Source: Rebecca billardiae RCC1528
Taxonomy: Eukaryota; Protista; Haptophyta
Reading direction: 5' to 3'
Length of the DNA: 64,000 nt
Assembly: GCA_965240325.2 (NCBI GenBank)
Contig: OZ251254.1
Span: 496,001 to 560,000, forward strand
Part shown: piece by piece, positions 1 to 64,000 of the stretch
Layout: each line of letters starts with the position of its first letter
How positions within the stretch are numbered: position 1 is the stretch's first letter
The notes under the pieces: model-generated
Databases searched by the model: none
Told to the model about the DNA's origin: nothing
Seen by the model: the letters and a program-made list of their open reading frames with translations, nothing else
Program-made: the position numbers and the translations under genes

Positions 1-1992
1 TTCAACAAGGCGCACCGCTGGCGCAAGCGCGGGCTCGCGATGCTCCCGACCAAATTCGGCATCAACTTCACGGCCAAGTTTATGAACCAGGTGTGCAGCG
101 GGGGCGCACGCGCGCAGGCGCGCGCGGCGTGGCGGCTGGGCGCGGCCGCCGAGGCCGCCGCGCGTGGGCGCAGTGCGCCGCCTCTCGCGCGCGCGCGACC
201 CCGCACACGTGCCCGCGCGCACACCCTCGCCACCCTCGCCCTCACCACCCGAGCCCAACCCCCCAACCCGAACCCGAACCCCCTAACCCTAACCCTAACC
301 CTACCTAACCCTAACCCTAACCCTACCTACCACACCACCGCGCCGTGCAGGGCGGTGCGCTCGTGCACGTGTACACGGACGGCACGGTGCTGGTGAGCCA
401 CGGCGGCACGGAGATGGGGCAGGGGCTGAACACCAAGGTGCAGCAGGTGGTGGCGCACGCGCTCGACGTGCCGCTCGACGCGGTGCACATCGCCGAGACA
501 GCCTCGGACAAGGTGGGCACACCCGCCGCCCCCGCGCCGCGCCGCCGCCATGCCAGCGCCGCCGCCACCGCGCCGCGCCGCGCCCGCGCGCCCACCGCGC
601 CGCGCGCGCGCGCGCGCGCGCGCGTGGCTGCTCACGCTGACGCCCGCCGCCGCCCATCCCGCCCACCCCGCCGCGCGCCGCAGGTGCCCAACTCGATGCC
701 GACGGCCGCGTCCATGTCCACCGACCTCTACGGGATGGCCGCCCTCGACGCGTGCTCGCAGATTCTGAAGCGACTCGCGCCGCTGCGCTCGCGGCTCGGC
801 GCGGCGGCGTCGCTCGCGCAGCTCGCGAAGGCGGCCAACTTCGAGCGCGTCGACCTGTCCGCGCACGGCTTCTTCGCCGTGGACGACGCGCGCTGCGGCT
901 TCAACTGGGACCTCAGCCCGGTGCCGCCCAAGCCCGACGGCACGCCCGACAACTCGAAGCGCGGTGCGCCGCGCGCCGCGCGCCGCGCGCCGCGCCGCGC
1001 TGCGAGCGACCCTACCCTAACCCTAACCCTAACCCTAATCCCCCACCCCTTACCCCTAACCCCCGGCGGCAGGCCTGCCCTTCAACTACTTCACGCAGGG
1101 CGTGGCGTGCGCGGAGGTGGAGCTGGACGTGCTGAGCGGCGACCACTCCGTGCTGCGCGCGGACATGCTGGTCGACGTGGGCAACACGATCAACGCGCAC
1201 CTCGACGTGGGACAGGTGCGGCGGGCGCTGCGGGCGGGCGCGCGGTGCGAGGGGCGCGCGGCCGGCGGGAGGCGGCGCTCGCCCGCGGCCCTTGGGCGTG
1301 CGCGCGCTACGCGAGGGGCGCACGCACGCGGCCCCACCGCCGCCCGCCGCACCCTCACCCCCCTCAACCCGCCCTTTCCCGCCCCCCAGATCGAGGGCGC
1401 GTTCGCGCAGGGCGTCGGCCTCTGCACCATCGAGGAGGTCACCTGGGCAGACTCGGACCACCCGTGGGCCGGGCCGCGCGGCCGACTCTTCACGCGCGGC
1501 CCCGGCGGGTACAAGCTGCCGTCGTTCAACGACGTGCCGCACGACCTGCGCGTGGGGCTGCTGCCGGGCGCGCCGAACAAGTTCGCCGTGCACTCGTCCA
1601 AGGTGCGCGCGACGACGACGCGCGCGCGACGGCGCGGCGCCGGCGCGGCGCGGGGCCATGCGCAAGCTCACAGCTCCGCGCGTGCGCGCGCGCACCGATG
1701 GCGGCCGGCGCCCGCCCGCCGCGCCCGCCCGCGCGCGCGCCCACGCCGAGCGCAGGCGGTTGGCGAGCCGCCGCTGTTCCTCGGCTTCTCCGTCTTCCTC
1801 GCGCTCAAGGACGCCGTGCGCGCCGCGCGCGCCGAGCACGCGGGCACCGACCCGGCGACCGACTGCTTCGAGCTGCGCTCGCCCGCCACTTCGGAGCGGC
1901 TGCGGCTCGCGTGCCTCGATCGGTTCGCGCGCGAGTCGATCCGGCTGAACGGGCACGAGGAGAAGGGGTACCAGCCCAAGGGCAGCTTCTGA
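1..1992 (+). CDS. XDH: Xanthine dehydrogenase/oxidase, C-terminal molybdopterin-binding region (5'-partial). Exons <1-90, 351-512, 684-963, 1073-1215, 1390-1602, 1756-1992
   Basis: Spliced translation gives RWRKRGLAMLPTKFGINF, NQ|GGALVHVYTDGTVLVSHGGTEMGQGLNTK, ETASDK|VPN..PTAAS, FNYFTQG, DVGQ|IEGAFAQG, GPGGYKLP and SSK|AVGEPPLF, all canonical XDH motifs. GT-AG introns preserve the frame. Confidence 0.96.
263..330 (+). repeat. Telomere-like (CCCTAA/CCCGAA)n array in XDH intron 91-350
   Basis: cccgaacccgaaccccctaaccctaaccctaaccctacctaaccctaaccctaaccctac, ending about 20 nt before the acceptor AG. Confidence 0.9.
1010..1061 (+). repeat. Telomere-like (CCCTAA)n array in XDH intron 964-1072
   Basis: ccctaccctaaccctaaccctaaccctaatccccc...cccctaac just upstream of the acceptor. 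Confidence 0.88.
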
Positions 1993-2706
1993 GCGGGGCG
2001 GCGGCGGGGCGTCACGGGCGGGCCCGTCGGGCCGGACGCCGGACCCCCGCCGGCGGCCGACTGTGCGCAGCGGGCCTCGCAAGCGCCCCGCGGCGTTGCC
2101 GTTGGCTGCCGCCGTCGAGGCGCCGGCGGCGCACCGCGGCTCGGCCTCCGGGCCTCGCCACTTGCAGCAGCCTGACGCTATCCCCGCCCGGCCAGGGCCC
2201 GTCCTGTGCGCTTGCCGAGGCGAGTGTCACCGCGGTGGCGCCACCTCGTGCGCGCCGAGCACGGCGCACACTCCGCATGCACCGCGCCCGTGCGCGGCGG
2301 CCATTGTTAAATTGATCGTCATCAGTCATCACCGGGCGGCGGAATTATTTTCATTAGTCGTGATGCTTTCTCATCACCGCCCGCCACGATTGCATGAACC
2401 AAATCATCCATCAAATAGGTACATGATATGAACATTCTGAGATGCAATATGGGGGTATGTAATAAAATCTAGCGCCGAGTCGCCGACTTCCCTCGATCGC
2501 GAATGATTCGAAACTACGACCCGCGCGAGATGAACCACGTGGGTATTTAAAAACGAAACAAATGCGTCCGCACTCATTGGCTGGGCGGCGACGACGCCGC
2601 GCACGCGCCCCCGCCTAAGCCAGTTAACGAGGCTCCCGGGAAAGCAGATACCCGCTGCGGTGGACACCGCCGCGGCGTTATCGTCAGGCGCGAAGGAGCG
2701 CCGCGC

Positions 2707-5700
2707 ATGGGGCCCGCGGGCGGGCCTGGCGGCGCGCCGGCGGGCGTGTCGGCCTCGCCACTCTCGCACGGCTCGCGCCACATCCCGCCGCCCTCCGCCT
2801 CGCTCGGCCTCGCCCTCGGAGGCGCGTGCGCGCTCGCTCTCGCCATCGACGTCGCAGAGGGCGGCGGGCAGCTCACGGCGAGCGCCGCGCTCGCGCTGGC
2901 GCTGTGCGCGGGCTGGCTGCTCATGGGCTGCGCCGCGTGGATCGTCCGCCCGTCCACCGCGCGCGCCGCCCGCCTGCTCGACGCCGCGTGCGCGCTGCTG
3001 CTCGCCGCGCACGGCGGCGCGTCCGCCGTGGTCGGGCACGCGCCGTTTGCGACGCCGTCCGACGGCGCGGCGCCGCTGTGGCAGCCGCTGCTCGCGCCGG
3101 CGCTGGCGTGCGCGCTCGCGCCGATGGGCCCGCGCCACCACGCCGCCGCGGCCGCCGCCCTCGTCGCCGCGCACCTCGCCGCGCACCTCGCGAGCGCGCC
3201 GCCGCCGGCGCGCGGCGCGCTCGCGCCATACATGCACGCGCTCGCGCTCGCGGCCGCGAGCGCCGCGCTCGTCGGCGCGGCGTCGGCGGTGCACGCGCGG
3301 CGGCGGGCCGAGCGGGGCGAGTCTGCCGCCGCCGTCCAGCCCGCCGCTCGCGCCCACGCCTCCGCCTCCGCCTCCGCCGAGTCGGGCGCCGCCGCGCCCA
3401 GCCTGTCGCCTGAGCACAGGATGCCGCCTCCGCCTCATCGGCCGACTCAGCGGCTCGCGGACGGCGGCGGCGCGCCCGAGGCGTCCCGCGCGACGACGGG
3501 CGGGAAGGGCGTGTGCGCCGTCGTCTCGAGCGAGGACGCGCTGTACGTCCACTCGCGCGCGGGCGCGGCCAGCGCCTCGCCCGCCGCCGGCCCAGCGCCT
3601 GGCCCGCCGCTGGCGGGCCGTGCGGCTGCGGCGGCAGCCGACGCGTCGCAGCCGCCGCCGGGCCAAGCGAGTCCGGGCGGTGGCGCGCCGGCCGCGCCCG
3701 AGGCGGACGCGGCGGCGGCGTCCGAGGAGGCGATGCGCAGCGCGCGCGCCGGGCTGATCCGCGTGGTCTGCCACGACCTGCGCACGCCGCTCCTCGCCGC
3801 CGGCTCCGCCGTCTCATCGCTGCAGGCGCTGCCCGGCCACTCCCGACTGGACGCCCCCTCGGCGGTGCGCGCGGTTTCGTCACTGTACGCGTGCACCGCG
3901 CTGATGGAGCGGATCCTGGGGGACATGCTCGACTTCGAGCGGCTCGAGGCGGGGCGGCTGCTGATGCGCTTCGAGCCGCTCCAGCTCGCGCACCTCTTCG
4001 CCGACGGCGACGCGGCTTTCTCCGGCGCCGCGGGCGCGCGCGGCGTGCGTCTCTGCGTGGAGCCACTGGAGGAGCGGCTGTGCCGACTGCAGCTGCTGGG
4101 CGACGCGCGCCGGCTGCAGCAGACGCTGAACCACGGGCTGAGCAACGCGCTCAAGTTCACGCCGCGCGGCGGGGAGGTGCGGCTGCGCGCGACGCTCGAG
4201 CGCCTCGAGCCCGCGCCACCGGACTCTGCGCTGCTGCCGAGTGGCAGCTCAGGGCGTCTGCCCAGCGTGACCCACCAGCCAGGCGCGTCGCGCGGCAGCC
4301 CGGGGCCGGCGGCGGTCGGCGGCGGCGCCACCCGGCAGCTCGACGCCGCGGCGTCGCCGGCCGACGGGCACGCGCCCGCGCCCGGCTCTCCGCCCACGCC
4401 GGGCGCGGGCGCGCAGCAGCCTCCGCAGCACATCGCACACGTGCGCGTCGAAGTGGTGGACACGGGCGCGGGCATCGGACCCGACACGCTGGAGGTGCTG
4501 CGCTCCGCCGACGCGTTCGCCGGCGGCGCGGCCGCCGCGGTGCGCGCGGGGCAGATGCAGGGGAAGGGCGGCGCGGGGCTCGGGCTCGTGGTCTCGCAGC
4601 GCATCCTGAAGCTGCACGGCAACGGCTCGTGCCTGCAGCTCCGCTCGGACGGCGTGGGGCGCGGCGCAACCTTTGAGATGCGCCTCGGCCTCCGCGAAGC
4701 GACGGGCGCCGCCCTGCAGCCGGGCCCTTTGTCGCGCGCCACTTCGTGCGCCTCGGTGGGCGCGTTTGGCGGCGGCGGCGGCGGCGGTGGCGCGGGCGGC
4801 GCGCGGCTCCACGGCGGCGCGGACCCAGGGCGCACGTCCGCCGGCAGCCGCGCTGGCTCGGTGCTCAGCCCCGAGCTGCCCGCGCCACACGGGCAGCTCG
4901 GTGCTCAGCCACATGGGCGCGGGCTGCACGGCTCAAATCGCTCGCTCGGCTCGGCCGCGGCCGCGGCCGCGCGCGCCGAGGCCGCGCCGCCGCCGCGCTC
5001 TCGGCCCATCTCCCGGCAGCCCACGCCGCCGTCGCACTCGGCCACGCCCGCGCACCTGCTCGCCGCCGGCGCCGGCGGAGGCGGCGGAGACGGCGGGCCG
5101 GTGCGGCTCGCGCGCGGCGGCTCGAACTCGTCGGCGGCGGGCGGCGGGCGCAGCTTTGGAGGCGGCGGCGGCGGCGCGTGTTCTGGTGTGCGCTCCAACC
5201 GGCCCACGCGCGGCTCGGCCGACTCCGACGCGCTGTCGGCCGGCACCGCGGCCGGCCCGCCGCTGCCGCCGGGCTTCCGCGTGCTGTACGTCGAGGACGA
5301 TCGCTTCCTGCACCTCACCTTCCCGGCGCGCGTCTTCTCGCCGCTCGGCATCAGCTACGACCTCGCGGTCGACGGCGCGGCCGCGCTGCGCATGTGCGAG
5401 GCCTCGGAGACGGAGTACGCGGCGGTGGTGATGGATAATCAGATGCCTGTGATGACGGGCGCGGCGGCGACGCGGGCGCTGCGGGAGGAGCAGGGGTACC
5501 GCGGGCTGGTGATCGGGATGACGGGCGACCCGCAGGGCTCGCAGGACCGCGACGACTTCGAGGCCTCGGGCGTGGACGTCTGCCTCGACAAGGACGTGCA
5601 GGGGATGCAGGCGGCCATCACACTTCTGCAGGAGTGCGCGCGGCGCGCGGCGGTGGACGCTGCGATCGACAAGCACATGGCGAGGCCGCTGGCGGACGGT

Positions 5701-5866
5701 GGGGCGGGGTCGGGCGAGGAGGAGGAGGAGGGGGACGAGGCGGGCGAGCTGAGCGACATCATGCGCCCGCCCGTCTCACGCTCCGCCTCGGTCTCGGCGG
5801 CGCACGCCCCGACGCCCGGCGCCTCGTGGCTGCGCGGCGCGCGCGGGGTCGCCACCGCCTCCGCCT

Positions 5867-5900
<34 letters not shown>

Positions 5901-6031
5901 GATCGGCGAGGCGGCGGCGGATGGCGGCTTGGACGGCGGCGCGTCGCCCTCCGTGGCTGGCGCGCGCGGCCCCGCGCGCGGCGCGCAGTCCGCGCCCTCC
6001 ACCTGCTCCGACGGGCGAGAGTCACAGTCGC

Positions 6032-6062
<31 letters not shown>

Positions 6063-7017
6063 GGCGGCGCTCGACATCGAAGTCGACGCGATGGTGTTTC
6101 GGCCGCAGCCGCTGCTGCTCGGCGCGCTGTTCCCGGACTTCTCGGCGGACTCGACGGCGGGGCGCGTGCGGCTGCACGGCGCGATCGACGGCTCCTGGTC
6201 CATCCTCTTCTCCCACCCGGCGGACTTCACTCCCGTCTGCACGCACGAACTCGCCACCGTCGTTCGACTCATGCCCGAGTTCAGGCGACGCGGCGTGAAG
6301 GTGCTGGCCATCTCGTGCCACGACGTGCGCACGCACCGCGCGTGGGCGCGGGACATCCTCGCGGTCGCGCGCGCGCAGCGCGCGGCCGAGCGGCTGCCGC
6401 CCACCGCCTCGCCCGCGGAGGTCGCCGCGGCGTGGGCCGCGTCGGGCGGCGCGGACGGCGGCGCGGACGCGGACGCGGCCGAGGGCGGCGGCGCGGGCGG
6501 CGGCGCCTTCCCTTTCCCGATCATCGCCGACCCGCACCGCGCGATCGCGCACAAGCTGTCGATGGTGGACCACACGATCCCGCACGACTCGCAGCCGCTC
6601 ACCTGCCGCGCCGTGTTCATCATCTCGCCCGACCGCCGGCTGCGCGCGCAGCTCCTCTACCCCGCGGTGCTCGGGCGCAACTTTGACGAAATCCTGCGCG
6701 CGGTCGACGGCCTGCAGACCACGACCGAGCACGACGGCATCGGCACGCCGGCCAACTGGACGCCCGGCGCGCAGTGCATGCTCACGCCCGCGCTGAGCGA
6801 CGAGGAGGCGAGGGCGCGGTACGGCGCCGAGCCGGCGACGCTCGAGCTGCCCTCGGGGCTCGGGTACATGCGCTGGACGGCCGACCCGGCGGTGGTGGCG
6901 CGCGTCAAGGCGGCCGAGGGGCGCGGCGGCGGCGGCGCGCCGCCGAGCGCGCCCGCGAGCAGGCACACTGGCGCCAAGGGCTCGACCGCCGCTGAGCCTG
7001 CGTCGTCGTCGTCCTGA
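2707..7017 (+). CDS. Hybrid sensor histidine kinase (hydrophobic N-terminus, HisKA, HATPase_c, receiver) fused to a C-terminal 1-Cys peroxiredoxin (Prx6 type), 1436 aa
   Basis: H-box VCHDLRTPL (His codon 3772); N-box LQQTLNHGLSNALKFTPRGG; G1 VVDTGAGI; G2 GAGLGL; receiver RVLYVEDD..VVMDNQMPVMTG..IGMTG..CLDK (about 5278-5620); Prx6 LLLGALFPDF..WSILFSHPADFTPVCTHEL..TCRAVFII..YPAVLGRNFDEILR..TPANWTPG (about 6091-6890). One uninterrupted ORF. Confidence 0.88.
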
Positions 7018-7274
7018 TGCGTGCAGCGTGGTCGCGCGCCTCGGGCGGAGCCTCGGCGGGTAGTAGCCACTACTGTAGCCGATTCAGTGTCGTACGATCG
7101 ACCACCATTCAGCAGTAGTACGTTCGTAACGACGACGCGTAACGACGAGAATAACTAGATACGCACACCACAAACAGCAAGCAGCGCGTGCGGCGTGCGC
7201 AGCAGAACCTTGGCCTCGGTTCGACGAAGCATCACCCATCCAAGCCCATCATCGTGGCGCCTTGGCTGGGCGGG

Positions 7275-9023
7275 ATGACGCCTGCTGCGGCGGGCCCGGC
7301 CTCGTCAGGCAGGACGGCCCTCCCGGCGCTGCCCGAGGCGCACGTGCACACGGAGTACCGGGATGGTCCATCCGTCGACATCGTCATCGGCGGGACGCCC
7401 GATCGCTCGCCACGCGCCGCGCACCCCAGCGCGGCATCCGCCGCGCGCGCGACGCGTGGGGCCGCTCCCGCCCCGCACGCGGCCGAGCCGCAGCCCTCGC
7501 CGCGCGGAGGCGCCCTCGCGCTGCCGCGCGTCGAGGCCACAATCACGCCGGCGCCGAGCAGCGCGCGCCGGCGCAGGGCCGATCGGCGGCACCGCACCGC
7601 GCTGCGCGCGCGCTCACCCAGCTTCGTAAGCGCGAGCGGGTCGGAGCTACTCGCCGACGACGAGGTCGACGCGCTGATCGCCGCCGTGCCCTACTTCCGC
7701 GACGCGCTGCCCGTCGAGCGCATCGCGCTGCGCGAGCAGTGCGAGCAGCTGCTCGTCGGCCGGTACGCGCGCGTCATCCGCGAGGGCGTGCCAGGCGAGC
7801 AGGCGAGCTGCTTCTTCGTCCTAGCTCGGGGCGTGGTCGAGGTCTGGAACCAGCGCGGCTTCCGGATCCGGCTGGGCGCGGGGCGCTGGTTCGGCGAGTC
7901 CGCGCTCGTCGTCTCGTCCAAGTTCCCGCGCAGCCACTCCGTCTCCGCCGCGTCCGACGCGCTGCTCCTTCGGTTCGACCAGCGGCGCCTCGCGCGCCAC
8001 CCGCAGACGAGCGTCTTGCTGCGGCGCCAGGCGGCGGCGATTGAGAATCGTATCAAGTCGAACCTGCTGCAGAGCCTCCCCTTCTTCTCCGGGCTCGCGC
8101 CGCGCGTCGTCGCCGAGATCGCGCCGCACTTCCGCTACCGGGACGCGATCGGCGGCACCGCGCTCTGCACCGAGGGCGACACCGACGCCCGGACGGCTCG
8201 GGAGATGTTTTTTATTCAGCACGGCACCGTGGGCGTGTACGTCGGTGGGCGGCAGGTGTCGGTTGTGCGGCACACGGACGAGCAGCCGTGGGTGGGCGAG
8301 CGCTCGCTCTTCATGCACGCGCCGCGCGCCGCCTCCGTGCTCTGCATCGAGCCGACGCGCGTGCTCGCGCTGCACGCGAACGCGCTCCGCCCGCTCGTGG
8401 AGGCGGTGCCGTCCATTCTGCAGCTCTTCAGGCGGCAGGATCGCTTCTACGCCGCGCAGACGCTGCGGGTGTTCGCCGAGGCGGACGCGGCGCCGCGCGC
8501 GGCGAAGGGCGGCGCGGCGCACGCCGCGCACGGCACGCCCACCAGCCCGCAGCGCCACGCGCGCGCGGACAAGTGGGAGCCGCTCAAGCGCTCCTCGCCC
8601 GCGGCGCTGCGGCGGATGGCGCGGCAGGCGACCGCGGAGCCGGTCGGCGGCGCGCCGCACGCAGAGGCGGACGCGTGGGCGGCGGGCTCGCAGGCGCGGC
8701 AGGGCGACGACGACTGGCGGCGCGCGCTCGAGCGCAACTACTTCGCGCGCCGCGCCGCCTTCGCCGACGCCAAGGCCGAGCGCGAGCGCACGCGCCGCGT
8801 CGAGCAGGAGCGCATCGAGGTGCTGGACGCCAAGCGCCGGCTCCGCACGGCCGTCGGGACGTCTCGGCGCGCGGGGTCACCGCTGGGCGGTAGCACGCCG
8901 CGGGCGCTCGGCGGCGGCAGGCTGACGACGGCCGTGTCCACGCCGGGGCTGGCCATGCCCAGCCGCGGCGGCGGCACGGTGATGGCTGCCATCGGGCGTG
9001 GCGGTGGTGTTGCCATCAGATGA
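7275..9023 (+). CDS. Protein with two tandem cyclic-nucleotide-binding domains (PKA-R/CAP-like) and low-complexity termini
   Basis: VPYFRD..VIREG..FFVLARGVVEV..GRWFGESAL..PRSHSVSA, then LQSLPFF..LCTEGD..MFFIQHGTVGV..WVGERSL..PRAASV. Start taken at ATG 7275. Confidence 0.85.
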   Translation: MTPAAAGPASSGRTALPALPEAHVHTEYRDGPSVDIVIGGTPDRSPRAAHPSAASAARATRGAAPAPHAAEPQPSPRGGALALPRVEATITPAPSSARRRRADRRHRTALRARSPSFVSASGSELLADDEVDALIAAVPYFRDALPVERIALREQCEQLLVGRYARVIREGVPGEQASCFFVLARGVVEVWNQRGFRIRLGAGRWFGESALVVSSKFPRSHSVSAASDALLLRFDQRRLARHPQTSVLLRRQAAAIENRIKSNLLQSLPFFSGLAPRVVAEIAPHFRYRDAIGGTALCTEGDTDARTAREMFFIQHGTVGVYVGGRQVSVVRHTDEQPWVGERSLFMHAPRAASVLCIEPTRVLALHANALRPLVEAVPSILQLFRRQDRFYAAQTLRVFAEADAAPRAAKGGAAHAAHGTPTSPQRHARADKWEPLKRSSPAALRRMARQATAEPVGGAPHAEADAWAAGSQARQGDDDWRRALERNYFARRAAFADAKAERERTRRVEQERIEVLDAKRRLRTAVGTSRRAGSPLGGSTPRALGGGRLTTAVSTPGLAMPSRGGGTVMAAIGRGGGVAIR

Positions 9024-9590
9024 TGACGACGATGATCTGCTGTGTTGCACTTGCAGCGGGCGGCCCCTGACGGCCGAGGTCGGGAGAGCGGGCAGCGCGG
9101 GAGCGCCGCGGACGCGAGCAGCGGCACGCGCCGGACATGCCCGCAGATGCGCGACGATGATGATGCAGATGATGCTGGCGGCGGATGCGCAGCGGACCAC
9201 GTAGGCATCGAAGTATATAGCGCGGACCGCCCGAAGCGGGCGGGCGGGCCGGCGGCGCTGCCAGCTTATTAGGGCCCGGGCGGCCGGCGAGCTGACGCAC
9301 CGCGCCGCGGCAGATGCGGCCGATCCGGGGGATGCAGCATGATGATCTGACACTGATGACGGGACTCGGTGCCTACTAAGTGTGCGGGCGATGACCGGAC
9401 TGGACTCGGGACTTGCTCGTGTAACCGCCGGGGCCCGTGCGGGCGTGCGGCGGAGTTCCGTGCTCTGTCCGGGGCAGTACCCGCGGCCGTAGTGGAAGGC
9501 GGTGGCCCTGCGCGGACTGGTGCCAAGTCGCCAGTCGGGCAGTCGTCTCGCGCTCTCGCTCATCTCTCACCATCGCGTCTCTGCTAGCTC

Positions 9591-11507
9591 TCACGCAGCA
9601 CTCGTGCCGCCATCCGCCACCGGCGCCGCAGCCGGCCGGCGCAGCACGACGACAAGCGCGCGCACCGGCTGCCCGCGGTTGAGCCGCAGCGTCGCGCGCT
9701 CGCACACGACCTCCTGCAGCCCGGCCGCGGCCGCGACGCGGCGCACGTACGCCCGGGAGTGGCCAATCCTGCCGGAGCCGAGCAGGGCGACACCCGCGCC
9801 ACCGCCGCCGCTGGGCTGGGCCGTCACGGCGGGCGCGTCGGCCTGGCCCGCGCCGGCGGCGCACGCCGCGCCCTCCGCCGCGGCCCCGTGGGCCGCTCCA
9901 TCCCCGGCCTCGCCAGCCTCGCCCCGCGCGCCGCCGCCGCCCGGCAGCTCCTCCACGGTGAAGGCGAAGAGCCCGGTCCCCGGCGTGAGCGCGCGCGCCA
10001 CCGCCTCGAATAATTCGAACAATTCGCCCACGTAAATCAACACATCCGCCGCGAGTACGAGGTCGAGGGAGGCGGGCGCGGCGGCGCGCACCGCCGCCGT
10101 CGCGTCGCCCACAGCGAGCGAGTCGTACACGCCGCGCGCGCGCGCGCGCTCGAGCATCGCCGCCGAGAGGTCCACGCCGTGCAGCACCCGGACGAGGGGG
10201 CGGAAGCTCACACCTGCCAGCCCGGTGCCACAGCCGAGGTCGAGCGCGGTGCCGAGCGCGCGCACCGACGCGCGCGCAGATAGTCCGGCCGAAAGTCCGG
10301 ACTGTCCGGAGAGTCCGGCGCTGCCGGGCTCGGCGGCGTCGGCCCCCGCCGAGGGCGCGCCCCCCCCGAGCGCGCCACGCACCGCGTCCGCCAGCAGCTC
10401 CGGCCCGCGGTACGCCAGCTCGCCGAGCAGCTGCCGGTCGAAGCCCGGCGCCTCCTGCTCAAACAAGGCGGCCACGTAAGCGCGCGGCAGGCTGGCGGTG
10501 GTGCCGTCGCCGCCGAGCAGCGTGGCGCGCTGCACGGTGGCGTGCCCGTCGGACGGCTCGAGCGCGCGCGCGGCCGTGAAGGCAGCGAGGGCGGCAAGGC
10601 GTGCGAGCGCCGCCTCCTCCGCCTCCTCCGCCGCCTCCTCCGCCACCTCCGCCGCCTCCTCCGCCGCCTCCGCCGCCTCCGCCGCCTCCGCCGCCTCCCC
10701 GCCCTCCGACCAGGGAGTGGGCGTGGCCCGCGCCGGGCTCGCCGCGCCCGCCGCGGCAGCGTGCTCACGCGCCCGCTCCGCCGCCACCGCCGCCGGGCCT
10801 GCCTCCGCCGCCTCCGCCGCCGCCGCCGCCGCCTCCGCCGCCGCCGCCGCCGCCGCCGCCGCCCGCTTCTTGAAGAACACGCCGAGGTCCGCAAAAGTCC
10901 GGGCGGAGTCCGGTGCGATCCGCAGCGACTCGAAGAAGTGGCGCGCGGCGCGCGTCGTCTCGCCCGCGTCCGAGGCGGCGACGGCGGCGAAGCGGCGGGC
11001 TTCGGCGGAGTGGGGCTCGAGCTCGGCGGCGCGCGCGAAGCTGGCGTACGCGCCGCGCGCCTCGCCGCTCGCCGCGAGCGCCGCGCCGAGCGCGTGCGCC
11101 AGCTGGGCGCACTGCGGCTCGCGCGCCGACGCGGCGCGCAGCAGCTCGACCGCCTCGCGCTCGCGGCCGTCGGCGGCGCGCAGGAGCAGCGTGGCCAGGC
11201 GCATGCTCGCGTACGCGTGCAGCTCGCCCACCTCGAGCGCCGCGCGGTACACGCCCTCCGCCTCCGCGCGCGTCTCCGGCCGGTGCTCCAGCAGCAGGCC
11301 GAGCGACCGGAGAGCGTCAGGCTCGCGCGGCGCGCGCGCGAGCACGGCGCGGAGCTCGACGATGGCGGCGTCGAGCGTGGCGTGCGGGTGCTCGGCGGCG
11401 TCCGCGTCGGCGCGCGGCTGCGCCGGGGCGTCCGCGCCCACGCACGCGAGCGCGTGCGACAGCGCGACGCACGCGAGCAGCGCGCGCGCCGCTCCAGGGG
11501 GCGACAT
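9591..11507 (-). CDS. TPR-repeat protein with C-terminal class I SAM-dependent methyltransferase (COG4976-like); N-terminal signal peptide-like segment
   Basis: TPR-like helices (DALRSLGLLL..AEGVYRAALE; LAHALGAALAASGE..FARAAELEP); YVAALFEQEAPGFD..LAYRGPELL; LDLGCGTGL; GVDLSAAMLERARARGVYD; DLVLAADVLIYVGEL; FAFTVE; GRIGHSRAYV. Likely ATG at 11507 (MSPPGAARALLACVALS). Confidence 0.87.
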   Translation of the reverse strand: MSPPGAARALLACVALSHALACVGADAPAQPRADADAAEHPHATLDAAIVELRAVLARAPREPDALRSLGLLLEHRPETRAEAEGVYRAALEVGELHAYASMRLATLLLRAADGREREAVELLRAASAREPQCAQLAHALGAALAASGEARGAYASFARAAELEPHSAEARRFAAVAASDAGETTRAARHFFESLRIAPDSARTFADLGVFFKKRAAAAAAAAAEAAAAAAEAAEAGPAAVAAERAREHAAAAGAASPARATPTPWSEGGEAAEAAEAAEAAEEAAEVAEEAAEEAEEAALARLAALAAFTAARALEPSDGHATVQRATLLGGDGTTASLPRAYVAALFEQEAPGFDRQLLGELAYRGPELLADAVRGALGGGAPSAGADAAEPGSAGLSGQSGLSAGLSARASVRALGTALDLGCGTGLAGVSFRPLVRVLHGVDLSAAMLERARARGVYDSLAVGDATAAVRAAAPASLDLVLAADVLIYVGELFELFEAVARALTPGTGLFAFTVEELPGGGGARGEAGEAGDGAAHGAAAEGAACAAGAGQADAPAVTAQPSGGGGAGVALLGSGRIGHSRAYVRRVAAAAGLQEVVCERATLRLNRGQPVRALVVVLRRPAAAPVADGGTSAA

Positions 11508-11643
11508 CCGCTTGGGCGCGGTCCATCTTGACGCCCTCGAGGGGCCCACAGCGCCGAACGCCCCTGCACGCTTCACCTCGCCGCGCGCGAGCGCGTTCAA
11601 AACGGCCTCCATCCTGAGGTCCATCCGCGGCCAGTCTTTATGC
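11488..11643 (+). repeat. 156-bp dispersed direct repeat, copy 1
   Basis: Matches 20605-20760 with 4 substitutions by manual alignment. Confidence 0.92.
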
Positions 11644-11766
11644 CGCGCCGGCCGGCGTCGGCACACCACCGGGGCGGTCCGGGCGCGTTTGTCCGGCCGC
11701 CCACGGTTTCAAGCTTTCATGGCTGCGGCCTGAGCGCAGCCCGTGCATCAGCAAGACCGGCCATCG

Positions 11767-14700
11767 ATGGCGCCCGGGCGTGGGCGGCAGGGGCGGCAGC
11801 TCCCGCCCAAGCCGGTGCTCATCAAGGACACGGCCCCCCGCATCGCCCCGCCCATCACCATCCCGCTCCGCCCGCTCGCCAACCCCGTCGAGCCGCGCGA
11901 CGACTTTGTGGACCACATCAAGCATGAGTACATGGTGCACTACTTGGAGGGGATCGGCGTGGCGCCCACGCGCGCGAACCTCGAGATGGTGCGCCGCGCG
12001 CCGCACGCGCGCGCGCGCGCGGACGCGGAGGGCTGCGCGCGCCGCCCAGCGCCACCGACCCGGCCGCGCGCGCTCCCGCGCACACCGCGCGCACCGCCGC
12101 CGCGCCGCGCGCCGCGCCGTGCGCCGCGCCGCGCGCCGCGCCGCTGCCGCGCAGGTGAAGAAGCACGTGCCCAAGTCTGAGCTGGTGATCACGTGGGCGT
12201 GGAAGTCGCGCGGCTGGCCGTCCGACCAGATCTACGTCTCGCACGTCGCCGAGTCCGCCGCCAGCTCCGCCGACACCGAGTCCCTCGCGCGCGCGGCGCA
12301 GGGCCGCGGCGGCGAGGCGGAGGCAAAGGCGCCCACGGCGCTGGCGCTCGCGGCGCCGGAGAACCAGGGGCTGCCGGAGGAGCTGATGACGCTGCTCGGC
12401 GCGGAGGACGAGGAGGAGGAGCGCAAGCGCGCGCGCCGCGCCGCCGCGGAGGCCTCCTCCGCCATCTCGCAGCAGCTCCGCACATCCGCTGGGACTCCGT
12501 TGGTGTGTGGCGCGGCGCGGTGCGGCGCGCGGCGCGCGCAGCCCCACGGCTGCCGACGCGCGACGCGCGCGCGTGCGTTCAGGCTGGCACGCGCGTGGCG
12601 CGCGCGCGCGCGCGTCTCCACGACGGGGACGCGCGTGGGGCGCGCGCGCGCGGTGGCGTCGCGACATGTGCAGCGCGCGCGCGCCACGCGCGCCGCGCGC
12701 CCCGGCACGCGCGCCCCACTCCGCCGCTAACCCTAACCCTAACCCTAACCCTCACCCGAACCCGAACCCGAACCCGGACCGCAGGCCTTCCCCACCTTTG
12801 CGGAGATCCGGGAGCGCTTCGTGCATCCCTTCTCGCTGCCAGCGGAGGCGATCAGGGCGCGGCGCGCGAGCGCCGAGCGCGCGCGGCGGCGCGCGGGGGG
12901 CACACCCGACTTCCGCGCGAGGTTGGAGGCCGTCTTTCCGACGTACACGCACGATGAGGTGCGCGCGCCGCGCTCGCTCGCGCGATTGCACTCTCGCGCG
13001 TGCCCGCCGGCCGCGCGGCGGCGGCGGCGGCGGCCGGCCGGCGCGGCTGGCTGGCTGGCTGCGGCGCGCGCGCGCCGACCGCGCGCGCCGCGCGCAGGCA
13101 GCGCGCGCGCTCACGCCGTGTGTCGCGTGCGCCGCCCCCTTCCCCTGCGGCCGCTTGCCTGTTGGTGTGCTGCACCCCGGCGGTGCTCGTGGGCTCGTGG
13201 CTCCATCCCTCTGGGGCCCGCCCCCCCCCCCCCCCCCCCGCGCGCACAGGTGCTCGCCGAGCTGGTGACGCCCCTCGTGCTGCACACCAAAGACGTGCTG
13301 GCTTCACTCTCCTCGTTTGCCGCGGTCTTCCCGTTACACTTGCTGGCGACGAAACTCGAGCCCTCGGAGCGCGCGCAGCTGGGCGCCATGCTGACCGGGG
13401 CGCAGTACGCGCGCTTCGTGGGGCTGGTGACGGTGTGGGCGTACGAGTCGCACATGGCGCAGTGGCGGGACCCCGCCGCGCACGCGCGGATGCGGGCCCG
13501 GGCATTCGAGGCGCGGCGCGCACGGTGCGCGCCAGCCGCCGCGCCGCGCGAGAGCCAGCGCCGCGCGCCGCGCGCCGCGCCGCCAAGCGTGTGTGCCGTG
13601 CGCGGCGTGGCGACGCGCGTGCGTGGGCTGCGTGGGCCTGGGCGCGAGGCGCGCCGCGCGTGGCGCCGCGCGCGCGCGCTTGGCTCGGCGGCTGAGCGCC
13701 GCCCGCCGCGCCGCCACACCGCCGCCGCGCCGCCGCCTCGCGCGAGCAGGGCGAGCGCACTCGCTGCCGCCGGCGCGGACGCGCCCGCTGCCGCGCCGGA
13801 GGAGGAGGAGGAGGCGGAGTCGTGGGCCGATGGCGCAGGGGGCGGCAGCTGCGGCGGCAGCGTGGGCGAGAGGAGCGGCGGGAGCTTCGGCACCGCGCGG
13901 CCCGACTCGCCGCAGCCGCCGCCGTCCGCCGGCGGCGCGAGCGGAGCCGGCGGCACGGCCCCCTCGCCGCCATCCGCCGAGCGCAGCGGCAGCGGCGGCG
14001 GCGCGAGCGGGCGAGGCGGCGGCGGCTCGGCCGCGCCGCGGCACGTGAGTGTCGGGGGCGGCGGCGTGCACGGCGAGGCGTCGGCGGAGAGCGGCGCGGA
14101 CTCGGTCGGTCGGCCCGAGGTGGGCGCAGCCGGGAGCAGCCTGCTCCGCCAGCGCAGCAGCGGGGCGAGCGCGCTGCGCGCCGCGCCTCCGCTCCGGCGC
14201 GGCGTTTCCGCGGTGAGCGCGCGCAGTGTCAGCACGCACGCGCGCGCGGCCGCGCACGCGCCGCCGTCCGCCGCCGTGCCGAGCCTGCTCGCCGCGATCC
14301 AGCACGACTTTGTCGCGCTGCAGAGGCCGCTGCGCAAGCGGCGCGAGCGGCTGCTCCACGGGCTGCCGATCCTTCTCCTCGGACTCCGCGTCGCCGTGGA
14401 CGTGCTGCTGCGCCACTCCTACCCCAAATGGTGCCGACCCGCACTCCCCGCGGCGCGAGATTGCGATCTCGCCGCCGCGCCGCGCGGGCGCGGTGGGGCG
14501 CGGTGGGGCGCGTGGCGGCTGTGCGCCCCGCGGCGCGCCGAGCGCGGGCGTGTACACGGCAGCTCACCCACGCGCCTCCCGCTCGCCCTCTGCCCCTGTC
14601 CCTCCCCCCGCCTACCCCGATTACCCCGATTACCCCGATTACCCCAATGTCTCCGATTCCTCCGATCCCCCGCAGGTGGTCGACGCTGCACGGCGCGGAC

Positions 14701-16352
14701 ACGCTGGCGGTGGTGCAGGAGGCGATCACGCAGCTCTTCGACCCCGAGCGGTGCGCGCGCTGGGCGCACCGGCTGCTGCGCTGCTGCGCTGCTGCGCTGC
14801 TGCGCTGCTGCGCTGCTGCGCGCGGGTACGGGGAGGGCAGGGGGTAGGGTAGGGATAGGGGTCAGGGAGCGGGGTTCGCGGCAAGGGGCAGAGTAGGGTG
14901 GTTGGGAGGGGCGAGGGGGTAGGGGTAGGGGCTCGCGTTAGGGGCTAGGGTAGGGGGGCGCGGCCCGTGCGCGCGCCGCGGCACGGGCGCGCCCGGCGCT
15001 GGCTGGCTGTGCCGCGCGCTTGCGTGCGCCTCTGCTTTACGCGCGCGGCCGGCTGACGACGCCTGCCTGCGACAACCTCCTGCCGCGCCGTGCCGCCCGA
15101 CTCCGCGCGCCGCAGCTACCACTCGCGCCTCTCCGTCGTCATGTCCACAACCGCCGCGGTCACGGCAACGCTCGCCCACCGCTCGGAGGAGGCGCCGGCA
15201 CAGCGACAGGCCCATTACCACACGACGAGCAACCTCACCCGGCTGGCCATCCCGGACGCGGCCTACGCGCGGCTGCCGCCCTCCGGTGCGTGCGTGCGTG
15301 CGTGTGCGCGCGTGCGTGTGCGTGTGCACACGCGCACGCCAGCCACGGCCCACCACCGCGCCCGGCCGCGCCCTCCAAGCCCGGCCAGCCACGCGCGCCG
15401 CGCCCGCGCCGCGTTGCGCGCTCAGCTCTCACGCACGCACCTCCGCTCCGGCCCCCGCCCCCGCGCGGCCCCGCCCGCCCCGCGCCCCCGCCCGCCCGCG
15501 CACGCGCGCCTACTCCGATACCTCCCGATTTCTCTGATTCCTCGTGTTACTCCGATTCCTCAAATTCCCCCGATTCCTCCGATTCCTCACTCCGCGCTCT
15601 GTTCAGAGCAAGTCTCTGTCCCCGCGCGCGTCTCGCGCGAGATCGCCGCCTCGATCGAGCCCAACGAGCGCGCGAGGCAGCACGTGCATGCGCTCGCGCT
15701 GCAGCAGGTGGCGCCCGCGCCGTCCAAGACCGGCCCGACGGGGCGCGTGCTGCCCGCGGCGGGCGGCCCGCCGCTTCCACCCGGCCTCGCGCCCCACGCC
15801 TCGCCCGACGCGATGCGCGCGCACGCGGCGCACACGGACCGAGCCGTGCGCCGGCTGATCCTGCCGCGCTCGCTCGCGAGCACCTCCTCGGCCAACGCGG
15901 CGCGCACTGTGCCCGTCGAGCAGCACATCGAGCGCGCGCGCGCGGCGCGCTCGCGCTCGGAGCGCACATGGCGCGGCGCCGGCCCCGGGATGGATGCTTA
16001 TGCGGCCGCGCTCGCGGCCGCGGCCGCGCCCGCGGCGGACGACGGCGGCGGTCGGTCGGTCACGATGGCGGCGGAGGCGCCCGCGGCGGCCGCCGCGGCC
16101 GAGCGAGGCGACGACGAGGACCTCGACGACGAGCTCTTCCGGCAGGCCGACGCGCGCGGCGGCGGCGACTCGTTCAGCCGGGGGAGCACGTGGCGCGCGA
16201 CGGCGGGCGGCAACCGCAGGCGCGGCGCCGGCAGCGCGGCCGGCTCGCAGCGCGCGGCCGCGACGCGGCTCGGCAGCGGCGCCTCAGGCACGGTGCGGCA
16301 GCGCATGCAGCTGCAGAGGCAGCGCAGCGTGCGAAGTGAGGGTCGCCGATGA
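11767..16352 (+). CDS. Multi-exon hypothetical protein with weak PPP1R36-like resemblance. Exons about 11767-11988, 12155-12502, 12785-12958, 13250-13524, 13750-14430, 14676-14750, 15116-15285, 15607-16352
   Basis: GT-AG introns join phase-compatible exons. Globular blocks include FVGLVTVWAY, HGLPILLLGLRVAVDVLLRHSYPKWW, ITQLFDPERYHSRLS and HYHTTS. The family resemblance is from memory and unverified. Confidence 0.65.
12726..12780 (+). repeat. Telomere-like (CCCTAA/CCCGAA)n array in intron 12503-12784
   Basis: ctaaccctaaccctaaccctaaccctcacccgaacccgaacccgaacccgga directly before the acceptor CAG. Confidence 0.88.
14841..14955 (+). repeat. Degenerate G-rich TAGGG/TTAGGG-like array in intron 14751-15115
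   Basis: ggggtagggtagggataggggtcaggg...ggggtaggggtagggg...gttaggggctagggtagggggg. Confidence 0.7.
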
Positions 16353-16499
16353 CGGCGCGTAGTCATCCGCATTGGCGCTATTCTGCTGGCTCCAGCCTAC
16401 TGCTGCATTGCTAAGTCTGACGTCTGGCCCGGGCGGCGGCACTCAGCCACAGCCGCACAGCTGGCTATAAACTAATAATACTAAGTATTTATACTACGC

Positions 16500-17588
16500 T
16501 CAGCCGGGAGGCGCGAGCGGGCTGCGCTCGATATGCCGGCCGTAGTCGACGCCCATCGCGATGGCGGCGCCGTAGCGCGCGGCGCGGCTCGCGTGCCGCG
16601 CCGCGGCGCCTGTGCCCGCGCGCGCCGGCCTGCCGTGCGCGGCGGCGCGCGCGATGTGGCGCGTGCGGTCGATCGGGAGCCCGGCCAGCACGCGGTGCAC
16701 GAGCGGATCGGTGCGCACCGACCCCGCTGGCGACGGCGCGCGATGCGGTCGCTCGGCGTGCGGCGCGAGCAGCGCGCTCCTCCGCGCGAGCGGGTCGGAG
16801 CGCACGCGCCGCGCCAGCAGCGCGTGCGCGAGCGCCGTGGACCGTCGCTCGGCGCTCGGCGACGCGTACGGTGGGGCGTCGTGGAGCCGCACCTCGCGCA
16901 TGGCCGCGCCCTGCAGAAAGCAGTGCAGGCAGTGCGCGTCCCCGCACACGCACACCACCCCCGCCGCCGGGTCGTCGCGCGCCGCCGCGGCGGCCGGCTC
17001 GGCGGCGGCAAAGGCGCGCGGCTGGCTGAGCTCTGGGCTGAGCGAGCCATCGGACTCGCACCAGTCGTAACGGGAATCGTAACGGTCCTCCTCGATGGTC
17101 TCGAAGCTGTCGCTCCGCGAGCCGCTCCGCGAGGACAGCGGGTCGGCGCCGTGCCCCGGCGCCGCGCCCATCCACGCGGGGCTCTCCCACCCGAGCCGGG
17201 AGCCCTGGACCGGGAGCTTGAGGAAGGCGCGCAGGTTCGCGAGCGCGGCCGCGCGCGGCAGCGTGTAGCTTGAGCCGACGGGGGGGTCGTGCACGCGGTC
17301 GAGGAGGACGACGACGAGGAGGCCCGCCTGGTCCAAAAGCTCCACGAGCGCGCGGCCATCGTCGTCCACCGTGCCGGAGGGCTCGTTGAGCACGCACACG
17401 GCGAGCGTGGGGCAGCAGAGCGAGCCGTCGGCGGCCGCGCCGGAGCACGCGTCGGTGTGCGCCTGCAGGGCGCCGAGGATGGTGTGCACGGAGGTCACGT
17501 GCTTGGTGCCGAGCTCGCTCACGGCGAGCCCGACCTGCTCGGCCTCGGCCGAGCTTCGCGAGAAGATCAGCGCCGCGGAGTGCGGCAT
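16500..17588 (-). CDS. Hypothetical protein (362 aa, intronless)
   Basis: ATG-initiated ORF with coding-like composition and a Cys/His cluster (CVCGDAHCLHC); no family recognised. Confidence 0.6.
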   Translation of the reverse strand: MPHSAALIFSRSSAEAEQVGLAVSELGTKHVTSVHTILGALQAHTDACSGAAADGSLCCPTLAVCVLNEPSGTVDDDGRALVELLDQAGLLVVVLLDRVHDPPVGSSYTLPRAAALANLRAFLKLPVQGSRLGWESPAWMGAAPGHGADPLSSRSGSRSDSFETIEEDRYDSRYDWCESDGSLSPELSQPRAFAAAEPAAAAARDDPAAGVVCVCGDAHCLHCFLQGAAMREVRLHDAPPYASPSAERRSTALAHALLARRVRSDPLARRSALLAPHAERPHRAPSPAGSVRTDPLVHRVLAGLPIDRTRHIARAAAHGRPARAGTGAAARHASRAARYGAAIAMGVDYGRHIERSPLAPPG

Positions 17589-18092
17589 GCTCGTCAGCCG
17601 CGGGTGATGCGGGATTCGGCGAAGTTGCGCGCGGTCCTAGGTATCTGTCACGCGGCGCGGTTGGCGGACGCAGGCGGTGAGAATAATGACTTGTGGATGC
17701 GAATCGGGGGGAGTGGATTAGTGGAAACTACCCTTTGCGCCGGTCAGCCCGAGTGCAGAGGGTTAACGCGATGAATACGAGACACTCACGAGCAACACGC
17801 AATCTCATTAATCACGGTCCCTGCCCATAGGCGTGCGTATGAGCTCTTTTTAAGGGCGATCCATCAAACGTTGATGGCAGTTGTCGCGGTACTTCCCTAC
17901 CAGTATCTCTCATTTCAGTGGCCACACGCATACTCAACCGGCGGAAAGGAGTAACCCAGAATCATCAATAACAAGGGCGTTCCCGGGATCCTGCCACACG
18001 CTCCTGAAAAGCAAAGCCCCCGCTGCGGGGGCTTTGCCTTCCGGACTGGCGCTGCGCCAGTGGCGGCCGCCAACCCGGACTACAGCGCACCA

Positions 18093-18993
18093 GCGCTTGG
18101 CGCGCGCGCGGCGCGGCGCGCTGCGGCCGTCGAGTTGCCGTGCGAAGGCGGCGCGTTGCTTGCGTGGCATCGGAACACGACCATGCTCCGCACTGCGCCC
18201 CGCAGCTCGCTCCTCGTCGACTTTGCCGCGCCTACGATCAGCGCGCATGCGAGCGTCGCGTCGGAATGAGCAGCCCGCGCCGGCCTCAGCCGTGAGCGCC
18301 CGCCTGGCGCGCGATGCGATCAACTCGGGGCACGAGCTGCGGCTGAGCGAGGAAGCATGTGCCTGCGCGCAAGCCGCGCCGCCTTGAGACACCGATCGTG
18401 AGCAGGGCATGCACCTTGCACGCAACTATTCTTCTTGCCCTTGCGAATGTCGCGGTGCCCTTGAAAGGACTCCTCATCAGCGCAACTACTCAAGCATGGC
18501 ATGACGGCAGCCACGCGCGCAGGCGATGCATGGATGTACACGAGTCATTGCGGGCACACGCAACCCGAAGACTCCTATTCATCGCTTCAGGGCGCTCACG
18601 GTCTGTTATTTCATCTCCACTGCATGCAAGGCTCGTGCAGGCTGATCGGCATTCGTCGACAGCCGTCTGAAGCTGCATCAACGCGCACGATCGATGTCTC
18701 AAGGCGGCGCGGCTTGCGCGCAGGCACATGCTTCCTCGCTCAGCCGCAGCTCGTGCCCCGAGTTGATCGCATCGCGCGCCAGGCGGGCGCTCACGGCTGA
18801 GGCCGGCGCGGGCTGCTCATTCCGACGCGACGCTCGCATGCGCGCTGATCGTAGGCGCGGCAAAGTCGACGAGGAGCGAGCTGCGGGGCGCAGTGCGGAG
18901 CATGGTCGTGTTCCGATGCCACGCAAGCAACGCGCCGCCTTCGCACGGCAACTCGACGGCCGCAGCGCGCCGCGCCGCGCGCGCGCCAAGCGC
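18093..18993. repeat. Long inverted repeat / foldback: arms 18093-18400 and 18686-18993 (308 bp each), 285-bp spacer, CCA on both outer flanks
   Basis: The arms are reverse complements (one mismatch seen near the inner end). ORFs 17934..18425(-)/18694..19137(+) and 17881..18387(+)/18699..19034(-) give mirror-identical peptides. Confidence 0.93.
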
Positions 18994-19739
18994 CCATCGA
19001 CGCCAGCGCGCCTTCGCGCCAAGCGCGTTTTCATTTTCCGCGCTTTGTTTTCGCGCGTGAGTTTTTATTGGCGCATGACCCGCGCGGGGAACGCCCCTGC
19101 GGTTAGCCGTAGCGCTCTAGATTTCGAACCTCTGTGATGAGTCCTCAAAACTGTTCATCGCTGGTTAAATAAGACCGGTAATTTAACCGGCGATGAACAC
19201 GCGCCTCGATCTGATTACGAGAATGTCGAACCGCGGGATTCAGCAATATAATACTGCTGTGTTGACTACGTTTAATGGTTGGATTCCTCGGCGCGACCGA
19301 TCGAAACTCCGCGGAAAGAAACAAAACGAATGAGACATGAATCGTCAGGATTCAGGAGACCCGCGTCGTCCTACCTGTGTCGTTAAATCATAGAATGAAC
19401 GGCGCGATGTTCCCGTTGCCAACCCGCCCGGACTGCGCTCGCGAGTCGCGACCAAGCCTACGGCGGCCGCGCAGCCCCCAGCCAGGCCGAGACAGACTGG
19501 GCACCGCCGTGGCGCCAGAGACGGCGTGAGACGCCGGACGACGCCCCGGACGGACCGCTTGCCGACTGCCGAGTCGCCGCTACTGAGCAAGCGGTGGCCT
19601 AAAGTGCGGAAGTGCCACGCAAACCACCGGCGGGTCCATCGCTCTGGTCCGCGAGGCCATGCCCCCGGCGCGGCCCGTGTCGCGCGCGGCATTGCGGCTG
19701 GCGGCTGCTTTGATCGTGGCGGATGAACACTCGAGCTAT

Positions 19740-20321
19740 CTAATCTTGCGGCCGCCCGCTGAGCCACTCGAGCGCCAGGCCCTCCGGAAAGCTGACGCCC
19801 TCCCAGCCTGTCTGCCGGAACTCAGCGAGCGCGTGGAGGTCCTGCTCGCTCAGCACGTCACACGGCTCGCCTCGCCAGGCGGCGCCGAACAGCTCGGCGC
19901 CGCGCTCCTTGCTCAGCCGCAGCAGCTTCCCCAGCGACAGCAGCCGCGCCGCCAATTGCCCCTCGGCGGCGGCGCACGCGCACGAGCCCGCGCGGAACGG
20001 CCGCGGGGAGTAGGCCAGGTGCTCGGCAACGAAATCGAGCACGTCGCGCACGGTGAGCGTGCCCGCGCGCGCGTGCAGCTCCGCCAGCGCCGCGTCGACG
20101 TCCTGCGCGGCGGGCCGCGATGGAGCCTGCGCGAGATCATCGAGATACGATGCTGACTTGTAGCAGCAGCCCGTGCGCCCACCCGGCTGGCCGGCCATGG
20201 CGAGCGCCGATCTGCGGAGTGCGGGATCGCGCACTGGCGCACGCCCCGCCGTCACGGCGCGCAGAGCCTGGGGTGCACTCCCCAGGCTCATCAGCAGGCT
20301 GCACGCGAGGGCGGCGGCCAT
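19740..20321 (-). CDS. HopJ-like protein with probable bipartite (signal + transit) presequence
   Basis: VLDFVAEHLAYSPRPFRAG..AAAEG..LLSLGKLLRLSKERGAELFG..LAEFRQTGWEGVSFPEGLAL follows the HopJ-family pattern; N-terminus MAAALACSLLMSLGSAP is followed by an Arg/Ala-rich stretch. Confidence 0.7.
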   Translation of the reverse strand: MAAALACSLLMSLGSAPQALRAVTAGRAPVRDPALRRSALAMAGQPGGRTGCCYKSASYLDDLAQAPSRPAAQDVDAALAELHARAGTLTVRDVLDFVAEHLAYSPRPFRAGSCACAAAEGQLAARLLSLGKLLRLSKERGAELFGAAWRGEPCDVLSEQDLHALAEFRQTGWEGVSFPEGLALEWLSGRPQD

Positions 20322-20604
20322 AAAGACTGGCCGATGTGGCGACACTCCCATCAAGGGGTCTTACAAATAACCCCCTTGCTCCCATAGCTTTTCCTGACGG
20401 CCCGAGGTACGAGTGGTCGTTGCCCGCAAAACTACACGAAAATAAACATTTTGCCACGTTTGCGGAAATGGCGGGGCTCCCGGCCGCTCTGCCGCTGACT
20501 TCGCCCGCTGGCAGGCGCAGTGGGAGCCGACCACTCGTACCTTCGGCCGTCAGACAGGAGGTCGTGTACCGCCCGCGCGCCGCGGCCTTGCACGGCGCGG
20601 AGAG

Positions 20605-20760
20605 GCCGCTCCAGGGGGCGACGTCCGCTTGGGCGCGGTCCATCTTGACGCCCTCAAGGGGCCCACAGCGCCTAACGCCCCTGCACGCTTCACCTCGCCG
20701 CGCGCGAGCGCGTTCAAAACGGCCTCCATCCTGAGGTCCATCTGCGGCCAGTCTTTATGC
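20605..20760 (+). repeat. 156-bp dispersed direct repeat, copy 2
   Basis: Matches 11488-11643 with 4 substitutions. Confidence 0.92.
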
Positions 20761-21498
20761 TCACAGCGAATCTTCCGGAGGGGCGCGGTACAACCGTAGG
20801 ACGACCCTTGGTAGGACGCTGAGGTACAAGGTTCGCGCCCGTCCATTCGCCGGCTGAGCAAGCAGGAGGGCCTGACGAAGCGACGAACGCGCGCCGTGCG
20901 CCTGTCGCTCGATTGGCTTCAACGTCGTCGCGCAAAGGACCAACCATATCAATGCCTTGACCTCCCAGTCCTGGGCGTCAACGCTTGGCGTAGCGCCCCA
21001 CACTCGCACGTTGTCGCGTGTGCCCACTTGACTCCGTGGCGCACCGCGTCACGCCCACAGCCGCGACGCCGACTCGTCAGCGAGTCGGAGCGTCCATTAG
21101 ACTCATCCGCGCGTGTTCAAAACGTGTGACGGGGCGGTCAAGCGTGCACACGTGTAGCGCGCGGCGTACCCACACGCGTCGGAGGCGAGCTCGATTCCAC
21201 TGCGTGCAGAGCCGCTTCAGAGCTGTACGTGGGCATCGCGCAACTCTAGCGGCGAAGCATCAACGCCATCACGGTTGTGTCGTCAAGTACAACCCGCTGC
21301 TCAGTTTTGGAAAAAAATAGGGAGTACGCACTTTCCGTCGGGCGGGCGCCGGGCAAGCAGCAGCCGCGCTCCGAAATAACTGCTTGGCATCAGGCGCCAG
21401 TACGGCGGACGTAACCAGTACACATCATGGCGAGTGACATCTGGCGGTCCTAAGACGCCGGTGACGGTGCAGCACTCGAAGCCCGAAGGTCAGGGCGG

Positions 21499-22410
21499 CT
21501 AGCTATGATGTACAATGCGCATACTAGTCCTTAGAGGCGTAGTAACAGTACGCAGGGCTCCTCCGAAAGGTCGGACTGGCAGTGAGTCGGCGCGCCGGCC
21601 GGCTCGGTCTGCCGCCACAGGACGGCCGTCGGACCAGCGGTCGGCCTTTCTCCGGGACGACGAGGGGGGGGCATCCATGGCATCGGGCGTAGACATGCGC
21701 CGCTCGCCTCGGATCCGCAACGCCCTCACGGGCGTGCGTCTCGCTCCCACCCCAGCCGGCAGGGGCTCGGCGTTTTCAGATGATGTCTCCGACAGTGCGG
21801 CAGCTAAGATGTTCGCGCTCGAGGCTCAGGTTCGGGGCGGCAGGGGCGAGGGCTGCGAGGAGGACATGGGGGTGCTTTCGACGCTGGAGAGCTTTCGTGT
21901 GACCCAACCCGTGCTCTCGTCGAAGTGCGGCGTCGATGGCGTCGACGGCGCGGCTGTGCGGCATTCCGCGGCCACGCGCGCGTCCGAGGCCGCCTCGGCG
22001 CAGTCCCACAGCCGCCACTCGCGTCGGGTGCCGACGACAAGCTGCGCGGAACCCCGAAACGCGCGCGCTTCGGCGTGCGATGCTGCGTCTGCGTGCATGT
22101 GCGTGGCGGACGGCGGCGAGAGCATCTGCGGGCGGGACCCCAAACGCCGGAGGAGGAGAGGCGCCAATCGAGCAGATGAGGCGAACGAGTATTTGAGGGG
22201 TCGGGAGATGATGTCAACAGGCGCGAGCGGTACTTTCGCACGCGTCCGCCGAATTGTCTCCCCGCGGAGTGGGCCGAATCTCACGTCCAGAATCGCTCCA
22301 GATACGCGGCCCTCGGTTCGTGCATCGTCGAGGTGCATCGCCTGCACCGCTTCCGTATCTCCCGACCCGCGTGCTGATCGCCCATTGGGCAGCCTTTCTT
22401 GCGAAGCCAT
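21499..22410 (-). pseudogene. Possible pseudogene or orphan gene: frame 22410->21499 interrupted by a single TGA at 21826-21828
   Basis: ORFs 21826..22410 and 21499..21750 lie in the same frame, separated only by one stop; no recognisable domain. Confidence 0.3.
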
Positions 22411-22732
22411 CTAGAGACCTATTAACGAAGTACGAATGATTCGAGACCGACGCACCCGCTCACGATCGAAGGAGCGGGTCCGCCCGACGTTGGGCCAATA
22501 ATCAGGCTGCCAATTGCGGCCACTCCATCGATGGGAGAAGATGAATAGGAAGTTGAGCATGGTGCGAACGCGACGGTTTCATTCGTTTCATGCAAAAGCG
22601 CCTATCTAGCGCGGCTAACTGCGGTATGTCGTTTCGTCGTCGAGTTGCGAACTGTGCCAGGGGCCCAGGGCGACGAACACGTTCGGGCGCTGCATAAGAG
22701 CAGCCGCTGCTGACCAGCGGTGTGCGCTGGAC

Positions 22733-25700
22733 ATGACGACGGGCCTGCACCCGCCGCCGGGCGCGAGCCGGCCGAGCAGCGTGCCCACCCCGGGCCCCCG
22801 CACCGCCAGCCGCCTCTCCTCCCGCCCATCCTCCCGCCGCACCACCGCCTCGCCGCACGGCCGCCGCTCGCCGCGCCAGCGCCGCCACCTCGGCGTGTAC
22901 GCGACGGAGGGGAACCGATTCGCCGTCGAGCGCTCCGAGCTGGCGCCGCACCGCTTCGACGCGCACCTGCCCATGTTGAGCGAGGCCCTCGTGACCAAGC
23001 GCGACCCCGGCCTTCGCCCCACCATCTCGCCGCGCCGCCGGCCGCACTCGCCGCCGCTGGACGGCGGGCAGCTGCCGGCGGCTGACTGGGTGTGGGGTGT
23101 GTCCCCCGAGGCTCTGCACGCGCCCTCCCCGCCGCCGGCGGGCGAGCACGGCGCGGCGGAGTACGACATGTCCGAGCGCGAGCGCGTCGGCGCCCTCCCC
23201 GGCGAGTACCTGGACCCGGACGATCTCGAGATTGCAATCTCGAGGGAGCCGCGCACCGCTCGGAGCGCGAGCGCGGCGGGTGCGCTGCAGCTGAGCAGCT
23301 CGCTGGGGAGCAGCGTGGGCGGCGTTGGGCTGGGGGGCCGCTCGGGGAGCCTCGGCGGCGCCGAGGACGCCCCCGCGCCGGGCCGGCCCGGGAGCGCCTC
23401 CTCCGCCGAGCACACGCCGCGGCAGCCGCACGCGACGTTGCGCCCGGCGGCGGCGCGCGCGGCGCACGCGCAGCGTAAGCAGCGGCCGTCGGGCTCGTCG
23501 ACGCAGGCGCGGGCGCTGACGGTGGGCGAGGCGATCTTGGTGGCGCGGATGCTGCACGAGACGACCAGCTTCGCGACGTGCTCCGAGGAGATGCTCCGCG
23601 CCGTCGCCAAGGCGTCCTCCGTGCGCGTTCTCGGAAAGTACCGGGTGCTCTACCACGGTGCGCGCCCTTTTAATTCTTTTCGGCTGCTTTCTGCTTTCTT
23701 TCTTCTTGTTCATGGATGTGCTGAGTGTGCATGTGCTTGCTGCGGGTGGCGTTTTGGGGATGGTCTGTCTTTTCTGTTTGACCACGTGCTGCGTGGGCTG
23801 CTGGGAGGGTGGGCTGCGCCGGGTGCTGGCTGCGCGGCGGGAGGCGGGAGGCGGCCATAGCAGCAGCAGCGGCGGCCTTCGTGCGCTGCAGACGCGAACG
23901 CGCGGCGGCGGGGTGCAACGCGCGTGCCTCGGCCCAGCCAGCGGGGGGCCGGAACAGGTGCGTTGGGCGCGCGGTGGGCGCCCGCCTCACCACCGCGCCC
24001 CCTTCCCGCCGCCCTCCCCGCCGTCACAACCGCCGTCACAACCGCCGTCACAACCGCCGTCACAACCGCCGTTACAACCGCCGTTACGGCCGCGGGTGTG
24101 GAGCAGAGGGCAACCCGCTGTCTTCGTGTGTGTACCTCGTTCTGAGGGGGGCACTCAGGGTGGAGATGGCGGACTTTCAGATGACGAAGAAGGAGGCGCG
24201 CGAGCGCGCGGCGCAGCAGGGGCTGGCGGAGGCGGCGGCGCACGACGAGGTGCGCCGCGACGCGTGCGCCGGCGCGCGGCGCGCGCGCGCGCGCGCGCGC
24301 GCGCGCCCTCGCACGCAACGCGCGCCCTGGCGGTGGCGCGCCCCATGCGGATTCGGCCAGTCGGCAGTGCACCCAGCGTCCGCGATGCGCCGTGTGCTCT
24401 GACCGCGGTGCTCCGTGCTCGGCTGCTGGCCGGTACCACGTGTGCCGGTCTGTGCGCTCCGCGTGCGTTCGCGTGGGCGTGCGCGTACGCGTGTGCGCGC
24501 GCGTGTGCGCGCGTGTGCGTGCGCGGCGGCACGTGCGCAGATGATGCTTGCTGCACTGACCGAGCAGCGGCTCGGCAAGCCCGGCGGCGGCGGCGGCAGC
24601 GACAGCGGCAGCGTGAGCGGCAGCGTGAGCAGCAGCCGCGCCGGCAGCCGAGCCAGCAGCGCCGCACTCCGCCGCCCGGCTCTCTCGTCCGCGACTCCCC
24701 GACGCGCCTCTGCCACCGGCCGCGTCGGGAGCGCAGGCAGCGGCGGCGGCGGCGGCAGCCCGGAGCGGCTGGCGCGCCGCGGCTCGCGGGGCGCGCTCGG
24801 CCGCGGCCGCTCCTTCTCCGGCTCGGGCGGCACTGCGAACGGGCTGCGCCGCGCGGCGGACGGCAGCGCGCCGCCGCAGGCGGCGGCCATTGCTGCCCTG
24901 GACAGGGCGGTCAGCGCGCTGCATGATCGTCTCGGGGCGGACTCGGCGCTGGAGGCGCCGCCGGGCGGCGGCGGTGACGGCGGCGGCGGTGCGGCGGATG
25001 GGCGGCGGCGCACGCTCGCCGCGTCCGTGCCGGACGCAATGCGCATGCTCACGCGCGAGCTTGCACCCTTGCCGCGCGCGCGCGGCTCGCGCCACCACCA
25101 CCGCGGCCCTCCGCACTCAGCGCCGCACGGCCATATCGCCGCGCCGCGCCGCACCCCAGGGAACCTGGTTGGCGAGGAGGCGGCGCTGGGGTACCCGCGG
25201 CTGGCGACGGTGCTCGCGGCGGAGGACGGCGCGGACGGCGGGTGCGAGGTGGTCGCCATCCCCACCTCCGCCATCCCGCCGCCCGCGCTCCGCACCATCC
25301 GGCTGCGCGTGAACACCTACCTGTTGCAGACGACGTGGCTGCTACGGACCCTGTCTACGTGGCGGCTGGCGATGCTGGCGGAGCACATGCAGCTGGTGCG
25401 CGTCGCGCCGAACGAGACGGTGTGCGAGCGCGGGCAGGCGGTCGAGCGCTTCTCCCTCCTCATCCGCGGCCACCTCATCGGCCACGGCCACCTGGCCCCG
25501 CTCGACTGGCCCGGCGCGGACGTCGTCGCTGCCGCCGCTGAGGCGGAGGTGCAGCCACAGCAGCAGCACACGGCGCGCGCGCGCAGCGGCAGCGGGGCGT
25601 ACTCGCTCGGAGGCGGCAGCGCCGGCGGCGGCGGCGGTGGCTCTGTGGGCTCGACGACGGGCAGCGTCGACCAGCAGCTCAGCGGGATGAGCGAGCACGG

Positions 25701-26413
25701 CTCCTTCTCGAGCACCTTGACGGGCGGCGGCAGCTTTGGGGCTGGGGCACGCGGCGGCGCTCGGCAGCGGCCTTCGCTTAGTCTCTCGCCAGGGCCAAAC
25801 CTGATGGCCGTGGTGCAGGCGGCGCGCGCGGCGGCCGCGGCGGCCTCGGCCTCGCCCTCGCAGTCGCTGGCGCCGCAGCCCACGCCGCCGCTCGCGCAGC
25901 CGCTGCTCCTGCCCGCGGCGATGGTCGCCACTCTGCCTGGCGGCGGCGGCGGCGGCGGCGGCGGCGGGTTGCAACGGCCGCGCTCGCTTGCAGATGCCGC
26001 GGGGCCGCAGCCGACGCCGCCGCTGCCGCCGGGGCATCCGCACGCGCTTCCGCCCGCTCTCGTCCCGCCTCCCGCCGAGGGGCGCGCGGCGGCGGCGGCG
26101 GCGGCGGCGGCGGGGCTGTCGCCGCCGCGCTCGCCGGCCCTGAGTGCGAGCGGCGGTGCGCACGCAACGCCCGCGGCCGGCGCGGCAGCCGACGCGGCCG
26201 CGCAGCTACTGACCCCCGCGCTGGACAGTTTGCTGAAACTTCCGGACGACCCGGGCTTCGGGCAGAACCCGCTCGCGGCGGGCGCGGGCCCGCTGCCGCC
26301 GCCGCTCATCTCGCCCGCGGTGTCGGACGCGCCGCGCCACGGGCAGTGGGGCATCACGACGCCGCGCACCGACGAGCCGCCTTCCGAGCATCCGACGGCG
26401 CGGGGCGTCGGGT

Positions 26414-26447
<34 letters not shown>

Positions 26448-27584
26448 CGGCGGCGGCGGCGCGGGCCGCGCTGGGTCGAGTACGCCGGATGGCGGCGTGA
26501 GCCAATGCTCCTCGCTCTCGTCGACGATGCCGACGATGGGCTCGGCGGGCCGGGGCCTCTCCCCGCCGGCGGCGCAGCTCGCGCAGCGCCGCATCTCCTA
26601 CGTCGGCGCCAGCCCCGCCACTTCCTCCTGCGCCTCCGCGCAGCTGTCCGGCGGCGCGCGCCGCAAGTCGGCGGGGAGCGCGCTCGGCGGCGCCGGCGGC
26701 GCGGCCCCGACGGGCGCGCGGCGGAACACGCTGGGGCGCGCGTCGCTGAGCAAGCCGCCGACCTTCGCGATCGACGCGGACGACGAGCCCGAGGCGCTCG
26801 AGGCCACCGTCGGCGCGGGCGAGCAGATGGCCTTTGCCGGCGACGAGGCGGCAGCGGTGGTGCGTGCGCGCCGCCGCCGCCGCCGCGCGCCGCGCCGCCC
26901 GCGCCGGCGCGCGCGCCGCCGCGCGCGCGTGCCGGCTGCGCCCGCGCGCGCGTGCGCGGCTGGGCGTGCGCGAGCGCGAGCGCGAGCGTCCCCCACCGCG
27001 CTCCCCGCCCCGCTCCGTGCCCCCCCACCCCGCCGCCCGCCCGGTCGGCCGGCCAGGTGGATTCATCGTCACCGTGCTTCACTGGTGTGCGCACCGGCGC
27101 CGCGGCCGGTCGGATCCCGGAGCCTCCGCGGCACGCGGAGACGTGGCGCGCGCTGGAGCACGCGTGGCTGCTCGTGCTGCCGCGCCGGTACTTCGAGCTC
27201 TTCTTCACCGCGCTGCCGGAGATCTCGCGCCGCTGCGCGGAGGCGCGGCGGCTGCTTTGGCACCGCTCACGCACGCTGCTGAGCGTGAAGCGCGAGAAGC
27301 AAATGACGCAGCGGATGTCGTGGTACTCGCAGTCGCAGGACAACGCGTGGGCGAAGCTGCAGCGCAAGTCGCGCGAGGTGCTGCACGGGCGCGATCGGAA
27401 GGGCACGCTCGCCGGCGTCTCTGTCCTCGCCGAGCGGCTGCAGGCGCAGCAGTTCAACTCGGCGAGCAGCGCAGCCGTCACGCCGAGCGCGACGCCGCGG
27501 CTGCCGCCGAGCGCCGGCCGCACAAGCTTCGGCGCGGTGGAGGGCAGCGGCGCGGGCGGCCTGCTCGCCCTGCCGCACTACTGA
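22733..27584 (+). CDS. Large protein with two split cyclic-nucleotide-binding domains. Exons about 22733-23657, 24107-24249, 24541-26859, 27057-27584
   Basis: LHETTSFATCSEEML..YRVLYH|EGNP..VYLVLRGAL ... GNLVGEEAALGYPRLATVLA; LLQTTWLLRTL..NETVCERGQAVERFSLLIRG ... RHAETWRALEHAWLLVLPRRYF. Phase-compatible GT-AG introns. Confidence 0.75.
24021..24087 (+). repeat. 12-bp tandem repeat (CCGTCACAACCG, about 5.5 copies) near an intron 3' end
   Basis: ccgtcacaaccg ccgtcacaaccg ccgtcacaaccg ccgtcacaaccg ccgttacaaccg ccgttac. Confidence 0.85.
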
Positions 27585-27823
27585 GCGCGCGCCACAGCCA
27601 TGTACAAGTAGCCGGTTCGGCGGGCGGCCGCCATCGTTGTGATCGTAATTGCCGGCCCAAGGGAGGTCCCTTGGCCGGCCCGTTGCCGACTGTCTTGCCC
27701 CGCCAATTTTCAGTTTTGCACGGATCAGCAGCCGGAAAAGCAGCTGGCAGGGACAAAAGAAATGTGACGCCCTGATGTGACGCTCGTTCTGTTGGAAGGA
27801 TGGTGGACGGCTGACGCGCGCAC

Positions 27824-30800
27824 ATGCCGCTCTGCGGGGGTCGGAGCAGCGCGGTGGTCGAGCCCGGAGAGAGCGCCGGCGCCGCGGCGGAGCTGCGCGC
27901 ACAGCTGGCCGTCGAGCGCGACCGCGCCGCCGCGCTCGAGGCGCGCCTCGCCGCCTCCGAGTCCGCAGCCGCCGCGTCGACCGAGCGACAAGCTGCGCTG
28001 GAGCGCGAGCTCGAGCGATCGCTCGCCGCGGCGCAGGAGGCCCGTCGCGAGGTGGAGAGCGAGCGCGCGCGGGTGGACAAGCTCGTCGTGGCTCTGTCGA
28101 ACGGCCGCGCCGTCGCCGACGCGGCGCACGCCGCGCAGCCCACGGCCGCGGCCGTGGCGCCACGCGAGGCGGCCGCGGCCGTGGCGCGTGGCGGCGCGTC
28201 TGCCGTGACGCCGGTGGAGCCGACGGCGGTGCGCGGGACTGTGCGCGTGGAGGGCGACGTGGTGATCGAGGACCTCGCCGCCACCGACGAGCCCGCCCTC
28301 GACTGGCGCCGCCAGCGCATGGGCGCAGACGCCCTGGACGGTGGCGGCGGCAACACGGCAGCTCAGCGCGCCGCGGCCGCGCCGGCGTCGGCGGCCGCGT
28401 CGCTCGGGACAGAGGGCTCCGTCGGCGCCGTGGCGGCCGCGGCGTCCGCCGCGGTGGAGCACGCCGACGCGACGCCCAGCGCGCCGAGGGAGCGCGCGGG
28501 GGAGGATTGGGCGGCGGCGGAGGCACCGGTGCCGCCGCCGACTGCGGCGCCGCAGCCGCCAACGGCAGCCATGCTGACGGCAGCCATGCTGACACCAGCT
28601 TCGGATGCGCGCGCCGCGGCTGCGCTCTCGGCGGAGGCGGCCGCCGGGGGGGCGGCCGGGGCCGGTGGTGCGCCGCCGCGTGGTGGCGTGGCCATCGGGG
28701 CCGAGCCCGTGGCGCCTCCAGCGCCGGCCGGCGCCACGGCCGGCGCCGCCGATGCGGCGGCAGATTCTGAGGCGGTGGCGGAGGCGGCGGCCACCGCAGG
28801 CGAAGGCCGCGGCGGTCCGGCGCTCGGCGCTGGGCGCGGGGGCGAGGGCGGCGACGGTGCCGATCCGGCCGATGCGACGGCGGCTCCCGGGTTGTCACGC
28901 ACCGCGCCGCACGCGCCCGCGGCGGCGGAGGCTGCAGACGCCCCGTCAGCCGAGCACGGCCCGGGCGGTGCGGCGCCATCCGCGCGCCCGCCGCCGCCGC
29001 CGCCGCCGCCGGGCGCGCCGCGCGCCGCCGCTCGACCCGTGCCGCCTGACACGCCCGGCGGCGGCGCCGCGGCGGCGGGCGCGGGCGAAACGGGCACGGC
29101 GGGCACGGCAGTCCCCACGGGCGCCGACGGCGGCGCCGCCCTCGACGCGGACGACGAGGAGTCCCAGATGCTTGCAGCCCTCGCCGCGGTGGTTGCGAGC
29201 GCCGCGCCGCGCGCCGCGCCCGCCCCGACCGCCGCTGCGGCAGTGGAGCTCTCGGCGGCCGCCGCGCCGGCGCTGCCGCAGCCGCGCGCGCGCGGCGCGG
29301 CCGACGCGGTCGAGGGCGAGTGGGCGCACATCTCGCACCGGGCCGCCGAGCTCGCGGAGCAGCTGCGCTTCGGCGGTCCGGGCGGGCGCGCGCCGCCGGC
29401 CGGCCCGGACTTTTCAGCCGCTCCGTTCCCGGAGCTTTTCGACGGCCTCCCGCCGGGCCGGCCGCTGCGTTTCGTCATCGCGCATGCGGAGGAGCGGGCC
29501 ATCAGCCTGCGGCAGCTGCGGTGCGCGCGCCGCGCCGCGCGCCGCACGCCCCGCGGCCGGCCCACCGCGCCGCACGGCGGCAGGCGGCGCGCGGGCGCGG
29601 TGCCGCGGTGGGCGCGGTGCCGCGGTGGGCGCGGTGCCGCAGTGGGCGCGGTGCCGCAGTGGGCGCGCTGCGTCGGTTGGCAGCACCTGCCGCTCTCGCG
29701 AGTCCGGGCGGCGATGCGCGCGCGACGCAGCCCGCCCGTCCCGCGCCGCGCCGCGCGCCCGCGGTGCCTCACCCCGGCCGCCCCCTCCCGTCGCCCTGTG
29801 CTCCCTGCTCCTAATGATTGGCACTCGATCTCCATTCTGAATATTCGCTTAATTCATGGGCGGTGCTCTGGTTGCGGCGGCGGCGGTGTGCGCGCGTGTG
29901 CTGCGCGCTGGCTGACTGGCAGGCACCTGGTCTACGTGGCGTCGGCGCGGTGCGAGGCGGAGGGCTGGACGTCCACGGCGCCGGGGCAGCCGCGCACGCG
30001 GCTGCGGCACGAGAGCTTCACAATGTACGATTTAATGCATTATTTTATCCTCCCGGCGACGGTGGCGCACGGCTGCTCTGTGGTGGAGCTGCTTGCGACG
30101 GCGCCGCAGCGGCCGGACTGGGTGGTGAGCCATGCGTGGGGCGGGCGCGTGTCCGAGCTGCTCGGCTGCCTCGCGCAGCACGCGCGGGACCGAGGCCTGG
30201 ACGAGGAGAGCACCGCCTACTGGGTGCGCGCGCGCCCCTCGAAGGATTCGAACGGAGCGAATGCGCATGCATGCTGAGGCGCGCGCGCGCCGCACCAACG
30301 CGTGGGCCGCGCGCTCGCTCGACCGGAATGAATGCGCATGCCGCGGCGGGCGCGCGGCGCGTGTGCCGCGCGCGCGTGGCGGCGCCGTGGCGTGTGCGCG
30401 CCGCGCGCCTCGCGCCGCCGCGCGCACGCCGCCCGCGTGCCCACACCCCCGACGCCTCCCCCCGCCCGCGGCGCCGCGCGCGCGCCCGCCCGCGCGCGCG
30501 CCCGCCCGCGCGCGCGCCCGCCCGCGCGCGCGCTCGCCGCAGCTGTGCGCGACAGGGGCGAACCAACAGGAGCTGGAGCTGGGGCTGGGGGCGACGCCCA
30601 CCGCCGGCAGCGCGTTCATGGCGGCGATGCGCGGCGCGGCGGGGACCGTGTCGGTGCTCGACGCCGACGGGCTCGCCCTCGGCCGGCAGTGGTGCGCCTT
30701 CGAGGCTTATGCTGCCCTGACTGAGTTGCTGCCATCGCGAGCGGGCGGCGGCGGCGCCGCGGGCGGCGCGGCCGGTGGCGGCGCGGCCGGGGGCGGCGAC

Positions 30801-32535
30801 GGCGGCGGCGGGAGCCGACGAGGGTCGCTCGCGGGTGCCGAGCCCGAGGGCGCGGACGGGCTCGAGCCGCGACACCACCTGCACGACGTGTACGCGCCGC
30901 TCCCGCCGGAGGTGGCGGCGGACATCGTCAGGCGCTCGCGCGCGCCCTCGGCCGCGCGCGCGCGCGCGCAGGGCGCCGCTGCCGGCGGCGCGGAGCGGTT
31001 GGCGGTGGGCCTGCTCGACGGTGGCGCGGTCGTGCCGGTGCCCGTGCGCCGCGCCCCCTCGTCGCGCAGCGCGGGCGTCTCACGCGCGTACAACGCCGTG
31101 CTCGCGGCCGACGCCGCGCCGCCCACGCACGCAGCCGAGAGCGCAGACACGCGCGCCGCGCGCGAATCGTTTTTTCCGGAGGCGCTCGCACTGCGCGCGC
31201 TGGACGTGCGGTTCGCGGACACGCGTGCGAGCCGGCGGGACGACGAGCGCGACATCTGGCGCGCGGTGGGCGGCGGGCAGGGCGCGCTGCTCGTCGAGGC
31301 GACGCTGGGCGCGCGGCTGTGCGTGCACCGGCTGCCATCGCTGCTGCCGTTCGCGAGCGGGCCGCGCCACGCCGAGCTCGTCCGGACGCTCGCGGCGCTC
31401 CGGACTTCGCAGCTGCGCTCGGTCTACATCGGCCTGCCGGGCGACGAGCACGGCCGCCACCCGACGTCCGGCGGCGCGTCGAGGGGCGCGCTCAGCGTGG
31501 AGCCGCCGCACGCCGGCGCGGTGGACGCGGTGCTCGACGCGCTGCCGCCGAGCCTGACCCGCCTCGAGGTGCACCACTGGACGGAGAAGCAATTTGGGTT
31601 CTCACTGGCCGAGCGGCTGCAGCGCGGCGCGCTGCCAGCGCTCCGCTCGCTCACGCTGCGGTGAGCGCGCGCGCGGTCCGCGCGCGGCGCGCGCATGCGA
31701 CCGTAGTCTCTGCGCGCCCGCTCCGCTCGCGCATCGACAGCCCGTCCCCGCGCACCGCGCGCACCGCACCACCCGCCGCCGCGCGCGCGCGCGCGCGCAT
31801 GCGCGCTCGTGCGCACGCGCCACATCGCAGCGCGTGCGCCGACCTCGTGGACGAGGGCTGGGCGGAGGCGCTCGGCCGCGCGCTGCGGCGGAACCAGGGG
31901 CTGCGCACGCTCGATCTGCGCGCCAACCTGCTCGAGGACTCGCTCGCCATCTGGGTCTCCGCCGCGCTGCGCGAGAACCGAAGCATCACAGCCGTCGACC
32001 TCAGGTGGGGGCCTCGCACCCGCGGGCGCAGCGCGCGCGCGCGCTCGCGATGGGCAAGCGCGCGCTGTCGGGATGCGTGTTGCGGGGGCGGTTGGGGGCA
32101 GGCGCGTGCACGCACGGCGGGGCGTGCGCGCGTGCGCACGACGCAGGCCGATGCGCCTTGAGAGCGGCGGGCAGTGCGCGCACACGCGCCGCAGGATGGG
32201 CCCGCCTCGCCGCCCGCCTGCACAGCCGCGCGCGTGCCGCATGGCTGGGTGGCTCGCCCGCCCGCCGCCGCCCTCTCACCGCCCTCGCCGCACGCCCGCC
32301 CCTCGCCCTCAACCCCCGCGCGCGTGCCATCACACGCCCACGCCGCGCCCGCAGCAACACGGAGATGGGCGACGCGGGCGCGCTCGCGCTCGCAGACGCG
32401 CTCAAGCACAACTCGGTGCTGGCGCGGCTGGCGCTCGGCGAGAACCAGCTCTCGAGGAAGGCGCGCGAGAAGCTCAGGTCCGCGTGGAAGGACTCGGCCG
32501 GGGGCGCGCGTGACCCCGCTTGCCTCACCGTCTGA
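27824..32535 (+). CDS. Coiled-coil + HET-like domain + C-terminal RI-type leucine-rich repeats. Exons 27824-29520, 29923-30223, 30543-31660, 31831-32004, 32355-32535
   Basis: EERAISLRQL..YFILPAT..PDWVVSHAWGG..YW|LCATGANQ..RQWCAFE; LRRs ALRRNQGLRTLDLRANLL, ALRENRSITAVDLS, ALADALKHNSVLARLALGENQL. Confidence 0.78.
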
Positions 32536-32595
32536 TGACGTTATACTGACGACTACGTATACTACGATGTGATGTCAGACGGTACTCGCGGCAGA

Positions 32596-34281
32596 CAGGT
32601 TGCACGGAAAAATGACCGCCCGCGACTGACAGATGTTACATTCCCAGTGGACGCGACCTGTCCACCCGTCTTTCGGTACATGGCGCCGTCGCCGTGCGCT
32701 CGGAAGCGGCGCGCGCTCTCGCGCGCTGCACGATGCCCGCTGTTGCGGGTGCAGCGCGCCACTCCGCGCCTCGATCGGCCTCTTCCTGCTTGAGTAGCAT
32801 GTACCGAAAGTCAACCACCCTTGAGCTCCAATCGCGACATCGCGCAGCCGCGCGGCACGTTCACGTGGTCAGCATCTGAGTCGCAGAGGGCAGCAGAGCA
32901 GGCCGTCTCAGCCTGGAAGAGTTCCAGGCCCGGTGTGAAGAGAGGTAGCAATGCAAGGTGGATACGTGCCATGCACATCGCAGTCTGGCCGCACACGACG
33001 TTCGCAGCCTACGACTCGCGCGTGCGTGCTTGCGCTCGGCCACGTCCATGCATCAGCTGTGCATGCATTGGATGGAGCGCGCGCGCGACTGGTCTTGCAC
33101 ATCACGTTGCGCAGCAACAGTCGCGGGAGGAGACACGCGACACTCATAGAATGCGACAACCTTGCAATGTTCATCCAGCGCGTGTTGGTGAGGGTCGAAA
33201 AGCTGGCGGCGGCTACCTCTCAACCGCTCGGTTGCACTTGATGGTGCATGCGCGCCGGCCGGAGCGCTGAAGTGTCAGAGTCGTGGCATGCTCGAGGCTC
33301 TTGGATGAGGAGACGGCCGCTACGCAGTCTATCTATGTCGTCAGCATGAAGAACGGCATCCACGCACGACGCCTCGCGAACGCACACGTGCTTCCGCGCT
33401 GTGACACGCATCGACAAGAACTGCTCGGCAGGCTGACGAGGCACCACGCCTCACTCACGCCCAAGAACAGCAGGGCGAGTGCTAAGGAGCGGGCGAAGGA
33501 AGCTGTCACTCGCTGCGGCAAGGACGCTCTTACTGTACGAATGGTCAGTGAGCCCTACATAGCCTTCTTTGTCTCGCGTGAGCGCAGCACCAAGGGTGAG
33601 GCGCGAGGTGTTGCGCAGACGGTCGCACAGGCTCACGTAGACAGCTCGATGGTGATCATCGAAAGCTTCTATCGAGTGTTCAGATGCAGAGCGCGTGCGT
33701 ACACCGAGCAGGAGCTGACGACCTACATGCTATCATGCCACGCGTGGATCTCCCCGCCGGCCCACAAGTCGCTGACGACTTACTGTCGAACTCGAATGCT
33801 CGCGCGCGGCACTGCTGGCGAAGGCTGCACTCGTCGACGAGCTCGGTCCGATCATGACGGTTTGCCATACTGCGCGTGGTGACGGGCGTTGGCGGGCTCG
33901 AGGCGGATGGCGCGGGCGGTGTGAAGCAGATAGAGCCGGGCGTGTGCACTCGCTCCGAGACGCGTCGAAGGGAGGACTGTCTCCAGCTGCCTGATGATCC
34001 TGGTCGAGAGGGTGATGCTGCTGTGGCTTTGCCGTCTCATCACGCGACGTGTGCTGGGATGATGACAGTCACTGCCGACGGCGAGGGTGTCCCGGCTGTG
34101 CTAGCTCAAGGGATGTAGCGCACGCGGACAAGTCCTGACGACACGCGCATTCAGCTAGTCATCATGCGGGGCTGCATCGACACGCGAGGCGCGCGCCACC
34201 CACGAGCGGCGAGTGGGCGGGCGCCATCCTTCAGAGGTCTCTGAGAAATGTAACACCAAGGACAGTTTCCTGTGCAACCTG
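32596..34281. mobile_element. Degenerate hAT-like DNA transposon (about 1.69 kb)
   Basis: TIRs CAGGTTGCACGGAAAAATGACC (32596) and reverse-complement CAGGTTGCACAGGAAACTGTCC (ending 34281); inverted subterminal TGTTACATT at both ends; 8-bp flanks GCGGCAGA/TCGGCAGC (6/8 identical); lower-GC interior with broken ORFs. Confidence 0.72.
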
Positions 34282-35384
34282 TCGGCAGCAGCAGGACTAC
34301 TATCGTCACACGTCGAAGACGGAAGAGTACCGGCGCTGACTGAGTGAGTGAGTGAGTCGGATGACCCGTACCCGTACAGTCACCGCGGCCCGCCGGCCGG
34401 CAGCGTAGCACACGGCAGCGCGCTTTAGTGAGGCGCTTTAATAATTATTACCGTTACGGCGACGACGACCGATGATGATCGACTTATCGTCCGCCGGGAT
34501 GCCCGCGGCCCACGCTGCCACGCACACCCGCGGCGGTCGATCCGAGCCTGACTTGGCTCATCGGCATTATCGGACCGGCCACCGCGCCGGCGGACCCGCC
34601 GGGGCCTGCGCCCGCTGCCGCCTAACTAGTTAACGCCGCGGCGCCCTGGCAGGGCCGCCACGGTGCTCAGCTCATTATCAGCAGTCGTCAGCAGCAGCGC
34701 GCGGCGCGGGCTGGGGCCGCTGGCCCGACGGCGACGGCGTCACGGCGCCAGCTCAAACAGTAGTAGCAGCGTATATAGTCTCGAGACAGTCCACGTCACG
34801 GTCAGTCGTCACGGCCACGGGCCGCGCGGCCCGCCGTCGACCGCTCGCCGTATGGCGCGGCTCTGACCGCGGATTGAGCGACGCGACCGTACTATACCGC
34901 CGTGCTACGCGGCGCGACGACTGGCCTGCTACTGTACACTTCACAGCGCAGTTATACTCGCATCGATGATTATTACTCGGCGGCCGCGGCAGCCGCGGCA
35001 ACAGTGCCGGCCGAGTCGCCGCGCCCGCCTTGACTGGCCGTCCGAATCGGCACGGCTGCGGCGCTGCGCTGACACAGGCAGGGGCAGCCGTAGTCAGCGC
35101 AATCATCGCGTCACGCGGCGTCCGCGATCAGAGTCGTTGCGGCGCCAGCAGGTGTGGCACCTTCGCCGCGGAGCCGGGGCACTACACGGAGTCGCCGGAG
35201 TTCGGGCGTGGCCGCGGCCTCACCGAGCAGCAGGGTGCAGCGGGCGGTGCCCGGCGAAATCACTCGCCGACACGCTCGCGCGCACGCGCCCGCTCCATGC
35301 CGACCGGGTGAGTGGGGCGACGACGGCGGGCGGTCGCAGCCCGAGCACGATGCCAGCGAGGACGGCCACTGCCGCGCGCGCGGC

Positions 35385-36919
35385 TCATGCGGACGTTGCC
35401 GCAAAGGACAGCTCGACCATGTCCGCCAGGATGCCCGCCGCCGTCGTCCCCGCGCCCGCGCCCGCGCCGCGCACGACCAGAGGGCTCTCAGGGTACCTGC
35501 ACCGCCCGGCGAGAAGAATAAATCCGGAATTCAGGAGAAAGGCAGGAAAAACAAATCACATGTCGCGCGTGGGAAGGGACGGTCGGGCGCGGCGCGCGGC
35601 GCGCGGCGGCGCGGGCGGCGGGCGGCACGGCGGGGAGGTCAGGCGGTGAGCGAGTGAGTGCGTGTGCGTGCGTGTGCGTGTGCGCGCGTGTGGGTGTGTG
35701 CGTGTGCGCGCGTGTGGGTGTGTGCGTGTGCGCGCGTGTGCGTGTGTGCGCGTGTCCGTGTGTGCGCGTGTGCTTGTGTGCGTGTGCGTGCGTGTGTGCG
35801 TGTGGGTGTCGGCGCACGCACAAGCGGCAGCTGCGCGAGGGCGCGGCAGCCGCGCCCTCCGCACCGCGCGCGGGCGGGCGCTCGGCAGCGCGCGCCGCGC
35901 GCGCACCACTTGGTGTAGAACTCGACGAGGTTGTCCGTCCCCGCCAGGCTCCCGAGCGGCGAGCCGAGCGGCACGGAGGCGGGGCCCACGGTCAGCTTGC
36001 CGCCCTCGATCGTGGCTGCGTACCGAAGGGCCTCGCCCTTGGCGGCGGCGGCCTTCGCCTTCTCGGCGAAGGAGGCGTCGAGCTCGGGCAGCCGCTTCAT
36101 GAACTCGTCGACCGAGAGCGCCCCGAACGCCTCCGGGTACAGCGGCGTCACCGCGACGTCGGCCATCTCGAGCCGCCACCCCATACCGCGCGCAATGATC
36201 AACGCCTTCCGCGCGACGTCCACGCCGCCCAGGTCGTCGCGCGGGTCGGGCTCGGTGTAGCCGAGGCCCTTCGCCTCGAGCACGATCTCGGAGAAGGGGC
36301 GGCCCTGCTGCAGGCCGGTCATCACGTACCCGAGCGTGCCCGAGAACGTGCCCGCCACGCGCGCCACCGGGTCGTGCGACGCGCTCAGCCGCTGCAGCGC
36401 GGCAATCACTGGGAGCCCGGCACCCACCGTCGACTCGTGGCGGACGCGGTGCATGTGCCGGGCGGGCGTGCCGACGAGCGCGTCGTACGCGGCCTGGGAG
36501 CCCGAGAACGGCTTCTTGTTCGCGCACACCACGCGCTTGCCCGTCTCGAGCGCGCGCCGGAGCGCCGGCACGGTGTCGTCCGTCGCCGTGCAGTCGACGA
36601 CGATCGTGTCGGCCGAGAGGTTGCTCACGAGGCCGAGGAGGAAGTCGGCGGCGCTCTGGCCCTCCGCGCGCGCGACGGTCTCGGCCGACGCCAGGTCTGT
36701 CAGCCGCTTCCCGCCCTCCTTCGCCGCCATCGCCTCGCGCAGCTTGGCGTCGGCGAGCGACGGCGCGACGAGCGCGCCGGACGAGTCGGCGACGAGGCAC
36801 GCGTTGAGCCAGAGCCCGTAGGTGGAGGCGTGGTGGTCGCGCGAGGAGACAATCATGTCCAGGAGCCCACGGCCCACGCCGCCCACGCCGATCAGCGCGA
36901 AGTTCGCCGTGCGGCTCAT
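35385..36919 (-). CDS. HOM6: Monofunctional homoserine dehydrogenase. Exons 36919-35907 and 35496-35385
   Basis: [87 protein letters not shown]|[25 protein letters not shown]. Confidence 0.95.
35654..35808. repeat. Alternating purine-pyrimidine (GT/GC)n microsatellite in the homoserine dehydrogenase intron
   Basis: gtgcgtgtgcgtgcgtgtgcgtgtgcgcgcgtgtgggtgtgtg...; a similar tract lies at 52741-52822. Confidence 0.8.
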
Positions 36920-37191
36920 GGCGAGAGGTGCCGAAAGGGGGATGGATGCGCGGAGGTGGCGATGGCCGCGAGCTTGTCGCTGCCGCCGCCTCTTCCACCT
37001 CCACCCCGGACTTCGGCCCTTGCCCGGACGCACTTTGGCTGGTGTTGCCCCGGAGTGGTTCAGATCGCCTCCGTGTTATTACTGGAGATACCGCGTGCGT
37101 AATTGGCCATGACGTTGTACTGCGCGCCCAGGACCGAACGAGTGCGACGACGAGAACGACCGGAGAACGCGTGGCCCGTCGATCGGAGGAA

Positions 37192-38142
37192 ATGTTGCCG
37201 CCGGCCTTCTTCGCGCTGGCCGCCGCGGGCGCGGTGCGCGGCGCGGCGCTCCTGCCGCGCGCATCGGCGTTCAAGCCGCATATCCTCGCGACCGCCTCAG
37301 CCGGCCCGTCGAGCCCGTCCGCCGTGCGCATCACCGGCGACGCCAACGGCGAGGTGGTCGCCGGCGAGGTGTTGCGAGTCGCGTACACGCCGCCCGCGGG
37401 CGCGGGGTTCCGCGAGGGCGCCAGCCTGACGCTCGCCGGCGGCTTCAACGACTGGGATCCGGAGGACGCCGAGAACCACGCCGACCAGCGCACGCAGGTG
37501 CTCCTCACGCCCGACGCGAGCGGCGGCGGCGGGCTCAGCGGCGCCGTCGCCCTTCCGCTGCACGCGCGCTCGCTCACGTTCGGCGTGACGGACGGGATCA
37601 AGTGGGACACGAACGAGGACGCGTGGTACCGCGTGCACGTCGACCTGATCGCCCAGCCCGACGGCGACAAGGGCATCAAGCTCCTCCGCCAGCTGCCCGA
37701 CGGCGCCGTCGTGCCGCTCGACGGCGCGCCGCTCGGAGCCGAAGACGGCTCGGACGCGGAGCAGGACCAGTCCGATGTGATGAGCTCGATCAACCCGAGC
37801 AAGGTGCTCGACCCGGAGGTGGAGCGCGCGGTGCAGGAGAACCGCGCGCGCGCCGCCGAGGTGGGCAAGGACGCCGGCCTCTCCAACATGGCGATCAGCG
37901 AGGCGCGGATGGCGTTCGAACGGCACGCGCTGCCGCCGGCGCACACCGAGCTGCCGGCCGAGCGCCTGCTGACGGTGCTGGGCGCTGACGGGCTCGGCTT
38001 CGAGATGTCAGAGGCGGAGCTGACGGAGAGCCTGGGGCGCAACGGCGTCGAGCTCAGCGCGGGCGAGCCGCTCAGCATCGTCGACTTCATTCGCGTCTTC
38101 GCCGCCCTCGAGCAGGACGGCGTCGGGCTCGAGATTGTCTGA
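37192..38142 (+). CDS. Probable plastid-targeted protein with CBM53/CBM25-like glucan-binding module and degenerate EF-hand-like C-terminus
   Basis: Presequence MLPPAFFALAAAGAVRGAALLPRASAFKP; LRVAYTP..LTLAGGFNDW..VALPLHARSLTFGVTDGIKWDTNEDAWYRVHV; ISEARMAFERH..LLTVL..LGFEMSEAEL..LSIVDFIRVF. Confidence 0.7.
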   Translation: MLPPAFFALAAAGAVRGAALLPRASAFKPHILATASAGPSSPSAVRITGDANGEVVAGEVLRVAYTPPAGAGFREGASLTLAGGFNDWDPEDAENHADQRTQVLLTPDASGGGGLSGAVALPLHARSLTFGVTDGIKWDTNEDAWYRVHVDLIAQPDGDKGIKLLRQLPDGAVVPLDGAPLGAEDGSDAEQDQSDVMSSINPSKVLDPEVERAVQENRARAAEVGKDAGLSNMAISEARMAFERHALPPAHTELPAERLLTVLGADGLGFEMSEAELTESLGRNGVELSAGEPLSIVDFIRVFAALEQDGVGLEIV

Positions 38143-38655
38143 GCTGTCTGAGCACGGCGATGCCGATGCCGATGGCGATGAGCAGCCGACTGTCCGACTC
38201 GCGTCCGTTTGTGACGTTGGCAGCGTCGTCATCCAGGGTGCGCGCGTTCGTCGGTCGTCCGCAGGCGGTCCGTGGCGGGAGCACCAGCCGACGCGTGTGA
38301 TGTATGCCAGTACTTGAGGCGTGGTGAGTTGCCACTCGTCACAGATGGCGGGATCGTAGTCCGCTGAACGACGTCTGAGGCGCAGAGGCGCGCACGCATG
38401 CAGACTGGATACTGTCGGCGTCGACTGCCACTGACTCTGAGACTGAGTCTCACTCAGGTGAACGTCGCCTCGCGCGGGGCTTGCCCGCTTGGACCGGCAC
38501 GGCAGTGAGCAGCGCGGAACGTGTAACGAACTATGACATCAGCAGGTTCCTGGTCCTCTCAGTCTTATCGTCTCCACGCAGGGTGGCCCCCGCCCTCGGT
38601 TGCTGCAGTGGGCACGCCCGCGCTGCTTGCGGCGACCACGCGCGCGCCCGTCGGC

Positions 38656-41600
38656 ATGGCGACCCGGCCGCGGCAGCCCAGGCCGGGCACGGCCGGCTTG
38701 CCCAAGGCGAGCCTGCCCGGCACGCTCGTCAAGGAGGAGGGCTCCGCGCACGCGCTCGAGATGCTGCGCACGGCGGTCGGGCGCTCACGGCACCTCGACG
38801 GCCTGAGCGCGCACGCGCTCGAGCACCTCGCGCGGATCTTCGCGTTCGTGCGCTTCGAGGCGGAGGAGGTGGTGATCCGCGCGCGCGAGCCCGCCACGTG
38901 GTGCGGCATGATCCTCGAGGGCGACCTCGAGGCGCGCGACGACTCGGGCACGTCACTGAGCGTGCTCGGCCAGGGCGCGCTCATCGGCGAGGTGGCGCTC
39001 TTCTTCGGCGGGCACCGCACCGCGTCGATGGTCGCGCTCACGCCGGGCCACCTGGCGTGCATCTCCAGCCGCGAGCTCCACCGCTGCCTCGCCACGGACC
39101 CCGAGATCGGCGTCGCGCTCATGCGCTCGCTCGCGCGCTCGGCCCTTGTCTCCGTGGGGCCGAAGAACGTCGAGTCCGCCCGGCTGGCGTGGATGGGCTC
39201 GGTGTCGGCGGACGGCACGCTGAACACGGAGAGCGGCGAGACGGAGGCCGGGCTGCTCCGCGCGCAGCTCGACAACTGGGTGCGCTCCGACTTTGGCGCC
39301 AACTTTGAGCTCACGCCCGCCCAGATGCGCGAGATCGCCGACGAGCTGCAGCTGTATGGGTACCGCTCGGGCGAGCGGCTGCTCCGGCGCGACGGGCGGA
39401 TGGACTTCGTGCTGGTGGTGCTGTCCGGCTCGATCGGGTACGCGGTGGGCGGGCACGTCGTGCACACCGTCGGCCGCGGCTCGATGCTCAACGCGCGCCT
39501 CTTCGTCGACGACCACGCCGGCTCACGGTACGACCTGGTAGGCGTGGACGGCGGTTACGTCGGCGGGCTGTCGTTTGGGTCGGTGGAGGCGCTGTGCGCG
39601 CGCTCGGCGGAGCTGGGGCTCTCGCTGACGAAGGCGCTGGGGTGCGCGGCGGTCGAGGCCGTGCTGATGGAGGTGGGCACCGAGGCGCGCGTCTCCCGCC
39701 CCCGCGCCAAGGCGAGCGGGATGGAGTCGTACCTGCGGAAGAAGCTAGAAGCTGCCCAGGCGGCGAACGAGCGAAGACGAAGCCTAAGAGCGGGCGGGGG
39801 CGGCGGCGGGGACGGCGCGTCGTCGGCGCACGTGGCGAGCGCGGACGAGCTCGCGGCGGAGCGGCACCGCACGCGCACCGCCGCCATCCTCGCGCAGAAG
39901 TATGAGCGCGAGAACGCCGCCCTCCAGGACTCCAACCACCACCTGCTCGGGCGCGTGGCTGAGCTCGAGGCCGCGCTCCGCTCGCGCGGGCTGCTCAAGG
40001 CCGATGGCAGCCTGGTTTCGTCGAGTGTGTCCGACGAAGCGCGGATCAGCTCGGTCGAGGCGGAGCGGGACAGCCTGCGGCACAAGCTCGATGAGCAGGC
40101 CGTCGAGCTGGACGCGCTCCGCGCGAGGCAGGCCGAGATGCAGGCCGAGATCGACGATCTCGAGGCGGAGGTGCAAGAACTTTCCGGAGACGGCGGCGCG
40201 GAAGGCGGCGGGCCGGCAGCGGGCTCGGAGCACGGTTGGGGCGGCGCGGGCTCGCCGCCGGGCAGCGAGCCGGGCACGCCCTCGCGCGCGGCGTCGGCGC
40301 GGGGGCGCCGCGGCTCCTTCCTCCCGAGCGGCTCGCCCGCCGCGCGGCGCACGGCGGCCCGCCACAACCGCCGCCGCTCCACTCGAAACAGCGTGGCCGC
40401 CGCAACGGCCGCCGGGCCTCCGCTGTCGCCCGACGGCGGGCGGCGCGCCGGCGGCGGCGGCGGCGGTGGGGGCGGCAGCTTGGCCCTGACCGCCGCGACC
40501 GAGCGCGCCAAGACGCTCGAGCTGCACGTCGAGCGGCTCACCACCGAGCTCGCGGGCGCGCAGCTCGCCTTCCAAGACCGCGGCCGGCAGTTACTGGATA
40601 CCGTTACGGAGGCGGAGGCCATGCGGGTGGACCTGCTGCGCGAGCGAGACGCGCGCTCGGCGACGCAGGCGCGGCTGCACCAAAGTCTGAACCGGCTCTC
40701 GGAGGTGCAGAAGCACTCGCAGCTCGTGCAGCACCGCAACGTCGAGCTGATGCAGTCCTCGGGCGTGCAGGTGCTCGTCGTGATGCGCGCGCTCGTCGAC
40801 GTCGACGCCGAGAGAGATTCTCTGGAGAAGGAACTCCGGCGGCAGGCGGCCGCAGCCAAGGAGCACGGGCTGGCTTATCGGCTGCGCGTGCGCCTGCTGC
40901 TCAGGCGGGCAGAGCGCGCCGAGGCGGACGCCGCCGAGGCGCGCGAGGGCCTCGCCGCGCTCCAGGCCGCGGCGCGGCACGACTGGCGCACCGAGCTGGC
41001 GGGCGCGCGCGCCGAGGCGGCAGAGGCCCGCGCGGCACTCCAGGGCTCGCTCGCGCGCCAGCGAGGGCTCAGCGCGAGCCTGGCGGCGGCGGAGGCGCGG
41101 GAGCGGGAGGCGCAGGACGCGGCGGTGGAGGCGGCGCTCGAGGCGGAGGACTTGGGCAAGGCGCTCGGCGCGCGCGACGCGCGGCTGCGCGCCCTGCACG
41201 CGCAGCTCGGCGCCTCGCGCCGCGAGATCGACCGCATCCGGCGGCGCGTCAGCCTGAGCCACGACCACGCAACCACCGAGCCGCTTTTTTTCGCGCTGGA
41301 CACGATGGAGGCAAGGGTCCGGGAGCTGGAGTCCGGCTTCGGCCCGCTGCTCGCGGCGGGCCCGCTCGGCGACGGCGGCTCTGCGCTCACGGGCTCGGAC
41401 GGCAGCCGCTGGGCGTCGCCGCAAGGCAGTGCCCTCAGCGGCGCGCACGCGGGCGCGCGGCCGAGCCGTCGCTCGCGCTCGCCGCCGCCGCCGAGCGGTG
41501 CGCACGGCTCGCTGTCCGGCGCATTGGCCTCGCCGCGCGAGCACGGCTCGTCGTGGGCGGCGGTGCGCCCGGCGACGGCGCCCGCGCGCAAGCACCTGCC

Positions 41601-42099
41601 GATGAGCGCGAGCCTCGGCGCCACCAGCGCGGTGAAGGGCGCGCTGCCCGCGCGACACCTCGGTGGAGCGCCCAGCGGCGACCGCGCGTCGCCGCCGCGA
41701 GCCCGCGCCGGTCGGTTCGCGGGCGCGAGCATGGCGGCGGCGCAGCCGGGCGGGGTGCGGCCGCGCACGGCGCCGATGCGCGCGCACCGCGGGCTGCCGC
41801 CGCCGGCGGACGCCCACGCCGGCCAGCTCGCCGCCGACGGCCAGCAGGCGGCGATGCTCGAGCAGCCGAGCAAGCAGCCGCCTGCCGGGAGTGGAGGAGG
41901 CGCTCAGCTGCGCGTCGTCAGCCGCGCGCCGACGCTGCTCGGCGCTGCATCAGGCTCCCAGTCCCAGGCGGCGGACGTTCACGTGGCGCCGGCGCAGGAG
42001 CGTCGTCCGCCGCTGGGCGCGGCGGTGTACCCGCCCTTCACGGGGCAGCTGGCGGCGCGCGGCGCGTCGGTGGTGACGGACCGGCGCTCGACGGGGTGA
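38656..42099 (+). CDS. Protein with two cyclic-nucleotide-binding domains followed by long coiled coils (intronless)
   Basis: FEAEEVVIRAREPATWCGMILEG..GALIGEVALFFGGHRTASMVA; YRSGERLLRRDGRMDFVLVVLSG; heptad-rich region about 39840-41340. Confidence 0.82.
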   Translation: MATRPRQPRPGTAGLPKASLPGTLVKEEGSAHALEMLRTAVGRSRHLDGLSAHALEHLARIFAFVRFEAEEVVIRAREPATWCGMILEGDLEARDDSGTSLSVLGQGALIGEVALFFGGHRTASMVALTPGHLACISSRELHRCLATDPEIGVALMRSLARSALVSVGPKNVESARLAWMGSVSADGTLNTESGETEAGLLRAQLDNWVRSDFGANFELTPAQMREIADELQLYGYRSGERLLRRDGRMDFVLVVLSGSIGYAVGGHVVHTVGRGSMLNARLFVDDHAGSRYDLVGVDGGYVGGLSFGSVEALCARSAELGLSLTKALGCAAVEAVLMEVGTEARVSRPRAKASGMESYLRKKLEAAQAANERRRSLRAGGGGGGDGASSAHVASADELAAERHRTRTAAILAQKYERENAALQDSNHHLLGRVAELEAALRSRGLLKADGSLVSSSVSDEARISSVEAERDSLRHKLDEQAVELDALRARQAEMQAEIDDLEAEVQELSGDGGAEGGGPAAGSEHGWGGAGSPPGSEPGTPSRAASARGRRGSFLPSGSPAARRTAARHNRRRSTRNSVAAATAAGPPLSPDGGRRAGGGGGGGGGSLALTAATERAKTLELHVERLTTELAGAQLAFQDRGRQLLDTVTEAEAMRVDLLRERDARSATQARLHQSLNRLSEVQKHSQLVQHRNVELMQSSGVQVLVVMRALVDVDAERDSLEKELRRQAAAAKEHGLAYRLRVRLLLRRAERAEADAAEAREGLAALQAAARHDWRTELAGARAEAAEARAALQGSLARQRGLSASLAAAEAREREAQDAAVEAALEAEDLGKALGARDARLRALHAQLGASRREIDRIRRRVSLSHDHATTEPLFFALDTMEARVRELESGFGPLLAAGPLGDGGSALTGSDGSRWASPQGSALSGAHAGARPSRRSRSPPPPSGAHGSLSGALASPREHGSSWAAVRPATAPARKHLPMSASLGATSAVKGALPARHLGGAPSGDRASPPRARAGRFAGASMAAAQPGGVRPRTAPMRAHRGLPPPADAHAGQLAADGQQAAMLEQPSKQPPAGSGGGAQLRVVSRAPTLLGAASGSQSQAADVHVAPAQERRPPLGAAVYPPFTGQLAARGASVVTDRRSTG

Positions 42100-42403
42100 C
42101 GCCACACCCGACGCAGTACAATAGCCTCACTCATCCCCGGTACCGGAGTGAGACATCATTGCAGTTTCTTGAGTGAGTCGCATCAAGGGCGTCGCATTGT
42201 CTGGAGCGAGTGTGCTAAAGACACATACATACGCGGAAGGATCCGGTTGCCTCCGCTCCGCCGCCCGTTGCCGGACTGCTGCGCTGGGAGCTGGCGGCCA
42301 GCGCTCCACGCGGCGGAGGGTGGCGGGAACCCAAACGCAGGCGGCGGGCGGCCCAGCTGGCGCCCGGATCTCCGATTCACCGCCGCCGCCGAGCTCGAGC
42401 GCC

Positions 42404-43297
42404 ATGCTGCGGCAGGTCGACGACTGGTTCGTGACGCTGGAGAACCGGCTCGACCGGGTCACGCCCGCCGATCGCTCGCTCTGCGGCCTCAGCTTGCGTA
42501 ACGCCGTGATGGCCGGCGCGGTGCTGATGGCGGTGATGGGCTGCTACTTTCTCATCCTCTCGCCCTACTCGATGATCAGGGCTGCGCACTCGCTGTTCAA
42601 CACGCGGAACCAGGGCGTGATGGCGGAGTGGGCCTTCGTCTACGTCCACCTCTACCTCATCTGCCTGCACCTCCTCACAACCGTCTTCCTGCTCTACGCC
42701 GTGCCGCTCTCCGTGCTCGCGTGCCGCTCGGCGTATTTGCACGAGACGAAGTACCTGCGCTCGTACTTCAGGATGAACGTGCAGGTGCGCGCGGGGCGTG
42801 CGCGCGCGGCGTCGCGACGCCCACCCGCCGCGCCCACGCCGCGCCCACGCCGCGCCCACGCCGCGCGCCGCCTGCTCTCGCGCGCGCCGCCCGACCGCGC
42901 ACTGCTCTGTGCGCGCCGCCGACCCGCGTGTCGTCAGACGGTGCTTCTGGTGGTGATGGGCGCGTTCTTCAACCTGCTGCTCGACAACACGGTGTGCATG
43001 ATGCACGGCGTGCCGATCGACGAGCCCGACTCGTACTACGCCGGGCCCGGCGGGTACGACCCCAGCGACGACGAGCACTGCAATTTCGGCAGCAATCTGT
43101 TCAAGCTCGTAGCTTTTGGCGGCTTTGCGGTGCTCTATGTGTATTTGGCGTGGATTACGTACTGCTACCGGCGCGAGCAGGAGCAGGGGTCGCAGCTCGA
43201 CGACGACGTGGTGCACATGGCGGAGGCCGCCGCGGCCGACATGCGGCGCGACCGCCCCATCGCGCCCATTGGGCCTGCGGGCGATGTCGAGCTGTGA
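42404..43297 (+). CDS. Small membrane protein with about 4 TM segments; intron 42785-42937
   Basis: Hydrophobic segments AVMAGAVLMAVMGCYFLIL, YLICLHLLTTVFLLYAVPLSVLA, TVLLVVMGAFFNLLL, LVAFGGFAVLYVYLAWITY. Confidence 0.8.
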   Translation: MLRQVDDWFVTLENRLDRVTPADRSLCGLSLRNAVMAGAVLMAVMGCYFLILSPYSMIRAAHSLFNTRNQGVMAEWAFVYVHLYLICLHLLTTVFLLYAVPLSVLACRSAYLHETKYLRSYFRMNVQVRAGRARAASRRPPAAPTPRPRRAHAARRLLSRAPPDRALLCARRRPACRQTVLLVVMGAFFNLLLDNTVCMMHGVPIDEPDSYYAGPGGYDPSDDEHCNFGSNLFKLVAFGGFAVLYVYLAWITYCYRREQEQGSQLDDDVVHMAEAAAADMRRDRPIAPIGPAGDVEL

Positions 43298-44162
43298 GCG
43301 CGCGCGCTGCCGGCTCGCCTCAGAACGGCCAGGCTGCGCGGCTCAGGCTGCGCGGCTCAGGACGGCCACTGCACGACTGGGGCGCCGGCGGGACCGGCTC
43401 ACACGTGCGCGCGCCCGCTCGTGGTGGCGGCCATCGTCACCCTGTGCATGCCCTTCCCGATCTGCTGGGAATATCCACGCTACCGGCGCTCAGCAGCAGA
43501 ATCCCTCGCACAGGGTCCGAGCAGCTAGCTGAGCTCACTGCTCAGCCGCATGATCTCCGGAGGCCGGATGGCCGATCCCGCGGGGACGCGGAGCGGACGT
43601 GACGCATGTATGGCTGCGGATGCCACGTGCTGTAACGCGTACGACGTCGTCGCGCGTCGTGCTGATCGGAGTACTCTGTGTCGCGATAAGCAGCTGATCA
43701 GGCAGGCTGATGGCGCCAACTATATATCAGCATCAGTATCGGGCTGGCGGCCGCTGAGCACCCGCGGTCTGGCGGCCCGCGACGCGGCCCGGGCCGTGCC
43801 GCTGACTCGCTGTCGCCGACTCGCTGAGTGACGGAGGCTCGGTGTCACCGGGCCGAGTCCGCCCGAACTCATCAGTCGTCGCCGGACCGATCGACTGACG
43901 ACAGATTATCAATCTGCTGCCGATCGATGCCACTTTGAAACGTTAACGAGTCCCGTTGTCGTTGCAAGCCGCGCAAGTCGTCGCGCGCGGCCCTCTGCGG
44001 CGACTGCGGAGTGCGGTCAGACGAGTGCGGTCAGACGTGAGACGGATCGATCCGACACGCGTGGTCTCTAAGTGGCCCGCGCGCGCGCGAACAAGTGGGC
44101 CCCGACGTACGCAGGCAGCACAGGCGGGGCCCGCTGCACGCCCCAGTCGCGCCCAGGCAGCC

Positions 44163-45222
44163 TCACGCGTGAAGCAGCGACCCCGTGTCATCCGCACTGG
44201 CCGCGGCCTGCAAGGGCTGCGTCGGCCGACCTGCCTCCGGCGGCCCCGCCGCCGCTGCGCTGCCCCGCCGCCGCTCGACGCGGAGCTTCTCCGCCACCTT
44301 GAGCTCGCGGCGCTGCTGCAGCAGCCGGCCGATCCGCTCGCCGAGCTGCTCGGCGTACTGCGCCTCGATCAGCGTGTACGGCTGCCCGCGCCACGCCTCG
44401 GACGGGCCGCCCATCCCGCCGCCGCAGAGGAGCAAGCCGCGCAGCCGACTCAGTAGCAGCTCCGCTGGCGTGTCCACGCCCCTCGCCTGCCGGGGGCGGG
44501 GCGCGGCGCGGGCGTGAGCGAGCGAGCGCTCGGGCGGCGCGGCGCGGGCGTCGCGCGCTCTCCCGGGCACGCACCACGCGCAGCTCGGCCACGTCCTTGG
44601 CGTGCGCGTGCGACGGGTGCGACCAGGCGAGCCAGAAGCGATAGCGCTCGTGAGGCCGCACTGACTCGAGCGGCACGGATACCTCCCCCTGCGAGGTGGC
44701 GAGGAGCATGGTGCAGTTGGCGCCGCCGGGGAGGAAGCGGCTGATGTCGCGCGGCGTCCTGCGCACGTGCACGTCCAGCCCGAGCAGCAGCGGCGCCTTC
44801 TCCTGCGCCTGCCCCGGGAACGGCAGCAGCTTCCGAAAGACGAACCAGCGGCGCCCGCTTGCCGCGGGCCCGGTGTAGAGGATGGCGACGGGTCCGAGCT
44901 GGTCGGCCCAGCCGGGCACGCCGGGGAGCGCGTGGAACGTCACGTTCTGCCCGAGGCCCTTCACGTACATGCGGTCCGACGGCTCGACCACCTTGTACAC
45001 GAGCCGGTAGCGCATCGCCGGCACCCGAGCGTAATGGATCCACGGCGGCACGCTCGCAAACCAGTGGTCCGAGCCCTCGGACTCATTGACGACGGCCTGG
45101 ACGAAGCGGGTAGCCTGGATGGACGCGCGCAGCAGCTGCTTCGCCTCGCTGAGCGACGACGTCGTCTTATCTGGCGCCAGCGGCGGGTGCGACGCCGCCG
45201 GGGCGGCCGCCTCTGCTGCCAT
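44163..45222 (-). CDS. Hypothetical protein. Exons 45222-44575 and 44486-44163
   Basis: Coding-like globular sequence; a phase-0 GT-AG intron joins ORFs 44188..45237 and 44163..44570. Confidence 0.72.
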
Positions 45223-45504
45223 ATTGGCGAGCGCCAAAAAAGCGGGTAGGCCGGCGGAGGACGGTTACATGCGCGCCCTCGATAAACCTTCTCGCCCAAC
45301 GGCCGCTGTTCCATTTCGGGCACGACGCACGACCAATAGATATCGGCTTTGGGCCGATTTGCCGATGCTCGCGTATGAAGACTTATTCGGGCTGGTGGTA
45401 CCCGCCTATTATTGTCGGCCGACTCAAGACGCCATCGCCCAGCTTGCAGGGCCCCGCCCGCCCGCCTACACCGGCCGGCGCGCGCGTGCGCGCGGTGTGC
45501 CGCG

Positions 45505-47370
45505 ATGCAGGACTTCGAGCATGCGTTCGATGCGCGCGTGCTCACGAAGGAGTTCGTCGTCACCCTTGACGACGTCGAGCTCGAGGACGCGCGCGACGAC
45601 ATGGCCGGGCTCATCCAGCGGTACCAACAGCACTTTGAGAGCGTCAACGGCCGCGCGCCGCAGCGCACGGAGATGGCGCCGGTCGCGCTCGAGCTGCGCG
45701 CGCTGGTGAACGTGACGAACGAGAAGAAGCGTCGCACCACCAAGCGCGTCGAGGACGCCGGCAAGCGCAACGCCCGCGACGCAGGCCGCGCTCCCACCTC
45801 CGCCATGGCCTCGCTCGGCGCGGATCAGGCGCAGGGCGCCGCGCTCACGAATGAGATCGTGCAGGTGCGCCGCGCCGCCGCGCGCGCGTGGGCCGGGCGG
45901 CACGGTGGTGGCATCGCGCGCGCTCAGCCGCCCCGCGCGCCCACCCCGCACCGCACGCGCCGGCGCCACCGCAGAGCGCGCAGGCGCGTGACGCCGCGGC
46001 CGTGGGCGCGACGGGCTCCGCCGCGGGCGACGGCGTGCAGAACGCGGGCGCGACGTCTTCGCTGGTGGACTCGGCGGACGTCGCGCGCGGGCGCGAGCAG
46101 CGCCCGCCCTCCGTCGGCATGAGCTCCGTGCAGAACCCCTTGGAGGGCTGCTGCGACGCGTTTACTCGCTTCTTACCCGGATCCGGGTACGGCGCGCGCG
46201 CGCGCGCTTGGATCTTGCCGCCGGCGCGGGGTCTGTGGCGGCGGCGGCGCCGCCCGGCGCGCGCGCGTGGCCCACGCGCCGCACCACCGCCCCCCTCCCC
46301 CTCGCCCGCGCGCGCGCTCCGCGCCGCGCAGCACGCTCGAGCTCGCGGTGAACTGGCTGCAATACCTCGCGCTCACGACCACGCTGATTATCGAGGGCGC
46401 GAATATCCGCGGGATCCGGATCAACGCGGACTGGGTGGCGGACTGGCAGGTGCGCGCGGCGCCGCGCGCGTCTGCCCGCGCCCCGCGCGGCGCGCCAGGG
46501 CTGCCTGTCCCTCCGCCCGTCGCGCGCGCGCGCGCGCGCGCGCGCATGCGCGGCGCCGCGCGCGCGCCCTCAGCGCGCGCGCCCGCCCCGCGCGCCCGCC
46601 CCGCGCGCGCGCAGTTCTACATGGCGTGGACCGCGCTCTTCAACTTCGACTTTGAGCTGCTGGCGCAGTACTACTCGGAGCTCGCGATCCTCGCGGACAT
46701 CTCGTGGAACGTGCGCCACCTCACGCTCACCGTGCTCGTGCCGCTCGTGTTCTCGTTCACGACTGTGCTCCTGATCAAGGACCTGCCGTCGACGGTGTGG
46801 ATCGTGGTGCTGACGGCGTCGATCATCGCAACGATCTTCACCGTCGCGGCGAAGGCGCTGCTCGACGAGCAGGCGAGCAACCCGGTGCGCGCGCGCGCGC
46901 CCGCGCGCGCGCCGCCCGCCCGGCGCGGCTGCTCACGGCGCGCGCGCGCGCTCGCGCCGCCGCCCGCCGCCGCGCCCGCCGCCGCGCCCGACGCTGCGCC
47001 GCGCACGGCCGCGCAGCAATACGCAAAGTACCTCGAGACGACGGACTACGTGCTGTACCTCTCGGTCGCCGGGCTGTTCGTCTGCCTCTGCTCGTACGCG
47101 GTGAAGAAGGTGCTGCTCCTGCGCGAGGAGAACAGGGCGCTGCTGTACGAGATCGACGAGATGCGATCTGGAGATTTTGCGGGAGACGCGCGCGGCCTGG
47201 GGTACGGACTCATCTCGGTGGGCTCGTCGCCGGTGTCCACGCCGCGCTCGTCGGTGTCCAACTCGCCCGTGGGCACGCCGCGCCGCACGCCGCGCTCCGC
47301 CGCCACGCCGCGCGCCTCGCAGGCCGCCACGCCGCGCTCGTCGCACGGCGGCGGCACCCCTCGCTCTGTG

Positions 47371-47406
<36 letters not shown>

Positions 47407-49494
47407 AAGTACGCTCTCGCGCTGCCGGCGGGCGACGGCGGCAGGCCGCAGCGCGCGTCGCACGCGGGCACGCCGCGCGGCCTCGGCGAGGCCGCCATCC
47501 GCCCCGCGCGCGACTCCAACGCCTCGGACGTCGACCAGCAGCTCGCGCTCGCGCTGGAGCAGTCGATTGCGTACGCTCCTCCCACGACTGCGATCGTGCG
47601 GAACTCGGTGGTGCTTATGCTGCTCGGCGTGGTGGGCGCGCTCGCGCTGCTCCGCGCGCTCGTGCCGTGGCTCTTCCTGCCGCGGCTGCCGCGCGTCGTC
47701 GCCGAGGGCGTCGCGGGCGCCGCCCTCGGCGCGTTCGGCCTGATGGCGCTGGTCATGGCGTCGTCCATGTTCCGCGCGGGGCGGCGCGTGCTTGAGCATC
47801 TGACGCTCACGTTTCGCTCCTACTACATCGGCTTCCTGCTGATCGTGCTGCAGGTGCTGTACATCCCGGTGACCAAGTCGCTGCTCTCGGTGTGGAACTG
47901 CGAGGACACCACGTGCGCGCGCGGCGAGTGGTACCCGGTCGCCTCCCCCTCGCTCGTCGATCAGACTGAGGACGTCGGGCTTGCGACTCTGCAGGCCGTC
48001 TCTGGCGAGTGCGAGCCCTGCCCCTTCTACGCGCGCACGGCGTACACGAACGCGTCGGGCACGGGGTTCGGGCTGTGCCCGATCGGCGGCGCGCTCTGCC
48101 CGGGCTCGACGACGCTGCGCCTCAAGGCGAGCCGCAACCTCGACTGCCACGCCGAGGTGTGGCCCTTCCACGGCATCGCCTCCTTGCTGATGCTGCTCTG
48201 CTTCACAATCGGCACGCCCTACCTGTACGGCCACCTGATCCGGGAGCACGCCGCGCGGTATCTGATGCTCCCCGCCGACCCCGCGGCGGACGAGGACGAC
48301 CAGTGGGCGTGGCGCGTGCAGCTCTCCTCGTCCAACAAGGCGAAGAACCTCTACGGCGACTTTGAGTACCGCTGGCGCTACTACAAGCTGTTTGTGCTTC
48401 TGCAGAAGCTTCTGCTGGTCACCACACTGATCTACGCCATCGACTTCCCCCTGGCGGCGGCGGGCATCTTCGCGGCGATCCACGGGACGTTCGCGATCAT
48501 CAACGCGTGGGCGCGGCCGTACCTCGACCCGCGGCCGGACATGCTCGCCATCGCCGTCGGCGTCGTCTCCACCTTCAACCCCATCATGGCGTGCGCGGCG
48601 TTTGCGGGCGTGGGCGCGCCGGGCTGGATGGGGTTTGCGATGCTCGTGATCAACCTGGTCGTGCCGCTGGGATTCCTGGCGGCGGGGTTCGCGATGCGCG
48701 GCGCGCAGCGCGGGCGCAAGGCGCGCGAGGCGGAGCGCCGCGCCGCCGCCGCCGCGAGCAACGACGAGGACACCGAGTGGGACCCGAACGCCGACGGCGT
48801 CCGGCTGCGCAGGCGGCAGGTGCGGGCGGCGCGCGGCGCGGCGCGGCGCGGGCGGCGCGCGGCTGGCGCTGCCAGCGCGCGCCGCCGGTGGGCGGGCCGC
48901 CTCCCGCGCGCTCGGCGCGCGCTCTGAGCGGGCGCGCGGCGCGACCGCCCCGCCCCGCCCTCCCGCCCCGCCCCGCCGGCGCAGGTCGAGCGCGGGATCA
49001 ACGAGTACACGCTGCGCTTCCTTGTGAACTTCTTTGCGGTCGTGGTCGTCATGTGCTTCGTCTCCGGCGCCGTGATCTTGCTGGGCGTGTTCTACGAGAC
49101 GGTGCGCACGCCGGTGGTGGGCACGACGACGGACGAGTCGCTGCCGATCAACGTGGAGGAGTGCGTGATCGAGCAGACCGTCGAGTCGCTCGAGTTTGTC
49201 GGATACAGCAGCTGGGACGAGTTCACCCGACACTGCTGCTGCATGGCGCGACCGCACTCGGGCGACGTCCCGCTGACCGAGCTGTGGGCGTGCGAGAACG
49301 GGCTGTACAAGGAGCGGCAGCGGCGGGCGCGCGACGCGGACGCGGTCTCGCCCGGCCGGTACTTCTGCGCGACCGACTTCCTCAAGTACGAGAATGGTAC
49401 GCTCACAAAAAGCGGGCAGCAGCCGTACTACGACGAGACGCGCCGACGGTTCGCGGTCGAGTTTGACGGCGAGGTGCTGTACGACTACTGGTAG
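45505..49494 (+). CDS. Large multi-pass membrane protein with Cys-rich loops. Exons about 45505-45864, 45975-46186, 46332-46449, 46615-46884, 47017-48819, 48985-49494
   Basis: Many TM segments; LYGDFEYRWRYYKLFVLLQKLLLV..RPYLDPRPDML; Cys-rich loops (CEDTTC, CEPCP, LCPIGGALCP, HCCC..WACENG); phase-compatible introns. Confidence 0.82.
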
Positions 49495-49928
49495 CGCGCG
49501 AGCGTCGGGATGGAGCGAGGGGCGGTGGAAGGCACGGGAGGGCGGCGCTCGCGGGCGCCTGGCCGCGGGGCGGGGGGGGGTGTTCGCCCGCCGCCAGCCA
49601 TCGTAAATGCGTTCAGCCCGGACGGCGAGCACACCGCCAGATGCCCAGATATCCTGAGATCCGTGGACGTGGGCGCATTTTCGTCAGGCTGGACCAAGTA
49701 CAGTATTTTAATCCGGAGACCGGCCGGGGCTGGTAGGTTCCTCGCGGAGATCAGGGACGCGGATGCCGTCGAGCGCCACCTCGAACTCGGTTGCTCATTG
49801 GGCGCTCGGGGCCGCCGTTCGTGGGCGGCACCCAGGCATTGGCCACCGAGGCGTCAAGGGGCGCCCATCACTTCGCGCCGCGTCTCCTGGCCCGCGCGCA
49901 CGCGCGGGCGCAGCCCACCGCTCGTCGA

Positions 49929-56713
<6,785 letters not shown>

Positions 56714-57300
56714 GCGGGCGGGCGGCGCGCTCACCGCGCGCGCGCGCGCGCGCGCGCCTCTGGGCGCTGGCAGCAGTCGCGGCCGCTGGCTGGGCGCGCG
56801 GCCCGCGAGGCGCGCAGCTGGCGGGCGCTGCGCGCGCCAAGACGCCACGGGCTGCCGGCAAGGTCACCCGAGCCAGCCGCTGAGTGCCACTGACTGATCC
56901 GGCACTCTCTGCGGGAGCCGCGCACCCGCGAGAGCGGTCGCGGTACACCCGGCATTCCGCCCGCCGCTGCCCGCTGCGGATCGTCGTCGTCGCATGCGCT
57001 GTAGACATCGACGCCATAGTATCATCAGTAGGTACCGCCGCGTGCATGTCATACAGCTGTGCTCGTCGTCGTAGTCAGCACGCACCGTACTCTACTCGCA
57101 ACGAGTGCCACTGAGTACTCACTGTACTGACTCCGGGCTGACCGCGTTCGCAGCCTGCACCGTGGTCAGTCGTCGTTGCCGTGCCCGCGCGGCGCGGCGG
57201 CTACTGTGCCTGCCTGAGGCGCTGTGGCCGCCACGTCCGCGCGCCCGCGCCCGCGCGGGCGCGCCTGCGCCTGTCGGGAGTGCGGTGATATACATATATA

Positions 57301-58094
57301 CAGTCCCCTCAACAATTGGTTACCCTTGTGTTTAGCTGTCTATACCAGCTCAGTCACTGTTTGAGGCCCACTGCTGCATGCTATCTGTTACTGCACCTAT
57401 AGCCCTCACAGACCAGGTGGGTATGAGCTGGGCGGGTGTGTGGGCTGAGTCAGTCAGATAAATTGAATGCAGGTGCACAACCGGCTGACGGGTGCTGCGC
57501 GGGGGTGCTGGACCACCACGAGGGCAGGCTGGGATGGAAATTCACCCCCTGAGCAGGCTATGGGCTGGCTGGCTGGGAGTGTAGCAGCTGTATAGTGGGC
57601 CCTGGCGCTGCAGCTGGATGGCCTTTGATACTGCCTAGCAGCCAGCCTAGCAGCACAGCCTGGCGTGAGCAGTGCGGTTTCAGTGCGCAGGCCACGTCTC
57701 TGCGGGTGGTGGTCGGGGAATGGCCACCACAGTGCACCAGATGCACCTAGCCTGCCAGCGGCCCACCTGCTGATTGGGTATGCCCTGTAGCACAGCACAC
57801 GAGGCTCCGCCGAAAATCAGCGGCGCGCTGTGCTACAGGCTGGGCTGAAAGGGGTGTGGGAGCCAGTCGAGAGCCTGTCGGCCACTGTCACGTCCGAGCT
57901 GGCCGGCTTCACGTGCTGCCCAGAGGAGTCCTCCAATTGTCACTCACCCGGCTGAAGTCATGATGGGTGGGTGCAGCTCGACCGAATGGAGAGTGCTGGG
58001 GCCGCAGGTGCCCGTCATGCAAGCCTAGGCGGCCAGGAGAAGGTGTGATGTGCAGGTGTGCTCTCCATAGGGTAATTTATTGTTGAGAGGACTG
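57301..58094. mobile_element. Tc1/mariner-type non-autonomous element (MITE), 794 bp, TA target-site duplication
   Basis: TA|CAGTCCCCTCAACAATTGGTTACCCT ... AGGGTAATTTATTGTTGAGAGGACTG|TA, 22/26 TIR identity; no transposase ORF; CpG-poor interior. Confidence 0.88.
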
Positions 58095-59449
58095 TAGTAT
58101 ATATATAGCGCAGATATTGACATCCGCGCGTGCTGATATCTGGGCGCGCGCGCCGCGTCACTCACGCTCCCAGCCAGCAGGGCTCCCGCGTCGCAGCAGT
58201 CACTCTGCAGTCAGCAGACGACCGCCACTGTCCGCCAGACGACGGCGTTTGAGCGCTCGGCTGCTGATGACTCACAGAACACGGTCATCATCATCTGCTG
58301 AGCCGCACCGCCGCGCGTGCAGCCGGCCAGCCGCTGCGCCGACGGCACTCTCTGCCTGACAAACTCGTCCGACTCTGATCGCGGTACCGTCATTCAATCT
58401 AACAGCAGCGCTCAGTATCATCGGCGTATAGCACGCCGACTGTGCGTATATAGTCTTGTGCTGTACCGTGTACGGTTAAGCCGAGCCACGTGGCCCGGTA
58501 CTCACGTGCTGCGTCACGCCTCCCATCGGGACGCGGCGCGCGCCGCACCATCTTTCACTCTGAGCTCGGTCACAGCGCGTCGACCGGCGCCGACGTCCGC
58601 CCGACCCCAGCCGACGTGGCTGCGGCGGAGCCAGCCCCGCGTTGCGCTACCCTTCGCACAGAAGACGTCGCACGGCTTACGCCAAGTGGCACCAGCCTCC
58701 CGAAATCCGACAGGTGGTTGACGCGGCAGTCCGCGATGCGTGTGCGACTGTCCAGAGTCGGGGGGAGCGACAAGGCTGGGCATCAGAGGTCCGGCCTCAA
58801 CGTGGGGCGCACGTGCACGACGCGATACTGCTGACCCAGCAAGGCCGCGCGCTCGCCGGTCCAAGCCCACAAGCTGGCACCGCGCCCGGGCCAATTGTTC
58901 AGCGGCCAGCGCTCGCGAAAGGGCATCTATCAGGGAATCTCGCGTAATTGCTCTCGGGCGGTGAGCTGCCCGGGCTAATTGTCACTACAGATCCGTTATG
59001 CTCTTTTACCCGGGTTTCAGGGGGTCCTCGCCGGACGGATGGATGCAAGGACTCCCGCGCTCGCTCGGCTCGGGCCCGGCGCGGCGGGAAAGACGGTCAG
59101 TCAAGCTGGCTTCACTTCTTGATTATTCTGTACTTCAGCGTAGTGCCGTGCGCCGCCGGGTGTCCGTGCTAGGTGACCACTATGGGCGGCGATGATAAGC
59201 GTAATCTACAGCGGGGGAGCGCGCCGTCGCCATCTTCTGGCTCGGCTGCCGGCCCGTCGAGCGCCGCCCTGACAAGCGTGGGATGCCAGGGCGGTGCCTG
59301 ACGCCGTGTAGCGCCACGGCGTTCATGTCGGCGGCGGACTGTCATCACGGTAGCCGACTCAGCATTCTCAGATTCGGGACTGACGGGCGTGCGCGGCACA
59401 GACGCGCGCGTGCGCGGCGCGTTGATGCGTGACAACTCGGCGCGCCGGA

Positions 59450-60073
59450 TTATTGCCTGCCGTAGTCCGACTCGTCGTCCGAGCTCTCAACCACCTCCGG
59501 CGGCCCAAACTCCTCGTCGTCGTCGTCGCAGTCGGGCGGGCTCATCGCGTCGGGGTGGATCAGGTACTCCGCGGCGATGTGCACGTGTGCGAGGCGCAGG
59601 CGCTGCTCGGAGGGCTCGTGCGCGCTGTCGATGCCGAGCGCCTCCTCGGCTGCCCGCGCGGCCGAGGCCCACTCCCGCCGGCGCAGCTGCACCTGCGCCT
59701 TGTTCGACAAGATGATACACCGCTGCTCGCCCGCCTCCGTCCCGCTCGTCGCCTCCTTGCGCGGCAGGTGGCTGAGGGCGCGGCAGTACTCCGCGAACGC
59801 GGTGTCGAGGTCGCTGGCGAGGTAGGCGGTGTTCCCCGCGTCCCGGTGCTGCGCCGCGACCTTCAGATCCAGATCCGACTCGGGCAGCTCGTGATCTTCG
59901 GGCTCCGAATCGCTGCTCGGCGTGGTCGTTGTGCCAGTGCCCGTGTTGCCCACCCGGCCGCCCTTGGCGCCCTTCGCATGCGCGCCGTCCGCCGCGTTCA
60001 CGCTTTTCACGTCCAGCCCCGTCGACACGCCCGCGAAGTTCTCGCCGTTCTGGGCGCTCGCGCACGCTCCCAT
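59450..60073 (-). CDS. Small TPR protein with N-terminal myristoylation/palmitoylation-like motif
   Basis: MGACAS start; AAQHRDAGNTAYLASDLDTAFAEYCRAL..ILSNKAQVQLRRREWASAARAAEEALGID (co-chaperone-type TPR); acidic tail. Confidence 0.78.
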   Translation of the reverse strand: MGACASAQNGENFAGVSTGLDVKSVNAADGAHAKGAKGGRVGNTGTGTTTTPSSDSEPEDHELPESDLDLKVAAQHRDAGNTAYLASDLDTAFAEYCRALSHLPRKEATSGTEAGEQRCIILSNKAQVQLRRREWASAARAAEEALGIDSAHEPSEQRLRLAHVHIAAEYLIHPDAMSPPDCDDDDEEFGPPEVVESSDDESDYGRQ

Positions 60074-61012
60074 GGTCGGCGAGCAGCAGCGGCGGCGAGG
60101 ATCTCTGGTTGGGGGCCCCTGCCACTTCGCGCCCGACCCTTGGATGAGGAGAGTCGGGCGAGGGCCCTCGCGTAGTTACTAGTTAGAGCTGCAGCGGGCG
60201 GACCTCGCCGCGGCGGCCCAAAACATCAATACGGCGTGGAAAGGAATCTACAATCTGAGGACGATTAGCCGCGCGCTCAAGGGAGGGCATCTTTCACGGA
60301 TCCTCCAGCAGCCGCCGTGAGATCAGGACGAGATTCATACGATGTAAGTACGAGCTGCCATATAAACTTGAACCAACTCCTGGGACCCGAACTGATTTTT
60401 ACCGCGTCACACATCGGGCGCAGCTTCGGGCAGCTCTGGGGCACGGCCCAGTGCATGATTGACGAGCTTCTCATCGCATCCTGGGATGCGTGACTGTGGT
60501 GGCCGCGGTTTACCCGCTATGATTTGCAGCCGCTCGAGTATACATATCGCCTCATCATTGGGCCTCCCCATTTTGGAGATTGGCTATGATCGATGGCTAT
60601 GATTGCTATGTGGTTATGTGGTTGGCAACGACTCCAAAGCTCCGTTTACCTTGCGTCCGCCGCCGCACCGGACCCGGGCGGCGCCGTCCGTGGGCCCAAA
60701 TTAAGCCGATGAAAGATGAGAAAAAGCAAGCAAACGTGCGCCAAACACATTTTTATTGGCTCGTAATGCTCGTCGCAGTCGTTCGACAGACTTTCGATAC
60801 GGTAGTGTGCACGTTAAAACAGAGTGAACTGTAGGTCGACTGAGACTCGCGAGTGTCGTACTGATGGGTACAATGTCAATAGGCTCCGCGGGAGTGCCAA
60901 GCGGATCAGCACGCTGCGACACCACCTGCAACGAGCGGTGCAGGCCACCGCGATCGCAGTGCGCCTCCCCGCCCACCCGTGCATGCTGCCGCGACTCTCT
61001 CTGCGCGCGCGC

Positions 61013-62035
61013 TCACTCCTCCCGCGGCCCTGCGCCGGTGAGCCGCAGCCGGAGGCCGCGGTGCAGCTCCGCGTCGTCACCGACACCGGCGGCGGCGGCG
61101 GAGGGCACGTGCTCGGCCGGGGCGACCTCGAGGTAGCCGTCCTCGTTGAGCTCGGCGTGCACGTTGGGGAGCGGCGGCGGGGGCGGCGTCGAGGCCACCG
61201 CCACCTCGGCGGACGTGGCGCTCCCGCTGCCTCTGCCGCCGGCCGGCAGCACACGCGCGGCCGCGGCCGCGGCCGCGGCCATGGCCGCTGCGGTTGGGCA
61301 GAGCTCCGGCGTGCAGCCTGCCTCGTCCTCGGGCGGGGGCTGGCTGGCGTCCGAGCCACGCGCGCAGCGGGCGTCGTCGGAGCTCCCGGCGGAGGACGCG
61401 CTCATCGCGTCGTCACCGACGCCGCCCGTCGGCGCGCCGCTCCGACACGCCTCGGCCGCGGCCGCGGCGCCGTCGCCGCCGCCGCGCTCGGCCGCGGCCA
61501 CCGGCACGCCGTTGTCATCGTCCATCACCGCTTTCACCTCGAGCAGCCATCGCTCGGCGAAGGTCTGGGCGTGCTCCGAGCGCCACATGTGCTCGTGGTT
61601 GAGCACGAACAGCGCCACCGCGAGCGCGCCGAGCACGCAGCGCCGCAGCACCGCCCCTCCGGCGTCGTGCAGCAGCAGCGCCGGGAGGGCCTCCACAATG
61701 GCCGCCAGCGCAGCGCTCAGCAGGTCGGCGGGCGCGCGCACGTCCTCGCCCGGCCGCGTCTTGACGTACGAGTAGCCGCCGAGGAAGTAGCCGTGCGGCG
61801 TGCTCGAGTGCTTCGCGGCGAGCCAGCCCGTACACGCAATACCCGCATATAGGCCGTACACGGAGTAGTAGTGCACCGGCGCGAGCCACGCGGGCAGCGA
61901 GAGGCACGCGGACGCAAAGGCGACGTGGAGCTCGGGCGGCAGCCATGCTGCGGACCAGGCGAGCGAGAGGAGCACCCGCGTCGCGCGACTCGGCGTGCGA
62001 TCGAGGCAGAAGCACTCCTCCTGCGCCGTCGCCAT
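61013..62035 (-). CDS. Hypothetical membrane protein
   Basis: ATG at 62035; several hydrophobic segments in the N-terminal half, low-complexity C-terminal half. Confidence 0.6.
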   Translation of the reverse strand: MATAQEECFCLDRTPSRATRVLLSLAWSAAWLPPELHVAFASACLSLPAWLAPVHYYSVYGLYAGIACTGWLAAKHSSTPHGYFLGGYSYVKTRPGEDVRAPADLLSAALAAIVEALPALLLHDAGGAVLRRCVLGALAVALFVLNHEHMWRSEHAQTFAERWLLEVKAVMDDDNGVPVAAAERGGGDGAAAAAEACRSGAPTGGVGDDAMSASSAGSSDDARCARGSDASQPPPEDEAGCTPELCPTAAAMAAAAAAAARVLPAGGRGSGSATSAEVAVASTPPPPPLPNVHAELNEDGYLEVAPAEHVPSAAAAGVGDDAELHRGLRLRLTGAGPREE

Positions 62036-62767
62036 GGCCGGCACGCGTGGCCGGCGGGGACGCGGAGGTGATGCCTTGTCCGCGCTGGCGGTTGTTGGAC
62101 CGGCGCCCGCGCACGCGCAAATGTGCTCTCGGAACCGTCACGGTATGCACAAGTAGCACAGTTTCGTAAGCGCGTGAGCGGGCACGAACACGCTCGTTGA
62201 CAGGACTCGGGCCGGCGACGCACAGCCGGCCGGCCGTAGGCGCGACGCGGCGCGCGTCCACGCCGCGTCGCCATCTGAACGCACGCACCGACCACGTGGG
62301 TGAGTGCAGACGTGCCAACCGGCACGACCCGGGGCCTGGCGGCTGCTCGCCACGCGCGATGCCGTGGCTGGTGCTTGACCGCGAGTGACTGCGCCATCCG
62401 GAATCAGTAAACGCGAGCGTGCATGCAAATAAAGGTCGTCCTTCTCCCAAGCCGGACAGGCGCACGCAGGGCCAATATGAACAACGTCACTCTGACGGTC
62501 CGGTCCCGGCCGGGTAACTGTATTCCGCGCTGCGGCGACACAACTGAAGACTGCTGCATGCAATATGGGCGGCCCGTGTTACGAGGACTGTAGTAGGAAC
62601 TGTAGAGTGTAGTCTGTCAGTGAGTCTGATCTTCATCTAACTGTCTCTGAGTATATATATATATATATATGGGTATGACGATGCCATAATAACTACGACG
62701 ACGACGACTGCTATAATACAAACACGTACGGCCGTCGCGCTAAGTAGCGTAGCGCAGGCTGTCAGAG

Positions 62768-63330
62768 TCAGAAGCGCTTGCCGCCTTTGTTGGGCCCGTA
62801 CTGCGCGTGCGAGTAGGAGGCGGTCAGCCGGTTGCCCGAGTACGCTCCGCCGGGCCCGTCGCCAAACGTGCCGCCGCCCCCTCGCCTGCCGCCGTCGCCA
62901 AACCCCACATCCCGCGAGAAGCCGTACTGGTCGTGCATGTACACGCCCTGGGGCGTGCGCGGCGGCTGCAGCGCGTAGGCGTGCGAGGAGCCGTGCGCGC
63001 CATCGTCGGAGGCCTTGTTGCTCCCGCCGAGCGCGCCTGCGCGCGCGCGCGCGAGGCGCGGCGAGCGCGAGGCGCGGGGAGGGCGGCGGATGTGGGCTCT
63101 CGCGCGCGCGGGTGCGCGCGCGCGCGGCGCGGCGCGCTGCTCCCGCAGCAGGGCGGCGCGGTGCGCGGCGCAGTGCACGCGCCTTTGCCCTTGCTGCGCG
63201 GCTTGGGCGGCCGCAGCGCACCCATCCCAGGGCCGCCGTCGTAGAGCGCGGCGGATGCGTTCCCGTTGCCGAGGACGCCGCTGGCGGCGCCGACAGTGGC
63301 GGCGCCGAGCGCGCCGCTGCCGCCGCCGCC

Positions 63331-63364
<34 letters not shown>

Positions 63365-63846
63365 CCGCGCGGCTCACCCGGGCCGAACGAGCCGCGCTTG
63401 CGCGAGTGCGCGCCCGCCCCGCCGCCCGGCCCGCCGCCGCCGCCGGGCCCGCCGCCGCCGGGCCCGCCGCCGGGCCCGCCGCCGCCGCCGTCTGGCCCCG
63501 AGCTCCCGTGCGAGATCCCAAGGGTCGGCAGGCCGCCGAGGTTGGGCCCGCCGCCCAGCCCGAGGATCGGCGGCACCTCGCCCGGCGCCTTGCGCCGCGG
63601 CGCCGCCGCGCCAAACGGGACAAACCCCCCGAGATTGCTGCCAAAGCCGCCGCCGTCCGCGCCGCCGTGCGGGTGCGCGGCGGGCCCGCCGCCGTCGTAG
63701 CCGGTGCCCCCGCCGCCGCTGTAGTTGAGCGCGCCGCCGCCGCCGCCGCCCACCGGCCCGGCGGCGCGGAGGCCGTGGCCGTGCAGCCCGCCGCCAAGTG
63801 TGCTCATCCCCGCGCGCGGCGGCGGAGCCCACGGGTGCCCGCCACC

Positions 63847-63877
<31 letters not shown>

Positions 63878-64000
63878 CCGCCGTCGCCGCGGCTCCGCCC
63901 CTGCGACTCGCGCGAGGCCGCGCGGTCGGCGGCGCCGCCGAGGCCGCCGGCGATGCCGCCGCCCGTCCCAAGCTGCGGCTGCGCGTGCGCGCCGCCGTCG
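62768..64000 (-). CDS. Gly-rich hypothetical protein, 3' part (5'-partial); probable GC-AG intron 63182-63037
   Basis: Gly-rich ORF 62824..63807 splices in phase into ORF 62768..63178, ending ..SYSHAQYGPNKGGKRF*. Confidence 0.6.

Follow-up and report, generated by a model that had tools for sequence, protein, structure and literature searches.

Can a histidine kinase and a peroxiredoxin be built into one natural protein, and if so, which of the two would control the other? This question is raised by a long open reading frame (ORF) in the window, i.e. the whole stretch of 64,000 nt of DNA analysed here. The leading explanation for how cells make a specific signal out of H2O2 is that peroxiredoxins (Prx) capture the peroxide and hand the oxidation on to signalling proteins, and engineered Prx fusions already serve as peroxide probes by this hand-over principle. 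Fungal peroxide signalling employs His-Asp phosphorelays as well as peroxiredoxins, and the way in which the kinases sense peroxide is unknown (PMC3644883).

One reading frame from end to end

The ORF and its flanks comprise the following features:

2707..7017, + strand: whole ORF, one reading phase from end to end
2249..2651, no strand: upstream AT-richer intergenic dip (minimum GC 0.39 in 120-nt windows), with the preceding + strand gene on its other side
7032..7270, no strand: downstream AT-richer intergenic dip (minimum GC 0.48), followed by the next + strand gene, which encodes a cNMP-binding protein

The ORF starts with ATG and runs for 1436 codons plus the stop. The single stop-free frame of 1436 aa claimed by an earlier, sequence-only reading was confirmed, with not one stop among the 1436 codons. 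At about 80% GC roughly one stop per 110 codons is expected; the remaining + frames contained 18 and 5 stops across the same span, and the first in-frame stop 5' of the ORF lies at position 2548. GC at third codon positions (GC3) stayed in a single phase along the entire ORF (0.82-1.0). GC values below 0.60 were reached only at the ORF ends, in the two dips listed above, with minima of 0.65 within the ORF and 0.73 within the linker that joins its two halves. In a neighbouring gene, introns can be recognised by a breakdown of codon periodicity, by CCCTAA arrays and by shifts in exon phase, and a search of the ORF for these signs found none. Homopolymers prone to indel errors were also absent from the ORF (no G/C run of 6 or more and no A/T run of 5 or more).

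Because neither an intergenic-type GC dip nor an intron-like stretch occurs inside the ORF, a complete hybrid histidine kinase and a complete Prx6 are supported as one gene unit with a predicted single product. As judged from its sequence, the locus is a genuine nuclear gene with a single exon, from a haptophyte-like alga of Pavlovales type, and the order putative sensor, kinase, receiver and enzyme lies within one continuous ORF of a single codon phase.

The kinase and receiver half

2791..3297, + strand: Ala-rich hydrophobic N-terminal region, residues 29-197, without family match
3745..3954, + strand: HisKA (DHp), residues 347-416 (Pfam 33.2 bits, gathering score 26.9)
4090..4701, + strand: HATPase_c catalytic ATP-binding domain, residues ~462-665, with N, G1 and G2 boxes
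4717..5271, + strand: Gly/Ala/Ser/Pro-rich spacer, residues 671-855, assigned by composition
5281..5601, + strand: receiver domain, residues 859-965 (Response_reg 30.4 bits, a marginal pass of the gathering score of 30.2)

These domains are those of a HisKA-class hybrid histidine kinase, and the ORF is predicted to encode one. Phospho-His356 (codon 3772-3774) is the first residue of HDLRTPL, lies in a HisKA match above the Pfam cutoff and is directly preceded by Cys355 (codon 3769-3771). All three boxes of the Bergerat-fold ATP-binding domain are present (N box NHGLSNALKF at 475, G1 DTGAGI at 585, G2 GAGLGL at 622), and a low-complexity insert of ~80 aa between N and G1 splits the Pfam match to HATPase_c, which covers residues 577-662 (48.8 bits, gathering 26.4). 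The receiver residues E863/D864, D910 (the phospho-Asp, codon 5434-5436), T939 and K962 were invariant in an alignment with six homologues, and Cys959 occupies position K-3, the beta5 switch position. The phospho-His, the three boxes and the receiver's acidic pair, phospho-Asp, Thr and Lys had all been named by the sequence-only reading, whose codon for the phospho-Asp is exact.

Two further proposals fared less well. A hydrophobic N-terminus stood insofar as 3-6 Ala-rich hydrophobic segments were present, but just three of them exceed a Kyte-Doolittle value of 1.6; residues 29-197 probably represent a membrane anchor or sensor. To call the ORF a self-contained phosphorelay was an overstatement, as a Pfam search of the ORF found neither an HPt domain nor, apart from the Prx, any recognised output domain.

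The peroxiredoxin half

6121..6648, + strand: AhpC-TSA thioredoxin-fold core of Prx6, residues 1139-1314 (Pfam 78.5 bits, gathering 26)
6709..6822, + strand: 1-cysPrx_C domain, residues 1335-1372 (Pfam 36 bits, gathering 21.1)
6907..7014, + strand: low-complexity C-terminal tail, residues 1401-1436, assigned by composition

By its motifs and domains this half is a putative member of the Prx6 (1-Cys) subfamily. FSHPADFTPVC begins at residue 1168 and contains P1171, T1175 and C1178 of the PxxxTxxC motif plus the SHP histidine; the peroxidatic Cys1178 is encoded at 6238-6240. TCRAVF begins at 1299, with the catalytic Arg1301 at 6607-6609. The complete Prx6 domain claimed earlier, including the motif, the peroxidatic Cys codon and the Arg, was exact.

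Alignment to solved PRDX6 structures extended from their residue 2-3 to the C-terminus (2v2g, 2e-62; 1prx, 1e-55), so that the Prx half is colinear over its full length with human PRDX6 (PDB 1prx/5b6m) and Arenicola marina PRDX6 (PDB 2v2g) and shares with them the PxxxTxxC motif, the catalytic Arg, the SHP histidine and 1-cysPrx_C. In contrast to PRDX6, the Prx here makes up the last 300 residues of a kinase of 1436 aa, the AhpC-TSA core is interrupted behind its third helix region by ~45 aa of low complexity (6385-6516; an insert also present in L001, a contig of a related organism), and the lipase-type GxSxG motif reads GSWS. The other Prx cysteines (1204, 1300 and 1357) are also Cys in the aligned Arenicola PRDX6, and the PRDX6 alignment showed no extra cysteine at the resolving position.

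The sequence-only reading knew of no description of this architecture and had proposed a domain-architecture search. Among the Prx6-containing proteins inspected in two large protein collections we found none with kinase or receiver domains (HisKA, HATPase_c or Response_reg), and a literature search retrieved no paper describing a histidine kinase and a peroxiredoxin in one protein. The architecture thus appears to be a singleton so far. Other Prx6 fusions do exist, namely carbonic-anhydrase-like-GST-Prx6 (in this genome and in L045), PAN-Prx6-Prx6, FIST-Prx6, DUF924-Prx6 and LIM-Prx6. In these, too, Prx6 sits at the C-terminal end of a longer chain or close to it, but all of them lack HisKA, HATPase_c and Response_reg, and in the GST-Prx6 fusion the partner provides reductant and not a signalling module.

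The linker between the halves

5662..6066, + strand: linker, residues 986-1120, an acidic tail followed by an Arg/Ser/Ala-rich stretch
6070..6111, + strand: conserved lead-in LDIEVDAMVFRPQP, residues 1122-1135, including Met1129 (6091-6093), defined by comparison with L001

The linker starts with an acidic tail resembling the C-termini of unfused homologues, after which Met1019 (5761-5763) opens a presequence-like Arg/Ser/Ala-rich stretch with (GCC)n and (GGC)n runs, whose first 48 aa contain 4 Arg and no acidic residue. The earlier impression that the linker looks coding held with respect to the lack of a stop, of a low-GC dip and of an intron-like stretch, but the openness of the linker alone (~140 codons) carries no significance at such GC content, and since all three codon positions are GC-rich in 5767-6066, the coding signal is weakest here. 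In windows of 60 nt, GC3 was 0.9-1.0 throughout the linker and always the highest of the three codon positions.

Comparison with L001 added to this picture. The 8 codons 5' of Met1129 differ by 4 synonymous and 1 non-synonymous changes, and this purifying selection just before Met1129 argues that translation starts further upstream. From its first base onwards, 74 codons before its Met1129 equivalent, L001 keeps this frame open with codon periodicity, and it has an AAAAIxEAxAxG stretch in common with the window's linker; codons -9 to -30 before Met1129 could not be aligned between the two, which marks a fast-evolving linker. L001 breaks at an Ala-coding (GCC)n run inside the linker and therefore offers no view of any receiver upstream; it is a possible second case of the fusion, and the only one.

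The reading frame is, with high confidence, continuous in the genome. That the fusion is an artefact, produced by an assembly join or indel in the (GCC)n/(GGC)n microsatellites of the linker or by a hidden frame-changing intron that ends the kinase before the Prx, we regard as quite improbable. Such an origin might be suspected because the support from L001 ends exactly at the (GCC)n run, because matching of read run X1, which gave only one exact 151-nt piece, skipped 5843-5908 and 6025-6073 as repeats, because a TGA lies in the +1 frame at 5750, 8 nt before the ATG at 5761, and because introns in this genome are GC-rich and sometimes stop-free. However, a random join would be in frame only one third of the time and would, besides, need to delete 3' UTR, 5' UTR and the intergenic dip between them; both real tandem junctions nearby dip to 0.39-0.48. 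If the kinase ended at 5750, the two genes would be just 8 nt apart, an implausible spacing for nuclear genes in this genome, and both the freedom of the ORF from long homopolymers and CCCTAA arrays and the lead of GC3 in all linker windows speak against a join or intron.

Relatives and origin of the fusion

The nearest homologues of the kinase come from Pavlovales haptophytes, with P0179 from Pavlova sp. CCMP459, and the algal setting assumed by the sequence-only reading was thus broadly correct. Sequences L042, L046, L047, L043, L044, P0179 and P0176 are ~50% identical to the ORF in the receiver and 35-40% in the DHp, and end 20-45 aa past the DK motif without a Prx. Since these unfused kinase-receivers stop 20-45 residues past the receiver, the Prx was added to a pre-existing hybrid kinase, and it probably brought the N-terminal extension of its old gene into the fusion. 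The hybrid kinases from transcriptomes of Pavlovales (L042, L046, L047; P0175, MMETSP; P0179) share the DHp signature RSRxIRxVxHDLRxP and the receiver signature MDNQMP, GMTGDPxGS, FEASG and C/S-x-DK, with 35-62% identity in kinase segments and ~50% in the receiver, and differ in N-terminal regions that are unalignable with that of the ORF. They look like ordinary hybrid kinases, whose phosphate would be received by an HPt protein encoded separately. Directly before the phospho-His, the fused protein has Cys and three unfused homologues have Met. Cys959, on the other hand, is not specific to the fusion, as most unfused homologues have an equivalent.

We consider it unlikely that the fusion is real in the DNA and yet uncoupled or young, a rearrangement or deletion having joined a kinase gene to a neighbouring Prx6 gene. 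The product would then be a membrane-tethered peroxidase, or the Prx would be made, with a targeting sequence of its own, from Met1019 or an internal promoter and the long product be incidental. In keeping with this, the architecture was found once, the linker evolves rapidly at the codons that could not be aligned with L001, the kinase tail before Met1019 is similar in length to the C-termini of unfused homologues, and the Arg/Ser/Ala-rich stretch after it, free of acidic residues, resembles a former presequence; an internal start may give a stand-alone, possibly organelle-targeted Prx. Yet the catalytic residues of both halves are all kept, GC3 remains in phase across the junction, and no promoter-type AT-rich dip lies inside the ORF, although both flanking tandem junctions have one. 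In L001, too, the Prx core is preceded by 74 or more open, codon-periodic codons, and therefore the extension predates the split of the two species.

Possible direction of signal flow

In peroxiredoxin redox relays of the Orp1-Yap1/Tpx1-Pap1 type, a transient mixed disulfide forms between the peroxidatic Cys and a target cysteine. We tentatively favour, at somewhat short of even confidence, a membrane-anchored hybrid kinase of the Pavlovales family in which the C-terminal Prx6 acts as a tethered peroxide input. H2O2 or a lipid hydroperoxide would oxidise Cys1178 to sulfenic acid, making the Prx the peroxide sensor. Lacking its own resolving cysteine, a 1-Cys Prx has to give the oxidising equivalent to a thiol elsewhere. 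The nearest candidates in the chain would be those of the kinase, Cys355 adjoining the phospho-His356 and Cys959 at the receiver switch position, which by their positions only are candidate acceptors for such a relay. Their oxidation would alter autophosphorylation or phosphotransfer, and with either of them the phosphate flow towards an HPt protein and a response regulator on other chains. Both Prx6 proteins and histidine kinases function as homodimers, and the two halves are therefore geometrically compatible. We infer from Cys355 beside His356 that an input role is favoured over an output role, an argument that amounts to one substitution relative to three homologues. A natural, covalently wired relay from Prx to histidine kinase, in which Cys1178 oxidises Cys355 or another kinase or receiver thiol, is a bolder and more doubtful proposal.

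In the 2c-Cyclop/HKR proteins of green algae, which combine rhodopsin, kinase, receiver and cyclase, in-chain phosphotransfer controls the enzyme (PMC6284317). The ORF is predicted to join likewise a putative membrane sensor, a histidine kinase, a receiver and a C-terminal enzyme in one polypeptide. While the 2c-Cyclop sensor is a rhodopsin and its enzyme a guanylyl cyclase, the sensor of the ORF has no family match and its enzyme is itself redox-reactive, and the direction of signal flow is therefore ambiguous. The same fused protein could be a two-component system in a single chain that ends in an enzymatic effector. A signal would be sensed by the membrane region at the N-terminus, the kinase would then phosphorylate Asp910, and in this state the receiver would switch the dimerisation of the Prx or its activity as a peroxidase or Prx6-type phospholipase. 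This output role seems rather unlikely to us. It fits the position of the enzyme behind the receiver, an arrangement shared by response regulators that have an enzymatic output, the lack of an HPt or another recognised output domain in the ORF, and the parallel with 2c-Cyclop, whose His and Asp mutants lose cyclase activity (PMC6284317). The Atlas clusters nearest by features to the receiver-Prx half combine a receiver with KaiB, which is of thioredoxin fold (score 0.84, a lead only). Against it, the receiver of the unfused homologues is presumably a phosphotransfer intermediate, the residue at K-3 is Cys and not aromatic, a weak hint against classical allosteric coupling, and a low-complexity linker of ~140 residues is long for direct allosteric control.

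Significance for peroxide signalling

For the favoured input role, fission yeast offers a comparison: thiol relays from Prx to signalling proteins are established there, and so are peroxide-sensing His-Asp relays, with the components as separate proteins (PMC3644883). There, the Mak2/Mak3-Mpr1-Mcs4 phosphorelay is modulated by a redox-active cysteine protein, the GAPDH Tdh1, and the peroxiredoxin Tpx1 acts on Sty1 (PMC3644883). Histidine kinases and a peroxiredoxin both transmit H2O2 signals, but every component is a protein of its own, Tpx1 belongs to the 2-Cys Prx type and acts downstream of the relay, and kinase and Prx are not known to be physically linked.

If the fusion is unexpressed or uncoupled, it would be a mere curiosity of a compact, GC-rich genome. 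If the relay from Prx to kinase is true, the peroxide level would be converted directly into His-Asp phosphorelay output, and the protein would provide the first physical link of the two signalling systems, a 'Rosetta stone' for cross-talk between kinase and Prx in other eukaryotes. A natural chain with both modules would make a one-protein system in which coupling is addressable by Cys, His and Asp mutants, and it would point to a possible partnership of kinase and Prx in organisms that keep the two separate. The fusion also adds to the evidence that, in this haptophyte lineage, sensors arise when diverse input domains are joined to kinases of bacterial type.

Domain architecture and catalytic residues

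The sequence-only reading had described a stop-free ORF of 1436 aa combining HisKA, HATPase, receiver and Prx6 domains. This description was borne out by a Pfam search, in which five domains scored above their gathering scores, and all catalytic residues that had been named were found at the codons assigned to them.

Features of the kinase-receiver-peroxiredoxin ORF
Window 2707-7017, + strand: single ORF of 1436 codons with ATG start
Residues 347-416: HisKA (Pfam, above gathering score)
From residue 356: HDLRTPL motif of HisKA
Residues 475, 585 and 622: N, G1 and G2 boxes
Residues 577-662: HATPase_c (Pfam, above gathering score)
Residues 859-965: Response_reg (Pfam, marginal with 30.4 bits against a cutoff of 30.2)
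Residue D910, codon 5434: phospho-Asp of the receiver
Residues 1139-1314: AhpC-TSA (Pfam, above gathering score)
Residue Cys1178, codon 6238: peroxidatic Cys of the peroxiredoxin (Prx)
Residue R1301, within TCRAVF: catalytic Arg of the Prx
Residues 1335-1372: 1-cysPrx_C (Pfam, above gathering score)

The kinase-receiver half and the Prx half thus each possess a full set of catalytic residues.

Genome setting

The window has a GC content of 74% with short AT-richer intergenic stretches. For comparison, the genome of Diacronema lutheri (Pavlovales) has 73.25% GC, and 45% of its genes are single-exon genes (PMC8379373). The closest relatives of the receiver were found in MMETSP-type transcriptomes, one of them named as Pavlova sp. 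CCMP459. Taken together, these features point to a haptophyte of Pavlovophyceae-like type as the probable source. Three neighbouring genes were identified.

Window 1-2315, + strand: upstream gene with a molybdopterin cofactor-binding domain of xanthine dehydrogenase/aldehyde oxidase type
Window 7188-9023, + strand: downstream neighbour, a protein with two cyclic-nucleotide-binding domains
Window 9591-11669, minus strand: TPR-methyltransferase gene

Enzymes of the xanthine dehydrogenase/aldehyde oxidase class are able to produce H2O2. The introns of the upstream gene are GC-rich, lack codon periodicity, alter the exon phase and contain CCCTAA arrays (281-320, 1015-1059).

Continuity of the reading frame

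A search of the ORF for these intron marks revealed neither a phase change nor a CCCTAA array. GC3 was 82-100% in one phase over the entire ORF, and between receiver and Prx core all 60-nt windows had values of 90-100%. GC content fell below 0.60 exactly at the ends of the ORF (2249-2651, minimum 0.39; 7032-7270, minimum 0.48), both of which are junctions of same-strand genes, and reached minima of 0.65 within the ORF and 0.73 within the linker. The closest in-frame stop 5' of the ORF is located at 2548, and the two other forward frames contain 18 and 5 stops across the span. At about 80% GC, chance would give about one stop per 110 codons, and a frame that stays open over the full length is therefore extremely unlikely to arise in this way. 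The claim that the linker looks coding stood only in part: it lacks stops, GC dips and intron-type arrays, but its roughly 140 open codons, taken alone, are within chance, and in 5767-6066, where Ala and Gly runs make the sequence GC-rich at all three codon positions, periodicity is least discriminating.

The ORF contained no G/C run of six or more and no A/T run of five or more nucleotides, and we regard an assembly or annotation artefact as improbable. A sequencing run compared with the window (X1) yielded 12 short pieces, mostly less than 95% alike, with one exact piece of 151 nt at 5365-5515; the other pieces were unrelated GC-rich fragments, and the run was uninformative on continuity. 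Neither the full ORF nor any of six versions with other starts, Met1019 and Met1129 among them, had an exact match in a collection of 15 billion proteins.

Further information on the start of the Prx part came from L001, a contig of a related organism (1059 nt, JGI sample 3300016936). It encodes P0046, a protein fragment of 141 aa with 69% identity to the Prx C-terminal half, and covers the entire Prx, with identities of 81% in the N-terminal and 65% in the C-terminal half and, at the corresponding site, a low-complexity insert comparable to that of the window. An AT-rich stretch follows its stop codon at the 3' end. L001 is probably transcript-derived, since sister samples in its numbering series contain proteins that share a cluster, formed at 90% identity, with an MMETSP transcript. 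For the 74 codons that lie 5' of its Met1129 equivalent, up to its first base, the contig has no stop in this frame and keeps its codon periodicity, and it shares AAAAIxEAxAxG and DIEVDAMVFRPQP with the linker of the window. It breaks within an Ala run, and the region where a receiver would lie is beyond its end. A codon-by-codon comparison of the eight codons before Met1129 revealed four synonymous changes and one non-synonymous change between window and L001. Because the changes are mostly synonymous, this stretch is translated in both species and Met1129 is not the start; with the codons 5' of it under purifying selection, a separate Prx gene that begins at Met1129 was rejected. Between 1019 and 1129 the window has no Met, which places the start of any ATG-initiated stand-alone Prx no later than codon 1019 (nt 5761).

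A TGA in the +1 frame at 5750 sits 8 nt 5' of the in-frame ATG of Met1019, with which a presequence-like stretch starts. With 18 stops in this frame over the ORF it is probably there by chance, but it shows where the two former genes are likely to have met. A kinase ending at this TGA is implausible, as it requires an unseen frameshift and would place the genes only 8 nt apart.

The interpretation given in the sequence-only reading is supported in part: at the DNA level the case for a fused gene is good, and the reading frame is very probably continuous in the genome; its expression as one protein is less certain than this continuity.

Homologues and origin of the fusion

Other Pavlovales-type samples contain relatives of the kinase-receiver part (L042, L043, L044, L046, L047, P0176 and P0179); their identity to it is 35-62% over segments of the kinase and about 50% over the receiver. 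The family is recognizable by the signature RSRxIRxVxHDLRxP in the DHp domain and by MDNQMP, GMTGDPxGS, FEASG and DK in the receiver. All homologues stop 20-45 residues past the DK motif, and none of them carries a Prx. The equivalent tail in the window ORF (residues about 963-1018, with an acidic run at its end) leads directly into Met1019, from which an Arg/Ser/Ala-rich stretch extends for 48 residues without an acidic residue. Such a stretch resembles the targeting or N-terminal extension of a Prx that formerly had its own gene. On the simplest history, a hybrid kinase that already existed acquired at its 3' end a whole Prx6 gene together with this extension. The two halves might also be uncoupled or only recently fused, possibly with an internal start from which a stand-alone Prx is made, for which Met1019 would be the last available ATG; we consider this unlikely.

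Possible direction of signalling

We tentatively favour the Prx as a peroxide sensor for the kinase. Because a Prx of the 1-Cys type is unable to resolve the sulfenic acid it forms, Cys1178-SOH would have to react with another thiol, and thiols of the kinase would be the likeliest partners owing to the tethering. Cys355 (codon 3769-3771) lies immediately N-terminal to phospho-His356, a position occupied by Cys in the fused kinase versus Met in all three unfused homologues compared (L042:1118, L043:1120, L046:866). In the receiver, Cys959 occupies the beta5 switch position (K-3, counted from the conserved Lys), where an aromatic residue is usual; the homologues have Cys here in five of six cases and Ser in one. 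For typing the receiver as intermediate or terminal, the beta5 aromatic position was not decisive, as the paper it was checked against offers no clean rule. In fission yeast, peroxiredoxin relays and peroxide-sensing His-Asp relays exist as separate proteins (PMC3644883).

Alternatively, the Prx might be an enzyme that is switched by the kinase-receiver. Response regulators with an enzymatic output have the same order of receiver followed by enzyme, and so do the algal 2c-Cyclop proteins, in which the cyclase is switched by phosphorylation of the receiver Asp (PMC6284317). This direction seems possible, if rather doubtful. An AlphaFold2 prediction of receiver, linker and Prx run without alignment had a mean pLDDT of 40, and the model was unusable.

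Rarity of the architecture and other Prx6 fusions

Several collections were screened for a second case. Among proteins of 790-2513 aa in a collection of 5.8 billion clusters, the Prx region had eight matches with related Prx6 and without kinase or receiver domains, and the kinase-receiver region had 15 weak, distant matches of bacterial type without a Prx. An exhaustive HMMER search with the Prx part against 1.84 billion representatives provided the best 150 of 188 matches at E < 1e-30; the ten longest of these best 150, checked with Pfam, contained no kinase and were PAN-Prx-Prx, GST-Prx, FIST-Prx, DUF924-Prx or tandem Prx proteins. ESM Atlas clusters of at least 50 members were queried with the entire protein and also with its receiver-Prx half; none combined the two parts, and the nearest to the receiver-Prx half were receiver-KaiB proteins with a sub-threshold score. 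A metagenome scan with kinase, receiver and linker, in a collection that does not contain the sample of L001, returned 40 distant, mostly bacterial-type kinases without adjacent Prx. Scanning prokaryote genomes with the Prx gave three loci without a kinase within 6 kb, which are too few to carry weight. These negative results apply to the nearer Prx classes, to proteins within the lengths screened and to the larger clusters.

Other Prx6 fusions were observed as well. Contig L045 (4542-7041; Logan SRR24908224, genomic, 72% GC) encodes P0097, an ORF of 749 aa with four near-identical cluster members, in which GST and Prx6 follow a domain of about 300 aa without annotation, with GC3 in phase throughout; near 6719-6820 its Prx part appears to be broken by an insert resembling an intron and by a change of frame. 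Among the best Prx6 matches in the global collection, many were tandem double Prx6 proteins with four matched stretches (P0024, P0173, P0025-P0038 and others), several of them with N-terminal PAN domains. In P0041 the Prx6 is followed by about 340 further residues, and in P0092 it is joined to a FIST sensory domain.

The claim that this architecture is unreported elsewhere held, as domain-combination searches of protein collections and of the literature searched found no second case and no description of a kinase-Prx fusion. It is known so far from one genome and one suggestive partial contig, L001. The C-terminal partner is without precedent for a hybrid histidine kinase, and the protein can just as well be called a new fusion of Prx6.
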